Shown here one piece after another: positions 1 to 62,274 of a stretch of 62,274 nucleotides of DNA (within the stretch, counting starts at the first letter, position 1; each line of letters begins with the position of its first letter). The translations under genes and the position numbers were made by a program. The notes below the pieces were generated by a model. It was given only the letters and a program-made list of their open reading frames with translations. It did not search any database and had not been told where the DNA came from. Source of the DNA: an uncultured virus (IMG/VR IMGVR_UViG_3300050202_000023) (Duplodnaviria; Heunggongvirae; Uroviricota; Caudoviricetes); the IMG/VR virus record IMGVR_UViG_3300050202_000023; one strand, given 5' to 3'.

Positions 1-2
1 GT

Positions 3-389
3 GGGTACGTTTGGTAATTCATTACCCGGACGACTTCCCCGGTAAACCAGTCTAAGATTTGTTACAGAAGAATCAACTTGAAGTACGTTATTCTTTTGTA
101 TATAATAGTACCTGCCTTTGCTAGATTGATTAAGTGGGTAAACAGGTTCATTACCAAACCAAGCTTCTTCAATATCGACTAATCCATCAGGAAGACGAGC
201 TTTACCCCCAACTACTAAGAGGACCGTTTCAAGATTTGATTCCCCTTGTTTAATGCCAATGTCTTGTAAACCTTTTTGTATCTGGTCACTGGCTAATGAT
301 AAGTCTAAAATACCCGCTTCATAAAAAGATCGTAGACGTTTAATTACTTGTTTAGTAATAACTGAACCGTCTATATATGTATGTTCCAT
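3..389 (-). CDS. putative tail ring/tubular protein, truncated by window edge
   Basis: ATG at 389, open to the edge (MEHTYIDGSV...GKARLPDGFVDIEEAW...LRLVYRG); LPxxF motif and position follow the crAss-like ring protein pattern. Confidence 0.45.
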   Translation of the reverse strand, partial: MEHTYIDGSVITKQVIKRLRSFYEAGILDLSLASDQIQKGLQDIGIKQGESNLETVLLVVGGKARLPDGLVDIEEAWFGNEPVYPLNQSSKGRYYYIQKNNVLQVDSSVTNLRLVYRGSRPGNELPNVP

Positions 390-393
390 TAAG

Positions 394-858
394 TTATCGG
401 TTAATTCGTCCAGTATTATCTAACGTAAAATAAGTTTGTCCAGAGAATATATGTTTAGCTAAAGCTCGATTAACAGCTCGACATGCCTTAAATGTCCAGA
501 CAGTTTTAAAAGGTAGGTTTGTTGATTGTAAATGCACCCACTTAATTCTAAAAAAATGACCAAATGTATGTAAGTTTAGTTGTTTCTTTGTTTCTCCTGT
601 CTTGGAAAAATGAATTAGATCCCGGTAAACTTTGGTAGAGGGTAACTTACTTTTTACCACAACCAGCATACCTAACTGTTTGGGTAGCATAAATCCAAGT
701 GGATTTGTCAGCACTTCCTCTACAATTAACTCAACCATACGTTTCATTAACTGTGTCCAGACAGGTAAAGGTAAAGTAGCTTCAAGTTGTTTATGAAACA
801 CTTTACCAAATTTAGGACCACCCCGGACTAATTTAGTTTTAGTTTGCTGCACGGTCAA
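394..858 (-). CDS. IHF/HU-like protein of crAss-like structural block
   Basis: GFMLPKQLGMLVV...NLHTFGHFFRIKW...WTFKACR resembles the crAss IHF-like protein next to tail ring genes. Confidence 0.6.
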   Translation of the reverse strand: MTVQQTKTKLVRGGPKFGKVFHKQLEATLPLPVWTQLMKRMVELIVEEVLTNPLGFMLPKQLGMLVVVKSKLPSTKVYRDLIHFSKTGETKKQLNLHTFGHFFRIKWVHLQSTNLPFKTVWTFKACRAVNRALAKHIFSGQTYFTLDNTGRINR

Positions 859-1429
859 GGGGTAATTGATTTGTATTTGTATCCTGTGGGATACTTACTG
901 GGGCTACTCCTAATTGTTGTACAACTGTATTTTGTAGATCCTCTTCAAGATGATCAGGTACCGGAAACCGAACATCAAGTTCTGACTGACACTCACTTTC
1001 TTTCTGTGGCTGTTTCCAGTATCGAATAGTAACGGATTCTCCCGGGTCTTGAGTTAGTATAAGTTTATTATTATCAATCCAGAAATAAGTACCTGTAGAA
1101 TCCTGCTGTTGCTTTGGTGTTGAATTAATGTAGTTTGTCCCATCATCAGTTAATACCTGTAAAAATGGCCCATTTTGATGATAAAATAATGAAGGTAACA
1201 AGGCTACACTTTCATACCGGTTTTTATCAACTTGTCGTACTTCAAGTATTTCTGAAGAAAACAGGTTTGTTTGTTTCCACACTCTTCGACTGTCTGAGTC
1301 ACGTCGTACTAATAAATTTAAAAGAGTTTCAAGCTTATTAGCAATCATTCGATTATTAATACGTAAATCAGGATCATTAGCCCGAAGTCGTTGTCTAATC
1401 TGGTAAATCCACTCCCGACGTGTTTTCAT
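839..1429 (-). CDS. tail tubular/ring protein
   Basis: YFWIDNNKL and ELDVRFPVPDHL...PQDTNTN pattern; synteny. Confidence 0.55.
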   Translation of the reverse strand: MKTRREWIYQIRQRLRANDPDLRINNRMIANKLETLLNLLVRRDSDSRRVWKQTNLFSSEILEVRQVDKNRYESVALLPSLFYHQNGPFLQVLTDDGTNYINSTPKQQQDSTGTYFWIDNNKLILTQDPGESVTIRYWKQPQKESECQSELDVRFPVPDHLEEDLQNTVVQQLGVAPVSIPQDTNTNQLPLDRAAN

Positions 1430-1430
1430 A

Positions 1431-1661
1431 CTAATATATATAAACAGTGTGTCCTTCTGGACCCTTTGTACACTTTTGTAAACTAAACGTACCTAACTCA
1501 AAGTCTTTTATAGCTGCACTATAAGCTTCACTATAGTTATAGTAACTGGCCAGTACTTTTTGATCTTTAATTAATAAAACCCGGTCAGGATACTTTTTAA
1601 ACAGCTCTTGCTGATTTGCTAAATAATAGTCAAGATTTTCTGACAAGGCTTTGTGCTCCAT
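1431..1661 (-). CDS. DUF5678-like small protein (likely start MEHKAL)
   Basis: NLDYYLANQQELFKKYPDRVLLIKDQKVLASY..AY matches the DUF5678 pattern. Confidence 0.55.
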   Translation of the reverse strand: MEHKALSENLDYYLANQQELFKKYPDRVLLIKDQKVLASYYNYSEAYSAAIKDFELGTFSLQKCTKGPEGHTVYIY

Positions 1662-1662
1662 A

Positions 1663-2205
1663 CTAAAGTTTATAGTTTCGTTTAATGTCAAGATATACTT
1701 TGTCAACCTGTTTAAAACCTTTGATTGGGTTTAATATTGGCATAGTTCCTGACATAGTTATTGTAAAACCAAGAATGTCTTTAAGGTACGTACATAATTC
1801 TTTGTAAGCAACTCTGGAACTACCAATTGCACTCTTTGAGGTTGATTTCCCCGGAGCCAAACAACCTAGTAGTTCTTCAGCGTTATTGGCTGGATGAATT
1901 AAAATACCATCATAGCCTTTTACAGACTCAATACGGGGTATGTACATATCCCGTCCAAACTTAGCTGTAAATCGAGGACTTTTAGCTAATACAACTTCAT
2001 AAGGTTTTACATCAGGAATTGGAATAGCTGTCTTTCCATATACTTTAAGTGCTTGAATTTTAGCTAAAGGCATTGAATCATTTAATCCTTTATCATTATC
2101 TTCAAGTGAATAGAGATTTTTGATAGGTTTACCATTTATATGCCAGTCTCCAATAGCACTAAGGTTTGTATTAATCTGTCGTATAACCAATAAGTTAATA
2201 TCCAT
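1663..2205 (-). CDS. putative endolysin, DUF5675 (YkuD-like H..C motif)
   Basis: KVYGKTAIP, GILIHPAN...LLGCLAPG, SRVAY motifs; adjacent to two membrane proteins; start probably MDINLL. Confidence 0.75.
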   Translation of the reverse strand: MDINLLVIRQINTNLSAIGDWHINGKPIKNLYSLEDNDKGLNDSMPLAKIQALKVYGKTAIPIPDVKPYEVVLAKSPRFTAKFGRDMYIPRIESVKGYDGILIHPANNAEELLGCLAPGKSTSKSAIGSSRVAYKELCTYLKDILGFTITMSGTMPILNPIKGFKQVDKVYLDIKRNYKL

Positions 2206-2209
2206 AACA

Positions 2210-2833
2210 TTATTTATAAAATTGCCACCAGTGTTTTTTAGGATCAATTAATACAGTATCGTGTATAACTATAGTTTTAGTTTTTCTTCGTCTGGGCTCC
2301 TTTACTGGTATTCGTTTTATTATTGTAACCGTATCTATTTTTTTACTGTTTTCTTCAAACCTTTTTAGTGCAGCCAGTACACTAAGTTGACGAGTTGAGA
2401 TTCGAACTAGACTGCTATCAATTTGATCATACCGGGTATTAATTGTAGTTTCAATCTTTTCATTTGCCGGGTCAAGTTGCTGGAGTGTAATAAAACTTAC
2501 TCCAAATATAACAACCAAGAGGCCAACTCCTATTTCTCTTAAAAAGGTCATTCGAAGTAGTTTTTCAACAGCACTTGTATTAGGGTACTGTTTATAGTAG
2601 GAAAGTAAAACCATACCAAGCATAAACGTAGTACCTACACCATAGGTAAGCCAAGGCTCAGGATTTAATTTAGGTTCTACAAACCCAAATGCAGCTAATC
2701 CTGATGTTAGCATACCCACCCAGATACCCCATTTCCAAGTAAGCTTTTTTGTATTTCCTGCCAGAATTAAACTCCCGTATTCAAATAAACCGGATAGTAG
2801 TACAAGAATAAGCGGTAATGTTGTGTTAATCAT
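2210..2833 (-). CDS. multi-TM membrane protein, lysis cassette (holin/spanin-like)
   Basis: four hydrophobic segments then a soluble tail; next to the endolysin. Confidence 0.45.
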   Translation of the reverse strand: MINTTLPLILVLLSGLFEYGSLILAGNTKKLTWKWGIWVGMLTSGLAAFGFVEPKLNPEPWLTYGVGTTFMLGMVLLSYYKQYPNTSAVEKLLRMTFLREIGVGLLVVIFGVSFITLQQLDPANEKIETTINTRYDQIDSSLVRISTRQLSVLAALKRFEENSKKIDTVTIIKRIPVKEPRRRKTKTIVIHDTVLIDPKKHWWQFYK

Positions 2834-3200
2834 CAGTCTTAGTTTTATCTGGACTTTTTAGTATTGTATAAAAAGCTTTTATAGCCGAACCAAGTCGTTC
2901 TATAATTTCAATAGGATCGGTTTGTTTATCAAACCATCTAGCCACAAGTATAATAAATTTAGCCATTCCCAGACTCGTAAAAAATCCAAGTATGCCAACA
3001 AGTAAAACATTTAATTTAAACTGAACTAAGCACATAATAGCTAAAGCTCCTAAAACTACGACAGCAGCAAACTGACTATAAATTCGGGCAGCAAGACCTA
3101 GTTTTTCTGTGTCTTTAACCACGAATAATCGTACTCCGACACCAGCAAAGATTAGGAACGCTACGAACCCGATTTCAACTGGATCAAGTGTAGATAACAT
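2826..3200 (-). CDS. putative holin
   Basis: 124 aa, three TM segments, charged C-terminus, upstream of the endolysin. Confidence 0.55.
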   Translation of the reverse strand: MLSTLDPVEIGFVAFLIFAGVGVRLFVVKDTEKLGLAARIYSQFAAVVVLGALAIMCLVQFKLNVLLVGILGFFTSLGMAKFIILVARWFDKQTDPIEIIERLGSAIKAFYTILKSPDKTKTDD

Positions 3201-3222
3201 TAAAACGGTGGATTAAGCACAA

Positions 3223-3609
3223 TTAGGCATTAATTGTGTATTGTAAAAAATACTGCCAGTCAGTTCGGTCGGGTTTAATAAGATCTAGTGTGGAACGAGT
3301 TATATATAAGTGCCCAGTTTGCAAATCAATAACTGCTTGCATACCTGTACTTACACTTAAAAGTTTTGAATCAGTATTTGGCGGATAATTTATTTTTAAA
3401 CCATTACTAACCCGACAAGTACAAATTCCAACAATAGCCGAAATACTGGCTTTTATTAAATTCATTCGTTCCTGTAAGTCTGGTAAAATATTTAAAGCTG
3501 GCTGAGCACCCGGTACTTTATACGGATCTAATGTAAATGGATACCGATTTACCTGTGATAGCCAGTTTTTTGACGTATATACTTCTGTATCGTTAAGTGT
3601 TTGCCACAT
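3223..3609 (-). CDS. hypothetical protein
   Basis: 128-aa ORF with its own promoter-like element. Confidence 0.6.
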   Translation of the reverse strand: MWQTLNDTEVYTSKNWLSQVNRYPFTLDPYKVPGAQPALNILPDLQERMNLIKASISAIVGICTCRVSNGLKINYPPNTDSKLLSVSTGMQAVIDLQTGHLYITRSTLDLIKPDRTDWQYFLQYTINA

Positions 3610-3674
3610 GTGTATAAAAGTAAAACCGTTTAAAGTTAATTAAACGGTTCTTTGTTATTTATAAAGTAACTAAT

Positions 3675-4901
3675 TTAGAAATTACCACAATCTACTTGTT
3701 GAGAGGAGCCTGTTACACCACTGGCTACACTATATCCTAGTTGAGTAAACGAACCTCCCGGAGCAGATAATTGACATATTTGACCTCCGCTATGAATAGT
3801 AAATAGTTTACCATTGTTTACAAACAAACCATAAGCAGCTGGAAATAATAAAGCTGTTTCTGTTACTACTGCACCAGTATCTTTATTGTATTCAGTTAAG
3901 AATCCATTTCCAGCTACTCCATTTTTATTTATAGTAACAAAGAAAGAGTTTCTACTGGCACTATATAATATATCACCCTGACAGAATCCAGTCATTTGAA
4001 ATAACACTGTACTAGTACCATTAGAATTTAATCTAACTATGTTTTCTCCAGCAATATATAAATTATTATTATCACCATAACAAAGACCAGGGTAATCAAA
4101 TGTACTACTGTTTGTATATGTAGTTGTAGTTTTGTTAAAGGATAAAGCATCTACAAAATCTACTATAATTGATGTTTGTCCAGCTACATCTTTATATCGT
4201 ATTAAAGCATAGGTATTACCATTCAAAGCCATATCAGTATACTGAGTCGTAGCTGTATATACTTTAGTAGATACTTGATTAATTAAATCTAATCTGTATA
4301 TTTCATCTACTGCTCCAGATAATTTGTTATAGTATACATTACAACCATCACTAGCTGGAGGAGGGGGTGTTTCTACACAAGCTGGACTTGTAATAGTTAT
4401 ATTCTGATCCCACCAAACTGTGCAGTCAGTTCCATTAAATGCTCGTATTGTATAGTTTCTACTTTGTCCAGACGGGGGATGTGGTAAACTGGCTATACCC
4501 GTACTGCCTGACCATGTACCGTCTAGTGGAGTACAAGAGTTTCCATTTAAGAAATTACCATTAACTACAATTTTATAACCAGTTGCATTTTCAATATCAT
4601 TGATTTGAACAGTGGCATTAGTTAATACATTGTTTGTACATACAGGTTGAGCTGTAATACCAATAGTAAAAAATGGATTTGGTACAGTACTGTTACAGGC
4701 AAAATTAAAACTTTGAGCTGTAGTACAACCATCTTTTGTTAGAGTAACAATATAGTCCTGTGGGGCACTTCCACTAAGCTCAGAAAACGTAATAAGTCCT
4801 CCCGAGTAGCTTTGAAAACGCTCAGTATTATCACCAGCAATCTTTACTGAAAGTATAAAAGGACTTGGTGCATTAATAAGTGTAGCTGGTATTGTTGCCA
4901 T
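3675..4901 (-). CDS. virion/receptor-binding protein: Cys-containing Ig-like domains plus C-terminal beta-propeller-like region
   Basis: Thr/Ser/Gly/Cys-rich N-half, PPPP linker, repeated GDI/LYIAG/YGLF blade-like strands. Confidence 0.55.
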   Translation of the reverse strand: MATIPATLINAPSPFILSVKIAGDNTERFQSYSGGLITFSELSGSAPQDYIVTLTKDGCTTAQSFNFACNSTVPNPFFTIGITAQPVCTNNVLTNATVQINDIENATGYKIVVNGNFLNGNSCTPLDGTWSGSTGIASLPHPPSGQSRNYTIRAFNGTDCTVWWDQNITITSPACVETPPPPASDGCNVYYNKLSGAVDEIYRLDLINQVSTKVYTATTQYTDMALNGNTYALIRYKDVAGQTSIIVDFVDALSFNKTTTTYTNSSTFDYPGLCYGDNNNLYIAGENIVRLNSNGTSTVLFQMTGFCQGDILYSASRNSFFVTINKNGVAGNGFLTEYNKDTGAVVTETALLFPAAYGLFVNNGKLFTIHSGGQICQLSAPGGSFTQLGYSVASGVTGSSQQVDCGNF

Positions 4902-5495
4902 TTAGCAGGTTGCTTGTCCAAGAGTTAGCCCAATAGTGCAGGTTGTCCCACAAGTCGGTGATGTAACAGTAATACTACGATCAGTAAATAAAGAACAGTC
5001 TGTACCACCCCACATTCTAATGGTAAATACCTGACTAGTACCTTGTGGAGGGGATGGTACATTAAATGCATAGGTACTTCCAGAAAAAGCATTAGCTCCG
5101 TTACAGTCATTTACATCAACCTGTGTATTTTGGTAGTAGTGATACCGGTTTCCGTTTGTTACATTATTTAACGTAATTGTAGCAAACTGGCTTAGTACCG
5201 TTCCTCCACATGTGGGTTGTTGAACAGACAGGGTATAGTTTGGAGCAGCACTAACTGTATCACAGTTAACATTACCTGTAAACTGATATGTACTACAAGG
5301 GGGTGTAGCTGAATCTGTTACCTGTACCCGGTAATTTCTTACACCAGATAAAGTTGTATAAGTAATTGTTCGGTTTGTGGTGTTACTTGAAGCACAACCA
5401 CTAGTACAACTTATTGGGGTACCGGTTCCAACCTCTGTAATACTGATTGTATACGGTGGCGTTCCTTGTGTAATTGTAAGTGTATTTTGAGCCAT
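4902..5495 (-). CDS. Cys/Thr-rich Ig-like virion protein
   Basis: GTPPYT and VTDS SprB-like strands; domain shared with 3675..4901. Confidence 0.55.
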   Translation of the reverse strand: MAQNTLTITQGTPPYTISITEVGTGTPISCTSGCASSNTTNRTITYTTLSGVRNYRVQVTDSATPPCSTYQFTGNVNCDTVSAAPNYTLSVQQPTCGGTVLSQFATITLNNVTNGNRYHYYQNTQVDVNDCNGANAFSGSTYAFNVPSPPQGTSQVFTIRMWGGTDCSLFTDRSITVTSPTCGTTCTIGLTLGQATC

Positions 5496-5698
5496 TAGAC
5501 TAATGCTGCTTTCAGCAAGTTTTTAACCGTTGGGTTTGCATTTAGATAGGTAATTAATGCGGGAATAAATACTGGAAACGCATGAGAATCCAGTATTTGT
5601 TTTACCGATAAGTCTGTTGTGTATTGTACACACTCAGCTTTAATTTGATCAGCACAGCCCTTGATTGGGGGTAATGTGGTTTTACAACAGTTACACAT
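5495..5698 (-). CDS. small Cys-rich structural protein
   Basis: MCNCC...AECVQY..L.V.QIL, typical fibre N-terminal motif; coupled to neighbours. Confidence 0.45.
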   Translation of the reverse strand: MCNCCKTTLPPIKGCADQIKAECVQYTTDLSVKQILDSHAFPVFIPALITYLNANPTVKNLLKAALV

Positions 5699-5701
5699 AA
5701 A

Positions 5702-7711
5702 TTAAGAAGTAGTTATAGATTCAACAAACCAGTTTTCTCCTGACATAGCATTTTCATTTCGGGTTTGATAAACAAGTTTTAGTTGTTCAATAACCCCTGA
5801 AAATGATCCGTTTGAAGATGTGTTAAATGTGTAGTCTCGCATAGTACCATCATTAGTTGTAGTAAAATTAAAGAACTGGTTAGCATTAATAGCTTGATCT
5901 TCCGGCTGATTAGTTTTACTAAAAAATAATCTAAAGCTAGTATTTGATCCTGTATTAGCCATTCGAACTTTAATCTGACTAATAGTATTGGCAGGAACAG
6001 CCAAGAATGGACTAGTTAATTCTGCATAGGCTGTAGTTGGCCGAATCTGTACTTGGTTAACTAATGGAAATCCAGTTACGTTATCTGCTTTTTTATAAAA
6101 CCAGAAACCAAGTCCGTTTGCTGCATTAAATGTTTGACTAAAGTTTTTAACGTTATTTGGTTGAGCATTAGACCATGTTCGAATTTCATCAACTGATCCT
6201 ACAATTACAGCCGATTCATTGTAATATACCCCATTCCATTCTTGGTTAAGAATTGGTAAAAATGATGTATAGTTACAGGCATTATCAAATTCAGTTGAGT
6301 TTGCTCCAAATGCAAAATTCTTTTGTGTTGTAGCATACAGTCGTGGATTCCATAGACCAACAATAGAGTCATTGTTTCCCAGACAGGCTACCCAAGGCTC
6401 ACCAATTCTAAACGGAGTCTGGTCATGGTTAGCTTTGGTACCAATACTTCCTCCCGGAGTTAAAGCATATTGTACACTTGGAGTAAGATCGTAGTTTACA
6501 TATAGACAAGGATACTCCTGAGCCAAAGCTTCGTGTGTCCGAGTATCCCAAGTACGGTTATGAGTAAACTTAACGTACTGTCTCATAGCTTTACCATCTA
6601 GCTTAACCCATTGCTCCATGATAACATCTGTAGGATCATCATCAGAAGACCAGTTCTGCATTCTTATTTTGGTATAAATAGTTGTATTATTCATACCAAA
6701 AGCAAGCATTTCACTAGGGTCTTGAAAAGTAGAACCGGCTTGAATTGGGTCATTGGCTGTACCAGCAGGTCTAAATTGACCATCAGGGGCTAGTTCATAC
6801 CCGTAAATTCCGTTTGGAGCCCAGTTTAAAGCAATGGTAGCATTAGCTTTATTTGTAGTACGTCCTCCCCGGTATAAAGCATACTGAAGCTGTCTTCCCA
6901 AGTCAAAGTTATTAACTAGGTTTGGACCGTTTTTTCTACTTATATGAGACGGGCAACCACCATAATTTTTCCAGACTTCCACCCGGATAANNNNNNNNNN
7001 CCGGATAAATTCATTTTCAAGTACAGCCTTTTCTCCAATAATACGGTTATTGTGATTATCTCGTCTGTTATCAAATTCAGGCCAAGTTTGGTTAGTCGTG
7101 ATTGGTACGAAGTTAAAGTTGATAATTGGGTCAATAGTACCCCCATCAGCCGGGGGAGGTGTATCAATAGTACCACCACCACCAGAACCAGCATTAAGTA
7201 AAACTGACCGATTAGCCCCTACTGACGGAGTTAATAGAATAACATGGGTTCCAAGACCTCCTTCTTGTTTTAGTGTAAGCGTTAATGGTATAGACGACAA
7301 GAATAGCTTCCACTGTTTATTAAAACTACCTTGACCTGTTAATGGACCATATCCGTAGAATGTACCAAAAACAATAGGAACATTATCTGGGTTTGTTGTA
7401 GAAAAAGGTTGTCCATCTCTTCGTTCAAACTTAAGTTCTCCAATTGAGCCAGCACCTTCAAAAGTTAGTATAGCTCCGTCAAATGAGTATCTAAACCCAC
7501 CAACCCATGCAGGAACACCTGTATTTTCTACAGGGGGCTCCCCATTACCACCAACAGTTACCTGAATTGATCCAGCATTAACCAAGTTAAAAAAAGGTAC
7601 ACTTTCCCCATTACCCGTATCTGGGTATACACTAAGGTCTCTGGAAACAGTACCTCGTTCAATAGTACTATTGATTTTTGTACGTTTAACTTTTTGTGTT
7701 ACAATTGCCAT
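5702..7711 (-). CDS. tail fibre/receptor-binding protein with carbohydrate-active-like beta domains
   Basis: 669 aa (one N gap); LENEFIR..GGCPSHI supersandwich-like start and C-terminal galactose-binding-like domain. Confidence 0.5.
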   Translation of the reverse strand: MAIVTQKVKRTKINSTIERGTVSRDLSVYPDTGNGESVPFFNLVNAGSIQVTVGGNGEPPVENTGVPAWVGGFRYSFDGAILTFEGAGSIGELKFERRDGQPFSTTNPDNVPIVFGTFYGYGPLTGQGSFNKQWKLFLSSIPLTLTLKQEGGLGTHVILLTPSVGANRSVLLNAGSGGGGTIDTPPPADGGTIDPIINFNFVPITTNQTWPEFDNRRDNHNNRIIGEKAVLENEFIRXXXXIRVEVWKNYGGCPSHISRKNGPNLVNNFDLGRQLQYALYRGGRTTNKANATIALNWAPNGIYGYELAPDGQFRPAGTANDPIQAGSTFQDPSEMLAFGMNNTTIYTKIRMQNWSSDDDPTDVIMEQWVKLDGKAMRQYVKFTHNRTWDTRTHEALAQEYPCLYVNYDLTPSVQYALTPGGSIGTKANHDQTPFRIGEPWVACLGNNDSIVGLWNPRLYATTQKNFAFGANSTEFDNACNYTSFLPILNQEWNGVYYNESAVIVGSVDEIRTWSNAQPNNVKNFSQTFNAANGLGFWFYKKADNVTGFPLVNQVQIRPTTAYAELTSPFLAVPANTISQIKVRMANTGSNTSFRLFFSKTNQPEDQAINANQFFNFTTTNDGTMRDYTFNTSSNGSFSGVIEQLKLVYQTRNENAMSGENWFVESITTS

Positions 7712-7723
7712 TAATACTATTTT

Positions 7724-9232
7724 TTAAGGAGTTACACTAATTGGAACTTTGTCCCAAATTAAATTAGTAATGTTTATATGACCAGCATCGGACGGGTGAT
7801 TACTAAATCCATCTGTTGCATTAGCCATACCACTAAAGCTTACAAACGGATAGCTTCGTTCAGTAGCAACTTGTTGTACTAGTTGACTACCTTGTACCTG
7901 AGTGTCTGTAAGACTTTCCCAAACACTACCAGTTACAACTACTTTAGCTGTTGGACTTTGAGCTTTAAGCCGGTCAATTAATGCTTTGTAAGCTACAGGG
8001 AAATTATGACTAAGATCCGTTACGTTTTCAAGTAATCGAATAATTACCAGATCAGGATTAAAAGCTGCTGCCAGATCAATTCTGGCTAGAGCATCAGAAG
8101 CAGGGTTCCAGTAAGCCGATTCCCAATATGACCCTTCAACTCCGTCTGTACCATTAATATCTCCAAAACGTCTTAGCTGTACACTAGGATTCACTTCTCT
8201 AAACTTATCTCCAAGTAAAGAATAGTAATCTTTGTTTGCTGCTGACGCATCCATACCCCAAGGGCCACGAGTTCCATTTGCCCAAGCTGGTATTACTGGG
8301 TGACGTGTAATACTATTACCAACAACTAATACACGTTGGTAGTACTTAATGCCAACTGGTTGTGATGGAGTACTACCAAGATTTACGTTGGCTGCATTGG
8401 TTGCCGGAGTAAATACAAACTCGGCTGTTTGATTTGTACTACTTAGTTTAGCTGTAATCTTTAGTGAAACTTGAGGTAGTAAAACCTGCCATTGTTTTGT
8501 ATTATTAACAAATCCAAACCCATAATACTGGTTTGACTGAATTGTTACGTTGTCAGGATTACTTGTTGTAAATGACTGTCCATCAGAACGTTCAAACTTC
8601 ATCAAGTCAACTGATCCAGCAGCTTTTAACGTTAATAATCCACCACTATAACTATAGTTTAAAGATGTAATCCAGCTTGGTAACTGGTTAACAACCTGAA
8701 CCGGAATAGATGGACCGTTTTCATTATCAGGTCCCCAAGGACCGTCTTGTGTTGGAGCACTTCGTTGGATCAATACTTTATTAGTAATTGATGCCGTTGG
8801 TAAATTTAAGTAATAAGTAAATGTTGGAGAAGTACCCTGAATAACCAGCTTAATTCCTTGACCCGGTTGAAAACCACCAGAGCCCGTTGACCGTCTACCA
8901 AACCGCCATTGTTTAACAAATACACCCTGTCCACTTAAAGGTCCAGCTCCGTAAGGAGTACCACTTTGTAACCCATCTCCATCTGAGTTTCCAGCAAGTA
9001 CCGTACTATTGTCCTGTGCTTCAAATGATATAGTAGACAGATCAGATGAACTATCAACTTGTAACATTTTAGTACCTACATCATAACTGTACCTTAAATC
9101 ATACGTACTGGGTAACGTTGGCTGTACAATCGCTACAGTATCAGTACTTACCTGATTCAGTGAATCCTGTACGCGAACCGTATAAGTTCCTGATGTAATA
9201 AATGAGGGTAGCTGAATTGTTTTTGTATACAT
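7724..9232 (-). CDS. virion-associated SGNH/GDSL esterase (tail spike-like)
   Basis: VLVVGNSIT (block I Ser), PDLVIIRLLEN (block III), NHPSDAGH (block V). Confidence 0.8.
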   Translation of the reverse strand: MYTKTIQLPSFITSGTYTVRVQDSLNQVSTDTVAIVQPTLPSTYDLRYSYDVGTKMLQVDSSSDLSTISFEAQDNSTVLAGNSDGDGLQSGTPYGAGPLSGQGVFVKQWRFGRRSTGSGGFQPGQGIKLVIQGTSPTFTYYLNLPTASITNKVLIQRSAPTQDGPWGPDNENGPSIPVQVVNQLPSWITSLNYSYSGGLLTLKAAGSVDLMKFERSDGQSFTTSNPDNVTIQSNQYYGFGFVNNTKQWQVLLPQVSLKITAKLSSTNQTAEFVFTPATNAANVNLGSTPSQPVGIKYYQRVLVVGNSITRHPVIPAWANGTRGPWGMDASAANKDYYSLLGDKFREVNPSVQLRRFGDINGTDGVEGSYWESAYWNPASDALARIDLAAAFNPDLVIIRLLENVTDLSHNFPVAYKALIDRLKAQSPTAKVVVTGSVWESLTDTQVQGSQLVQQVATERSYPFVSFSGMANATDGFSNHPSDAGHINITNLIWDKVPISVTP

Positions 9233-9234
9233 TA

Positions 9235-10983
9235 TTATAAAATTCCAGTTGTTTGAATATCACCATTACTATTTAAGATTTGGTAAGTATATGGTGGTGT
9301 AGTTAAAGCATTATCAAACGAGATAGTTAATTGTCCACTGTTGTTTGCTCCGGCTGTAGCATTAAGTTCATTTACACACAACTGAACTTGAGAGAAGGTT
9401 ACTGTGTGATTTAATGTAATTGTATTTGCAGCTACTTCAACTCCATCTTTCTTAAGAACAATAGTTGTTGTTACAGACCCGTTAGCAGTAGATTCAGTGT
9501 AGAGTAAGTTAGCTTCTCCCTGTGTACCAGTTTTAGTAAAACTATTAATATCTAGTACAACTCCGTTACTGCTTGTATTTCGAAGATCAGTTGTATAAAT
9601 ACCACTATTGGTCAGGTTGTCATACGTAACCCGGTAACGTACTCCACAAATACCATTATTTGTACAGTTGCCTGTTGTACGACAAATAAGTACAGGTACA
9701 TTAACCCGTTCAGTTACTGTTTCAACAAAGTCCTGAATTACTTTGGTAGCTTGAACAGCCGTACCGGTACAATCAGAAATAGACAAATTAACACGTCTGT
9801 TTGTATTACTTGACCATGTTACAGTTACTGAAGCACTTGTAGCAGAACCAGTAATAGTACCACCAATCGCAGTCCAGCTATAGCTTAATACTTGTCCAGT
9901 AGAGAAAGCACTGGTAAATGTAGTTGATTTACCCACATCAGGTATAATCGTTTGTGACGTATTAATAGTAAGTCCTGTAACACCTGCACACGTAGCTACA
10001 ACCGGTGATACACTAGCAGAATACAGTTGACCATTACACCCAACTAAAGCTGCTGTAAGTCCTCCACTTGCTGTAAATCTAAGTGTGGCCGATGTAGCTG
10101 TACTACTGATTAACACAGCCCCACCCGTAGTAGCCCAAGACACTGGACCGGGCGTACCTGAGTAACTTAAAGAGTAAATATAATCAGTTGATAAACCTAC
10201 TGTTGTTGGTCCAGAAATATATACGTTTGCTGGTGCAGTACATCCGCACTCAGTTAAACTAATACCTTCAATAGTGAATCCTGCACAAGGGTCAGTATCA
10301 CCACAGCAAAATTGTTGAGCTAGATCTGGGTTATTTGTTATTGCTGTAGTTAAACTTGATAAAAAGGTCTGACTAAGTACAAGCTTTTCACCAGCTTTTG
10401 TAATAAATAAACTGTTATCAACAAGCTTGGTAATAAACGCCTCATTAGCAGTAAGCTTGGTAATAAAGTTTGTATCAGTAGCTAGTTTATTTGTAAAAAT
10501 AGTACTACTGGCGATACTTTCAAGTAATACTTGATTAGCTAAAAACGCTGTTTGAAAGGCTGTTGAGTTAACAATTTTTGTAGCAAGGCTATTAATAAAA
10601 TTGGTTAATGCCAGCAAACTTGTAGCAATTGCCTGTGTGGATAAAGAAGTTTTTAGCTGACAAACAGAAGCACTTAACTGAACAATTAAATCAGTAAAAG
10701 TAGCAGGTCGATTTGTTTCTCCAAAACAACTTAAGTCAACCGATTCTAAATCTGGAATTGTACGTTCACATAAAACCCGGTCAATTGTTTCAAGAATTGA
10801 TTCAAGATTTGTGCCGCTTCCAAGTTGTAAACAGTTAAGTTTACTGACCTCTTCAGAATTTAAATGATAGATAATAGTTGATGTATCCCTTAATGTAGTA
10901 TCAATAGGGGCTACATCCGTACAAGATGGGTTACACCGGTTACACGTATCTTGGTGACAGGGTGATAAAGAAGTACAATCCAT
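9235..10983 (-). CDS. tail fibre-like protein with helical 10-aa repeats and PKD-like domains
   Basis: FTNKLATD/FITKLTAN/FITKLVDN repeats; ISGPTTV and YSWTAIGGTI PKD-like motifs; many Cys. Confidence 0.55.
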   Translation of the reverse strand: MDCTSLSPCHQDTCNRCNPSCTDVAPIDTTLRDTSTIIYHLNSEEVSKLNCLQLGSGTNLESILETIDRVLCERTIPDLESVDLSCFGETNRPATFTDLIVQLSASVCQLKTSLSTQAIATSLLALTNFINSLATKIVNSTAFQTAFLANQVLLESIASSTIFTNKLATDTNFITKLTANEAFITKLVDNSLFITKAGEKLVLSQTFLSSLTTAITNNPDLAQQFCCGDTDPCAGFTIEGISLTECGCTAPANVYISGPTTVGLSTDYIYSLSYSGTPGPVSWATTGGAVLISSTATSATLRFTASGGLTAALVGCNGQLYSASVSPVVATCAGVTGLTINTSQTIIPDVGKSTTFTSAFSTGQVLSYSWTAIGGTITGSATSASVTVTWSSNTNRRVNLSISDCTGTAVQATKVIQDFVETVTERVNVPVLICRTTGNCTNNGICGVRYRVTYDNLTNSGIYTTDLRNTSSNGVVLDINSFTKTGTQGEANLLYTESTANGSVTTTIVLKKDGVEVAANTITLNHTVTFSQVQLCVNELNATAGANNSGQLTISFDNALTTPPYTYQILNSNGDIQTTGIL

Positions 10984-11423
10984 TAGATATTAGGTACGTA
11001 TAATGGTGTAGAGCCGGGAACATTAGCTTTTAAAGCTGCTACGTCGGCAGTTAATTTAGTTACTTGGTTAACCAGTGTTATCAAAGTTTGTCCAAGTTTA
11101 TTTACTGTTGTTAAATTCAACGTGTTAACCGGAAGTGCTACCGATATATCAGCAAGCTTTTCAGGAGTAAGTTTATTAGCTTCTTCAGTAGGACTTGTCC
11201 GATTAATTAAAGCCTGTAATAAGGTCGTTAATGATTCAAGTTCTTCTGAAGTATAAGTACGGGGAATCAGTGAGTCAATTTTTACTAACTCAAAAAGTTG
11301 TTGAAAATTTTGATCAACATCAACAATAAGCTCATCTAATGTCTTCCCTTTAATAACTTCATAACTTGTGTCAGAGGTTATACAAGCAAAAGGAAAGTTA
11401 ACTGCACATGGTAAACAAGTCAT
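10983..11423 (-). CDS. putative structural protein with C-terminal coiled coil
   Basis: Cys N-terminus, heptad C-terminus, coupled to the fibre gene. Confidence 0.5.
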   Translation of the reverse strand: MTCLPCAVNFPFACITSDTSYEVIKGKTLDELIVDVDQNFQQLFELVKIDSLIPRTYTSEELESLTTLLQALINRTSPTEEANKLTPEKLADISVALPVNTLNLTTVNKLGQTLITLVNQVTKLTADVAALKANVPGSTPLYVPNI

Positions 11424-11524
11424 TTACAACAGGAGTTACATGGACAAACTGTTTTATCATTTTTCCAGTATGCTAACCAGACACTAGCCAGATTCGGATA
11501 CGGAAAATTTTTTGGCAATTTCAT
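11420..11524 (-). CDS. 34-aa Cys-rich ORF (MKLPKNFPYP...CPCNSCCK)
   Basis: own ATG; stop overlaps the next start (ATGA); below the ORF-track cutoff. Confidence 0.4.
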   Translation of the reverse strand: MKLPKNFPYPNLASVWLAYWKNDKTVCPCNSCCK

Positions 11525-11669
11525 CCAGTTCAGGTTTTAAAAATTCAACATCAGGACTATGGGGCATATATAGACAACGTTCAATGACGTTCTGATATAT
11601 AGCATTTTTTTTAGTACAGGGCTTTCTTTTAATTTCTTTTAAAAGAAAAGTTAGTTGGGCGGTAGTCAT
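11484..11669 (-). CDS. hypothetical protein
   Basis: ATG directly after a TAATTTTG promoter element. Confidence 0.5.
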   Translation of the reverse strand: MTTAQLTFLLKEIKRKPCTKKNAIYQNVIERCLYMPHSPDVEFLKPELDEIAKKFSVSESG

Positions 11670-11673
11670 GTAC

Positions 11674-11681
11674 CAAAATTA
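11674..11681 (-). promoter_or_regulatory. Bacteroidota -7 element TAATTTTG
   Basis: matches TAnnTTTG, intergenic, 4 nt before ATG 11669. Confidence 0.5.
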
Positions 11682-11714
11682 CAGTAAATAAAAAAACAAA
11701 TTCATGTTCTTTTT

Positions 11715-12188
11715 TTATTGTAAAGAAAGTAGTAATGAAGCTTGTTTAAAGTATTCAGTAGCTTTTTTAGCATCCTGCTTAACAATAGCTTCAGCACCTA
11801 ACAATAACCCGTTAATTTTAGTAAGTTTTTGGTAAACCAGACTATCTACCGGTTCATTTATCCAGTCAATTGAGTTCATCCATTTATGCATATCACATCG
11901 AAAACTGGCAGTCTTTAAAAACGTATAACACACAAAGACCTCATCGTGTGGAGCTACACTATAGGTAGCCTGATAAACTCCGTCTGGTATATAGTTTTTT
12001 AACTGTGGTTTGGTGTATACATTTAATTCCCCAATTCGAAACGGTAAGTTTATTGGAGAAGAAGAACCGGGTCTGTGTAAAGCTAATCTTGGATACTCAG
12101 CAAAATTATTATATATACTTGTGTCCTGAATAAATAATCTATCCGGTGTATCTGGTATATGACTAATACTAAGTTGGTGACGTAACAT
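11715..12188 (-). CDS. conserved crAss-like structural-block protein
   Basis: IPDGVYQATYSVAP motif; follows the auxiliary capsid gene. Confidence 0.55.
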   Translation of the reverse strand: MLRHQLSISHIPDTPDRLFIQDTSIYNNFAEYPRLALHRPGSSSPINLPFRIGELNVYTKPQLKNYIPDGVYQATYSVAPHDEVFVCYTFLKTASFRCDMHKWMNSIDWINEPVDSLVYQKLTKINGLLLGAEAIVKQDAKKATEYFKQASLLLSLQ

Positions 12189-12207
12189 GGTCTAAATAGA
12201 TAAAGAA

Positions 12208-12237
12208 AAACCGGGCCAAGAGACCCTGACCCGGTTT
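12208..12237 (-). terminator. intrinsic terminator
   Basis: aaaccggg...cccggttt hairpin with U-tract on the minus strand. Confidence 0.6.
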
Positions 12238-12256
12238 GATGAACTAACCACCTAAC

Positions 12257-14171
12257 TTACAAACTTACTTCTGTAAGATCGTTATCAGCACTAACAATTA
12301 ACGAGTTAATTGCGGCTTCAAATTCTTTTCCTTGTCCGGCTGGAAAATAGAACCGGTAAAGAATTGCAAAATCACTTGATCCAAAGTAGGCTCCGTCTTT
12401 ATGATGCTTAACAATTTCCAGCATATAGCTATCATAGTATTGATCGGGCTTGGCTAAAAACTTACTTCCATAAATTTCACGAACTACCGGATGGAAATTA
12501 TACGGACCTTTACCAAAATAATGGAGTGAGTCCAGTTCGTGTTGAATTACATCACGACCATAACCAACCGGGTAATCAGCACTTTGCAGATGTGTAAATG
12601 GAAATGGATTTTGACAAACCGGACCATTATAAGCCTGAGCAAATGAACTGATTTTAATGTGAACCGGATCAAAGTCTTTTGAATCATAACCAACATAAGG
12701 ATATGTTTCAGCAGTAACCGGACGAACAAATCGAGCCCCTTCAAACTTAACCCCACAGTGACAACCTGTTGGTTCTTCAGCTACAGGAGCTTCTTCCCAA
12801 GACGTACCACTATAAGCTGATGGTTTCTGCCATGTGTATAGTTCTTCACCACACAGATCATCAATAACCGTATCAGATAATACTGTTAGTTTATACCGTT
12901 TAGAACAGGCCCCGTCTACATCAACAGTAACACCGGTTCCGTAAACACCTTGAAGCTCTACAAGACGATCATTACCACAAACATCATCAGCAAGTGTAAT
13001 TGTGTATACTTTTGAAGCTTTGTTAGCTGTTCCAGTCTGAGTCCAAGCAACTGTTCCAGCAGCAGGGNNNNNNNNNNAGTGATTCCTGAGACCCAACAAA
13101 AACTACTTCAGCATCAGGTACAGTTGCTGTAATTCCTGTAGTAAAGGCATCAGTCTGTGTACCGGCTGGCATTACAAACTGGTATACATCCTGTTCAACA
13201 TCGTTAGCAAGTTTAGTTTTACTAAGTTGACCAGCTTGATCAGCCATTACAGCTTCAGATGGTACCGTTACTTCAAATACAGCACCAGCAGTACGAAGTG
13301 TGTATCCAGCAGGACATACAGCACATTTTGGTAATACCGGGAATGTAGCTAGAGAAAGAGCAGTTGGGTTTGCTGCCGTACCAATTTGAGTGATCTCATA
13401 CGTAGAAATCAAGTTAGCCCGGCCTACCCGTTTAACCCCTTTTCCGGGATACTGACGTTGTACAAGACCTGTAGCCAGATCAGTACCATCGTCTACTACT
13501 GTAGTTTGAAAGCTTTTGTAAGCTACCAGTGGGGTTCCGTTTTGAGCACAGGTAGAAATACCTGTAGCTTTAGCAAAACGACTCATTGGTAAATTACCAA
13601 AATTACGCTTATTCCAAGTGTCTACAATTTGCCGCATTACCAGTTGCTCCGCACGGAAACTACCGGGTTCTGCATCTGCAATACAACCAGAATCAATAAA
13701 CAACTCTTGGTGAATGTATCCTGTAGTACCACTCATTTTGTGGATGGGGCCACCAGTAAGGTGAACATGGACTTTAACATCCTGTCCTTTTACTACTTTA
13801 AGACCCTTGGTAATATCCACACCATCATAACCAATGGCTACAATTTCTTCCTGAGTAAATGGTTTGGCAGAAACACCTTCCCACCGGGTAATCTCATCTG
13901 CTTTAAACTCAACAGTTTCATGATTCCAACTTGGAAGCTGAGCTCGTTTGAGACCCTTATCAAACTTATACGGGAAACCCTGTATAATTTTAAACTTACG
14001 TTTTTTAGCAGCAACTGGGCTAACGGTTCCCTTGAATCGGGCTCGACCGTCCTGTGTAAACACACCAATCTGTTCATTTGACAGTTCTTCAGGACCAGCC
14101 CCGTCGAACAACTTGGTGTTGTTAGTAACCAACGTGATTCGTTGGCTTTGGTTTAATTTCCCTTCGTTCAT
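12257..14171 (-). CDS. auxiliary capsid/structural protein (one gene split by the N gap near 13070)
   Basis: two ORFs abut at the gap; GYDG and CGVKFEG...GYG motifs; downstream of the MCP block. Confidence 0.6.
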
Positions 14172-14229
14172 GTAATGGAAACCGGTTAGTACCGGATTTA
14201 AAAATAATTAATTGAAAATTGTTTGTTTG

Positions 14230-14838
14230 TTACTTTAACATTGGTAATAAAATACTCAGTATTTCCTGTTGTAATTTGTCAGGTAATGATGAGTTTATTG
14301 TTTTCGATAAATGACCATCTAAATGTTCATAACCGGGTAAATCAACATTAACAGGGCTTTCATAATAACTTAGTAAAACACTGTTGACTTTAAAATCAGT
14401 ATAGTAAACTAATAGTTGATCTTTTGATTGTAAGTAGCCAGTTTCTTCCCAGTCAAAACTTGGTTGAGCTAACGGGTTTGTCCAGTTTGTGTTGACCCAT
14501 TGTGGACTTACCGGCTCAGCCGGAAAAGATCGTTTACAATCTTTTTTAGAAGCATTGACCAGTACATCAGTAAGCTGGTATAAATTCGAAGCCAGATTAA
14601 ACCGGTAAACTCGTTCATCAATTTGTACTGGTTTTATTTCTTTATCCTGTACAAGTAATGTATTTAACTGGTCCCGTAGAACTGAACTACTTTTTGTTTG
14701 TAAAGCCTGATCAAACCAAATTGATTGAGCTGCATTATATAAACTTACCCAAATTGCCGGTTCTAGATTAACCCCAACCCCAATACCAAGTCGATTAGCC
14801 TGTAGTTTTGTCTGGTAATACAGGGCTTCAGTTGTCAT
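14230..14838 (-). CDS. head-tail ring/adaptor protein
   Basis: NPLAQPSFDWEE and LSYYESPVNVDL motifs typical of the crAss-like gene after MCP+1. Confidence 0.6.
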   Translation of the reverse strand: MTTEALYYQTKLQANRLGIGVGVNLEPAIWVSLYNAAQSIWFDQALQTKSSSVLRDQLNTLLVQDKEIKPVQIDERVYRFNLASNLYQLTDVLVNASKKDCKRSFPAEPVSPQWVNTNWTNPLAQPSFDWEETGYLQSKDQLLVYYTDFKVNSVLLSYYESPVNVDLPGYEHLDGHLSKTINSSLPDKLQQEILSILLPMLK

Positions 14839-14841
14839 AGA

Positions 14842-15756
14842 TTAGGTAAATTGTGGGTCAAGTAGCATTAGTGATTCAAGTACATCCGCGTTACGACTAT
14901 CTCCAAGATAGGATACGACTTCAGCTTCATTTTTACCAAGTTCGTTTTCTTTATAAACGTAGAGACCTTTTGATCGATTGATTACTTTTTTACGAATACC
15001 AAGACGAAACAGATAAATATATTGTAGTTCTTCGTTATCTTTTCTAAGAATCTTAAGCAGGTCTTCGTAATCTTCAGGGGTCTTTAGTGTTTCTACATGA
15101 GACGATAGCAAAGAATAAAGCTGGCTTCGGGTCATTCCCCGGTTAACACCTTTATTCAGTGCTGCACCCCAGTAAAACAATTTATCAGCATCCTGTCGGT
15201 TTGAATAGAACAAGTAACCAATTTCGTCTTTAAACTCCTGTACAATAGCTTTCCGGGTAATCTGAGTCTGTGGATCGTATACGTACAAAAATGCTTTGAT
15301 TGCTGTATACTGCGGGTCTTGTAACTGACTAAACTCTTTTGCTAATACTCGGTTTTCAAGTGCTACTGTATACAGTAAAAGATCTTCAGGTTTATCCAGA
15401 TCAAGGGCTTTTTTAAAGTTACCTTTTTCAACAAGCTCCATTCGGTATGTTAACCAGAAATCAGAGTGAGCTGAAAGATCTTTACCAAGTTGACGTTCAA
15501 GCTTTTCCCGGAGTTTTTTAATCTCAGTCTGTTTAGCTGCCCGTTCTTTATCATTGGCAATCTCCATGATTCTTGGAGACTCTTCATTAAGTCCAGTTAC
15601 CCACGTATCTCCGTCTGTTTCAGTACGAACACCAAAAGACTGTCGGGCACCGGGATTAACAGAAACTCCGTCTTCTCCTTTTTTGGTACCATACTGGTTA
15701 AGTCCGTAATAAATAGCTGCTGGACTTGGTTTTTGTTTAATAAATATCTGTTTCAT
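14842..15756 (-). CDS. conserved crAss-like protein downstream of MCP
   Basis: TGLNE, LERQLGKDL...SDFW, LDLDKPED motifs; synteny. Confidence 0.6.
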   Translation of the reverse strand: MKQIFIKQKPSPAAIYYGLNQYGTKKGEDGVSVNPGARQSFGVRTETDGDTWVTGLNEESPRIMEIANDKERAAKQTEIKKLREKLERQLGKDLSAHSDFWLTYRMELVEKGNFKKALDLDKPEDLLLYTVALENRVLAKEFSQLQDPQYTAIKAFLYVYDPQTQITRKAIVQEFKDEIGYLFYSNRQDADKLFYWGAALNKGVNRGMTRSQLYSLLSSHVETLKTPEDYEDLLKILRKDNEELQYIYLFRLGIRKKVINRSKGLYVYKENELGKNEAEVVSYLGDSRNADVLESLMLLDPQFT

Positions 15757-15768
15757 GGTGGTTTATAA

Positions 15769-15802
15769 ATCCCGGGTAGGCTAGTTAAACCCACCCGGGT
15801 AT
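15769..15802 (-). terminator. hairpin after MCP
   Basis: cccgggtagg...ccacccggg inverted repeat. Confidence 0.45.
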
Positions 15803-15807
15803 TAGTA

Positions 15808-17553
15808 TTAGTAGTTTTTCAGAGGATCAACAAGCTCGACCAGAATTGACCGTGAGGGGTCTTTCAACCAGATTTCTCCGGCCCAGTGAATTGTTGTACT
15901 AAATCCAAACTTGTTTGTTGAAGCAACGTGAGAATTGGCTCCGGCTCCTACATAAGCCCGTAAGAAATCAGGACAGTATGTACCTACTTGGAAACTGGTC
16001 TCAACATTAGCAAACCGTTTAGGTTTAATCATGCAAATGTTACCCCCGTTTTCGTATCCTGAACCAGCTTCAACGCCACCAGTTGGCATTGCATTAGAGA
16101 ATGACTTGTCTGTCAGGTCTTCAACAAAAGCCCGGTAAGACTTGGTAGAATACCCACCAATAAAGCTAGTCTGGTTCTTTGTACCAACCCAGTCAAGTGA
16201 CGGATCGTGTTCAACCTGAATCTGACCGTATTCTGGTAGTGTCAAGGTTGTAAACCGGGGAGCAGCATACTCAAGATTCATTGAATCTCCGGTCAGCATA
16301 CCAGCAAGAGCCGGGTGTTGAGCCCAAACTTGGAAACCTACATCATTTTGGAAGTACCGTTTGAAGTATTTGTAAGCTTCAATAATAGCACCTTGTCCAA
16401 GTTTCCATTTCATTCTCCGCATGTGTGTCGGAAGATCAGTACGACCATAGAATAAGTCTCCTGAAATCTGAAGCAATGTTGGAATTAGTTGTTCTGGCTT
16501 TGCATACGTGTGATAGTTACCCGATTCTTTAAGCTGTGGGTAATAACCCATACCAAGACGAGTAGTAGTACCTCTAGCATCATGAAGAACCATACCACCC
16601 TGAGAATACATCAGGTTACGTTCCTGCATCTTAGCTTGTTCCCGATACATCATTTTCATGATCATCGGCATCCAACCACCTGAACCAACTACTACACCGG
16701 GACCACTACCATTAGTCTGGAATTTTTTCCGGTCAGGGTTATTCGGGTCACGAGGGTCTCCCATCGTATAGAACATGTATTGAACAGCAGCATCATGAGG
16801 ATTTTTGTACTTGTTCATGACACTCATATCCATCATGCCAGCAGCAGAACCCGTAGCAGAATATTCAATAATGTCTGCATATCCGGTCATCCAGTGTTGA
16901 ATAGACTGAAGGGCTTCACCCGTTTTAAACATCAGGGTTTCCAGACCATCAGAATCATGTGTGATACTTGAGTTTTCTTCTGACCACTCGTTTTTAAAGT
17001 TGGTCATTTTAACCCACTCAGTACCTTCCTGAACAAACCGACGATCAATGTAAGCATCCCGGTCTTCCCATGTTGGCCGCATTACATACAGGTAAGAACC
17101 GGCTCCGTGTGGTGTTGGGTTTTCAGGTTCTTCTAGGTCTACAATTGCTTGTTTACCATCTTCAAAGTCATACGTAAGAATATCTGACTTTGTATATCGG
17201 TCTGTGTTTAGAATCAGGTAGAACTTTTCAAGATTAAGACCAATTTTATCTGTTTCGTTAATATCATCCGTTACATACGGAAGTGAATATTTTACCGGTA
17301 CAGAATATGAAAGGGTTTCTCCCATTGTCTTGGTATACAGTACGTTCTTCTGAAGTTCTGTAGCAGCAAGTAAAGGGGTGTTAATCAATTGATAATCGTT
17401 CCAACGTTTAATCAGTCCCAGATAATGTTCATCTGGACCCATTAATTGTAGCAAACTGTTAGCCTCGGTATGTTTGGTACCCAGTTCCAGTTTTACAGAA
17501 TCAATTGCGATTCCTCGGTTGAGTCCATTAACCGGACTACCAGTGTTTACCAT
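15808..17553 (-). CDS. major capsid protein (crAss-like)
   Basis: 581 aa between scaffold and conserved downstream genes; GYYPQL, VEHDPSLD, EIWLKDPSRS motifs; highly biased codon usage. Confidence 0.8.
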   Translation of the reverse strand: MVNTGSPVNGLNRGIAIDSVKLELGTKHTEANSLLQLMGPDEHYLGLIKRWNDYQLINTPLLAATELQKNVLYTKTMGETLSYSVPVKYSLPYVTDDINETDKIGLNLEKFYLILNTDRYTKSDILTYDFEDGKQAIVDLEEPENPTPHGAGSYLYVMRPTWEDRDAYIDRRFVQEGTEWVKMTNFKNEWSEENSSITHDSDGLETLMFKTGEALQSIQHWMTGYADIIEYSATGSAAGMMDMSVMNKYKNPHDAAVQYMFYTMGDPRDPNNPDRKKFQTNGSGPGVVVGSGGWMPMIMKMMYREQAKMQERNLMYSQGGMVLHDARGTTTRLGMGYYPQLKESGNYHTYAKPEQLIPTLLQISGDLFYGRTDLPTHMRRMKWKLGQGAIIEAYKYFKRYFQNDVGFQVWAQHPALAGMLTGDSMNLEYAAPRFTTLTLPEYGQIQVEHDPSLDWVGTKNQTSFIGGYSTKSYRAFVEDLTDKSFSNAMPTGGVEAGSGYENGGNICMIKPKRFANVETSFQVGTYCPDFLRAYVGAGANSHVASTNKFGFSTTIHWAGEIWLKDPSRSILVELVDPLKNY

Positions 17554-17581
17554 GTTTTAGTAAAGAGTAAAGTAAATAAAA

Positions 17582-18769
17582 TTAAAATTCAGTTTTGTAA
17601 AGGTCTTTGATTTTAGCTGTGTCCAGTGTTCCTGTAGGTTTAACAACTGGTGACGTAGCTGTACGCTTGGGTGTAAACTTTAGTTTTTCAAACGTTTCAT
17701 CCACCTTAGCATTAATTTTTGGCTGGGCTAATGATTTTTTATAATTCTCCTGATCAAGTACGTATTGTGCTAGTTCAGCACTTTTAACGGGATCTTGTCG
17801 AAGTTTTAGTAATTGATAATCAAATTCTGAAAGAAGTTCTGAACCATCCTGTAAATCCCATTTGGGTTGATACATATCCCTCAGTAGTTTATTAGCCGTG
17901 TTAGGATTAACCTTTTGATCAACTAAAAACTGTTTGGTTTGTGTTACCCGGGCTCGTTTAGCATCTTCTTCTTGCTGAATTCGTCTAGTTTCGTTTGCTT
18001 TAATCGTTTCCTGCTGGTTTGAAAAATGCTCGTTATACTTAGTTTCAGCAGCACTAAATTCAGCCTGTAAGTCTTCTTCGGTTTCTGTCTCAAGTTTTTT
18101 AAGCTTTCGACTAACTTCAGCAGGTTTTAGCCCAACTATATCTGTATAAAATTTGCCGATTAATTCAAGTTTACCTTCAGTTGATTTTGTGTCAATAGCA
18201 ATAATTTTCTGTTGCTCTTTAAACAAATCAATAATAGTATCGGGGTTACCCCCTGCTTCCACTACAGAAAGAATACCATTTACTACAGCATTTGTGGCTT
18301 TGATCCGTTCCCAACCCTGAGCTAGTTTATGTTCTAGATTAAAGTCTAGTAAGTCTGCCAGTACATCTTCATCAATGTCAAGGTCATCAAACCCTTCAAT
18401 ATCAACAAACGTACCTTTATCAATTGCTTTTTTTACAGCACTCTTAAATACCTGTCTGGTATATTCTTCGTCATCATCAGCACCTGCTTCTTCAGTAACT
18501 GGTGCAGCTTCAACGGTTTGAGCTGGTTCTGTTTTAGCTGCTTCAACTGCTACAGCCGGAGCTTTATCCGATTCAGTACCAGCAGGTGTTTCAAAAATCC
18601 CATCTTTAATCTGATCCTCAACTCTTATTTCTGAGTAAGCATCTGTCTTTTCTGATGGGAGCGATGCTGTCTCAACTGGTGGAGTTACATTTGCAACTAC
18701 AGGAGCCGTTGGTGTAAATAAAGCATCAAAAAAGTTAGCGTCATCAGTGACTGATAGTGAACTTGGCAT
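17582..18769 (-). CDS. putative scaffolding protein
   Basis: acidic low-complexity N-half, helical C-half, between portal and MCP. Confidence 0.65.
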   Translation of the reverse strand: MPSSLSVTDDANFFDALFTPTAPVVANVTPPVETASLPSEKTDAYSEIRVEDQIKDGIFETPAGTESDKAPAVAVEAAKTEPAQTVEAAPVTEEAGADDDEEYTRQVFKSAVKKAIDKGTFVDIEGFDDLDIDEDVLADLLDFNLEHKLAQGWERIKATNAVVNGILSVVEAGGNPDTIIDLFKEQQKIIAIDTKSTEGKLELIGKFYTDIVGLKPAEVSRKLKKLETETEEDLQAEFSAAETKYNEHFSNQQETIKANETRRIQQEEDAKRARVTQTKQFLVDQKVNPNTANKLLRDMYQPKWDLQDGSELLSEFDYQLLKLRQDPVKSAELAQYVLDQENYKKSLAQPKINAKVDETFEKLKFTPKRTATSPVVKPTGTLDTAKIKDLYKTEF

Positions 18770-18858
18770 AGTTTAAGTGGTATAAATTTAATGTTGGTTT
18801 ATCTGTGAAAGCAATGTTTTGTAAAACTAATTCGCATAGTATAGCTTTAATATAGTTT

Positions 18859-21609
18859 TTAGTTACGTTTATCACCAAGAATTTTAGCTTGACTAATTTT
18901 AAGTTGTGCTATTTTTTCTCGGGAAGCCCGTTCTTTAGCTTGTTCCTGAAGGTAATCTTCGTGCTGATCTGATTCAGCTAAAAGCTTTAGTCTAGCCAGT
19001 TCCTGTTTCTGTCTATCTGTCTCAGCTTTTTGAGAAAGTCCCTGTCCAGCCTGACTTAGTTTTTCATATTCAAGTACATCAAATGTACCATTATCATTTA
19101 CGTCAGACGTGGTTGTGTTATTTTTACCACTAAAGGTTCTGATGTAAGCAATTTCTTTATCATTAAGCCGATCAAGACGGTCTTTTTCAATGAGGTAAGC
19201 ATGGGTTTCATCCTGTAGTTTTTGAGCTGCGTCAAGTTTAGCCTGTTCCTGTTGCTGTTTAATCTGTTGCTGTTTCTGAGACTCAAGTGTAGCATTATGC
19301 AACATATCTTTAATCTCAGTACGGGATTTACCCGTTGCCATAACAAACCGATCTTCAGCCGTTAACTCTGACGTGTTATTTTCTAAAGCTAGCTGTCTGC
19401 TAATTTCCAGATCACGAATATCCTGCTGACTATTAGTTACAAATACATTTAACTGTATAGATAATAAATCAGTACCATTTAGCTTTAACCAAGCTGAGCT
19501 AAAATCAGAATTAGTTGTAGCAGCAATTAAGTCCCGGTCTGTTGCCTGTACAAACTGAGCAAAGTCCAGTGACTTCTTTAATGTCCGTTGCCAGTAATTA
19601 TCAAACCGACTAAATATAGGAGCTGTCTGTACAAATGATCGGGCTACAGCCGTTTTAACACCGGTAGCAGTTTCCTGACTATTAATATCCCCCATACGCT
19701 GATTAGACATACCAACTTGTTCAAGGGCCATTTGTCTAGCCATTTGAGCCATTTGGTATTTAGCCATAGCCCGTTGAGTTGTATCAAGATCAACTACTTT
19801 TGGTAACTGGCCACCACTATTGGCCCCCATCAAGTTTGCTGGTCTGGTATCAGTAATACCAATTTGTAAACTTCGAATAGATTCCATCCATTTTACAAAC
19901 CCGTCAGGACCACTCCAGTCTTTAGTCTTTGGAATAGCATTATTGTCCATTAACAGGAATGGAAGAATATCTTCTTCAGCCATTTTGTAAGCCTGATTCA
20001 TATACAGGTTTACAGCAATCTGGAAAGGTTTTAATAAATCAACCAACGCTTGAGATGGACCATTTCTAGTATTTGGGGCTAAGCCCACAACAGGTAATTC
20101 TGCATCGTAGACAAACGCATCTGGTTTACCCTGAAACGGTAAAGGTTTTACATTGATGTAAATAGGTTTAGCATTAATTTCTACAGATGTAGAATGACTA
20201 CCTAACGGGAATAGTTTAACTCCGCCCCATACCTCATTAATCCAAGTCCACTCAATTGTTGGTTGAAAGGCTTTTTCAGAAAATGCCGAGTCTTCGTCAA
20301 CATCCTTACTGGATAAATTTCCTTCTTTAACTTTAGTCTTTGGTGGTAATACTATAGTTTCATCAACTATAACTTTTTCAATAACTCCGGTTTCCGGGTT
20401 TAGCCATGTTAACCGGCCAATTTTTTTCTGTGATTTCCAGTAAGCTTCTGTAACTTGATACTCACCTGATATACCAGTCATTCGGTATTCATACGGTACC
20501 CGACTATCAAATAACGGGTCAGTATTAAAGTTTACACTAGTTGACTGACTTACTTGTGGTAGATATTTAAAGTTTTCATTTTGCCAAGGAACCCGTTGAC
20601 CATAGGGATTACCATTAAAGTCAGTATAAGTAATGGGATTACCGTGAGCATCTTTTTTGTAATCCCCCTTACTGTATTTGCCAACTTTACCGTAAAGTCT
20701 TTCCAGTTCATCACCAGTCATTTTATCACCAAACCGGTCAATAACCTGAGCTAGTGTCTGTTTATAGGTACGGCCAATATAGTCCCGTTTTTCTATATCA
20801 GACTGGTCAGCATCATAGGGATAGAAACACTCAATTGGGTTCCATGACTCTTGTGTGTACCCAAGACCATTTAAATAGTAATGTCTAAAGCAAGACTCTG
20901 ATGTTAAATAATCTTCAAACTCTACAGACATTTTACGTCTTAGATCATGAAGTTTTTTAGTCTGTTCAAGTTGAATGTTACCCCACTTTTCTGCTATGTG
21001 AGACCACTCAGTTGACATATACTTCTGAATAGACTCAGGAGTTAACGCTTGTTTAGCCTGAGCTAATTGCTCATCATACTGCTGCTTTTCTTCATCCGAA
21101 GTAAAATCAGCTTTATCTGGTTCAAGTCCCTGATCAATTAACCCCTGATTAATTTCTTCTTCAATCTGCTGGTTAATGTATTCTTTTAGTAGTCTGGACT
21201 TTTCTCGTATTCTGGCTCCGTTTACAACGTCACCTTCTGCTTTAACCCGGTATGTATCAGGGTGCCCTTCAAGTTCTCCAACAAGTGTATTAATAACCTG
21301 CTTAATAAAGTCAAAGTGGTGAAGTCTCATTTCTTTTTGAAATGATTCCTGAGCCATTTGAACTAGACTTACATACTCGTTTGTATCTACATCTTCATAC
21401 TGCCACCGGAGAAATTCTCCCCGAACCATTCTATAATTTTCTCGAAGCTTTTGGTTAAGCCAGAATTGACGCATACCAATAGCTTCAAGACCATCCATAC
21501 AGGCTTTTTCCCAATCTTCATCTTTATCAGATAACGGGATTAGCTGTGGTGGTAAACTAATAATACTGCCTGTATTATTTTGCAGAAAAGGGTGAGGATC
21601 AAGGTGCAT
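18859..21609 (-). CDS. portal protein
   Basis: LPPQLIP..KDEDW, INTLVGE, WTWINEVWGGVK, SLV/ALVDLLKPFQ, QRMG..QETATG crAss-portal motifs. Confidence 0.88.
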   Translation of the reverse strand: MHLDPHPFLQNNTGSIISLPPQLIPLSDKDEDWEKACMDGLEAIGMRQFWLNQKLRENYRMVRGEFLRWQYEDVDTNEYVSLVQMAQESFQKEMRLHHFDFIKQVINTLVGELEGHPDTYRVKAEGDVVNGARIREKSRLLKEYINQQIEEEINQGLIDQGLEPDKADFTSDEEKQQYDEQLAQAKQALTPESIQKYMSTEWSHIAEKWGNIQLEQTKKLHDLRRKMSVEFEDYLTSESCFRHYYLNGLGYTQESWNPIECFYPYDADQSDIEKRDYIGRTYKQTLAQVIDRFGDKMTGDELERLYGKVGKYSKGDYKKDAHGNPITYTDFNGNPYGQRVPWQNENFKYLPQVSQSTSVNFNTDPLFDSRVPYEYRMTGISGEYQVTEAYWKSQKKIGRLTWLNPETGVIEKVIVDETIVLPPKTKVKEGNLSSKDVDEDSAFSEKAFQPTIEWTWINEVWGGVKLFPLGSHSTSVEINAKPIYINVKPLPFQGKPDAFVYDAELPVVGLAPNTRNGPSQALVDLLKPFQIAVNLYMNQAYKMAEEDILPFLLMDNNAIPKTKDWSGPDGFVKWMESIRSLQIGITDTRPANLMGANSGGQLPKVVDLDTTQRAMAKYQMAQMARQMALEQVGMSNQRMGDINSQETATGVKTAVARSFVQTAPIFSRFDNYWQRTLKKSLDFAQFVQATDRDLIAATTNSDFSSAWLKLNGTDLLSIQLNVFVTNSQQDIRDLEISRQLALENNTSELTAEDRFVMATGKSRTEIKDMLHNATLESQKQQQIKQQQEQAKLDAAQKLQDETHAYLIEKDRLDRLNDKEIAYIRTFSGKNNTTTSDVNDNGTFDVLEYEKLSQAGQGLSQKAETDRQKQELARLKLLAESDQHEDYLQEQAKERASREKIAQLKISQAKILGDKRN

Positions 21610-21614
21610 TGAAA

Positions 21615-21622
21615 CAAATATA
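21615..21622 (-). promoter_or_regulatory. Bacteroidota -7 element TATATTTG
   Basis: TAnnTTTG 5 nt before the portal ATG. Confidence 0.5.
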
Positions 21623-21705
21623 AAACCTTATTATAGTTTAGTATATATTACTTTTTTATCCATAAAGATTAACTTATTTCTGAGATAAGTATGATAAAAC
21701 ACAAA

Positions 21706-21734
21706 AATACCCAGCCTAATACAAACTGGGTATT
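21706..21734 (-). terminator. intrinsic terminator
   Basis: aatacccag...ctgggtatt hairpin followed by a U-tract on the minus strand. Confidence 0.6.
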
Positions 21735-21760
21735 CTAAATACTGTAAACAACAAAAATAA

Positions 21761-22159
21761 CTAATTGATAATCAATGGTTTAGTGTAGTGAGATCGTCCA
21801 AATAGCTTTACTGCCCAATACCTTAAATGGTTGTCAAGCCATGATTTTTTATAAGGTCGGGCTTTAGTCATAGCTATCAAGAATTCTTTGTCAGCCTGAG
21901 TACGGGAAACTAGGTTAGTCGTATACAGATAGTCATGTAATATATCAGCACCAAGATGGTCTCCAATTGCTGGAAATATAAACTGTAAAAGTAATGGTAC
22001 TGAAGCTCCGTCTGTAACGTATCCAACAGGTACTGTTATCCATTCACCAGTTGATAACTGTGTAGTAAACGATTCTGCCAGCCAGAAGCAATCCCACCGA
22101 AAGTTTTGTCGGTCTTCCCCTCTAAGTGGAAATTCTAGAACTAGTTTGGTGGATTCCAT
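21761..22159 (-). CDS. DUF1353 family protein
   Basis: ITVPVGYVTDGASVP, ILHDYLY, ADKEF, YWAVKLFG. Confidence 0.85.
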   Translation of the reverse strand: MESTKLVLEFPLRGEDRQNFRWDCFWLAESFTTQLSTGEWITVPVGYVTDGASVPLLLQFIFPAIGDHLGADILHDYLYTTNLVSRTQADKEFLIAMTKARPYKKSWLDNHLRYWAVKLFGRSHYTKPLIIN

Positions 22160-22343
22160 AACTTATTCCAGTTCTTTAATTCGTTTGAGTAATAAACTTG
22201 TTTCAAACTGTAAAGCTATAAGCTCTAACTGTGCCCGAACATATTCTTCAGACTTACCTACAAATGTAATTGTAGCTACAGGTGAATCAGGTAATTCAAT
22301 TCCTTTAGTTTCTGTAATTTTAACTTCGTATTTAAACATTGTG

Positions 22344-22538
22344 TTAAGGGGCTAGTTCCCAATTAGTTGCAAACATGTAATATGAAAATGGTGTTGTAGT
22401 GATGGTACCATCCTGTGCAAATACCAGAATGTTTGGTCTCCCCCAAGCATCATCAACTACTTTCCAGTAACCTTTCCATCCCGGTAGTCGTACCTTAAGA
22501 CCTTGTTCCAAGGCTACTAATGCTTCAGAAAATTTCAT
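22344..22538 (-). CDS. DUF2829 / Tad2-like anti-defence sponge candidate
   Basis: MKFSEALVALEQGLKVRLPGWKG...FATNWEL matches the Tad2/DUF2829 pattern. Confidence 0.65.
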   Translation of the reverse strand: MKFSEALVALEQGLKVRLPGWKGYWKVVDDAWGRPNILVFAQDGTITTTPFSYYMFATNWELAP

Positions 22539-22903
22539 GTAAATGATTTATTTTGAGCTGGTTGAGTATCGTAAGCAATTCTTGGAAACGTGTCCCAAGG
22601 GTTTACAGGTGTAGTCAGTATACCATCCCAAGGTTTGGAGGTTGTCCAAGGAATAGTACTTGGAAAAGGTTTTGGAGTATCACTTAATCGTTTTATTTGT
22701 TCCTCAATAAGCTTGTCTTCCAGCTCCTTAATTCTAGCTTTATGTTTGTCAACTTCTGGATCTACATCAGGAATATCATTCCCTTTAAGCATTCCGTTAA
22801 TTAGAGCTATAATCTTACCCTGTAAAATTACCTCCTGATTACCTGTCAGACCCTCAACTTCATAGTCAAGTGTACTATTTTTTTGTTTGATTATTACGTT
22901 CAT
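22535..22903 (-). CDS. hypothetical protein with Pro/Trp-rich tail
   Basis: coupled ORF in operon. Confidence 0.55.
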   Translation of the reverse strand: MNVIIKQKNSTLDYEVEGLTGNQEVILQGKIIALINGMLKGNDIPDVDPEVDKHKARIKELEDKLIEEQIKRLSDTPKPFPSTIPWTTSKPWDGILTTPVNPWDTFPRIAYDTQPAQNKSFT

Positions 22904-22907
22904 TTTG

Positions 22908-23240
22908 TTAATAACTTAAAAATTCGTCGTAGTCTATTACTTCAATAACAGGGTTTCGTTTCATAACCAGCTTTTCAATATCAGCTAATGGTACTGTAAT
23001 AAACTGATATTCACCGTTTTTATACCGTAACACAGTACCTTGTACTACTTCTGAATCAAATTTAACTTCCCATTCTTTGAAGCCACTAATATCTCCTAAA
23101 TCAATAACCTGTGTTGATTTTCGATATGATCTAGTTACACCTAAGTTTTCGTTACCCTCATCTATAAGAATAGTAGGAAACCTAAAGATTTTATAGGTAT
23201 CAGGTATAATCATGGAAAAAGGGTCTGTAGTCTCACTCAC
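22908..23240 (-). CDS. hypothetical protein
   Basis: operonic ORF. Confidence 0.55.
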   Translation of the reverse strand: MSETTDPFSMIIPDTYKIFRFPTILIDEGNENLGVTRSYRKSTQVIDLGDISGFKEWEVKFDSEVVQGTVLRYKNGEYQFITVPLADIEKLVMKRNPVIEVIDYDEFLSY

Positions 23241-23245
23241 AGTAT

Positions 23246-23500
23246 TTAGCTAATATTAGTAGTTACTGCTTTGACTGCCCACATAACCGAACTTTCAAGG
23301 TCTGTTTGGGCAAGACTAAATAACCGACTAAATTCAGGTAAGTCTTTTCCCGGTATAGGAGTACTTAGAGACTTTGATCTGTTATACTTTAAGGCTTCGT
23401 TATAAAGTTCTTCGAGTTCCTGAGCCTTTAGTTTAATTTTTTTAACATGCTCCTTTTGAGTATCATCAATGGGTGTATACTCTAATCTAAACCGATCCAT
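23246..23500 (-). CDS. Acb2/Tad1-like helical-hairpin anti-defence sponge candidate
   Basis: Y..I...Q....IK....L and R..SLAQTDLESSVMWAVKAVT signature. Confidence 0.65.
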   Translation of the reverse strand: MDRFRLEYTPIDDTQKEHVKKIKLKAQELEELYNEALKYNRSKSLSTPIPGKDLPEFSRLFSLAQTDLESSVMWAVKAVTTNIS

Positions 23501-23508
23501 ATTTTATA

Positions 23509-23874
23509 TTAACTAGCAAGATGTGAATAACTTTTTTCTAACTCTTTCATTTCATTTATAACTCGGTTCCAACGAGCTTTATTTTCCGTTTGAGGATTAA
23601 TCGAACTCATTCCCCAATTTGGCATTGCTTTTACTAAAGCTTGATAAGATACATATGCTTCTTGAAGTTGCTTTTTAGAAAACATCTCATTCCACCGTTT
23701 AGGGTCCATACAAACACCTGAAACTGTACAATAACGTTTTGGCAAATCAGCAATATTACCAGATACATTAATTATATCTTTGGTTAAGTACAACTCAATT
23801 TTATCGGCTGGAATACCCGTTGCTGCCTCATAATAAGCTTTATACTGTTCAATCTCGTTTTTTGGAAGTTCCAT
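23509..23874 (-). CDS. hypothetical protein
   Basis: operonic ORF. Confidence 0.55.
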   Translation of the reverse strand: MELPKNEIEQYKAYYEAATGIPADKIELYLTKDIINVSGNIADLPKRYCTVSGVCMDPKRWNEMFSKKQLQEAYVSYQALVKAMPNWGMSSINPQTENKARWNRVINEMKELEKSYSHLAS

Positions 23875-24068
23875 ATTATTTGTTTTTTACGTTTGTAAGT
23901 TTATGAAATACTTTTTTTGAAAACCGTTCTGGAATTATAGACTTGATACTATAAGCCCCGTTTGGTTGATAAGCTTCTTTAAGCATGTCGTAGTCTGCCT
24001 GTACTTTATCAAATAGGTTTAAGTCAAGCTCCGCAGACTTTTGTAATTCTTTTTGATGTTGCTCTGAT

Positions 24069-24602
24069 TCAGTCATGTTTTGTTGGGTGTTTTGCCAGTT
24101 TATTTTGAAACTCGACTAGCAATGTATTGTATACAGACTCATACTGTGTCCATTCGTCAATAGTCATTTGCGAACCAAGTTTGCTATAACCAAGTACCCG
24201 GTCCATTGGTGAATCAAAGTACAAATCATTTCCGGTAAGCTTATTTTTAAGAAAGTCACGACTAACTTCAGGAGCTGACTGATACCGTTGAATTGTCAGT
24301 AGCCGAGTTACTACCCAGAATTCTTGGTGAGCATCAACTACATCCTGAGCAGTAGCTTGGTTTGGATTTAGCCCATTCCAAGCAGCCTCATTAATATTTA
24401 GATACTTATCAAAGTAACGAAGCTTTTTGACAAAATTAAGTAAATCCTGTTCTGTTTCAAACTCAATTCTAATTGAGTCAAAGGCAAGCTTTTCCTGTTC
24501 TGGAGTAATCTGAAGTTCTTCAGGTACTTCCTGTACAACTTCTATAAGAGGCTCAGTCATTGCTTGTTTTATTAAATATTGAATCCATTCGGGTTGTATC
24601 AA
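24069..24602 (-). CDS. hypothetical protein
   Basis: operonic ORF; true start may be MTEPL. Confidence 0.5.
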   Translation of the reverse strand: MIQPEWIQYLIKQAMTEPLIEVVQEVPEELQITPEQEKLAFDSIRIEFETEQDLLNFVKKLRYFDKYLNINEAAWNGLNPNQATAQDVVDAHQEFWVVTRLLTIQRYQSAPEVSRDFLKNKLTGNDLYFDSPMDRVLGYSKLGSQMTIDEWTQYESVYNTLLVEFQNKLAKHPTKHD

Positions 24603-25050
24603 AAATTATATCATGTCCTTGTTTAAACCTAATTTGTTCAGATTCGTTCAATAGACCTTTGTAATCTTCAAAATATCTCGTATTCATTAACTCAATTGTT
24701 TCAATTTGAACAGCTTCAAGCGAGTCTGGTAACTTGGCTGGTCTACTTGCTACAGCCTGAGAAGCTTCATGAACTAAACCGTGTGTAAAAGGTAGTACCC
24801 GTTTAGCTCCTTTGTAATGATACATCACGTCAAAACCTCCAGATAACAATTCATGTACACCAACCAAGGTTAGTCTGTTTGTTAATGAGTTAAGATAATC
24901 ACTTAATACATCAGCCCAAGCTACTGAACCACCTTCACAAGCAAAATATAGTGTAATGTTTTCAGCAGGATCAACTTCTTCCAACACTTCTATAAGTGAG
25001 CCAACGGATTCAAAATTAAGTACATCTTCAAAAAGAACAGTCTTTGCCAT
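24553..25050 (-). CDS. ClpP/crotonase-like protease
   Basis: ITLYFACEGGSV, LLSGGF (Ser), LVHEAS (His), HDIIF (Asp) in ClpP spacing. Confidence 0.7.
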   Translation of the reverse strand: MAKTVLFEDVLNFESVGSLIEVLEEVDPAENITLYFACEGGSVAWADVLSDYLNSLTNRLTLVGVHELLSGGFDVMYHYKGAKRVLPFTHGLVHEASQAVASRPAKLPDSLEAVQIETIELMNTRYFEDYKGLLNESEQIRFKQGHDIIFDTTRMDSIFNKTSND

Positions 25051-25056
25051 AATTAA

Positions 25057-28000
25057 CTATTTGTAAAAGGGGTTACGTTTTGATGGTGAAAATCCACCGT
25101 TTGATTTTGATAAACCGTAAATAGCTTTTTTACTTTTGACCTCTACAGTCTCTTCGTATTCTTCTTCAATTTGAGGAGGATAATCTTTAGCTAAGTTTCC
25201 TTTGTATAATAGTGCATGACCAAATGCTACACAGTTGTGGGTGGCAATGTGATTAGCCGTATAACTATGTTGTTTATTTACTTCTAAGTTATAAACTAAC
25301 CCACTATAATCAAACTCTTTTATAGTACTAACAGGGAGCCAATAACCTTCTGTAGTTTTAATAAAGCTAGTTTTCTGTACTTTATCTGGGACAGGTGAAA
25401 ATTTTAAACTCCCGCAAGATACTATTTTGTTTATACCTTTCCAGTCTTGTATATCAATTTTTTTCTGAGTTCTTTGATTCCACTTACAATTATCTGGAGC
25501 TTTAATTAATCTTGTTGTACACCAAATATCATTATCTAATAATATTTGTCGTATTTGATCTATAAGGTTAATATAAACGCCTGTTACTTCTATAGTATTT
25601 CTTTGTCCGTTTTTATCGTAATTACATGATTTTTGATGCCCATCACCTTCTAAAAACCCAACTACTAAAGGTAACAACCCTTCACTACAAAACAAATCTT
25701 GATTAAGTATTTTTTCTCCTCCTTCTAAAACGGTAACATATTTTTTAACAAGATTTGAAAAAGCTTTAGAAGTACAATTTAAGTTATAGGCGTACTTATT
25801 AGGTATCTTTTTGATGCTTATACCCTTATTAGTTGTGAAACTTGTAAACTTTTTACCTGTTAAGTGGTGTGTACATATATGTCTTTTAGTAGCAAAGTCA
25901 TCAAAAGATTCTAAACACTCTTTTACATGATTGGCTAAGTTTAGCTGGTTCCCCTGAAAAGTAATTCGTAATTGTCCTTGTTTATTAATATGGCCATCAC
26001 TTAAGTACCAACCTAAAACATACAACTCTTCCTTAGAAAGCTCAGTTTGTACTAAATTATTTCTTTTAGGAATAAGTAAATAATCCCCCTTTTTAATGTC
26101 CTTAGCCAACTTCCATTTTCGGTTATTAAAGTTTTCGGGGTTATTTTTAAGACTTTGCCATTCTTTACCGTTGGGTTTAACTGAAAAAGAGTTAACTAAA
26201 TGGGGATGATTAGGTGTACTGTCTATAGTTTCGTTTTGAGATAAGATTTTTAAACTTATCATTTTTCCACTATAGTTATTAACAATTAGTTTATCAACTG
26301 TAGAGTAAACTCCTTCATGGGTTAAAACATTATCTTGTAATGTTATTTGATTAATCGGTTTATAGCCATTACCAGTTTGAATAGTAGTATGCCCCGGAAA
26401 GCATCTATCTACGTTTAACTTGTCTTTATACTGTAGCATTTCTTCAATTAACATTGGATCAGAAATTCTGGTGTAGCCATAAATGGGATTACCCATTGCA
26501 TCTACTCCAATAATTTCACTAATATACTCAATGATTCTGAGCATCCAAGCTTTTTGAAATGACACGGTTGCCGGTACACCATACGTAGACCTTGATTTAG
26601 AGTGAGGGCTATATTCTTGTATCAAACTATATGATTTAGCCAAATACTGTTCAGCTTTATGTTCTTTATCAAAGTGCTCAAGAACCATGTCATTGGTTGA
26701 TTCATGAAGCATTTTAGCTTGATAAAAATCAAGAATTTGTTGAATCTTATCCAGAAAGTTTCCAGTACGATCTAATCGGGCTACGTAGCTTAACACAATA
26801 CTATCCTGAAACGGATCATTCAAACTACCATAATTCCGTCTAAGTAAATAAAAAGCTCCTAATGATGGGCTGGTTTCTGTTTGCCCCAAGTGATAAATGT
26901 CAAGCCCACCAATATGTAAGTCCTGAGTAAACTTCTGTCTTGGTAAATCATAGACAATGGGTGGAGCATCAAGTATGTCTGTAGACTTATGAGGAAAGTT
27001 AGAAATAGCTACTCCCGTACCAAGTAATGCATGTGTTTTACCAGTTGTTGGATCTAAAAAGAACTCATAAGCCTGACCCGGTTTAGTTTCATACAACCAG
27101 TCCTGATGTTTCTTTAGTCCTTCCTTATACTTTCTAAAGGGGGATTCTATACTGGATAAAGACATTTCGGCCAACGTTCTTGGAGCAAACATCTTGGCAT
27201 TTGTTAAAGCCATTGGCTCACTATCATCCGCAGCTAAAGCCTGTTCATGATCTAGTGTTTTATTAGCTTTATCAAAATCGGTAACCTGTATAGAGATAGC
27301 ATCAAGTTGTGGGGCATCTTCTACACCCAAATACTTGGCCAGTGTTGTTTTATACTTGAAGTCTGACCGGTACCAACCACCCATAAACTTACCGGTCTTT
27401 TTATTCTCATTCTCAAACGGCATAACCCCGTTTGATTCCGGGTTCATAAACAGGTTTAGTGCATCCTTAGATTTATCTACCGAACCACCGGTAAACGCCA
27501 TAAAAGCTGCACACCTAAACCCAAACTCAGACCGTATAGCTGGTTTAACAGCTTCCCAAACACCCCTCATTTCTTCTTTAGCAATCTCTTCATAAAAAAA
27601 GAAAGTCAGACTATTATGTGTAGGGATAAAGTTATCAGTTAAAAATAAATGATCTTCATTATCTACACTAATACAAGTGGCATAATCAGACTCAACTTTT
27701 TCTATGTTTACTATAGATGTTCCGTTTTGAATACTTTGTATAGGTGTTTTTTTATGAGCTTCTTTTTTTCTAGTTAAATTAAAAACAGTCTCAGAAGGTG
27801 AGCCTATATATATTCTATACGCTAATTTACCTTTAACTTTTTTACCCTTATAAGTGCATATAGGATGTTTTATAGAAACACTACAGTTAATCCCTAAGCT
27901 TCTAATTAAAGACACTGCATCATCAACTAATATTTTGTTTGTAATACAAAGCTCTACTCGTCCTTGCTTATCAATATGCCCGTCTGAATCTAAAAGACCT

Positions 28001-30522
28001 CTTAAAACCTGTAACCTTGTTTCTTTGTCGTTATATAAATAAGCCAAAGGAATATGTTTGTTACCTTTTAACTTATACTTTTTAAACAAAGAAACTAAAG
28101 GGGAATGTCCAAAATCATTTTTTGAACAAATTTTATACAAATACTTATCATTAGTAGTTAGTCTACCATTTAAAGCTTCGGCATAGTTTTTTAGATACTC
28201 TACTGTTTCGTGATCAGTTGTTGTAATATGCCCAGTAGCATTAGTTGTACCATCACCAAGCCACATACCAAGATAGTACGGATCAATATCAACTTGTTGA
28301 AAAGGGTATTCTAACGTACTTATTGGGTTTAAAGCGTACCTATTTACTTCAATTTGTTTGTTGAGTTTTTTATTAAAATAAGTTCTTTTATAAGTTTTAA
28401 GTAATTCTTCTGTAGATAAAATAATTTCTTTTTTACTCTTTGCTGTTTTGTCTAACCGTTGAACGGTCCATAAATGATGCTTACAACAGGTTACTGTTCT
28501 ACCATCTCTAAATGTAATTTTGTATAAATCAACTATACCCTGTGGATATACACCTGTAATAGTAGTTAATTTACCATCAGCCCCATAAATCTTTTCTCCA
28601 ACTTTACATTCCTCAATAGTCCCTATTCGATCTTCATAGTAGACCTTAGAGCCGTGTTTTAAAGCTTTACCAGCACCAACCTGCGTTTTTTTACCGGCCT
28701 GTGTCAGGTAAGTAAATAACGTAGCTAACTTAGTTATTTCGTTATTCTTTCTGGTCATACCAAACCGGATTTCTTTTTTGGTTAAGTCATTATCTATGTT
28801 TGGTATAACTAAAAAGTTTGGATGTGATTCCGGCCAGTAATAAGGATCAATTAACTCCCGGGTAGTTTCCCACAAGTCTCTACCATCAGATAAAGCAACT
28901 CCCAGTTTTTTGTTAAAGGTCTGTTTGTCTTCATCAATTGAAAACAAGCCCATAACTTCAGCTCCGGGATATAAGAATAACTCTCGACAGGTTAGCGATA
29001 CCAGACTATCTGAGTTATGAGTTACTGTAAACCCATCTGTTAAATATAGATGTTCTTTATTGTCAACAGTAATACAAGTGGTTTCTGCATCAAAAACGTA
29101 TTGAATATTTACAATACTTGATTTACCTTCATAGTTTTTATTTGTTTTAGTTTTTATTAAAGCAAGTTTTCTTGGCAATCTAAAAACTGGTGCAGACGTA
29201 TATAACTGAAATTTATAAGCTGTTTTGCCTTCTTTACGTTGGTTTTTATATGTGTAAAAAGATCTAGTTGCAGTTTGTTTAAGTGTAATACCTAAACTAC
29301 GGCATAGCCAATCAAAATCTTTTGCTAATTGGGCTATTGAGCTACTAAAACTAATAATTCCCCTCTTACTTATACTACCGTCGCTGTCCATTAAACCTTG
29401 TAATAAGGCCATACGTTGAGCTACAGAACCCTTTTTATAATTTTCAGGAATACGTTTATTATTTAAAACATCAAGTTCTTTAAGTTTATAAGTAAAAGAT
29501 AATGAACTACAACTACGACAGCCTAGATATTTTTTACCATTAGTAATAAGTAGATGAACTGCTTTACTTGTTTTATTCTCATACTTAGTACATTGGTATC
29601 CATTATTTATAGCGTAACTACACCAAACATCTTCAATTTCTGAATCAATAGTAGTTAGCCCTGCTCGTCTATTATCTCCGTCACCAAGCCATAATCCTAG
29701 TATATAAGGATCAATTGTTAACTCTTTTTCAGGGTATTGAACTGCCTCAGCAGTAGGTATAGCATACTTAGACTCATAAGAGTTTTTTCTACTTTCTGTA
29801 TAAATTCTTTTAACTTGATAGTCAGCTATTAATTCAACGGTGGTTTTAACTTCAAAACCTCCTAATGGACTTTTAGAATTCTTTTTTGATTGATTAATGT
29901 GCCCATTACTTTTTTTATAATTCCATACATACCAGTTGTGGTCAAGTCCACAGTAAAGTTTACGGCCATCAAGCAACGTTATTTCATATACTGGTTTAAC
30001 CCCTTGTGGGTATACTCCTGTAATTGTAGTAAGTTTTCCTGTATGGTCATAAATACTTTCTCCTACTTTAGCTTGTCCAATAGTTGTTTCTCCATCTTCT
30101 TTATAAAGTAGTGAAGAGTTAAGCAAGTCTTTAGAAATCTGCCGGGCACCACCAATTACATAAGCTTTCTTTTCTTGCTGAGCCCGGTAATAATCATTAT
30201 GTATAATCCACTCATTATCACGTAAGTAAGGTCTAGAAGCAGGTCTTACCACTTTACCCATATTATCCTGAACGTCAAGTTGTATGGTGTGAAACTGAGT
30301 ATGATAATATAAGTTACCGGGTATATACTGTCCGTTTATATTAATACCTTCTTTACCCTTTCTCTTTTCTTCTAAGCCAAAAGCAAGAAAGTCAGGATGG
30401 TTATACGGAGGTATATCACTTGGCTTTATGTTTAAGTAAAGTTCAGGGGAGCCTGTATTATAAAAGTCATTATCTTTCTGTGTATTCTTGTCAGGGAGTA
30501 TGGATGTAATTGTGTCCTTCAT
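25057..30522 (-). CDS. terL: terminase large subunit with three inteins (~708 aa after splicing)
   Basis: Walker A GGARQISK|S, Walker B FFFYEE, RNase H-like IGGLD...SLGA, NVDR|C. Confidence 0.93.
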   Translation of the reverse strand: MKDTITSILPDKNTQKDNDFYNTGSPELYLNIKPSDIPPYNHPDFLAFGLEEKRKGKEGININGQYIPGNLYYHTQFHTIQLDVQDNMGKVVRPASRPYLRDNEWIIHNDYYRAQQEKKAYVIGGARQISKDLLNSSLLYKEDGETTIGQAKVGESIYDHTGKLTTITGVYPQGVKPVYEITLLDGRKLYCGLDHNWYVWNYKKSNGHINQSKKNSKSPLGGFEVKTTVELIADYQVKRIYTESRKNSYESKYAIPTAEAVQYPEKELTIDPYILGLWLGDGDNRRAGLTTIDSEIEDVWCSYAINNGYQCTKYENKTSKAVHLLITNGKKYLGCRSCSSLSFTYKLKELDVLNNKRIPENYKKGSVAQRMALLQGLMDSDGSISKRGIISFSSSIAQLAKDFDWLCRSLGITLKQTATRSFYTYKNQRKEGKTAYKFQLYTSAPVFRLPRKLALIKTKTNKNYEGKSSIVNIQYVFDAETTCITVDNKEHLYLTDGFTVTHNSDSLVSLTCRELFLYPGAEVMGLFSIDEDKQTFNKKLGVALSDGRDLWETTRELIDPYYWPESHPNFLVIPNIDNDLTKKEIRFGMTRKNNEITKLATLFTYLTQAGKKTQVGAGKALKHGSKVYYEDRIGTIEECKVGEKIYGADGKLTTITGVYPQGIVDLYKITFRDGRTVTCCKHHLWTVQRLDKTAKSKKEIILSTEELLKTYKRTYFNKKLNKQIEVNRYALNPISTLEYPFQQVDIDPYYLGMWLGDGTTNATGHITTTDHETVEYLKNYAEALNGRLTTNDKYLYKICSKNDFGHSPLVSLFKKYKLKGNKHIPLAYLYNDKETRLQVLRGLLDSDGHIDKQGRVELCITNKILVDDAVSLIRSLGINCSVSIKHPICTYKGKKVKGKLAYRIYIGSPSETVFNLTRKKEAHKKTPIQSIQNGTSIVNIEKVESDYATCISVDNEDHLFLTDNFIPTHNSLTFFFYEEIAKEEMRGVWEAVKPAIRSEFGFRCAAFMAFTGGSVDKSKDALNLFMNPESNGVMPFENENKKTGKFMGGWYRSDFKYKTTLAKYLGVEDAPQLDAISIQVTDFDKANKTLDHEQALAADDSEPMALTNAKMFAPRTLAEMSLSSIESPFRKYKEGLKKHQDWLYETKPGQAYEFFLDPTTGKTHALLGTGVAISNFPHKSTDILDAPPIVYDLPRQKFTQDLHIGGLDIYHLGQTETSPSLGAFYLLRRNYGSLNDPFQDSIVLSYVARLDRTGNFLDKIQQILDFYQAKMLHESTNDMVLEHFDKEHKAEQYLAKSYSLIQEYSPHSKSRSTYGVPATVSFQKAWMLRIIEYISEIIGVDAMGNPIYGYTRISDPMLIEEMLQYKDKLNVDRCFPGHTTIQTGNGYKPINQITLQDNVLTHEGVYSTVDKLIVNNYSGKMISLKILSQNETIDSTPNHPHLVNSFSVKPNGKEWQSLKNNPENFNNRKWKLAKDIKKGDYLLIPKRNNLVQTELSKEELYVLGWYLSDGHINKQGQLRITFQGNQLNLANHVKECLESFDDFATKRHICTHHLTGKKFTSFTTNKGISIKKIPNKYAYNLNCTSKAFSNLVKKYVTVLEGGEKILNQDLFCSEGLLPLVVGFLEGDGHQKSCNYDKNGQRNTIEVTGVYINLIDQIRQILLDNDIWCTTRLIKAPDNCKWNQRTQKKIDIQDWKGINKIVSCGSLKFSPVPDKVQKTSFIKTTEGYWLPVSTIKEFDYSGLVYNLEVNKQHSYTANHIATHNCVAFGHALLYKGNLAKDYPPQIEEEYEETVEVKSKKAIYGLSKSNGGFSPSKRNPFYK
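25234..26403 (-). mobile_element. intein 3 (class 1, LAGLIDADG), 390 aa
   Basis: CFPGHT...STPNHP...VYNLEV...ATHN|C; LGWYLSDG and VGFLEGDG motifs. Confidence 0.92.
27613..28665 (-). mobile_element. intein 2 (Ala-start, class 3 WCT type, LAGLIDADG), 351 aa
   Basis: ALKHGS...HLW...ATCISVD...FLTDNFIPTHN|S; LGMWLGDG and RGLLDSDG. Confidence 0.9.
29014..30129 (-). mobile_element. intein 1 (Asp-start, class 3 WCT type, LAGLIDADG), 372 aa
   Basis: K|DLLNSS...HNW...TTCITVD...YLTDGFTVTHN|S inside Walker A; LGLWLGDG and QGLMDSDG. Confidence 0.88.
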
Positions 30523-31106
30523 TATTTTAGGCCAAGTAAAATAAAGGCTGGTGGTATTTCAGCATCTCCTTTAAACTCCACATTTTCAGTAACCTCTTCA
30601 AGTTTTTCAATCATGGGTATAATTTCAAGTACTTTCTTTGTAATCATAGCTCGGTCAGAAATTTGACGTTGTTTGGTAGCTACCAGAAACTCCATTGTCC
30701 GACTACCCCCACTAGGATTATTTTTTGTAGGTTTAGTTTTCTGCGTCTGAGACAGTCTCCGGTGTTCTATACTTGGTATAGGTCTGCTTCGGTAATAAGC
30801 CCTAATACTTTCCAGTACTGTTTTTAAGGCAAGCATTTGCTGCTTGATATATTCAGATACCCCCTCAAGGTCAGCAATTACCAGTAACATACCGGTACAG
30901 TCTTTAACAGTGATTAAAGCTGTTTTAAGTGTCTCCTCTTTAGTACAGACAATCTTGGGCATAACCCCTTTCATGGTTACAGCCCAATCAATATCATCTG
31001 TAAGTTCTTCAGGATCAATTGTTTCCAAGTATTCTATAATACCGTCAATCTCCTGCTTTAATTCTTTTATAGATTCTTTACTATAAATGTTTTTTTTCTT
31101 AGCCAT
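30522..31106 (-). CDS. putative terminase small subunit
   Basis: helical 194 aa, stop overlaps TerL start; positional inference. Confidence 0.4.
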   Translation of the reverse strand: MAKKKNIYSKESIKELKQEIDGIIEYLETIDPEELTDDIDWAVTMKGVMPKIVCTKEETLKTALITVKDCTGMLLVIADLEGVSEYIKQQMLALKTVLESIRAYYRSRPIPSIEHRRLSQTQKTKPTKNNPSGGSRTMEFLVATKQRQISDRAMITKKVLEIIPMIEKLEEVTENVEFKGDAEIPPAFILLGLK

Positions 31107-31342
31107 AGTTAAGCTTGTTTTGTTTTATCCAGTACCGTATCAATTACCAGAAGTTTGCCCTTTGCAAGTCCTTTATTGTGAGCTATACCCGTTAACATAT
31201 TTTTAAATTCCAACAGTGTTTCGGGTAGCTGGTCCTGATAAATTTTACAGTAACTGTCTGACCATGACCGGTCAGTTTTAATAAATCCCATTGCATTTAA
31301 TAGTTCTTCAGTAAGTTTCATAGAGTTGTATATGCTATATTG

Positions 31343-31714
31343 TTAAACAGCCGACCACTTGATTGGCATAAATTTATCCGGGTGTACGTTATTCCAGAAG
31401 TTAATTCCACAGTTATCATTCATAGCCAGCACCTTTTGTTCTAGTGGACACAGGCACAAAGCACAGTGAAAATCAGTCCGTTTAGTACTATATGGTTTTC
31501 CTGTAAGCTCTTTAAACTCTGTAGAGGTTTGAGCCAGTATAGAATTAAATGGGCAGCTCTCACAAATACCAAATCGTTTTTCAGCTTCAAGCCTAACAGC
31601 AGGATCTAGTACACCCCATGCTTTCTTTACTTCATTAATTCTGGACTCGACAACATTACCAATGTTATTTATACCGTTCCAGTACTCGTTTAGCACTTCA
31701 CTTGTCTTGCTCAT
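31343..31714 (-). CDS. Zn-finger protein
   Basis: ICESCPFN...HCALCLCPL..K...C...KW. Confidence 0.65.
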   Translation of the reverse strand: MSKTSEVLNEYWNGINNIGNVVESRINEVKKAWGVLDPAVRLEAEKRFGICESCPFNSILAQTSTEFKELTGKPYSTKRTDFHCALCLCPLEQKVLAMNDNCGINFWNNVHPDKFMPIKWSAV

Positions 31715-32093
31715 AATCTTTTAGAATGTTAGTTGCAACTTGTTTTGGTGATAATTTTTTTGATGTATTAATCCACCTTAGTTTTTGTTTTAGTTTCCAG
31801 AGTACTGGTAAGTGATTAAGTGCCTCTTCCAGTACTTTCTTACCAGTCTCCTGATTAATGGTACCAGTCCGGTACCGTCTTATCCGTATCAAATACGAAG
31901 CAATCCCTTTAAAAAGTCTTTGAGGGGTTATACGAAAACTTCCCAGACCCATAATTCTGACTACTTCCGTGTCTGGTTTACTAAGTGACTTTCGAATATA
32001 AATCCAGTAGCTTTCTGTATGAGCCTTTACTACATCTAACGGTAAGTCAAACTCAGATGCTAACTGTTTCTGGATGTTGCTCCAATTCTTCAT
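31698..32093 (-). CDS. HU/IHF-like DNA-binding protein
   Basis: LASEFDLP..VV...VRIMGLGSF HU-type N-terminus. Confidence 0.6.
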   Translation of the reverse strand: MKNWSNIQKQLASEFDLPLDVVKAHTESYWIYIRKSLSKPDTEVVRIMGLGSFRITPQRLFKGIASYLIRIRRYRTGTINQETGKKVLEEALNHLPVLWKLKQKLRWINTSKKLSPKQVATNILKDYEQDK

Positions 32094-32460
32094 CAGTATC
32101 TGTATAAGTAAACTTTATAGCACAGCCAAGCTTGGTCAGATCAGAAAACATAGCTGACAAGTCCGGGTGAAGATATAACTCAGATGTATAAATATTCTTT
32201 AATAGTAATCCCCGTTCCTTCAGCTTAAACCTAATTTGGTGAATAGCAGAAGTAGCTTTCTTAAAAGATAGACGTTTATAGTATTCTTCTTTAATTCTAA
32301 GATCAGTACTTTTTGTTGCCCCGTACAGACAGTAGTATGCCAGTAGTGTTAAATCACTATCACAATACTTTATCTGCTTTAGAACCATATAAATCTCTAA
32401 AAGAAGTTTAGCTGCATTTAGTCTACTTCGACGTTCAATAGTACCTACCAGTAAGCTCAT
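32053..32460 (-). CDS. putative winged-helix protein
   Basis: IRFKLKERGLL...LYLHP wHTH-like pattern. Confidence 0.4.
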   Translation of the reverse strand: MSLLVGTIERRSRLNAAKLLLEIYMVLKQIKYCDSDLTLLAYYCLYGATKSTDLRIKEEYYKRLSFKKATSAIHQIRFKLKERGLLLKNIYTSELYLHPDLSAMFSDLTKLGCAIKFTYTDTDEELEQHPETVSI

Positions 32461-33425
32461 GTATTGTGTTGTTGATAATGGTTAAGCATCTTTTCTATAT
32501 CATTTTTTCTATACTCAAATTTAAACGGTACTTCTTCATTAACAAATACACCTGTTTCAGAACTAATCTGCTCTTTACCAGCAGCGTCTAATATAGCTTT
32601 AACCCACGTAAACCGGGTTGACCGTACTATATACCCAACCTGTTCCAGCATCCAAGCATACAAACTAATCTGTATTTGATAGTGGTATAAGCTACAATCC
32701 TGTAAATGATCAATAGGCTCAAGCATTTTCTGATACTTGTTTTCCGTCTTAATTTTGGCATTTGTTTTCCAGTCATCCAAATCAATATATTTAATCCAGA
32801 AAGTCCCATCAGACTTTCTCCAAATATTCTCTGGTTTATACTTTCTAATATCAGACTCAGTAATCTGTTTAGAAGTAACCCAAAGACGGTCTACTAGTCC
32901 ACTTATTTTATACCTGTGGTTGTATACCAGTAGTTCTCCATGAAAACCATCACTTAAATCTCTAAGATCAAAGCTATAATATTGAGCAACCTTAGCATTA
33001 ACAGCAACACCTTCTAACGGTTGAGTTCCAGTACTATAAGCTAGTTCTTCCCTGTACAGGTGATATGCAGTACCCCTAGTCCGGCTATCATCCCCTTTCT
33101 TTTCCCACCGTTTTAATATAATCTGCTGTAATTCAAGAATATATTCTACATACTCTGGGTAATGAAGTTCTAGGTTTATTTTAACTAGCTGTTCTTTTTT
33201 AGGTACTGACCGAATCCCGATAGTTAAAAATGTCCACCAGTCTGATTGAAGTTTGTTAACTACAAAGAACTCTTCAATTGCTTTATACAGTGACCAATAT
33301 TCCTTATCATACTTTGGTTTATATAAGTCAATTAACTGAGTAGCAGATCTATAGACCTCATTTGTTTCACTATTTTTATACTGGTGTAATTCTTCATTAA
33401 ACTTTACGTATTGAGTCACTTGCAT
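32457..33425 (-). CDS. PD-(D/E)XK nuclease (crAss-type, Cas4-like fold)
   Basis: FNEELHQY, RGTAYH, SGLVDR, DDWKTN, YQIQISLY motifs. Confidence 0.85.
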   Translation of the reverse strand: MQVTQYVKFNEELHQYKNSETNEVYRSATQLIDLYKPKYDKEYWSLYKAIEEFFVVNKLQSDWWTFLTIGIRSVPKKEQLVKINLELHYPEYVEYILELQQIILKRWEKKGDDSRTRGTAYHLYREELAYSTGTQPLEGVAVNAKVAQYYSFDLRDLSDGFHGELLVYNHRYKISGLVDRLWVTSKQITESDIRKYKPENIWRKSDGTFWIKYIDLDDWKTNAKIKTENKYQKMLEPIDHLQDCSLYHYQIQISLYAWMLEQVGYIVRSTRFTWVKAILDAAGKEQISSETGVFVNEEVPFKFEYRKNDIEKMLNHYQQHNT

Positions 33426-33515
33426 AAATAGTTAACTGGTTTATACTTTACTAACTTAGTATTAGTAATAGTAGTTCACTCTTTACTTTAACGACAATAT
33501 ATTGTAGTATGGGAA

Positions 33516-33547
33516 CAAATATACTATTACAGGTTTAGTTTACCAAA
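33516..33547 (-). promoter_or_regulatory. Bacteroidota sigma-A promoter for the leftward structural operon
   Basis: minus strand TTTG (33547-33544), 20-nt spacer, TATATTTG (33523-33516). Confidence 0.7.
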
Positions 33548-33763
33548 AACGTTAATTTATTCATCCTAACTTTTTTTAAATTTTTTTTTGACTTTGACTA
33601 AAAATACTTTAAGTAGTTGTCTGTGAGAGTCTGGTAGGGATAAACGCCCGGTCTGCCTTCGGCTGGCTGGTGTACCCCCGGGTTCATTAAGTAGCTTCAG
33701 AAATTCGGGTGAATTCTGATAAAAGTCAACCGGCCTATACAGGCCACAACCAAAGTTATTATC

Positions 33764-34159
33764 ATGGAAGGTCAAGCAACGATTACCCAGAATGCTCCGT
33801 TCAATGCTACAGCACCTGTAGCTGACCAAGTTAGTGTGGGTTTGATTATTGGATCAGACCCTATTAGTGTCAAGAAATTCATGGCTGATAACAGCTTTGT
33901 TTCTGTACACCGTGAAGTTCGTGAGAATTCTGTGGGTTATCCGTACATCACCTTCATTAGCAAGGACAATGTATCGGAGAATATCTACTTCTCACGGAAT
34001 GAAGCAGTAAAACATGCTGCGGGGGATCTGATTCAAAAGGGTTTCTTTGACAGTATGCAGGTGTGGTTGACACACAATGCTGCTGGTGAACCACGTGTAA
34101 AACTCACCGGACTTGGTGGTGAGGGTGGCTTGAGGGTTAATGCTGCTGACTTGTTCTAG
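33764..34159 (+). CDS. hypothetical protein, first rightward gene
   Basis: 131 aa, followed by a strong terminator. Confidence 0.7.
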   Translation: MEGQATITQNAPFNATAPVADQVSVGLIIGSDPISVKKFMADNSFVSVHREVRENSVGYPYITFISKDNVSENIYFSRNEAVKHAAGDLIQKGFFDSMQVWLTHNAAGEPRVKLTGLGGEGGLRVNAADLF

Positions 34160-34175
34160 TCTCAGCTCAAGTGCT

Positions 34176-34227
34176 ATAGACCCTGACTGATTCCTTGTGG
34201 ATTGGTTAGGGTCTATGGTTTTTTATT
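34176..34227 (+). terminator. intrinsic terminator
   Basis: atagaccctgactgatt...gattggttagggtctat then T-tract. Confidence 0.7.
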
Positions 34228-34418
34228 GGGGTTAATCTGTGTCACTCTGAATACACGGAATTACTTTAAACACTATGTCTCATGAAAGACAATTCTCGTG
34301 TTTATACACTGGTAAACGGTGTACTCGTGTTGCTGAGCGAAGCTCTTGCATACGACCGGAAGTAATTACTGATACTTACCATTACAATAGAAATCTAATA
34401 GAATTCTTGTAATAGACT

Positions 34419-34458
34419 GCGTAGACACTGAGAGAAATCTTGGTGTCTACGTTTTTAT
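34419..34458. terminator. terminator between convergent units
   Basis: cgtagacactgaga-gaaa-tcttggtgtctacg then ttttt. Confidence 0.65.
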
Positions 34459-34461
34459 TAT

Positions 34462-35106
34462 CTATATGGTTTTACCATAGTCTTCGTTATAAAATGCTCT
34501 AGCACAATGGGTATTTTTAAACAACTCTGCCACATCAGACTCAATTAATCTACCAGCAAAAGAAAGGTAAGGATTAAGTATCAAAGCATTACCTATAGTT
34601 TCGTAAACACCAACATCTTTTAGTTTTGATAAAATTGGTTTAACCTTATTGATGGACACATCAAAGGCTCTCATGTAGTCGTTTAGTGTAGATCTATTGT
34701 TTAGACCCGAAATAACATTCTCTTTACCTGATAAATGGGATAATGACATAGCTGCCCTAAACTCAATTGGGGTTAGGCTTTTAAGTAAAAATCTCATAAC
34801 ATTGTTGTTAGTGTACACATACCCTGTACTGACAATAGAGGTATATCCTTCAGGGAATCCTAATTTAGCATTGGAAGAAAAGTAGTCAACTATTTCCTGA
34901 GTGTGATTAAACCATTCACCTCGATAGTGGTACTTACTAAACTTTTGATGTAATAATTTCTCATCTTCCCTACTTCCATCCATTATATATTCAAGGTATA
35001 GTTCGTTTGGGTGTCCAGTCTGTAAAGACCCAAACCTCTTTTTAGGGTTATTACTGTATCCTATTTTACACTTACTGTTTTGAAGATCAGTTACTAAGTA
35101 AATCAT
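34462..35106 (-). CDS. GIY-YIG (T5orf172-like) domain fused to RepL-like wHTH
   Basis: IYLV..KIGYSNNPKKR..LQTG..E..LH..GEWF; C-terminus KLKDVGV...ILNPYLSFAG. Confidence 0.75.
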   Translation of the reverse strand: MIYLVTDLQNSKCKIGYSNNPKKRFGSLQTGHPNELYLEYIMDGSREDEKLLHQKFSKYHYRGEWFNHTQEIVDYFSSNAKLGFPEGYTSIVSTGYVYTNNNVMRFLLKSLTPIEFRAAMSLSHLSGKENVISGLNNRSTLNDYMRAFDVSINKVKPILSKLKDVGVYETIGNALILNPYLSFAGRLIESDVAELFKNTHCARAFYNEDYGKTI

Positions 35107-35597
35107 ATGGTTGAATCGGTTTTAATGACAACGTTAGTTGGAAACTGTTTTATTCGGCTACCTCTGTAAAAGTGATCCGGGTTTAACCAGTAAACCTCTT
35201 TGTGAGTAGTATAGTGTATAAACCCATATCGAATCAGCTCCTTAATAGCTTCTGTATAAGTGTTAACAGAAGTAATACCGTTCTCTTTCATATACCTTGG
35301 CTTATTTACACAGATATAGTCTTTGTTTGTTTCTGTTTCATAAAGCAGCCACAGATAGAGTCTTTGAGCTTTATTGGTAAATCCTGATACAATTAATCGG
35401 GTGCTGCTACAAGTATATAATTTAACGGGAATGGAAGACTCCGTTAAAACCTCTACAGGCACGAGTGTACCATCAGAGTCCTGTACATAAGCTTTGCTTG
35501 GGTTAAACTTATAAGCAGGTATTGATAAAGAAGTCAGGTAAGGATTAACCCCTAATTTCCTTAGCTGATCTTCGTTTGGCTTGGTATATTTTGGCAT
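35103..35597 (-). CDS. RepL-like replication initiator/wHTH protein
   Basis: AIKELIRYGFI...VYWLNPDHFYRGSR; likely start MPKYT. Confidence 0.65.
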   Translation of the reverse strand: MPKYTKPNEDQLRKLGVNPYLTSLSIPAYKFNPSKAYVQDSDGTLVPVEVLTESSIPVKLYTCSSTRLIVSGFTNKAQRLYLWLLYETETNKDYICVNKPRYMKENGITSVNTYTEAIKELIRYGFIHYTTHKEVYWLNPDHFYRGSRIKQFPTNVVIKTDSTI

Positions 35598-36276
35598 AAA
35601 AGTAGTTATTTCTATCAAAGTTAATCAAATCATTGACAGATTGCAACTGGCATGACAGAAATAATGAAAATATTGTCAAATCCTTGAAATACAAAATAGC
35701 TTGTAACTAACTGTGTATCAGTTTCTTATAGAGGTTTTTTCACAAGCAGAAATGTGTAGTATAGTTTTTATATACACATTTTATCTTTCTCAAAAACTCT
35801 TATAATTAGCTGAATATTAATTAGTTATAGACAAATCTACGTTTCATGAATTTGACAATCTTTTATAAGGTAAAAGTTGACCAATTTACCAAATAATGTT
35901 TGGTTTTGGTTAACAACTACGGTTTAAGTTAAGTGCCTGAGTGTCAGTCGGGTATAAATTGGGTTAAGAGTGAGGTGAGTGTCGGTCACGATGAATAGCA
36001 CCTGATTCAACCCATTTTACCATCACTCAAAAACTAAGGATTTAGTTATATATAGCTTTAGTATCTACTCCTTAAACAAGCACAATCATGTATACATACA
36101 TAATTCTAAGCTGGGGAACTAACACTCCAATAATTGCATCAAGTGCTACAGCTAGTGAATTGTAGCACTGTTACTTATCATAGCTTGACTATCGTTGGTT
36201 TATAACCAAGTAAGTACCAACTCAGTGGGTCATGATTTACCACGTTAAATAATTCTCACGTTAACCAACCATACCC

Positions 36277-36492
36277 ATGCTGCTAGTAAAGCTGTTACAA
36301 AGTAAAGACTTGATTCTTACTGCTTATGAAGAAGTAGAGAATCCTGTATGGGTTGATGCTAGCTATGCCAAGTATGCGCTTGCTAAAGTGTCTGAGATCA
36401 ACAAGTACTTAGGTACAGACTTGTCTCCAGATGAGTTGGTTGGTAAAGTGTACGAAACACAGTCAGCTTATGGCTATGGGGATACTTACTAG
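36277..36492 (+). CDS. hypothetical early protein
   Basis: ORF with an A/C-rich leader. Confidence 0.55.
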   Translation: MLLVKLLQSKDLILTAYEEVENPVWVDASYAKYALAKVSEINKYLGTDLSPDELVGKVYETQSAYGYGDTY

Positions 36493-36889
36493 GAGCATTT
36501 AACTCATTATAAGTATAAAGTCATACAGGTAGTCATTCCTGTTGAGTAGCTTCATTACATAATCCTGAATTGATTGAATGTCAGGTGAGTTTGTACGTAT
36601 CTCTATAACGTTCACATTTTTTAACTTAGTTAACAATTTAACCAATTAAAACCAGTGAAACAGAACATTAAAAACCCGGCAAAGAATAAGAAAGCTCTTA
36701 GAGTGGCTAGGTTAAAAGCTCGTCCTGTAGAGGTTAGAACTCCTGAGCAGCAATTAGCCGTACTTGACCAAAGACTTGGATTTGCTTTAGGAGCTGTTCG
36801 TGAACGTATCAAGCTTTTTAAGCAAATTACCTTGGATTAACACGAACCTATTCACTTAAGTACTTGTTACTTAGCAAACTAATCTTATT

Positions 36890-38308
36890 ATGGAACAAAT
36901 AAAGTTTGGTTCAATTGTAGAACTGGACATGTGTCGGGGTGCAAACACACCGTACAAGGAATGGCTCAAAAACCGGGGCATTTTACCGGGTGAAAAGTAC
37001 AAAGTAAAGCACTTGATGCAAACTTCAATTGCTTTGGAAGGGGTAAAGGGCTACTTTAATGTTAAGTGGTTCAAAATAACTACACCAGAACCAGCTAAGC
37101 CCCAAGTTGAAGAAGTTATCTTTAATGAAGACGATGTTGTTGAGCTGAACACAGACTATATACCAAATAAACGAGACGCTGACTATCTTGCAAGTCATGA
37201 CATAGTTCCCGGGAAAAAGCTTGCTATAATAGCTGTTGACGGAGTAATTCTAAGATTTGCCAACAAGTCTATAAGCTTTATTAAAGACCGGTTTAAGTTG
37301 TCTGATAAACCTGTGTTTAAAATAGGTGACCAAGTACGGTGTATTGGAGATACGGAAACATTTAGCTCTAATTATAAGTGGCTAAAAGAAGATGGTATTA
37401 AGATTGGTGATATACTTACCATACATCATGTATCTGAAGATGACGGTAGACTTTTCTTTGAAGATAAGATATATTACCAAGAGACTGTTAACTTTGAACT
37501 TGTAGTTACTTCTGAAACGGTTAAGCCAGCATTCAAAGTTGGTGATAAGGTACGTTGTGTTAGTAATAAACGGGTTCATGCCACTGATGATTGGTTAAAA
37601 CCTGCTAATATTAACATTGGTGATATTTTAACTATTGAAAAAGTAGTATCTGATAACTGGCTACGGTTTGAAGGTAAACCCTTCAATCAGGAAGCAATTA
37701 ATTTTGAGCTTATCACTCCTAAACCAGTTAAACCTGTATTTAAGGTTGGAGACACAGTACGTTGTATTAGTACTGAAAAACCAGTCAATGCTAGTAAAAA
37801 CTGGTTAGAGGATGATAAGATTAAAGTTGGGGATTTGCTTACTATAAAAACGGTAGAAAGTGATGGTTGGTTACGGTTTGAGGGTAAAGATTACTATCAA
37901 GCACCTGTTAGCTTTGAGCTTGTTCCTGAAGCTGAGCCAGTTGAACCTAAGTCTGTAGTTGATGACAAAGTGTTTACTGTTGGAGATTTGGTTGAACTTG
38001 ACCCGAAATGGTCTAATCGAGATGATTACTGGCTTAACAAAGGCGGTATTACCAGTACTAGTAAGTTGGCAATAACTGGTGTGAAGGACGGACTGGTAAC
38101 TGTAGCTGGCAGTAAACAGGAGTATTTTAAATACCGGTTCAGACTTGTTAAACCTGTTGTTGAAGAGACTACTAAGTTTATTTTTGTTTCGAGGGACTTA
38201 TTCTTTAAGATTATGGCTAAACAGGGACTACGTTTGCTAAACTCAGAACTTCGTGAAACGGAGTGTTTAGTCTCCGAAGAGTTATATCAGAAGTATAAAA
38301 ACCTTTAA
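36890..38308 (+). CDS. tandem-repeat protein (~7 SH3/KOW-like units)
   Basis: repeated FK(I/V)GD.VRC...WL....IKIGDILTI..V...L.FE.K..Q...FELV. Confidence 0.8.
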   Translation: MEQIKFGSIVELDMCRGANTPYKEWLKNRGILPGEKYKVKHLMQTSIALEGVKGYFNVKWFKITTPEPAKPQVEEVIFNEDDVVELNTDYIPNKRDADYLASHDIVPGKKLAIIAVDGVILRFANKSISFIKDRFKLSDKPVFKIGDQVRCIGDTETFSSNYKWLKEDGIKIGDILTIHHVSEDDGRLFFEDKIYYQETVNFELVVTSETVKPAFKVGDKVRCVSNKRVHATDDWLKPANINIGDILTIEKVVSDNWLRFEGKPFNQEAINFELITPKPVKPVFKVGDTVRCISTEKPVNASKNWLEDDKIKVGDLLTIKTVESDGWLRFEGKDYYQAPVSFELVPEAEPVEPKSVVDDKVFTVGDLVELDPKWSNRDDYWLNKGGITSTSKLAITGVKDGLVTVAGSKQEYFKYRFRLVKPVVEETTKFIFVSRDLFFKIMAKQGLRLLNSELRETECLVSEELYQKYKNL

Positions 38309-38676
38309 CCAATCAAGCCATGCAGCTTATCAAACGAGTAATTACCAAGTTGTTCAAGAANNNNNNNNNNAAGTAGTACCTGTAAGTCAGGGTGACATAC
38401 AGAAGTTTAGTGCTTGCTACTAAAGTTTAACCCTTTAAATACACACACAGATATGGAATCCATGCAGATCCCCAGCCCTAAAACGTGTCTTACCCAGCTT
38501 AAGCTGGCTATTAAGGATTATTTAGCAGGGCAACTTAGTTTCTACTGTTTAACCGAAATCATTTTCGGTTACTGTGGATTCTTCGATGGTTTGTACTTCA
38601 CAAGTCTGTGTGGTACTATAAGGGCAAAGGTTATCGGTAATCAGCAGATCATGTTTTGTTTCTGCTAAACGATATT

Positions 38677-38711
38677 CCCGGTGGTTTTGAACGTTTGTTC
38701 AGACTACCGGG
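38677..38711 (+). terminator. hairpin before the ncRNA array
   Basis: cccggtggttttgaac...gttcagactaccggg. Confidence 0.5.
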
Positions 38712-38716
38712 TTTAC

Positions 38717-38994
38717 TATTAGTCTGATGAAGAAGTCATACAGCATTCAAACTCTATCTAAACGGAACCAAGCTGACTTCTGTTACAGATTAATAAGTGG
38801 CTCTTGATTTAGAAGAAGACATACAGCAGTTTACAGACAGCTAATTGTTTACTGGCTTAAAAGCCTGTCTTCTGAAATCAAGAGTAATGGTATTGATGGT
38901 CTCATACAGCAACGTAACTCTATAACTACGTTGGTTCGAGAACAGGGGTGTAGTCTAACAAACTATGTCACAACCTGAGACCTGTTATATACCA
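38717..38994 (+). ncRNA. array of three stem-loop RNAs with invariant CA-UACAGCA motif (Y-RNA-like candidates)
   Basis: units 38717-38795, 38801-38884 and 38888-38994, each with covarying inner and outer stems; lies upstream of the TROVE-like gene. Confidence 0.7.
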
Positions 38995-39041
38995 AATTGT
39001 GCATGGAATTGTGTTCTATGCCTCTGTTCTCATTAAACTCG

Positions 39042-39076
39042 AGGGGCATCAGTTAATTCTGGTGTCCCTTATTTTT
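39042..39076 (+). terminator. terminator/attenuator between array and TROVE-like gene
   Basis: aggggcatcag-ttaatt-ctggtgtccct then attttt. Confidence 0.55.
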
Positions 39077-39099
39077 AACTTATAACCAACAAAGAAACT

Positions 39100-40485
39100 A
39101 TGAAAACCACATTCAAAACAGCAATGGGTAATACCGGTCTTACCGCTAATGGAGCTAACACGTTTACGTCTAGTCTGGACAAAAACGTAGACATGTTTTT
39201 CTTAGCCGGGGCTAGCCGAAATATGGATTCAGAAACCATTTTGACCCTGTTTCAGGATGCTTATGAAGAAAACTCTGATTTAGCTGTTCGGATTCTGCNN
39301 NNNNNNNNTCTGCTATGGTCTAGAGATATTCGTGGTGGTGCTGGTGAACGACACTTCTTTAGAACTGTATACCAGTGGTCACATGAAAATTCTCCTGCAT
39401 CAACTTACTGGCTTACTATGTTGGCTGCTAAATATGGGTCATTCAAAGACATTATTGTGTCTGAGAAACCTAATAATGGCAATCTTTCTCTGTTCTACCG
39501 TTTACTGGTAGAAGACAAGAATGGACTTGCTGCTAAATGGTTTCCCCGGAAAGGGGTATGGTTTAATGCCATGCTCAAGTTTACGGGGTTATCGGCTAAA
39601 GCTCTTCGGACACTACTAGTTTCTCTGTCAAATACGGTGGAACAGAAAATGTCCAAGAACGAGTGGGCTAGTATCTCATACAAGGGAGTTCCGTCCCAAG
39701 CTATGAATAAGTACCGGAAAGCATTCTATCGGAATGACCAGCTACGGTTTGGTCAGTTCATTGATCTGGTTAATGAAGGCAAGACTACACTGAATTCGGG
39801 AACTCTGTTTCCTTATCAGTTATATCAAGCTTTTAACAGACATGAAAACGAGGATGTAATCCGGGCTCAGTGGAGCCAGCTACCAGACTATATTACTAAT
39901 GACGATAGTTATGTCGTCTTAAGTGACGTGTCTGGATCAATGACGGGTCTACCAATGGATATTTCAGTGTCTCTTGGTGTATACCTGTCAGAACGGTCTA
40001 AGATTGAGGCTTTCAAGGACATAGTGATTACATTTGAAACTAATCCGCAGTTTGTGGAGCTTAGTGGAGATGTGATTTCTAGGTTTAGTCAACTTGTACG
40101 GGCTCCTTGGGGTGGTTCTACAGACTTGGAAGCAGCGTTTGATTTGATTCTGAATAGAGCTATGATGCATAATCTTGCTCAGGATCAAATGCCAAATAAG
40201 CTGATCATTGTAAGTGACATGGAGTTTAATCAGGCTACTGGTGGATATACCAATTACCAGTCTATACAAGCCAAGTTTACACAAGCAGGGTATTCTGTAC
40301 CCCAAGTTGTATTCTGGAATGTAAATGGTAGAGTTGGAAATGTTCCAGTTTTGGCTGATCAAGCTAACGTAGCTCTGGTATCTGGTGCATCACCAGCAAT
40401 AATGTCCAGTGTGTTATCGGGTCAGGATTTTACCCCAAAGGGTATTATGCTCAATACGGTAATGACTGAGCGTTATAACTGGTAG
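39100..40485 (+). CDS. DUF2828 TROVE-like + vWA domain protein (Ro60-related architecture)
   Basis: RDIRGGAGER, AAKWFPR, LFPY; MIDAS DVSGSM..., WGGST, IIVSDMEF, VFWN. Confidence 0.88.
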   Translation: MKTTFKTAMGNTGLTANGANTFTSSLDKNVDMFFLAGASRNMDSETILTLFQDAYEENSDLAVRILXXXXLLWSRDIRGGAGERHFFRTVYQWSHENSPASTYWLTMLAAKYGSFKDIIVSEKPNNGNLSLFYRLLVEDKNGLAAKWFPRKGVWFNAMLKFTGLSAKALRTLLVSLSNTVEQKMSKNEWASISYKGVPSQAMNKYRKAFYRNDQLRFGQFIDLVNEGKTTLNSGTLFPYQLYQAFNRHENEDVIRAQWSQLPDYITNDDSYVVLSDVSGSMTGLPMDISVSLGVYLSERSKIEAFKDIVITFETNPQFVELSGDVISRFSQLVRAPWGGSTDLEAAFDLILNRAMMHNLAQDQMPNKLIIVSDMEFNQATGGYTNYQSIQAKFTQAGYSVPQVVFWNVNGRVGNVPVLADQANVALVSGASPAIMSSVLSGQDFTPKGIMLNTVMTERYNW

Positions 40486-40885
40486 GAATAAACGTTTTGA
40501 GGGTACCGTATAAACCCTCAATTTACTTTTTAACTAACTAGGTCCATGCAGACTGAAATACTAACAAGTGAATCCTTGATTGCTTTACTAACTGATGTAC
40601 AGGGGTGGCTAATTGACCATGAACACACGTACACCGTATTGTCAATAGCCACAAACAATCTGCCCCATCAGTACATTGCAACAATTACTTACGTATAACT
40701 TTTAACCGAATAATAACATGAAGACTAAGCTAATAAAAGCTGTCTACTTAACTGAGCTTGAAATGCTTATTCGAGACTGGTATATAGAAGAAAAAGTCTA
40801 TGACAAGATTCAAAGAATTCTCATAGATAAAGTCAGCACAGGATTCACAGCAATGATTGACTATAAACCTTAAACTCATTTAACT

Positions 40886-41110
40886 ATGGTCGTTTTAAAA
40901 ACTGAAGCACAGGTAAAATCATTTTTGAAACGTCATGGTAAAAGTGACTATAACTCCGTTACCTATGATATTGGTAGTGCTTGGGTAGATGCTTTAGCTA
41001 CAGCAGTTGAGGGTGATAAAGTGCTACAATGCACAACAGTTAGTAAGTTCTGGGATGATCACGAGACATTCACTAGAATAATAGCTGTTATACGGCATAG
41101 GAAGAAGTAA
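40886..41110 (+). CDS. hypothetical protein
   Basis: 74-aa ORF with typical leader. Confidence 0.55.
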   Translation: MVVLKTEAQVKSFLKRHGKSDYNSVTYDIGSAWVDALATAVEGDKVLQCTTVSKFWDDHETFTRIIAVIRHRKK

Positions 41111-41117
41111 TTCTTTC

Positions 41118-41928
41118 TAATACTAGACATAGCAATATGTCTTCACTGTTGGACGAGACAGTATTACCGAAATGCTAGGTCACTTGGTATTAGTACAAAG
41201 GTGATTCCCTTGGTAATAAGTAGAAAATACAATGTCCAGTTATACTAATCACTTTCTGTCAAAAAGAGATATTTTACGATGTGCTACCATTAGTCGTGCT
41301 GACAAGAAATGGTCTTAATGTACAACGGTCAACTATACTTGTGGTGTTGACATTTTATTAACTTTTAAACTACTGTTTGAATGAAGACTAGACTATAGTA
41401 GTCAGAAGACTACTAACCTCACTTTTGTAGAGCCGTTTTGGGGCTGTGGGGATAAGTAACTAAATTAATGCTGGACCAAAAAGCTAGTTATAATGGCTGT
41501 CATAAATTGACAACTACTCATAAGGTAGTCAATGTAGTAAAAATCTACCATTAATTTAGTGAAACCAATTCTACAACTGGTAACAGAATAATATTATCCA
41601 TATTAGGAAGAATCTGTGGATTTATAACTTATGGATAATAAGCTTAAACTTATTCACAGACGTGGGAAACACGTATTATTTATGATTGATCACATAGATA
41701 ATTAGAATAAGTTGACTAATAAACTCCTAAACTAGTCAATATTAAAAGTATTGATGAAAACTACATATATGTGTTAAATTTGACCTGATGTACTTTTGCA
41801 TACACTACGGGATAGTGATACTATGTGTAGAGAATAATACAGCGCAGGAAAAGCTAAGTGTGTAGAGTTGAAGTACTAACAAAACCCCTCGTGGATAAGC
41901 ATCTGTGATGTTAGTATAGGAGTTTATT
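41118..41928 (+). ncRNA. large structured non-coding RNA candidate (~810 nt)
   Basis: no ORF of 60 aa or more; many hairpins; perfect long-range 12-bp helices 41459-41470/41549-41560 and 41718-41729/41917-41928; strand inferred from context. Confidence 0.65.
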
Positions 41929-42316
41929 TTTATTTGATTTTAAGCAACTAAATGATATAACTATGCTAGTTTTAACTTCAATCTATTTTGGTATTTGTTT
42001 GTATATTACAATAATATCGGTATTACGGTTTATTAGTGCAGCAGTAACTAGAACAGATTTAAAAGGCCCAGAACTTATTTTTATTACTGTACTACCTTCA
42101 ATTTCATGGGCAGTATTTTATTTTATAACTTACTAAACACATGACAGATGACCGGTATTTAGAATTGCTAAGAGGGGCTGTAGCAGGTATAGATATACTC
42201 CAAGATGAAAGAGGAGAGTTTCAGGCTAGATTTGATGCAACGCTCAAGTTTATAGAAGACTGGAAAGCTAATGAAAAAGCTATAAACACTGTAGATTAAT
42301 AGTCAACTTAATTGAG

Positions 42317-42359
42317 TAGACTTTGAGCCCCTGCGGGGCTTGAGTCTACGTTTTTTTTA
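42317..42359 (+). terminator. intrinsic terminator
   Basis: gtagactttgagcccc-tgc-ggggcttgagtctac then long T-tract. Confidence 0.75.
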
Positions 42360-42378
42360 TCCTTAAACATACACACGA

Positions 42379-42789
42379 ATGAAAAGTAAACTAATAAATA
42401 ACTACGGATTTATTCTAAATGCTACTATAGTTTTTGTATTAGCAGGTGCAATAAATTATCTCTTAGAGTCAAATATAGACAAAGCTAAGCATGTTGAATA
42501 TCTAGCATGGATGTTAGTTATTGCTGTACTCCTTCAGATGCTTAACCTTGTTTTAGGTTCTGTACAATTATACTTAGCCCAAGTTAAAGATAATTCAAAG
42601 TTAAGTAGTACAGATGACGATGAAATTATTGGTTATGCTCATGTGTATATAAACCAAGTGGGTGAAGGGTACAGTGGTGGGCAGTTGTTTTCAACAAAAA
42701 CTGCTTTACCTTATATAGATATTGAATCTCCAAAGGTTAAATGGGTTGTCATTAAAAAAAGTATGCTTCAAGATACAGGAAAACAGTAG
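42379..42789 (+). CDS. membrane protein (2 TM)
   Basis: two hydrophobic N-terminal segments. Confidence 0.55.
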   Translation: MKSKLINNYGFILNATIVFVLAGAINYLLESNIDKAKHVEYLAWMLVIAVLLQMLNLVLGSVQLYLAQVKDNSKLSSTDDDEIIGYAHVYINQVGEGYSGGQLFSTKTALPYIDIESPKVKWVVIKKSMLQDTGKQ

Positions 42790-43466
42790 AAATCATGAAA
42801 AAACTAACACCAGAAGAGGTTGAGATTTATTTTGATCAAGTACGGGAAGCTCTAATTACTAACAAAGACTGGAGAGCTGGTCAAGCCATGTTCAACGTAC
42901 TACACAAAACTAGACTTGATTTAGCTGAATCTGTCAGAGGTACTACAGATGATCCATTTTATAGTAACCAGCGTATTAAACCATTTCTACAGCACATATT
43001 GGATAAGGATGCTCAAGCAAGTTTCCATCCTGTAGTAGCTGCTGTATTTCTTTAAACTAACTTACTAACATGGAAAGATTAATTGAAGCTATAAACGATG
43101 GTGGGTATACAAATGCAATTATGTATTTGCGAGATAAGAATTCTACTGAAGAAGAGTACAACCAGTTAGAAGAACATTTATTGAATTCTTCTTATTCAGA
43201 AGAAATGAAAACCTACTATGCCGATTTAATTGATTTTTATCGAGAAAAAAATAATTTCCAATTATGACAGATAGAGAATATACAAAAGATTACTCAAAGG
43301 GTGAACAGTTAACAGGAATGTCTAACTGTAAAAGCATGATTGCTCACTTAACCCGACCTGTTGAAAGTATGTCATCAAAAGGATTTGGTGAGGGTAAGTT
43401 TGATAAAGCTAAGTGGATAAAACGAATACGAGGTTATTTTAAATCACAAACCAAACAACTAATAGA

Positions 43467-44090
43467 ATGAATAATTCAATTGAATTCTGGAAACAGTTTA
43501 TTAAGTCAAACTTGGAGCACAACTTAGATTTTTTAGTAAAAAACTCCATTAAAGACTTTCATTTTAAAGGACTTAACTATATCTGTTTTCAGTTTTTACC
43601 ACATCTGACAATTAGGCTTTATATTATTGAGCCACAAGAGCAACTTGACACAAAGAATGTTAATATTCATAATCACTTATATGATTCTCAGATACTGGTG
43701 TTGACAAACACACTGGTAAATAATGTTTACAAACAAGTACCGGGAGATGAGTACAATCATTATTACTTAACCAGTGCTTTAGCTGTAGGTAACGCATCGG
43801 GAAAGATTAAACTGGATTCACTTGGTAAAACTGGTCTGGAGCTAGTTCGGTCTATTACGTTAAACCCGGGGAATACTCATTTTCAGGATTCTGAAGAAAT
43901 TCATAATGTTGAAAATGATGTGACCAAGCTTACTGCATTTATGGTATTTGAGTATCCTACTGTCAAAGACAATTCTATTTTGTTTACCACAAAAGACTAT
44001 ACAGATACTATACCAACCCCCAATGCGTATAACAAGTATACCCATTACGAAATTACTAGACTGTTAACTAATTTACTGAATGTATTATGA
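43467..44090 (+). CDS. cupin/cysteine-dioxygenase-like DSBH protein
   Basis: NIHNHLYD..SQIL and L.PG.TH...EIHNV metal-binding His pattern. Confidence 0.6.
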   Translation: MNNSIEFWKQFIKSNLEHNLDFLVKNSIKDFHFKGLNYICFQFLPHLTIRLYIIEPQEQLDTKNVNIHNHLYDSQILVLTNTLVNNVYKQVPGDEYNHYYLTSALAVGNASGKIKLDSLGKTGLELVRSITLNPGNTHFQDSEEIHNVENDVTKLTAFMVFEYPTVKDNSILFTTKDYTDTIPTPNAYNKYTHYEITRLLTNLLNVL

Positions 44091-44844
44091 CAAACAGAGA
44101 TTACTACTATGATGGTAATACTATTTCAGATACAGCAATAGACTTTGCTCAGTGGTGCGGTACTTACTTTAAATTATCAAAGGGTGTTTGGATAAGAAAG
44201 TCAGACCCTTTTTTATTTCGAAAAGAAGGTATACCAAAACATTTAATGAGAGTATATGCAATACATGAACTTTGGCAAATTTGGTTAGATTTAGACTACA
44301 ATGACAAATAAAGTATACTATCAGTCAAAAAATCCGGTAGCTTGTATAGCATTTGCTAACTGGATTCAAAGTATTCTATTTGGTAGAACTATGGACGGAT
44401 TTTATGTAAGCTTAAATGCTGAATCCCAAGCACTATCTGCAAAAGAACTTTACCAAATTTGGGAGGATACTGAAATTGATCCGTTTTTTACTAGATAACA
44501 TAAACGGAAGTGTATGATAACGTCAAAAAAAAGTAACTATTTACTATATGCGTTAACAAACTGGATTTAGTTAGGTGGTTACGTTATAAAACGGTATAGA
44601 CCTAATCTTAACTTAACTACGTATTTATTTATTCACAAAGGACGGTCGTATCATTACAAACCATTTGATGAAAACAATAAAGATTTAATTTTTGAGGGGT
44701 TTGTTGTAATAAAAGAATACGTTAAACGTACAGAAGATCAGATTATTTTAGAAGCTGGTACAAAAGATATAGCTAATAAGGTAGAAACAGCTATGAAGTT
44801 GTACGGAGATATTGCACTTAATATAAACTTAGCAAAAACTAAAA

Positions 44845-45216
44845 ATGGATAATACAAAAATTCCTTTCAATCTTAAACGAGTTAAAGCCGGTGATCCTGT
44901 AATTACTCGGAGTGGGGAAGATTACCTTTACGGAGCTCATAATCCTGATGCAGGTCCAAACTATAAAATAACTGGCTGGATAGACGGTGTTGCACGAGGT
45001 CATACAGAGTCAGGTGACTACTACCCACCTAAACCAAGTAGCTATGACTTGTTTATGAAACCTACCCGAGTTACTAAGTATATTAACTTATTTCGTCAGG
45101 GTTCACCGGAATTTTTTACGTCTGGAGATGTTCATGATGATTATGAAACAGCTATGAGACTTGGTAAATACTCAGATCGTTATTTTACAACAATTCCAAT
45201 CGAGTTTGACATGTAA
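44845..45216 (+). CDS. hypothetical phage protein
   Basis: PFNLKRVKAGDPVITRSG...YDLFM pattern seen in phage accessory proteins. Confidence 0.6.
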   Translation: MDNTKIPFNLKRVKAGDPVITRSGEDYLYGAHNPDAGPNYKITGWIDGVARGHTESGDYYPPKPSSYDLFMKPTRVTKYINLFRQGSPEFFTSGDVHDDYETAMRLGKYSDRYFTTIPIEFDM

Positions 45217-45723
45217 ATTATGCTTAAAAAGTATTTTCACCTGACAATTCAGAGGGGAACAAACTTGCCGGAAACAATTTACTTTAAAGGTACTTCAGTT
45301 AGTACCTTTTTAGTATTGTTTGCTAAAGTACTTCCCACAACTACAGTAATACTCTACTCAAGAGAAATAAATCCTTTTGAATGGTTAGAAGTTGAAAACG
45401 ACCCTATTCTTAGCTTTCTTATTTTTGATCCACCTAAATTAAACAAAGATTAACTATGTGGCATATTGCAATTCCCTGTTTAATTATATACCTTTTACAA
45501 CTTTTCATGCTTTTTGTTATACTTGATCATGACTATAAAGCAGTAAAGTTTCCAAAAGTGTATGGTAACCCTTTAATTACTCATAAAAAGCATGTTGTAA
45601 TAATGTTAATACCTTTTGGATTTTTATTCTTTACCTTTGTTAACATTGTCCAAAGCTTTAAAAAGTTTAAAGAAAACTTAAAAGACTTGTTTACTTATAT
45701 GCAGACTAAATTAAAATAGTCAA

Positions 45724-45808
45724 GCCCGGTGAGTAACCGTCCCGCTTCTAACGGGAACTACAATGGTGAATGGACAGTCACGAGGTTCGATTCCTCCACC
45801 GGGTACCA
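45724..45808 (+). tRNA. atypical tRNA-like gene, anticodon TCT (Arg), 8/4 acceptor/T stem, no D-arm
   Basis: gcccggtg/caccgggt acceptor + ACCA; gagg-TTCGATT-cctc T-arm; tcccg-CTTCTAA-cggga anticodon arm. Confidence 0.75.
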
Positions 45809-45825
45809 AATAAAATATTATAAGT

Positions 45826-46107
45826 ATGAGTGTTACTAAAACAGCTTTACAACTAGACTACTTATATTATGGTAACCAGTTAGAAAAGCAAAACCCACAG
45901 CTAAACTTCAAAAATCATTGCTACTGGAGAATAGCTAATGATAATGCTTGTAGTGCTAAGTGGACAACTAAAGTTAAAACCCCGTACTACAAAAATGCTT
46001 CAAATGAACGACTAGAAAAGTCAGTAGCTTATTTAAAAGCAATGATTAATGACTCTAGTACAATAAATAAACTAAATAAACAATCCTTAAAGTTAAGGGG
46101 TAAATAA
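45826..46107 (+). CDS. hypothetical protein (HC.WRI..DNA...W family)
   Basis: NHCYWRIANDNACSAKW...LNKQSLKLRGK. Confidence 0.6.
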   Translation: MSVTKTALQLDYLYYGNQLEKQNPQLNFKNHCYWRIANDNACSAKWTTKVKTPYYKNASNERLEKSVAYLKAMINDSSTINKLNKQSLKLRGK

Positions 46108-46130
46108 ATTTTTTTTCTCATTGTTTACCT

Positions 46131-46164
46131 AAAGGGTACTGCTTATAGCGGTACTCTTTTTTTT
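46131..46164 (+). terminator. intrinsic terminator
   Basis: aaagggtactgc-ttata-gcggtactcttt then T-tract. Confidence 0.7.
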
Positions 46165-48233
46165 ATCTATAAATTAAACTAAATTAACTATGCAACAAGT
46201 AAAATTTGACGAAACAAGGCTTTTTGATCAAAGAAGGAGTAGCTTTGCTACAGTTCGTATTAGCCGAACAGGGGCTTTCTTTAATGTAGTTGCTGCTAGG
46301 CTACTTCTGTCTAAAAAGTACACTCAGGTAGATCTGTTCTATGATAAACATGGCTACTATTTTAAGTTTAGTCAGAAGAAACAAGGACGGTTTGGACATT
46401 TAACTAAAACTATGACAGTTTTAAATAAGTTGGCTGGTCTTTATATAAGTACGGGAAAACTACTTTACCCGTTTTTAATAAAGGGAGACAAGTCTTACTG
46501 TCATTATGAACTGGCTGAGACTAACGAGAAAGATTTGTATAAACTAAATTTTATTTCACAGGATAATCCTCGATGAACATGGAAACTACGGCAGAACTAC
46601 TAGGTTGGAATGAAGAAGAAGTTGAGCAAATTGCGTGGGCTTCAATTAGTTTTTACGACTTTCTTGAACTGATTAATTATCAGGACAGTACAGCTACAGC
46701 TCATTTAGAACCTGATCAAGTTCTTTTAATTGAGAAAGAATACGAAGAATTTGTAAACAGTTCAAACTAATGCTAAACTTTAAAGCTTCGTTAAGTCCAG
46801 CATTTAAACAGCCACATACATCGTCAACAGATAACTTTGTTTATCAAGCTAATTTTGTTGGTCAAAATGTAGGTGTTGTTGTTTACAAACTAGATAAACC
46901 TGATTTTACACTAGATACCTTTGTATTTGCACTGGTGATCACAATTTCAAATAATTAACACATAAACACATGGACACAATATTTGTCGTTGTTCGAGAAG
47001 ATTGGAATAGCTTCCCAGAAGCTAATAGCTTTCGAGCTACGGTGGGGATTAAGATTGAAACTTTCAATAAGTATATAGATGTAAATTGTTTTAGGTTTGG
47101 AGCTAGATTATTTGAGGAACCAATAGGTACTTTATGGGGAACTTCAAACCTAGCCTATACTTATCGAATAGCTACTGGGGAGGCTTATCCTACTGCTAAA
47201 GAAGCTTTTGATGAAGCTGTAAAAGAAGTTAAATCAATTTTAGTTGACTACACACCAGAAGATAATTCTGATGTAGTAACTTTTATTGCTTAACTAATAA
47301 TCAACTAAATTTCACTAGTTTATCATGAAACAAGCACCAGTTTTCAAGTTAGAAACACTAATATTCTTTGGCTTTCTGTATGGTATACTAGGAAGTTTAA
47401 TTGGTATTGGTTTTACCGTATCCCATACGTGGGGAATTGCAGGATTATTTGGCATTCTGTTACTTACATTAGTAATTGTCAATTTAAAGCCCCGCAAAGC
47501 ACAATAAACACACTTTAAACTTGTTTTATGTACACCATCACACTGACTAGAAGCAAGAAACAACTGGCATTTGATGATTATGACGAAGCACTAGCTTATC
47601 TTCAAAAGACTAGAGCTATTGCTATTGAGTTATCTCCATCATTTTTCCCAGTACCTAAACAGGTAGTAAAAGTTCATCCGGCATACAGTCGGGCTAAACC
47701 AGTAAATCGGCTATGAAAAATCCAAATTACATCAAAGTACAGAAACTTAGTGACACAGTTTATGTGGTTAATGATCAAAAGATTGATCTGGAAACACTGA
47801 GTTTTAATGAGGCCATTCAACATTGTAACTGGTTGGCAGACTTAGCTAAGCAACAGTTTCAAAAAAATGTAAAGCTTTCTGAAGCTTATCAGCAAAGTAA
47901 AACTAAGTATAAGCTACTTGCAGTATTAAACAAGTCTCTGGATAGTTTAGTAGATAAACTTCGACCATCTAAACGAGTTTGGATTATGACTTCTGAAGGG
48001 ATTAGTCCACTTGATTTGTCTGAGCAACAGGCTGACATAATGCTGTCATCTGGTATGGCTTATGAAAGTCCGAATGATTTTAAGACTTCTCAAGCTCAAT
48101 TTACCGGTGATTCTGTCACTGTATAAAGACCCTATTTTTTTATTTTAGCGGGTATGTTACTAACTCGGTGTTTTACACTGAGTTAGTTTTTTTATTTCTA
48201 AACGTATTAAACATGAACATAATAATAAGTAAC

Positions 48234-50363
48234 ATGAAAGCATTGAATGATAAACTGCAAGAACAGTTTAACAAAATGATGGCTACCGGCAAACTATTTC
48301 GGAGCCGGTTAAATGGTGGACAAGTATGGGACATTTATTTGGGTTCGTTTACACCGGAGAATAACCCAATATTCCGTGATCCTGAAAGTTCAGTACATAA
48401 CTGTAATTACTGTAAGTCTTTTGTAAGACGTTATGGTAATGTTGTGGCTATTGGAGATGATTTCAAGCCTATGACAATCTTTGATGTAGAAATTGAAGGG
48501 GAATACCAAGAAACGGTTAAAGCTCTGTCAGAGTACATTAAAGCTTATCCAATTGAGGGTGTATTTGTTGAGACGTATGTTGAACTGTTTAACATTGGGT
48601 ATACAGATACACTTAACAAGTCTCAGGAACTGTACCAGCTTGGTTATGCTAAGAATGTGAAACGATATACTCAGGAAGAGGCTGATAAATTTGGTGTAGT
48701 TAAACCAAATGAAGTTCGTACCTTCAACCACATTCATTTAATGTTGGAAAAGCAGTTTGTTGACTTTGGTACAGACTCAGTTGAAGCTATATCTGCCAAA
48801 TACCGGGATGCCAAGAACGTGTTTCTTCGGGGTATGCAGACTATTTCACTGGATACACTAGAATTAGTCAAAGACCTGATTAATCAGGGATCATTGCTTG
48901 ACGGTACTACTCATTTGTACAAGATTGAGCAGATTATTCCATTGAAACGGGAGTTTGATCAGCTTGATCATACCAGTGAGGATAACTGGGCTTGGGTAAA
49001 GTCTTACAACTTACCCTTTGCCAAGTTTAGAAATGAGTTGATTGGTGTACTATGTTCAGAACTCTCTGAAGGCCAAGACCTAAATAAAGCTGTACAAGCT
49101 TGGAATAAACGGGTTGATCCTCAGAATTTCATGAAGGCCAAAGCACCTATTAGTAAGAAACAGATTGCTGAAGCTCAGAAGTTTGTTGAAGAAAATGGGT
49201 ATACAGAGTCATTTGACAGACGTTTTGCTACACTGGAAGATATTAAAGTATCTGAGATTCTTCATACAGCAGCAACGGGAAAAGCTGATAAAGCTGTGTC
49301 TATCTTTGACAAGGTTAAACCCAATAACACCCGTCATAAACGCAATGAGTTTGACAAGGTTGAAGAAGTAGGTATTGATAAGTTTTTGAAAGACATTCTT
49401 CCCGGAGTAACATCAATTGAAGCTTTTGTTACATCTAGTCTTGAAAACAACTTTGTTAGTCTGACTACAGCTAAAAATCCTGATTCTAAACCAATCTTTA
49501 AGTGGTCTAATAACTACTCATGGACGTTTAACGGAAACCTAGCTGGTAAAAGCCAAATTAAAGAAGCTGTTAAGACTGCCGGTGGTAATGTTGAAGGAAT
49601 TCTACGGTTTTCTATGATCTGGAATGATTCTGGAAATGATCACTCGGATCTTGATGCATGGTGTACTCAGCCTGATAGGGGTAAAATTGGGTTTAGTGCT
49701 GGTTATCGAAAAGACTCTGGAAATAAGTTTAGTTCTTGTGGTGGTCAGCTTGATCTGGATAATACAAATCCGGGTAGTAAAGTGGGTATTGAAAATATCT
49801 ACTTTAAAGATGTTTCAAAGCTTAAAGACGGTAAATACACGTTTTATGTAAATCAGTTTTCAGCCAGAAACTCTCAAGGATTCCGGGCTGAAATTGAAAT
49901 GGATGGTGAAACGTTTATCTACGATTATCCAAGAGCAGTAAGTGGAAACATAATTGTGGCTGAAGTTACTGTTAACGACGGTCGGTTTACTATTGAGCAT
50001 AAACTACCCGTTTCTGGTGAGATTAGTAAAGAAATCTATGGTATTCAAACAAATGAATTTGTACCGGTAAATCTTGTATCATTGTCACCAAATCATTGGG
50101 ACGATAACAAAGTTGGTAACAAGTTTTATATGTTTATGCTGGAAGGAGCTAAGTCACCGGTATCTATTCGTAGTTTTCACTCTGAGAACCTATTACCAGA
50201 ACTAGCTGTTCATAGACGTGTCCTAGAGATACTCGGATCTACCACTATGATTGAATCTACAAAGAAACAACTTAGTGGACTAGGCTTTAATAGTACTGTA
50301 CGGGATGAGCTGGTACTTCGTCTAGGTGGAAGTCACCGTAGAATTGTAAAAGTTAAGTTTTAA
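48234..50363 (+). CDS. large conserved phage protein of unknown function (CxxC N-domain; DLD motif C-domain)
   Basis: HNCNYCKSF, WNNYSWTFNG, SDLDAWC, GQLDLDN, ENIY, LSGLGF; start probably MKALND. Confidence 0.7.
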   Translation: MKALNDKLQEQFNKMMATGKLFRSRLNGGQVWDIYLGSFTPENNPIFRDPESSVHNCNYCKSFVRRYGNVVAIGDDFKPMTIFDVEIEGEYQETVKALSEYIKAYPIEGVFVETYVELFNIGYTDTLNKSQELYQLGYAKNVKRYTQEEADKFGVVKPNEVRTFNHIHLMLEKQFVDFGTDSVEAISAKYRDAKNVFLRGMQTISLDTLELVKDLINQGSLLDGTTHLYKIEQIIPLKREFDQLDHTSEDNWAWVKSYNLPFAKFRNELIGVLCSELSEGQDLNKAVQAWNKRVDPQNFMKAKAPISKKQIAEAQKFVEENGYTESFDRRFATLEDIKVSEILHTAATGKADKAVSIFDKVKPNNTRHKRNEFDKVEEVGIDKFLKDILPGVTSIEAFVTSSLENNFVSLTTAKNPDSKPIFKWSNNYSWTFNGNLAGKSQIKEAVKTAGGNVEGILRFSMIWNDSGNDHSDLDAWCTQPDRGKIGFSAGYRKDSGNKFSSCGGQLDLDNTNPGSKVGIENIYFKDVSKLKDGKYTFYVNQFSARNSQGFRAEIEMDGETFIYDYPRAVSGNIIVAEVTVNDGRFTIEHKLPVSGEISKEIYGIQTNEFVPVNLVSLSPNHWDDNKVGNKFYMFMLEGAKSPVSIRSFHSENLLPELAVHRRVLEILGSTTMIESTKKQLSGLGFNSTVRDELVLRLGGSHRRIVKVKF

Positions 50364-50377
50364 TCAAACCAAATTCA

Positions 50378-50797
50378 ATGAAAATTCTAAAGTCAGAAGT
50401 AGAGAACCCGGTAAAAATGGAAAACCTCGTTAAAAATAAGGTTTTATTGACGGATAATGGTGAAAACCACGAACATATTTGGGTTGGAGAAGATGCAACT
50501 TCGGGTAAGATGTATCTACTAAATATGGCAGTAGCTCTTTACCCATTTAGTAGTTACGGTATGGAGTTTGATATAGCTTCAGAAATTGATGTAGCTGAAG
50601 CTAAAGGGTCTAGTCCTGAAGAAGCTAAACTTGTATTACACCCAGAAATCTACCAGATATATGTAGATAACAACTGGATTAACGAGTCTGGTGAGCTCGA
50701 TTTTGATGCTTACTTTGAACGGATTAATGAGGGGGATGTTNNNNNNNNNNGGGGATGTTGAAACTAAAGCTGAGGTAATTGAAGAAGTAACTAAATA
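50378..50797 (+). CDS. hypothetical acidic protein (gap near C-terminus)
   Basis: ggggatgtt is duplicated across the N gap; merging it extends the ORF to TAA ~50797. Confidence 0.5.
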
Positions 50798-50809
50798 AAC
50801 TAACAAATA

Positions 50810-51184
50810 ATGGAAAATTACAAACTGGCTACCAAGTTAGCCCTACGGTTTCAGACTGCACAAGGTCAAATTTCAACGGAGCAGTTGTGGAGTATGCATC
50901 TAGAACAACTGGATAAGCTGGTTGTAGGACTTGAGCTTGAACTTGAGACTACAACTAAGAAGTCTTATCTGGTTAAGACTTCATCTAAAGATAAGCTGGC
51001 CAAACTCCGGTTTGATATTGCTCTAGATGTACTCAATAGCCGGGTTGAAGAAGTTCAGGCTGCTAGGGATGCTGCGTCTAAGAAAGAGTCTAACAAGAAA
51101 ATCACTGAACTGATTGCTAAAAAGCAGGATGAAAGTCTTTCTAATCTTTCGGTAGAAGAACTACAGAAACTTCTTGTTGACTAA
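50810..51184 (+). CDS. conserved small coiled-coil phage protein
   Basis: ATKLALRF..GQISTEQLW...SVEEL pattern; followed by hairpin 51192-51224. Confidence 0.65.
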   Translation: MENYKLATKLALRFQTAQGQISTEQLWSMHLEQLDKLVVGLELELETTTKKSYLVKTSSKDKLAKLRFDIALDVLNSRVEEVQAARDAASKKESNKKITELIAKKQDESLSNLSVEELQKLLVD

Positions 51185-52886
51185 CTAATAAACGGGCTAC
51201 ATGTATACGTATATGTAGCCCGTTCTATTTTATTATGAAGTTTAAAGTTGGTGATATTGTCTCTCATAAAGAGTATGATGGAAATCTTATAGTTGCAGCT
51301 ACTTGGGAAGATTGGTCTAGACATCCTTATAGTTTATTAGCCCTTAAGATAACTGATAAAATTTTACTTAGTAAAGAAGATAAACTTACGTTTGTTTCAG
51401 AGGGGGGTATTGGGCTACTTGAATTTATTAAAACACAACGTAAAGCTTTAATACCTGAGTTTGATGTTGGTAGATCTCAAGAACATCCTATGTATTACTC
51501 TATTTATGACGATCCGTACAAATGAAAAAACCTATATTAGTAACCCTATTAAAACGTACAATATTTACTGGTTTTTACTGGTATTTATCTATAAAAGAAC
51601 GTTTAAAAAATACGAAAGAATGAAGTATATCACCAAAGAAAAGTTTGCCAGTAATATAGTAGAGCTTACTCGTACTTTTCAGGCTGCTCCAATGAGTGCC
51701 AGCCAGTTTTATAATAAGCTTTTGTCAGAATTGGCTAATATTGAAGAAAGTAGTATGGACTTAAGTATGACCCGGATTACTAAAGAACGGATCATGACTG
51801 AAGAATTAAAAACTAAAACGTTTTTACTTTCTCAACTATTGTCTTTGACTCAACTCAGTAAAAACTTATCTGAGCATGTTCAGGATAAATGGATTGGAGA
51901 AGCAAAAGAACACTTTTTAGATCCATCCACACAATATAAATCAACGTTACCAATTAAATCACTAAACATAGATTAAGAAATGAACGTAGCTCTTGAAACT
52001 AACAACGACACATTTTATAAAACACAGCTTGCTAAATTCTTTGATTCTGAAAAAGGCTATGTATTTCGAGTACCTACAGATTCAGTTAGTTCTGACCCGG
52101 AACGGAAACTAAAAGCATTTTCTCAGGTTCAACAGTCTCGTATTGGGTTTTTAGTTGAATTAACACTAGCTTGGATACGAGGACACAAAGTAACTACCTA
52201 TCATCTTTCTGAAAAAGAGGGGTGGGATCGTATTTATAACTTGTTTGGTAAAGCTAATAATGCACCTAGACAAAGCCTGACTAATTTGTTTAAACGGGAA
52301 GACACCGCTTTGTATGAAGTAACCAGCAAAGGCAAACTTATCAGTTTTAAAGTAGGAGCTTGGGGAGAATGTTTTCATGGAGTCCAAGTCAAACTTTAAG
52401 TTTAGTCCGGGTACTTTAGTAACGGTACCTAGAATGCGGCCAGAGNNNNNNNNNNGTTCGTATATTTATTGTTGATAAAAGCTTTAATGCTAAGACTAAA
52501 CACTATGATCATAACTTATATGATTTATATGAACTTATCGGTAAAAAAAGATACCCCTCAGTACATGAAAGTCAGGTAAAGTATCATTCAGCAGGTAGCT
52601 TAAGTTTATTAACCTTTATTAAAGCATCAAGTCCAGATGGAACATGATTTTAAACCCGGAAATATTTTAGAGGTAATTAAACCAGATGCTCAACAGTTTA
52701 GTTTTTATTTTTCACAGGGTACTCAAGTAATTGTAGAGTCTATAATTGGGAATACGATTGTAGAAGTCTTAGATCTTATAACAGGAGACTTCTTAATTTC
52801 CCATTTTTACGACTTTAAATTTGTTCATGAAGGTAGTTTAACTTTACTTGAATTTATTAAAGTTAGAAAGCCTAAACTAGAATAAC

Positions 52887-54874
52887 ATGGTTTATTACAT
52901 TTCAGATCAATTTGAGGTCGGACGTACCGTACACGGACTTGATGCACTTTGTCAGCTTTATGAGCTTGATGAAGTATATATGGATACAGAGAATGACGGA
53001 CTTGACCCGTATACATTAAAACCAATCTTGTTAGGCTTAACTGACGGTAATGACAATTACTACATTGTCAATTTACTAAGTACAGATAAGAAAGCCCTTC
53101 AGCAAAAACTTGAACCCATTGCTGATAAAGCTGTTTGGGTAGCTCATAACATGAAGTATGACTACAAAATGCTTTATGCACAGCTTGGAATTAAGTTGGA
53201 GAAAGTTTGGTGTACAATGGTGGCCAGTCAGGTACTGTACAACGGTATGAACAAACTTGGACATAATATAGCTGATTGTCTGGAAAGACATTTTGGTGTA
53301 AAAGTTGACAAGTCTGTTCGAAATAGCTTTATTAACCGCAATCTGGATCAGCCAATTACAGATGCTGAGATTAATTACTTGNNNNNNNNNNTTACTTGGT
53401 TGACGATTTAAAGTACTTAAAACCCCTTAAAGAACGTCAGGTTGACCGGGCTAAGAAAACTAGTCTTGAGCTATGTCTAGCGTTAGAAAATGAGTTTTTA
53501 CCCGTACTTGCTGACATGGAGCTTGAGGGTGTTGTACTGGACACACAGAAATGGTCTAGTATTGGTCGAAAGTTTAGAAGACAGGCTTTAGAGTATCAGG
53601 AAAAACTGGTTCAAGAGATTAACCGGCTGGCTATGCTGTTTCCAAACTTACTGGATACTAAAGTTCAAAAAGCTACAGCCAAGAAAAAGCCACTGACCAA
53701 ATATGATTTACCGAATCAGTTTAACATGTTTGATCAGGCAACCCTGTCCGGTACTATATCAAAAGATCGGGTACTGAATAATATCAACATTAATTCTACA
53801 GCTCAAATTCAGGCTATTTATAATAGATGTGGAGCTGAAGATGTAATGTCTACGGGTGAAGCTGTACTTCAAAATTATCTGTTACTAAATCCTGACGNNN
53901 NNNNNNNTGACGGAGCTTTAGCTTATTTTACTGAGCTTCTTTTAGCATACCGGGGTTTACAAAAACTTATTACTACGTATGGTGATAACTTCTTTGAGTT
54001 TATAAATCCAGTAACGGGTAAAATTCATTCTGACTTTTCTCAGTGTTTCACTGATACAGGAAGATTATCGAGTAGTAAGCCCAATCTTCAAAACGTGGCT
54101 CCGGGACCAAATGGGGCTTTAAGAGCTTGTTTTGTACCAGACTCAGAAGAGTACACGTTTGTAGACGTAGATATGTCTGGTCAGGAATTACGGGTTGCTG
54201 CTTCGTACAGTCAAGATAAAATGCTTAAAGCTTCGTTTAATGAAGGGCTTGATTTACACTCGTTTCTAGCTCAGGCCAGTTACCGGATTATTAAGAATGA
54301 TCCTACTTTAATTGTTAGTAAAACTGAAAATAAGGACTTACGGAATAAACACAAGCCTATTTTATTTTCTGTGTTATATGGAGGTTCTGCTGGTGGTATA
54401 GCAAGTAAGTTGGGTATTGATAAAGACATTGCCAAAAGGGTTTATCAGTCAATTCTTAATAATCTCCCAGAATTAAACCGGTTTCAGCAGGAATTTAAAA
54501 GAAAGGCTTTAGCACAACTTGAAGTACGGGATGGCTCAAAATACAACCGTGTTAAGTACTTTAATAAGTTTATTAAAGAGGAACAACCTGATCATTCTAT
54601 TGAAAGACAGAGTGTAAATTTCCCAATCCAGTCCAGTTCTGCGGCAATGATGAAGGAAGCTGGTATTGTCTTGAATAAGTACTTTAAAGACAATAATCTT
54701 GATGCTAAAATCAAAATGGCTATTCATGATCAGTATATTATACAGATCAGAAAAGATGATGCTGACTGGCTTGGGTTAAAGATTAAGGAAATTATGGAAG
54801 ATGTTGGTACGAGTTACTTACACGACATTAAGATGGAATCTGAGTTAAATATTAACCCGTTTTGGAGCCATTAG
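52887..54874 (+). CDS. polA: family A DNA polymerase with 3'-5' exonuclease (one gene; gaps split the ORF)
   Basis: DTENDGLDP, AHNMKYD, TGRLSSSKPNLQN, DMSGQELR, R..K...F...YG, NFPIQS, HDQ; merging the duplicated ttacttg restores NYLVDD in frame. Confidence 0.92.
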
Positions 54875-54875
54875 T

Positions 54876-55046
54876 ATGGAAAAGTTTTTGGAAAATTGGG
54901 CATCATTTTCTTTGGTGTTTCTAGGATTATTAATGCTGCTTAATGGTTGTTTACCTTGGAATTTATCACAAGAAATAAAGTTTATTTATATTGTTGTTAT
55001 AATAGTAGCAGCAATTTTAATTGCTGTAACACTTGACACTGAATAG
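54876..55046 (+). CDS. small 2-TM protein, paralog of next gene
   Basis: MEKFLENWASFSLVFLGLLMLL...LP.NL...IVAAILIA. Confidence 0.55.
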   Translation: MEKFLENWASFSLVFLGLLMLLNGCLPWNLSQEIKFIYIVVIIVAAILIAVTLDTE

Positions 55047-55047
55047 T

Positions 55048-55224
55048 ATGAAAAAATTTTTAATAAGTTGGATTGCTGTATCCCTTGTACTACTTGGACT
55101 ACTTATGCTTGTACATTGGAAACTGCCCGGAAACCTACCTGAATATGCTCAGTTTATGTATATGCTTTTAATTGTAGTAGCAGGTATACTTGTAGCATTA
55201 ACTCAAAATAAAGAAAATGAATAA
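55048..55224 (+). CDS. small 2-TM protein
   Basis: MKKFLISWIAVSLVLLGLLML...LPGNL...VVAGILVA. Confidence 0.55.
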   Translation: MKKFLISWIAVSLVLLGLLMLVHWKLPGNLPEYAQFMYMLLIVVAGILVALTQNKENE

Positions 55225-55558
55225 ACTTTCAAAGCAAAAATGGCTAGATGCCCTTCGATCAGGAAAGTATAAACAAGGTAAAGACAACTTAAGAAACACT
55301 TTGAATAACGAAACAGAGTTCTGTTGCATCGGTGTTTGGGCTGATATTACTGATTCTAAGGGTTGGAATGATGAAGGTTGGGGTGATACTAAAAATGACG
55401 AGTTTCCTGATCATTTAATTACATCCTTAACAAAGAACGGATTTACTTACAGTGATGCTATGGAGTATTTAAATAACCTTGCAAATAAAAATGATGCTGG
55501 AGTTAACTTTAATGCCATTGCTGACATGATTGAAAAAGACATTGTAACTAATGACTAA
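55217..55558 (+). CDS. conserved hypothetical phage protein
   Basis: KWLDALRSGKYKQG..CCIGV..ND.G.NF..IAD. Confidence 0.65.
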   Translation: MNKLSKQKWLDALRSGKYKQGKDNLRNTLNNETEFCCIGVWADITDSKGWNDEGWGDTKNDEFPDHLITSLTKNGFTYSDAMEYLNNLANKNDAGVNFNAIADMIEKDIVTND

Positions 55559-57175
55559 GCGAGAATTAGCTGAGGATGAAATACAGTATGCTTTGTCATT
55601 ACCAGCTCCAAATGACAGAAAGACGTATGTTCAAAAGCTAATTATTGACTACTTAGTGTCTGTTAAAAGTCTTTTGGTTACGGCTCACACAAGATTCGGT
55701 AATTAAGTTTGCCTACCTTAATAGAAATATTAGAGTGTAATAGGGGAAAATCGGTGAAGTCCATCGTTATAAGGATAATACCGAGAGGGGTTTTGGAGAG
55801 ATTTATAAACCAAAATTCTTTGTAGAGCATAGCAATTGACCATCTCTGGAAAAATATTGCCACGAGTCTCCTACATCTGACTGCTGAGNNNNNNNNNNGT
55901 AAAAGATGAAAATATATGCCGAGCTTACACAATGATAAAGTGTAAGAACTAAGGGATAAAAAGCCTTTAGGATAACATAACTGAAACTCTTCATGCTCAA
56001 GGTGTTACTGCTTAGATACCGGGCTAAGACAAACAGGCTAGTACACATTGTTGTTTCTTCCAGTGCTATAAAACTTGAATTTGACGAGTTTTTAGCTGGT
56101 ATACCAAATGTTGAGATTTATCTGGTACACTCGTATCCCGGTGGAGAATCCGGTATGTTGATTGTTGATGAGGCTCACTGGGTTTCCAATCCTGTAGCTA
56201 CCAGAAACTCACAGGTACTGGTTAATGGTAAAGCTCCAATACGGATGCTTTTATCAGCTACCATTGATAATGACCAGAGAAAATTCTTTCAGTCACATGG
56301 GTTTAATCACGAGTTTTCAGTACCTTTAAAGACTGGNNNNNNNNNNACGGCTTGGTATTGTACCGGGTTATCAAAGTCTGAATGTACCTATTTCGTTTTC
56401 TGACGAAGAAAAGAAAGCTTATGTAGCTATTCAGGACAAGATTGCAGGGTATGTTCGTCTGTTTCAGATAGCATCCCCAACTAAGGCTGAGGGGCTAGCT
56501 TTTCTAATTGCTAATGTCCAAGACCCTAAAGCTAAACAGGCTGCTGTTCTTACAGCTAATAAGACGGGTTTACCAGTTAACAGTATTATTGGTTCAGCTA
56601 TTAACTTTCGAACAGCCGTAAATAAACGGGCTGAGTTACTGTATACAGCTTCTGAGAAAATTATTGTTACTAAACAATTATTAGAAGCAATTCCTGAACA
56701 GAAAATCATTGTATTTGGATCAAGGTTAACCATTGGTGATAAACTAGCCAAGCTAGTACCTAAATTAGCTGTATTTAGAGGAGGTGTAAGTGTAGCAGCT
56801 AAAACTAAGGCTAAAGCTCAATTGGCTGATTTTAGATCAAACAAGACTCCTTTTCTTTATGGGTGTAATATCCTCAATGAAGGATTTACTGTTAATGACG
56901 CATCTATAGCTATTAATATTGGTATAAAGTCAAAAGCCCTACAGGATTTGCAACGTACAGGGCGTGTCTTGGGACTTGATCCAAATAACCCAGACAAACT
57001 AGCCACTAAAATCAATTTATTCATAGATGATTTCACACATGAAGGAAAACTAATTGAGTCACAGGAAAAAAGATGGCTCAGAAATGCCCAAAAAGATCAA
57101 ATATTCATTAGTACGCTTACTTCTGTTGACGAACTAGTTGATTATATTGATGGGTATCAACTATTTTCAAGCTAA
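55551..57175 (+). CDS. SF2 (DEAH) helicase, spliced 55551-55700 + 55984-57175 (also an N gap at ~56340)
   Basis: spliced Walker A AHTRFG|K, LIVDEAH, LSAT, LNEGF, QRTGR. Confidence 0.82.
55701..55983 (+). mobile_element. group I intron (contains an N gap)
   Basis: exon ends in U with U-G wobble in P1 (ggtaa/ttgcc); ends in G; P10 agttt/aaact; aaaatcggtgaa..ataccgag core; removal restores the frame. Confidence 0.85.
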
Positions 57176-57177
57176 TA

Positions 57178-57796
57178 ATGCAGAACAACGGAATTAAAGA
57201 AGTACTTAAGTTTTTAACAAAGAATAAGTTAACAGTAGAAGAGGCTATGCTTCTGTATACTATCTTTCTTAGAAACGCAGCTTCACACGAACAGGAGGTA
57301 CTTAAACTACTAACGGATTACTATAATCAGTTTAAGTATTTTGATCCAGACGGTAATCCAATTGGTATATCTTGGAGTACCATTATTGCTAAACTAGTCA
57401 GAGACGGGTATCTAATTGCTTATCCGGGACACTCCAGACCCTTACCGGATGGTAGTCACCGAATGATTTTAGAAAAACTTGAAGTCACTGATAAATTTAA
57501 AGCTACCCTGATTACAGATGATCGGGAAACNNNNNNNNNNTAATATAGATGGTAAAATAATTCCAACTATGTTACCAGATAAGGGTCAGACACTGGAACA
57601 GGTTAAAGACTTGTTCTGGAAAATCTGTAAAAATGGTTTAGTATCTGCTTTTGACGAGCTTTGTGTTAATACTGAAGCTTATTTTAAGGAGTTTGAACGA
57701 AACATTAAAGTCAACCGGTTTTTGGAAAACTATGACGGACTTATAATGACGTTGAAAATGAAGCAACGGGAAAGTAAGTACAATAACTCCTATTAA
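57178..57796 (+). CDS. hypothetical replication-module protein (split by gap)
   Basis: two ORFs meet at the N gap 57531-57540. Confidence 0.5.
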
Positions 57797-57797
57797 C

Positions 57798-58925
57798 ATG
57801 ATACTGGACTATATCAAAGAACAGCAGGACCGGGAATATGTCGGTATTCCGTTACGAATGCCCCGGTTAAACAGCTTAATCAAGTGTATAGATAAAGGTG
57901 ATTCCTATATAATCACTGCTCAAACTTCAACGTATAAGTCTGCTTTTACTTTAACTGAGTTAGTATTACCCTCGGTTGAGTGGATAATTGAACGAGCTGA
58001 GTCCGGGCTTGATATTAAAGTCTTTTACTTTCTTTTAGAAGAAAACCGACAAGACTTGGAAGTAAGAATTCTGTCTTACTTGATTGCAAACCAGTTTAAT
58101 TGTAAAGTCTCAGAAAATCAACTTCATGCTAGAGGAGAAAAACTTGATTCTGCTGAGTTTGGTATGGTCAGAGCAGTTATACCTCGTTTTGAGAAAATCA
58201 TGGCTAAGGTGGACGTTTTTGATAACGTCAGACATAGTTATGGTATGTACAAACGGGTTGAGGACTACATGTTGACTGTTGGTACTATTGTAGAAGACCC
58301 GGAGACTAAAAAGCCCTCGTTTGTCTATAATAATCCTGACTTATACGTGTATTTTGTTGTGGATCACGGTGGAGATATGTTGCCTGATAAAGATGAAAAG
58401 ACTATCTTTGTAGCCCTAGAAAATTTAGCACTTAGATATTTACTTCGAGCTAAAAACTTTTACCGGGTTATTCCATTTCTAGTTCAGCAACAGGAAAATG
58501 TCGGTGACAAGATTGACACAGATTACAAAGGTGCTACCATTCAAAGTAAACTGGCTCCTTCTACAGCTAAGCTTGCTGATAATAAAGGTACTGCTAGACG
58601 TGCTACTCATGTTATTAGCTTAATGAATCCGGCTACTTATGAGCTTAATGCTTATAAAGGGTACAATAATTTAGGTGCAGTTGCTGATAACTTTTTGTAC
58701 TTGGAGATTCATAAAAACCGTCGTGGTCCTAAGAACAAAGGTTCTGGTATATTTGTTGAACCAGTAACAAAGACTTTTTATGAGTTTCCTCCAGCTAATG
58801 ATTTGCAAGGTCAACAGGACTTTATAAATCAACACAAAAACTTGTTACTTAAACGGGAAGCTAGTGAGTCTTTTAATGAGAATTTTTCTGAACGGTTACT
58901 AAATTATAAATCAGTACAAAAATGA
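57798..58925 (+). CDS. dnaB: DnaB-like replicative helicase
   Basis: AQTSTYKS (Walker A), FYFLLEE, VVDH, LVQQQ, IHKNRRG. Confidence 0.75.
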   Translation: MILDYIKEQQDREYVGIPLRMPRLNSLIKCIDKGDSYIITAQTSTYKSAFTLTELVLPSVEWIIERAESGLDIKVFYFLLEENRQDLEVRILSYLIANQFNCKVSENQLHARGEKLDSAEFGMVRAVIPRFEKIMAKVDVFDNVRHSYGMYKRVEDYMLTVGTIVEDPETKKPSFVYNNPDLYVYFVVDHGGDMLPDKDEKTIFVALENLALRYLLRAKNFYRVIPFLVQQQENVGDKIDTDYKGATIQSKLAPSTAKLADNKGTARRATHVISLMNPATYELNAYKGYNNLGAVADNFLYLEIHKNRRGPKNKGSGIFVEPVTKTFYEFPPANDLQGQQDFINQHKNLLLKREASESFNENFSERLLNYKSVQK

Positions 58926-59803
58926 TGGAGTTACGTAAGGCTAGTCGGCAAGCAGTAAAACTTAAACTGGGTTTCTCTGGTACTTCGGGATCAGGAAAGA
59001 CTATGGGGGCTTTACGGGTTGCTTATGGTATGATAGGTGATTGGGATAAGATAGCATTAATTGACACAGAAAATGGTTCTGGTGAATTGTATGCTAATCA
59101 AACCTTTACGGATAAAGACGGTGAACAGTTTACTATTGGAGAGTATAACTACATCGGTCTGAATACATTCCATCCGAGTAAATACATTGAAGCTATTGCA
59201 GCTTGTGAAAAAGCAGGTATGCAGCTTATTGTCATTGATTCTATTACTCATTCTTGGGAGTTTATTCTAGCTCTTCACGGAAACATGGATGGTAATAGTT
59301 TTACCAATTGGGGTAAAGTAAAGCCTATACATGAGGCTCTTCGGAATAAGATTTTACAATCTCCGTGTCACATCTTTACCACAGTAAGAAGAAAGCAGGA
59401 GTACGAGATTACTACTAATGGTGAAGGTAAAAAGAGTGTCCAGAAACTTGGCCTCAAAGAAATTACCAACGATGGTTGGGAATATGAATTGACTGTAAAC
59501 TTTGCTATTGAGCAAAATCATGAAACCAGTGCGGAAAAAGACCGTACTAACCTGTTTATCAACCGGGCTCCATTTAAACTAACCGAAGAAGTAGGTCAAG
59601 AACTACTTAGATGGGCTAGTTCAGGAGATAGTGATGTAGAAAGTCTTCTACAAACTGCCGGTATTGAGTTGAATAACGTTAGTTCACTTCAAGAACTAAA
59701 TAAAGTATATTTGAAATTCCCTCAGCTTCATAAGAATGAAGAATTTATGGGGAAAATGAGGTCTAGAAAAGCAGACTACGCACCTGTAGTACCAACTGCT
59801 TAA
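58922..59803 (+). CDS. AAA_24/Sak4-like ATPase (recombinase)
   Basis: GTSGSGKT, IALIDTENGS, IVIDSITH, YELT, KDRT. Confidence 0.85.
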   Translation: MMELRKASRQAVKLKLGFSGTSGSGKTMGALRVAYGMIGDWDKIALIDTENGSGELYANQTFTDKDGEQFTIGEYNYIGLNTFHPSKYIEAIAACEKAGMQLIVIDSITHSWEFILALHGNMDGNSFTNWGKVKPIHEALRNKILQSPCHIFTTVRRKQEYEITTNGEGKKSVQKLGLKEITNDGWEYELTVNFAIEQNHETSAEKDRTNLFINRAPFKLTEEVGQELLRWASSGDSDVESLLQTAGIELNNVSSLQELNKVYLKFPQLHKNEEFMGKMRSRKADYAPVVPTA

Positions 59804-59854
59804 GTTTTAATTCAACATCCATTTACAACACACTTTTGTTTTTAAACTAGTCTT

Positions 59855-60478
59855 ATGGAAGATTTATTTGATTTTGATGACGCTGCAACAGCACCAGTAG
59901 GTATTACTCCAATCTTTGGTGGTACTGATTATATCTTCATGAAGAAAATGGAGTATATTGACAAGACAGCCGAATCTAATCCTAAGATTCAATTTCAACT
60001 GGAACGTCGGGTTCCTAATAAACCTGTAGAGAAGTCTACTATTAGCTTCTTTGACTGGACTTATCTTCCATCAGGCGAGCTTCGTGCTGCTGGTACTGAA
60101 GCTTACGTGGGTCAAAAAAAAGCTGAAGTTAACCGTATGTTTAATATTTTTACAACATACACTTTTGATATGTCTGAACAAGATCAAAAAGCTGCTCTTC
60201 GTGGTCTTAAGACTTGGAAAGAAACGGTTAACAAGATTATTAGTCTGTTGCCAGCTAATTATGCTGAACTGGAGACTACTTGGTTTCTTCAATACCGAAA
60301 AGGTACTATTTACCTAGAAATCCCAGCTCAATATGCTGTAGTTCGAATGGGGAATGGTAAAAGTTTTCCAATGAAAGCTGAGTATAATAGTATGACTCCT
60401 GCTTCAAAGACAGCAGTACCTACTGAGTTTAGTGTAAACACTTCTGAAGTAGGTGTACCAGTAGAAGATCTTTTTTAA
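59855..60478 (+). CDS. putative single-stranded DNA-binding protein
   Basis: follows Sak4-like gene; acidic EDLF C-terminus; own terminator. Confidence 0.5.
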   Translation: MEDLFDFDDAATAPVGITPIFGGTDYIFMKKMEYIDKTAESNPKIQFQLERRVPNKPVEKSTISFFDWTYLPSGELRAAGTEAYVGQKKAEVNRMFNIFTTYTFDMSEQDQKAALRGLKTWKETVNKIISLLPANYAELETTWFLQYRKGTIYLEIPAQYAVVRMGNGKSFPMKAEYNSMTPASKTAVPTEFSVNTSEVGVPVEDLF

Positions 60479-60499
60479 GTAGAAACGGTGGATTCTTGT

Positions 60500-60531
60500 A
60501 TAAACCCGGGCTTTTGGTCCGGGTTTATTTT
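60500..60531 (+). terminator. intrinsic terminator
   Basis: taaacccgggc-tttt-gtccgggttta then tttt. Confidence 0.7.
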
Positions 60532-60554
60532 TATCTACACTAAACCCAAAAGCA

Positions 60555-61498
60555 ATGTGGTCATTTGATACTATTATCTCTAAAGAGTATCTGCTAAGCC
60601 GGGTGTCTGAGGAAGAAATCTTTGAACGGTATTTAGGTTATTATCCACAATTTGACCAGAAAGTACTTAATACATTACCAAATAGACCTAAGCTTGATCG
60701 AACACCCGGCTGTAAGTTTTATGTGAATGCAATGGGTAGAATTATGTTTAAAGACTTTGCTTGGGCCGAAGGCTCTGGTGATTGCTTTACTATTGCTTCT
60801 CAGTATCATGGAACCGTAGGAAACTGGCCTGATACACTTCAACGTATTGCTGAAGACTTTAATATAATTGAACGGACCGATACGTATCAAGTCACTCATA
60901 AAACAGGCCCTGTTAGTTCTCCACTGGACATTAAGCATTCTGGAACGTATACACCTATACAGATTCAGCAAAGACCTTGGACAAATAAAGATTTAGCTTT
61001 CTGGCAAATGAAGGATCAGGGAGTTACCAGTACAGAATTGGAGCAAAACTGGGTCTATACGTTTTCAGCTTACTGGTTTAATAATTATCTAGCTAGGTCT
61101 GATATGAAAGCNNNNNNNNNNAGAATTACCGATTTAGACAATCATCTTCTCAATGGGTAATTGGTACATCCAGACTGGTTAAAGGTATACGACCTATTGT
61201 AACAAAGTCTAATGCTGACCGGGTATTTCTTAGTTTACTCGGATTCAACGTGGCTAACGTACTTACAGAAGCTATGTGGTTTGATGCTGATCAACGAAAG
61301 TTACTGGAGTCTTTTGGCAAACCTCTTTTACTCTATGATAATGATGAGGTTGGAGAGGCTCATGCTAAAACCAGAGCTGAGTTATATAATTGGGATTACT
61401 TTCAGTATCCTAAAAACCTTGGAAAAGACACAAAAGACGTGTGTAAAGTACACGGTGGACAATACGTAAAAGAGCTTTTGTATGAAATCCTCGACTAA
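60555..61498 (+). CDS. dnaG: DnaG-like primase (split by N gap)
   Basis: EEIFERYL, PGC, FKDF..GDCF N-domain; post-gap frame gives IVTKSNAD...YDNDEVG TOPRIM. Confidence 0.8.
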
Positions 61499-62274
61499 GA
61501 CTTATGAAATTATATTTGCTCCAAGTATAAACAACTATTTTTTATGGCAGGGCCCAAATAGTTTTCCAAAACACCGCAATATTATAGTAAGTGATGGTTT
61601 TATTTCTATTTTACCATCTACGTTCGATGTAATTAAAAAGTATATTAACACACTATTTGTAGAACCTAATTTAAGTAATGCTAAATTTTTATGGNNNNNN
61701 NNNNTTCACAAAAAGTTTTGACATCTCAAAACATAAGTACTGTGTAGTTTTATGTAACTTATTTAGTCTTGGTTGGTCTTTTCAACTAGCTAGTATTGAA
61801 CATGGTATGTTTGGTGATCGTATACTTATTGAGGATAGTATTGGATACTCCTTATTTAATCCCATTAGTAAGATCATAAATTCAACAAATGTAGAATTAA
61901 CTCCAGACAACGCTAAGTTTATTTGGGAAGCAGCTAAAACCAAGTTTCAAAATGAAACAATACAACGATAAACGATCTAGAAGACACATACCTAATAGAG
62001 AATTATCTGGAAAGTATACAAAATCAAAGGAAATTGTTAATGTTTATATACTAAAGTCTATTTATACATCGTGGTTTGATAATGATTCTATTGAAAGTCT
62101 TTCATTAACAGTTGTAGAGCCCATATCTCATAATAATCACTTAATATGGACTAATAAAGAACATATAAAAATAGATAAGTGTACACGAAAAACTTTTAAT
62201 AAGGCCCTTACTTATTTTGACTCTGAACAAGAGTATAATGATATAGAAAGCTTACGGTTTATGTGGCACATGTA

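What the first reader, a model, noticed from the sequence alone, without database searches (positions are those of the whole stretch)
41118..41928. ~810-nt ORF-free, densely paired, pseudoknotted region: large ncRNA candidate
Seen: a GCAA-tetraloop hairpin (41125-41142) inside taatact/agtatta, and tagtagtc/gactacta. A 12-bp helix (41459-41470/41549-41560) closes a junction with tgtca/tgaca, actac/gtagt and gtag/ctac arms. The loop of helix 41592-41602/41630-41640 (tctgtggat) can pair with attcacaga at 41652-41660. The loop of ttgacta/tagtcaa pairs over 12 bp with 41917-41928. GAA/AGUA E-loop-like motifs occur near 41169-41195. Known: phages carry large ncRNAs of this size (GOLLD, ROOL). Inference: a member of such a class or a new one. 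It lies about 600 nt downstream of the TROVE-like gene.
Basis: partly seen in the sequence, partly recalled or inferred. Interest (0 to 1): 0.85.

Follow-up and report, generated by a model that had tools for sequence, protein, structure and literature searches.

The report
Orphan structured non-coding phage region
An 852-base stretch of a phage genome truly codes for no protein, and its last 490 bases pair with themselves far more than chance allows, but it has no relative anywhere, so whether it makes a large RNA remains unproven.

Summary
Window 41111-41962 is ORF-free in all six frames. By a codon model it is non-coding: 10 of 10 windows score below 0, against 0.4% of held-out gene windows.

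Only 41450-41935 folds better than shuffles: z -4.1 on the + strand, -3.4 on the - strand. It holds three perfect inverted repeats of 11 bp or more, against 0.18 expected. The 5' third is at chance (z -0.9). The two "pseudoknots" compete with the main helices.

No Rfam family matches, even at E<=10. This includes ROOL, GOLLD, YrlA and tRNA. No homolog was found in GenBank phages, IMG/VR, 29 metagenome or viral loci, or SRA.

Best reading (0.4): a + strand structured RNA of four closed modules, ending in a helix plus U-tract. Rivals are a DNA-level palindrome element or a functionless spacer.

Side result: the neighbouring gene has a Ro60 fold. Its conserved RNA companions lie upstream of it. 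They are tandem stem plus ACAGCA-box units with covarying stems, found in 14 of 20 loci, and they resemble Dictyostelium Class I RNAs.

The parts
41111..41962 (.). ORF-free, non-coding gap of 852 nt between two clusters of small genes
   Evidence: no ORF; 10 of 10 150-nt windows score -1.5 to -15.7, against a 5th percentile of +4.7 for held-out genes; an independent contig of 1909 nt spans 40411-42319 with no difference.
41111..41449 (+). 5' third. Holds the GCAA hairpin (41125-41142) and the 8-bp hairpin (41398-41417). Not more structured than chance.
   Evidence: z -0.89, 19 of 100 shuffles fold as well; window 41101-41400 has z +0.17.
41459..41560 (+). Module 1: a 12-bp perfect closing helix plus a 4-bp helix, enclosing three hairpins
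   Evidence: z -3.67, 0 of 200 shuffles as good, MFE equals centroid.: - strand z -2.64. pair I2.
41592..41640 (+). Module 2: an 11-bp perfect helix with an inner 5-bp hairpin
   Evidence: pair I12. (MFE and centroid).
41647..41713 (+). Module 3: a 9-bp closing helix enclosing two hairpins. One is a weak terminator-like hairpin at 41660-41674.
   Evidence: MFE and centroid..
41718..41928 (+). Module 4: arms of 17 nt (16 of 17 complementary, 12 perfect) closing about 177 nt with three to four inner hairpins
   Evidence: pair I1..
41929..41941 (+). T-rich run (10 T of 13) directly after the module-4 helix. A terminator-like arrangement, 21 nt before the next start codon.
   Evidence: Read. Not listed by the terminator scan, because the loop is too long for its rule.
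40497..40530 (+). Terminator-like hairpin (8-bp stem, 9-nt loop, T-rich tail) after the Ro60-like gene. Likely upstream limit of the transcription unit.
   Evidence: Read. Not listed (loop longer than 8 nt).
42322..42344 (+). Strong intrinsic-terminator-like hairpin followed by a T run. Likely downstream limit of the transcription unit.
40546..41110 (+). Three small ORFs (50, 51 and 74 aa) between the Ro60-like gene and the gap. They score as coding and have no family match.
41963..42299 (+). Two small ORFs (57 and 52 aa) after the gap. They score as coding.
39100..40485 (+). Ro60-like (TROVE ring plus vWA) protein gene, DUF2828/DUF7788, phrog_850. Contains a masked N run.
   Evidence: Fold of a 47%-identical homolog matches Ro60 structures.
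38728..38986 (+). Context: three tandem small-RNA units at 83-nt spacing. Each has a closing stem of a different sequence followed by a conserved CATACAGCA box. A terminator at 39041-39070 follows. These are the conserved RNA neighbours of this gene family.

Best explanation
The 3' 490 nt (41450-41935) most likely specify structured RNA on the + strand, the strand of all neighbouring genes. It would be made within the early transcription unit bounded by the terminator-like hairpins at 40497-40530 and 42322-42344.

The RNA folds into four successive closed modules, each shut by a 9-12-bp helix. It ends with the module-4 helix followed at once by a U-rich run, which could terminate or attenuate transcription before the two micro-genes that follow.

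It sits in a part of the phage genome given over to RNA biology: a Ro60-like protein gene and three small-RNA units lie 2 kb upstream. I infer that it acts as RNA, as a scaffold, decoy or processing substrate, and not as a protein-coding or purely DNA element.

Shown:
- It is non-coding.
- It has an excess of long helices.
- It has a modular nested fold.
- It has a modest + strand advantage.

Inferred:
- That it is transcribed.
- Where the RNA ends.
- Any function.

The 5' 340 nt appear to be ordinary spacer.
For: - Non-coding in six frames.
- Folding: z -4.11, 0 of 100 shuffles as good. Three inverted repeats of 11 bp or more against 0.18 expected, 0 of 1000 shuffles, unique among 122 tiles.
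- The + strand beats the - strand in 3 of 3 sub-windows: -3.67 vs -2.64, -4.35 vs -3.30, -4.11 vs -3.36. The MFE fold has 18 G-U pairs on + and 10 on -.
- Each long helix encloses further hairpins, and the MFE and centroid folds agree for modules 1-3.
- A helix plus T-run ends the region 21 nt before the next gene.
- Calibration: a near-threshold ROOL RNA in a Listeria phage scores only z -2.36 (+) and -1.53 (-) by the same test.
- Context: loci with this gene family carry tRNA arrays, tmRNA, YrlA-like RNAs, the new units and, in one phage, ROOL.
- Precedent: phage K makes two abundant intergenic long RNAs of 635 and 1154 nt (PMC9241854, passages read).
Against: - No homolog exists anywhere, so there is no covariation.
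- No Rfam match.
- No transcript evidence.
- The signal is mostly perfect A-T-rich Watson-Crick palindromes. It is as strong with DNA parameters on both strands (z -4.85 and -5.33).
- GC of the structured part is 0.305, below the window's 0.364.
- z near -4 occurs in 7 of 80 local windows, including inside genes.
- No convincing promoter was found.
- The nearest relative phage (61% identity in a 731-aa protein) has neither this region nor the Ro60-like gene.
Confidence: 0.4

Rival explanations
1. Functionless spacer. The region is decayed or imported DNA, for example remnants of lost genes or small inverted-repeat insertions. Its palindromes are young and not selected, and it is merely read through as part of the operon.
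For: - It is an orphan in every search.
- The neighbouring micro-genes are also orphans, as in fast-turnover accessory regions of phages.
- Helix arms are perfect or near perfect with few G-U pairs or mismatches, as expected of recent duplication-inversions.
- Modules 1 and 4 look like units with terminal inverted repeats of 17 nt, spanning 102 and 211 bp.
- The 5' third shows nothing above chance.
Against: - No codon-like composition remains in any frame, so it is not a recently broken gene.
- No second copy of any arm or unit occurs in the 62-kb window.
- No flanking target duplication is visible.
- Phage genomes are compact: 852 nt is the longest ORF-free gap of the window.
- Three long helices in one place are unique among 122 tiles.
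Confidence: 0.27
2. A DNA-level cis element. The A-T-rich palindromes act as double- or single-stranded DNA, as a replication origin or priming site, or as binding sites for a phage protein.
For: - Nearly strand-symmetric signal, strongest with DNA parameters (z -4.85 and -5.33).
- Perfect Watson-Crick arms of 11-12 bp.
- GC trough of 0.25-0.29 over 41500-41800. Its 300-nt minimum ranks 10th lowest of 2318 windows.
- Precedent: in phage K the most A-T-rich 450-bp non-coding region was untranscribed and was proposed as the origin (PMC9241854, passage read).
Against: - No repeated short word or iteron is enriched after correction for the number of tests.
- Lower GC troughs exist elsewhere. One is the 658-nt non-coding region 35619-36276 beside a RepL-like ORF, a better origin candidate.
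- The palindromes are nested around further hairpins rather than being simple paired sites.
- The + strand folds better than the - strand with RNA parameters in 3 of 3 sub-windows.
Confidence: 0.18
3. The gap holds several very small protein genes (under 45 aa) that ORF lists miss.
For: The flanks are full of genes of 50-74 aa. ATG-started frames of 24-28 aa exist, for example at about 41232-41318.
Against: All 10 windows score as non-coding, with a best value of -1.5. The flanking micro-genes score +3.4 to +17.3.
Confidence: 0.05
4. A divergent member of a known large RNA class (ROOL, GOLLD, HEARO, OLE) or a Y RNA/YrlA partner of the Ro60-like protein.
For: - Size and phage setting.
- It lies on the same strand and within 4 kb of a Ro60-like gene, the criterion used for YrlA (PMC4201824, passages read).
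- ROOL lies about 1 kb from a homologous gene in a Listeria phage.
Against: - No Rfam match at E<=10, even with 563 nt given alone.
- No tRNA-like hit.
- No GNCGAA box in the region.
- No blastn similarity to the Listeria-phage ROOL.
Confidence: 0.03

Closest known systems
ROOL RNA (Rfam RF03087) and GOLLD RNA
   Same: Hundreds of nucleotides long, multi-junction, found in phages and prophages, and without neighbouring-gene logic. A ROOL match (90 bits, gathering score 99.1) lies about 1 kb from a homolog of the neighbouring gene in Listeria phage 805405-1.
   Different: No covariance-model match here. No tRNA genes nearby, whereas ROOL and GOLLD are often next to tRNAs (PMC5737381, passage read). 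No conserved nucleotides can be defined. The helices here are long perfect A-U-rich duplexes.
Phage K long non-coding RNAs lnc001 and lnc002 (PMC9241854)
   Same: Intergenic, 635 and 1154 nt, in a large virulent phage, with no family assignment. They are candidates by position alone.
   Different: Those are shown by stranded RNA-seq to be abundant and lie next to tRNA genes. Here there are no expression data and no tRNA.
Y RNAs / YrlA (Rfam RF02553), partners of Ro60
   Same: Encoded on the same strand within 4 kb of a Ro60-type gene. Built on a helix formed by distant segments.
   Different: Y RNAs are 80-130 nt, carry a GNCGAA-type box near the 5' end, and often have a tRNA-like domain (PMC4201824). 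None of these features is present.
A-T-rich untranscribed origin region of phage K (PMC9241854)
   Same: A non-coding stretch of several hundred bp with GC well below the genome mean.
   Different: That region has the lowest GC of its genome and has direct repeats. Here it ranks 10th lowest of 2318 windows, and no repeats are enriched.
Dictyostelium Class I RNAs (Rfam RF01414). Closest known to the upstream units, not to the target.
   Same: The units at 38728-38986 and in 13 other loci share four features with Class I RNAs. These are a short terminal stem of variable, compensating sequence; a conserved box next to its 5' strand with core UACAGCA(A) (some copies read CUUACAGCAAUUA, as in the Rfam consensus); a variable interior; and a UGU-type tail after the 3' strand (PMC7919456, passages read).
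   Different: Rfam scores are 19-28 bits against a gathering score of 41.5. The units are 50-140 nt, against 42-65 nt. They are phage-encoded, in tandem, next to a Ro60-like gene. Class I RNAs are reported as unique to dictyostelids and bind an RRM protein. Common descent is not shown.

Membership tests
ROOL (RF03087) | Match to the family covariance model (about 581 nt, six multistem junctions, three pseudoknots) | tested here: not met
   No match at gathering score or at E<=10. Positive control: the same tool finds ROOL at 90 bits in L039.
ROOL / GOLLD | Frequent position next to tRNA genes, in phages or prophages | tested here: not met
   The phage setting is present, but there is no tRNA or tmRNA in the whole 62-kb window.
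GOLLD, HEARO, OLE, group I/II introns, RNase P, tmRNA | Match to the Rfam model. That these families are in Rfam 15 is recalled, not checked. | tested here: not met
   Searches list no such family. One search finds no tmRNA.
Y RNA / YrlA (RF02553) | Encoded within about 4 kb of a Ro60-type gene on the same strand | tested here: met
   The region starts 626 nt downstream of the gene that ends at 40485, on the same strand. A 47%-identical homolog of the gene has a Ro60 fold.
Y RNA / YrlA (RF02553) | GNCGAA(N0-1)G box near the 5' end; tRNA-like domain; length of 80-130 nt | tested here: not met
   No GNCGAA between 41111 and 41962. No YrlA or tRNA model match at E<=10.
   With filters off over the whole window, R2 finds only 38728, 38811 and 38894. 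Nothing in 41111-41962 reaches E<=10.
Structured non-coding RNA in general | Helices supported by compensatory changes among homologs | not testable with these tools
   No homolog was found. Only the source sample holds the sequence.
Structured non-coding RNA in general | A discrete transcript | not testable with these tools
   No RNA run was available. Only DNA contigs could be laid.

The most novel reading that the evidence does not exclude
The 490-nt modular element is the founding member of a new class of large phage RNA. It would belong to the same RNA island as the Ro60-like protein and its Class-I-like small RNAs. For example, it could be a scaffold or decoy handled by that ribonucleoprotein, filling in this Bacteroidota-type phage the place that ROOL holds beside the homologous gene in a Listeria phage.
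Probability: 0.1. Interest if true: 0.75.

Novelty: new member of a known kind. Interest (0 to 1): 0.36.

Why it matters
On its own the region is one more unassigned structured intergenic stretch in an uncultured phage. It is worth a probe if the phage or its transcripts become available, but nothing can be built on it yet.

Its value lies in where it sits. The neighbouring gene family (DUF2828/DUF7788, found in 703 GenBank phage records) is a Ro60 look-alike. Its loci concentrate non-coding RNAs.

Working through that context turned up a conserved small-RNA motif with covarying stems, which I did not find described:
- Rfam has no match for it above gathering score.
- Full-text searches for DUF2828 and PF11443 found no RNA work.

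If the target RNA is real, this locus would offer a compact phage system with a Ro60-like protein and at least two kinds of dedicated RNA.

Tried and rejected
Homolog searches that found nothing for 41111-41962:
- blastn against 50,697 GenBank phage records at E 1e-5, and at E 10 where only 24 chance hits of 26-42 nt appeared.
- megablast of 36000-46000.
- blastn and nhmmer against 29 loci fetched through the Ro60-like protein.
- The nearest relative contig G001.
- tblastn with the upstream 74-aa ORF against phages and IMG/VR.
- All-against-all blastn of 13 long gaps from related loci, including a ROOL.
- A single-sequence covariance model of module 1 over 299 kb of loci and two viral records of 162 and 268 kb. 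L001, L014 and L018 were not held and so were not searched.

Sequencing runs:
- Only the probable source sample holds the stretch, and no RNA holder is listed.
- Laying contigs showed one 1909-nt contig with no variants. X2 and X3 had no cover.

Signals sought and not found:
- sigma-70-type promoters at chance level (27 found, 24 expected).
- Bacteroidetes-type -7 and -33 boxes, a consensus recalled from memory, at chance level.
- Enriched k-mers or iterons; none survives multiple testing.

Tests that proved uninformative:
- GC enrichment as a mark of structured RNA was dropped. The Listeria-phage ROOL is not GC-enriched either.
- A third-order codon model was too noisy and was replaced by a second-order model with held-out calibration.
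- A PDB sequence search with the Ro60-like protein gave no Ro60 hit. The fold search did.

Other:
- Earlier findings: none on this genome.
- No whole genome is held for the window.
- Whether Dictyostelium has a DUF2828 protein, and which three further proteins bind Class I RNA, could not be established from the library.
- Supplements of PMC4201824 (phage YrlA tables) and PMC7919456 were not opened.

Full report
**Setting.** The window is part of a large tailed phage. Structural genes lie on the - strand up to about 35.6 kb, and early and replication genes lie on the + strand from 36 kb. The best named relatives of a 731-aa protein are Cellulophaga phages at 47-49% identity. The nearest viral contig reaches 61%. 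Start codons lack Shine-Dalgarno boxes (read). A Bacteroidota host is therefore an inference. No whole genome is held. The window carries two masked N runs, at 38360-38369 and 39298-39309.

**The observation.** Between 41111 and 41962 no ORF of 30 aa or more starts on either strand. The longest stop-to-stop frame is 45 aa.

I trained a three-periodic second-order Markov model on 35 long genes of the window and tested it by leave-one-gene-out.
- Held-out gene windows: mean score 13.4, 5th percentile 4.7, and only 0.4% at or below 0.
- The gap: all 10 windows score -1.5 to -15.7.
- The flanking 50-74-aa ORFs: +3.4 to +17.3.

So the gap is truly non-coding and is not a freshly broken gene. An independent assembly of the probable source sample spans 40411-42319 in one contig with no difference.

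**Is it more than chance?** Only partly.
- Whole gap: z -4.03 on the + strand and -3.70 on the - strand.
- 41111-41449: z -0.89, with 19 of 100 shuffles as good.
- 41450-41570: z -3.67 on + (0 of 200 shuffles as good; MFE equals centroid) and -2.64 on -.
- 41580-41935: z -4.35 and -3.30.
- 41450-41935: z -4.11 and -3.36.

Three perfect inverted repeats of 11 bp or more occur where 0.18 are expected, and 0 of 1000 shuffles reach three. Only the tile over this region reaches three among 122 tiles of the window.

As background, 7 of 80 300-nt windows between 36 and 48 kb reach z of -3.9 or lower, some inside genes. As calibration, a ROOL RNA from a Listeria phage scores only -2.36 and -1.53.

**Anatomy.** In the MFE and centroid folds the 3' 490 nt form four successive closed modules:
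- 41459-41560: a 12-bp helix closing a junction with three hairpins.
- 41592-41640: an 11-bp helix.
- 41647-41713: a 9-bp helix with two hairpins.
- 41718-41928: a 12-bp helix, with arms complementary at 16 of 17 positions, closing about 177 nt.

A T-rich run at 41929-41941 follows directly, 21 nt before the next gene.

A 12-bp duplex inside a 14-nt hairpin loop is sterically implausible (my inference). They are alternatives to the main helices, not demonstrated tertiary pairs.

**RNA or DNA?** With DNA parameters both strands give z -4.85 and -5.33. The signal is therefore mainly Watson-Crick palindromy.
- For RNA: the + strand is better in 3 of 3 sub-windows and has 18 G-U pairs against 10. 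The nested modular layout and the terminal helix plus U run also point to RNA.
- For DNA: GC is 0.25-0.29 over 41500-41800, and the 300-nt minimum ranks 10th lowest of 2318 windows.
- Against an origin here: no iteron-like word is enriched. Deeper A-T troughs exist, one of them beside a RepL-like ORF at 35103-35618.

**Known families.** Rfam 15 gives nothing at gathering score for the window. It gives nothing at E<=10 for 40900-42100, and only six chance hits at E 6.8-9.6 for 41400-41962. There are no tRNA or tmRNA genes and no GNCGAA box.

**Homologs.** None was found. The searches covered GenBank phages, 29 loci fetched through the neighbouring protein from IMG/VR and metagenomes, the nearest relative contig, flanking-ORF searches, a covariance model of module 1, and SRA, where only the probable source sample holds the stretch. 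Covariation therefore cannot be tested.

**The neighbouring gene and what really accompanies it.** ORF 39100-40485 matches DUF7788 (E 1e-44), DUF2828 (E 2e-27) and phrog_850, annotated 'RNA-binding protein'. An AlphaFold model of a 47%-identical homolog (mean pLDDT 78.5) matches full-length Ro60/TROVE structures:
- 9kop, E 7.5e-11, TM 0.58.
- Thermus phage Ro60 9l5y, E 1.9e-8.
- Deinococcus, Xenopus and human Ro60.

The 'TROVE-like' label is therefore sound.

In loci of this family I noticed ORF-free gaps directly upstream of the gene. In the window, 38728-38986 holds three units at 83-nt spacing. Each has a closing stem of a different sequence next to a conserved CATACAGCA box, and a terminator follows.

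I built a covariance model from 6 units, then a second from 26 hits. The second model finds 35 matches at E<=0.05 in the loci, all on the gene's strand. Of these, 34 lie upstream of the gene and 1 downstream. In the window it finds only the three units (filters off).

Of 20 sources with at least 200 nt of upstream sequence, 14 have at least one hit at E<=0.01 upstream of the gene. L001, L004, L005, L006, L008 and L011 do not. I left out L002 and L022 as duplicates of L006 and L003, and partial loci without upstream sequence.

The 8-bp stem is paired in 92.9% of cells, against 34-47% when the partner is slid. It has 68 double-change cells, a count that 0 of 500 shuffles reach. The caveat is that the alignment was fitted to the model, and many rows helped to build it.

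Named phages carry the units too:
- Listeria phage 805405-1: three units in an unannotated gap just upstream of the gene (E 2.5e-5 to 1.5e-4).
- Mycobacterium phage Gabriela: one unit just downstream of its 'Ro-like RNA binding protein' (E 0.0024).
- Klebsiella phage KP2025 and a Felix O1-like phage: weaker matches (E 0.03-0.06).

The box differs from the GNCGAA box of Y RNAs (PMC4201824).

Architecture and core sequence resemble Dictyostelium Class I RNAs. Shared features are a terminal stem with compensating changes, an 11-nt CCUUACAGCAA box next to the 5' strand, a variable interior, and a CUGU tail (PMC7919456, passages read). Rfam RF01414 scores are 19.1, 28 and 25 bits, against a gathering score of 41.5. 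This is a lead, not membership.

The same loci also hold:
- tRNA arrays and a tmRNA.
- Over-long tRNA-like elements with 56-76-nt inserts in the anticodon loop, just downstream of the gene.
- YrlA-like matches below threshold in KP2025.
- A ROOL match of 90 bits in the Listeria phage.

These loci are thus RNA hubs. That raises the prior that the target is an RNA. But neither model R2 nor any Rfam family touches the target.

**Verdict.** The region is a real, non-coding, palindrome-rich feature whose 3' 490 nt are more structured than chance.

| Reading | Probability |
|---|---|
| + strand structured RNA | 0.40 |
| Functionless spacer | 0.27 |
| DNA-level element | 0.18 |
| Micro-ORFs | 0.05 |
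| Known RNA class | 0.03 |
| Something else | remainder |

Precedents exist for both main readings in phage K, which has abundant intergenic long RNAs and an untranscribed A-T-rich origin (PMC9241854, passages read).

Noticed in passing
window 38728-38784, 38811-38876, 38894-38986 (+); also L003, L007, L012-L015, L017-L020, L023-L025, L039: Tandem small-RNA units of 50-140 nt, directly upstream of Ro60-like (DUF2828) genes. Each has an 8-bp terminal stem of variable, covarying sequence, an invariant ACAGCA box next to the 5' strand, and a UG at the 3' foot. There are 1-7 units per locus at E<=0.01. They occur in 14 of 20 sources with upstream sequence. Of 35 hits in the loci, all are on the gene's strand. 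No Rfam family covers them.
   Followed up: yes
window 38898-38984; L025 5100-5173; L041 3856-3909; L018 5475-5879: These units resemble Dictyostelium Class I RNAs (RF01414) in stem, box (some copies read CUUACAGCAAUUA), variable interior and UGU tail. Scores are 19-28 bits, below the gathering score of 41.5. Class I RNAs are reported as unique to dictyostelids (PMC7919456).
   Followed up: partly
L001 6353-6566; L003 6803-6925 and 7156-7293; L006 5271-5388; L007 7576-7872; L025 7453-7577 and 7815-7941: Over-long tRNA-model matches of 104-138 nt just downstream of the Ro60-like gene, with a 56-76-nt insert in the anticodon loop. ARAGORN does not call them as tRNAs. They may be tRNA-shaped partner RNAs.
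   Followed up: partly
L039 772-1323 (Listeria phage 805405-1, PP101686.1): An unannotated ROOL RNA match of 90 bits (E 3e-17, gathering score 99.1), about 1 kb upstream of the Ro60-like gene, between tRNA-Pro and tRNA-Met.
   Followed up: partly
L041 4020-4135 and 4170-4272 (Klebsiella phage KP2025): Two YrlA (RF02553) matches below threshold (40 and 34 bits, gathering score 69). They follow two weak ACAGCA-box units downstream of the DUF2828 gene and lie ahead of a tRNA array.
   Followed up: no
L005 252-1655, a homolog of window 39100-40485: The AlphaFold model of this DUF2828/DUF7788 protein (mean pLDDT 78.5) matches full-length Ro60/TROVE structures, including a Thermus-phage Ro60 (E 7.5e-11 to 6e-5, TM about 0.55-0.59). 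Sequence search against the PDB finds none of them.
   Followed up: yes
window 44499-44838: This ORF-free gap (no ORF of 50 aa or more) scores as coding, +4.9 to +21.8. It is probably a gene with a short or unusual frame that the ORF list misses.
   Followed up: no
window 35103-36276: A RepL-like ORF (35103-35618, - strand, E 8e-6) abuts a 658-nt non-coding region at the switch of transcription direction. That region is among the most A-T-rich of the window (GC 0.26). It is a candidate replication origin.
   Followed up: no
window 38360-38369 and 39298-39309: Two runs of N. The second lies inside the Ro60-like gene and reads as XXXX in the protein.
   Followed up: no
L008 1972-3264: The match to the Ro60-like protein contains an 852-nt stretch (2109-2960) with no ORF of 50 aa or more under table 11. 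It may be a broken gene or a phage with a reassigned stop codon.
   Followed up: no
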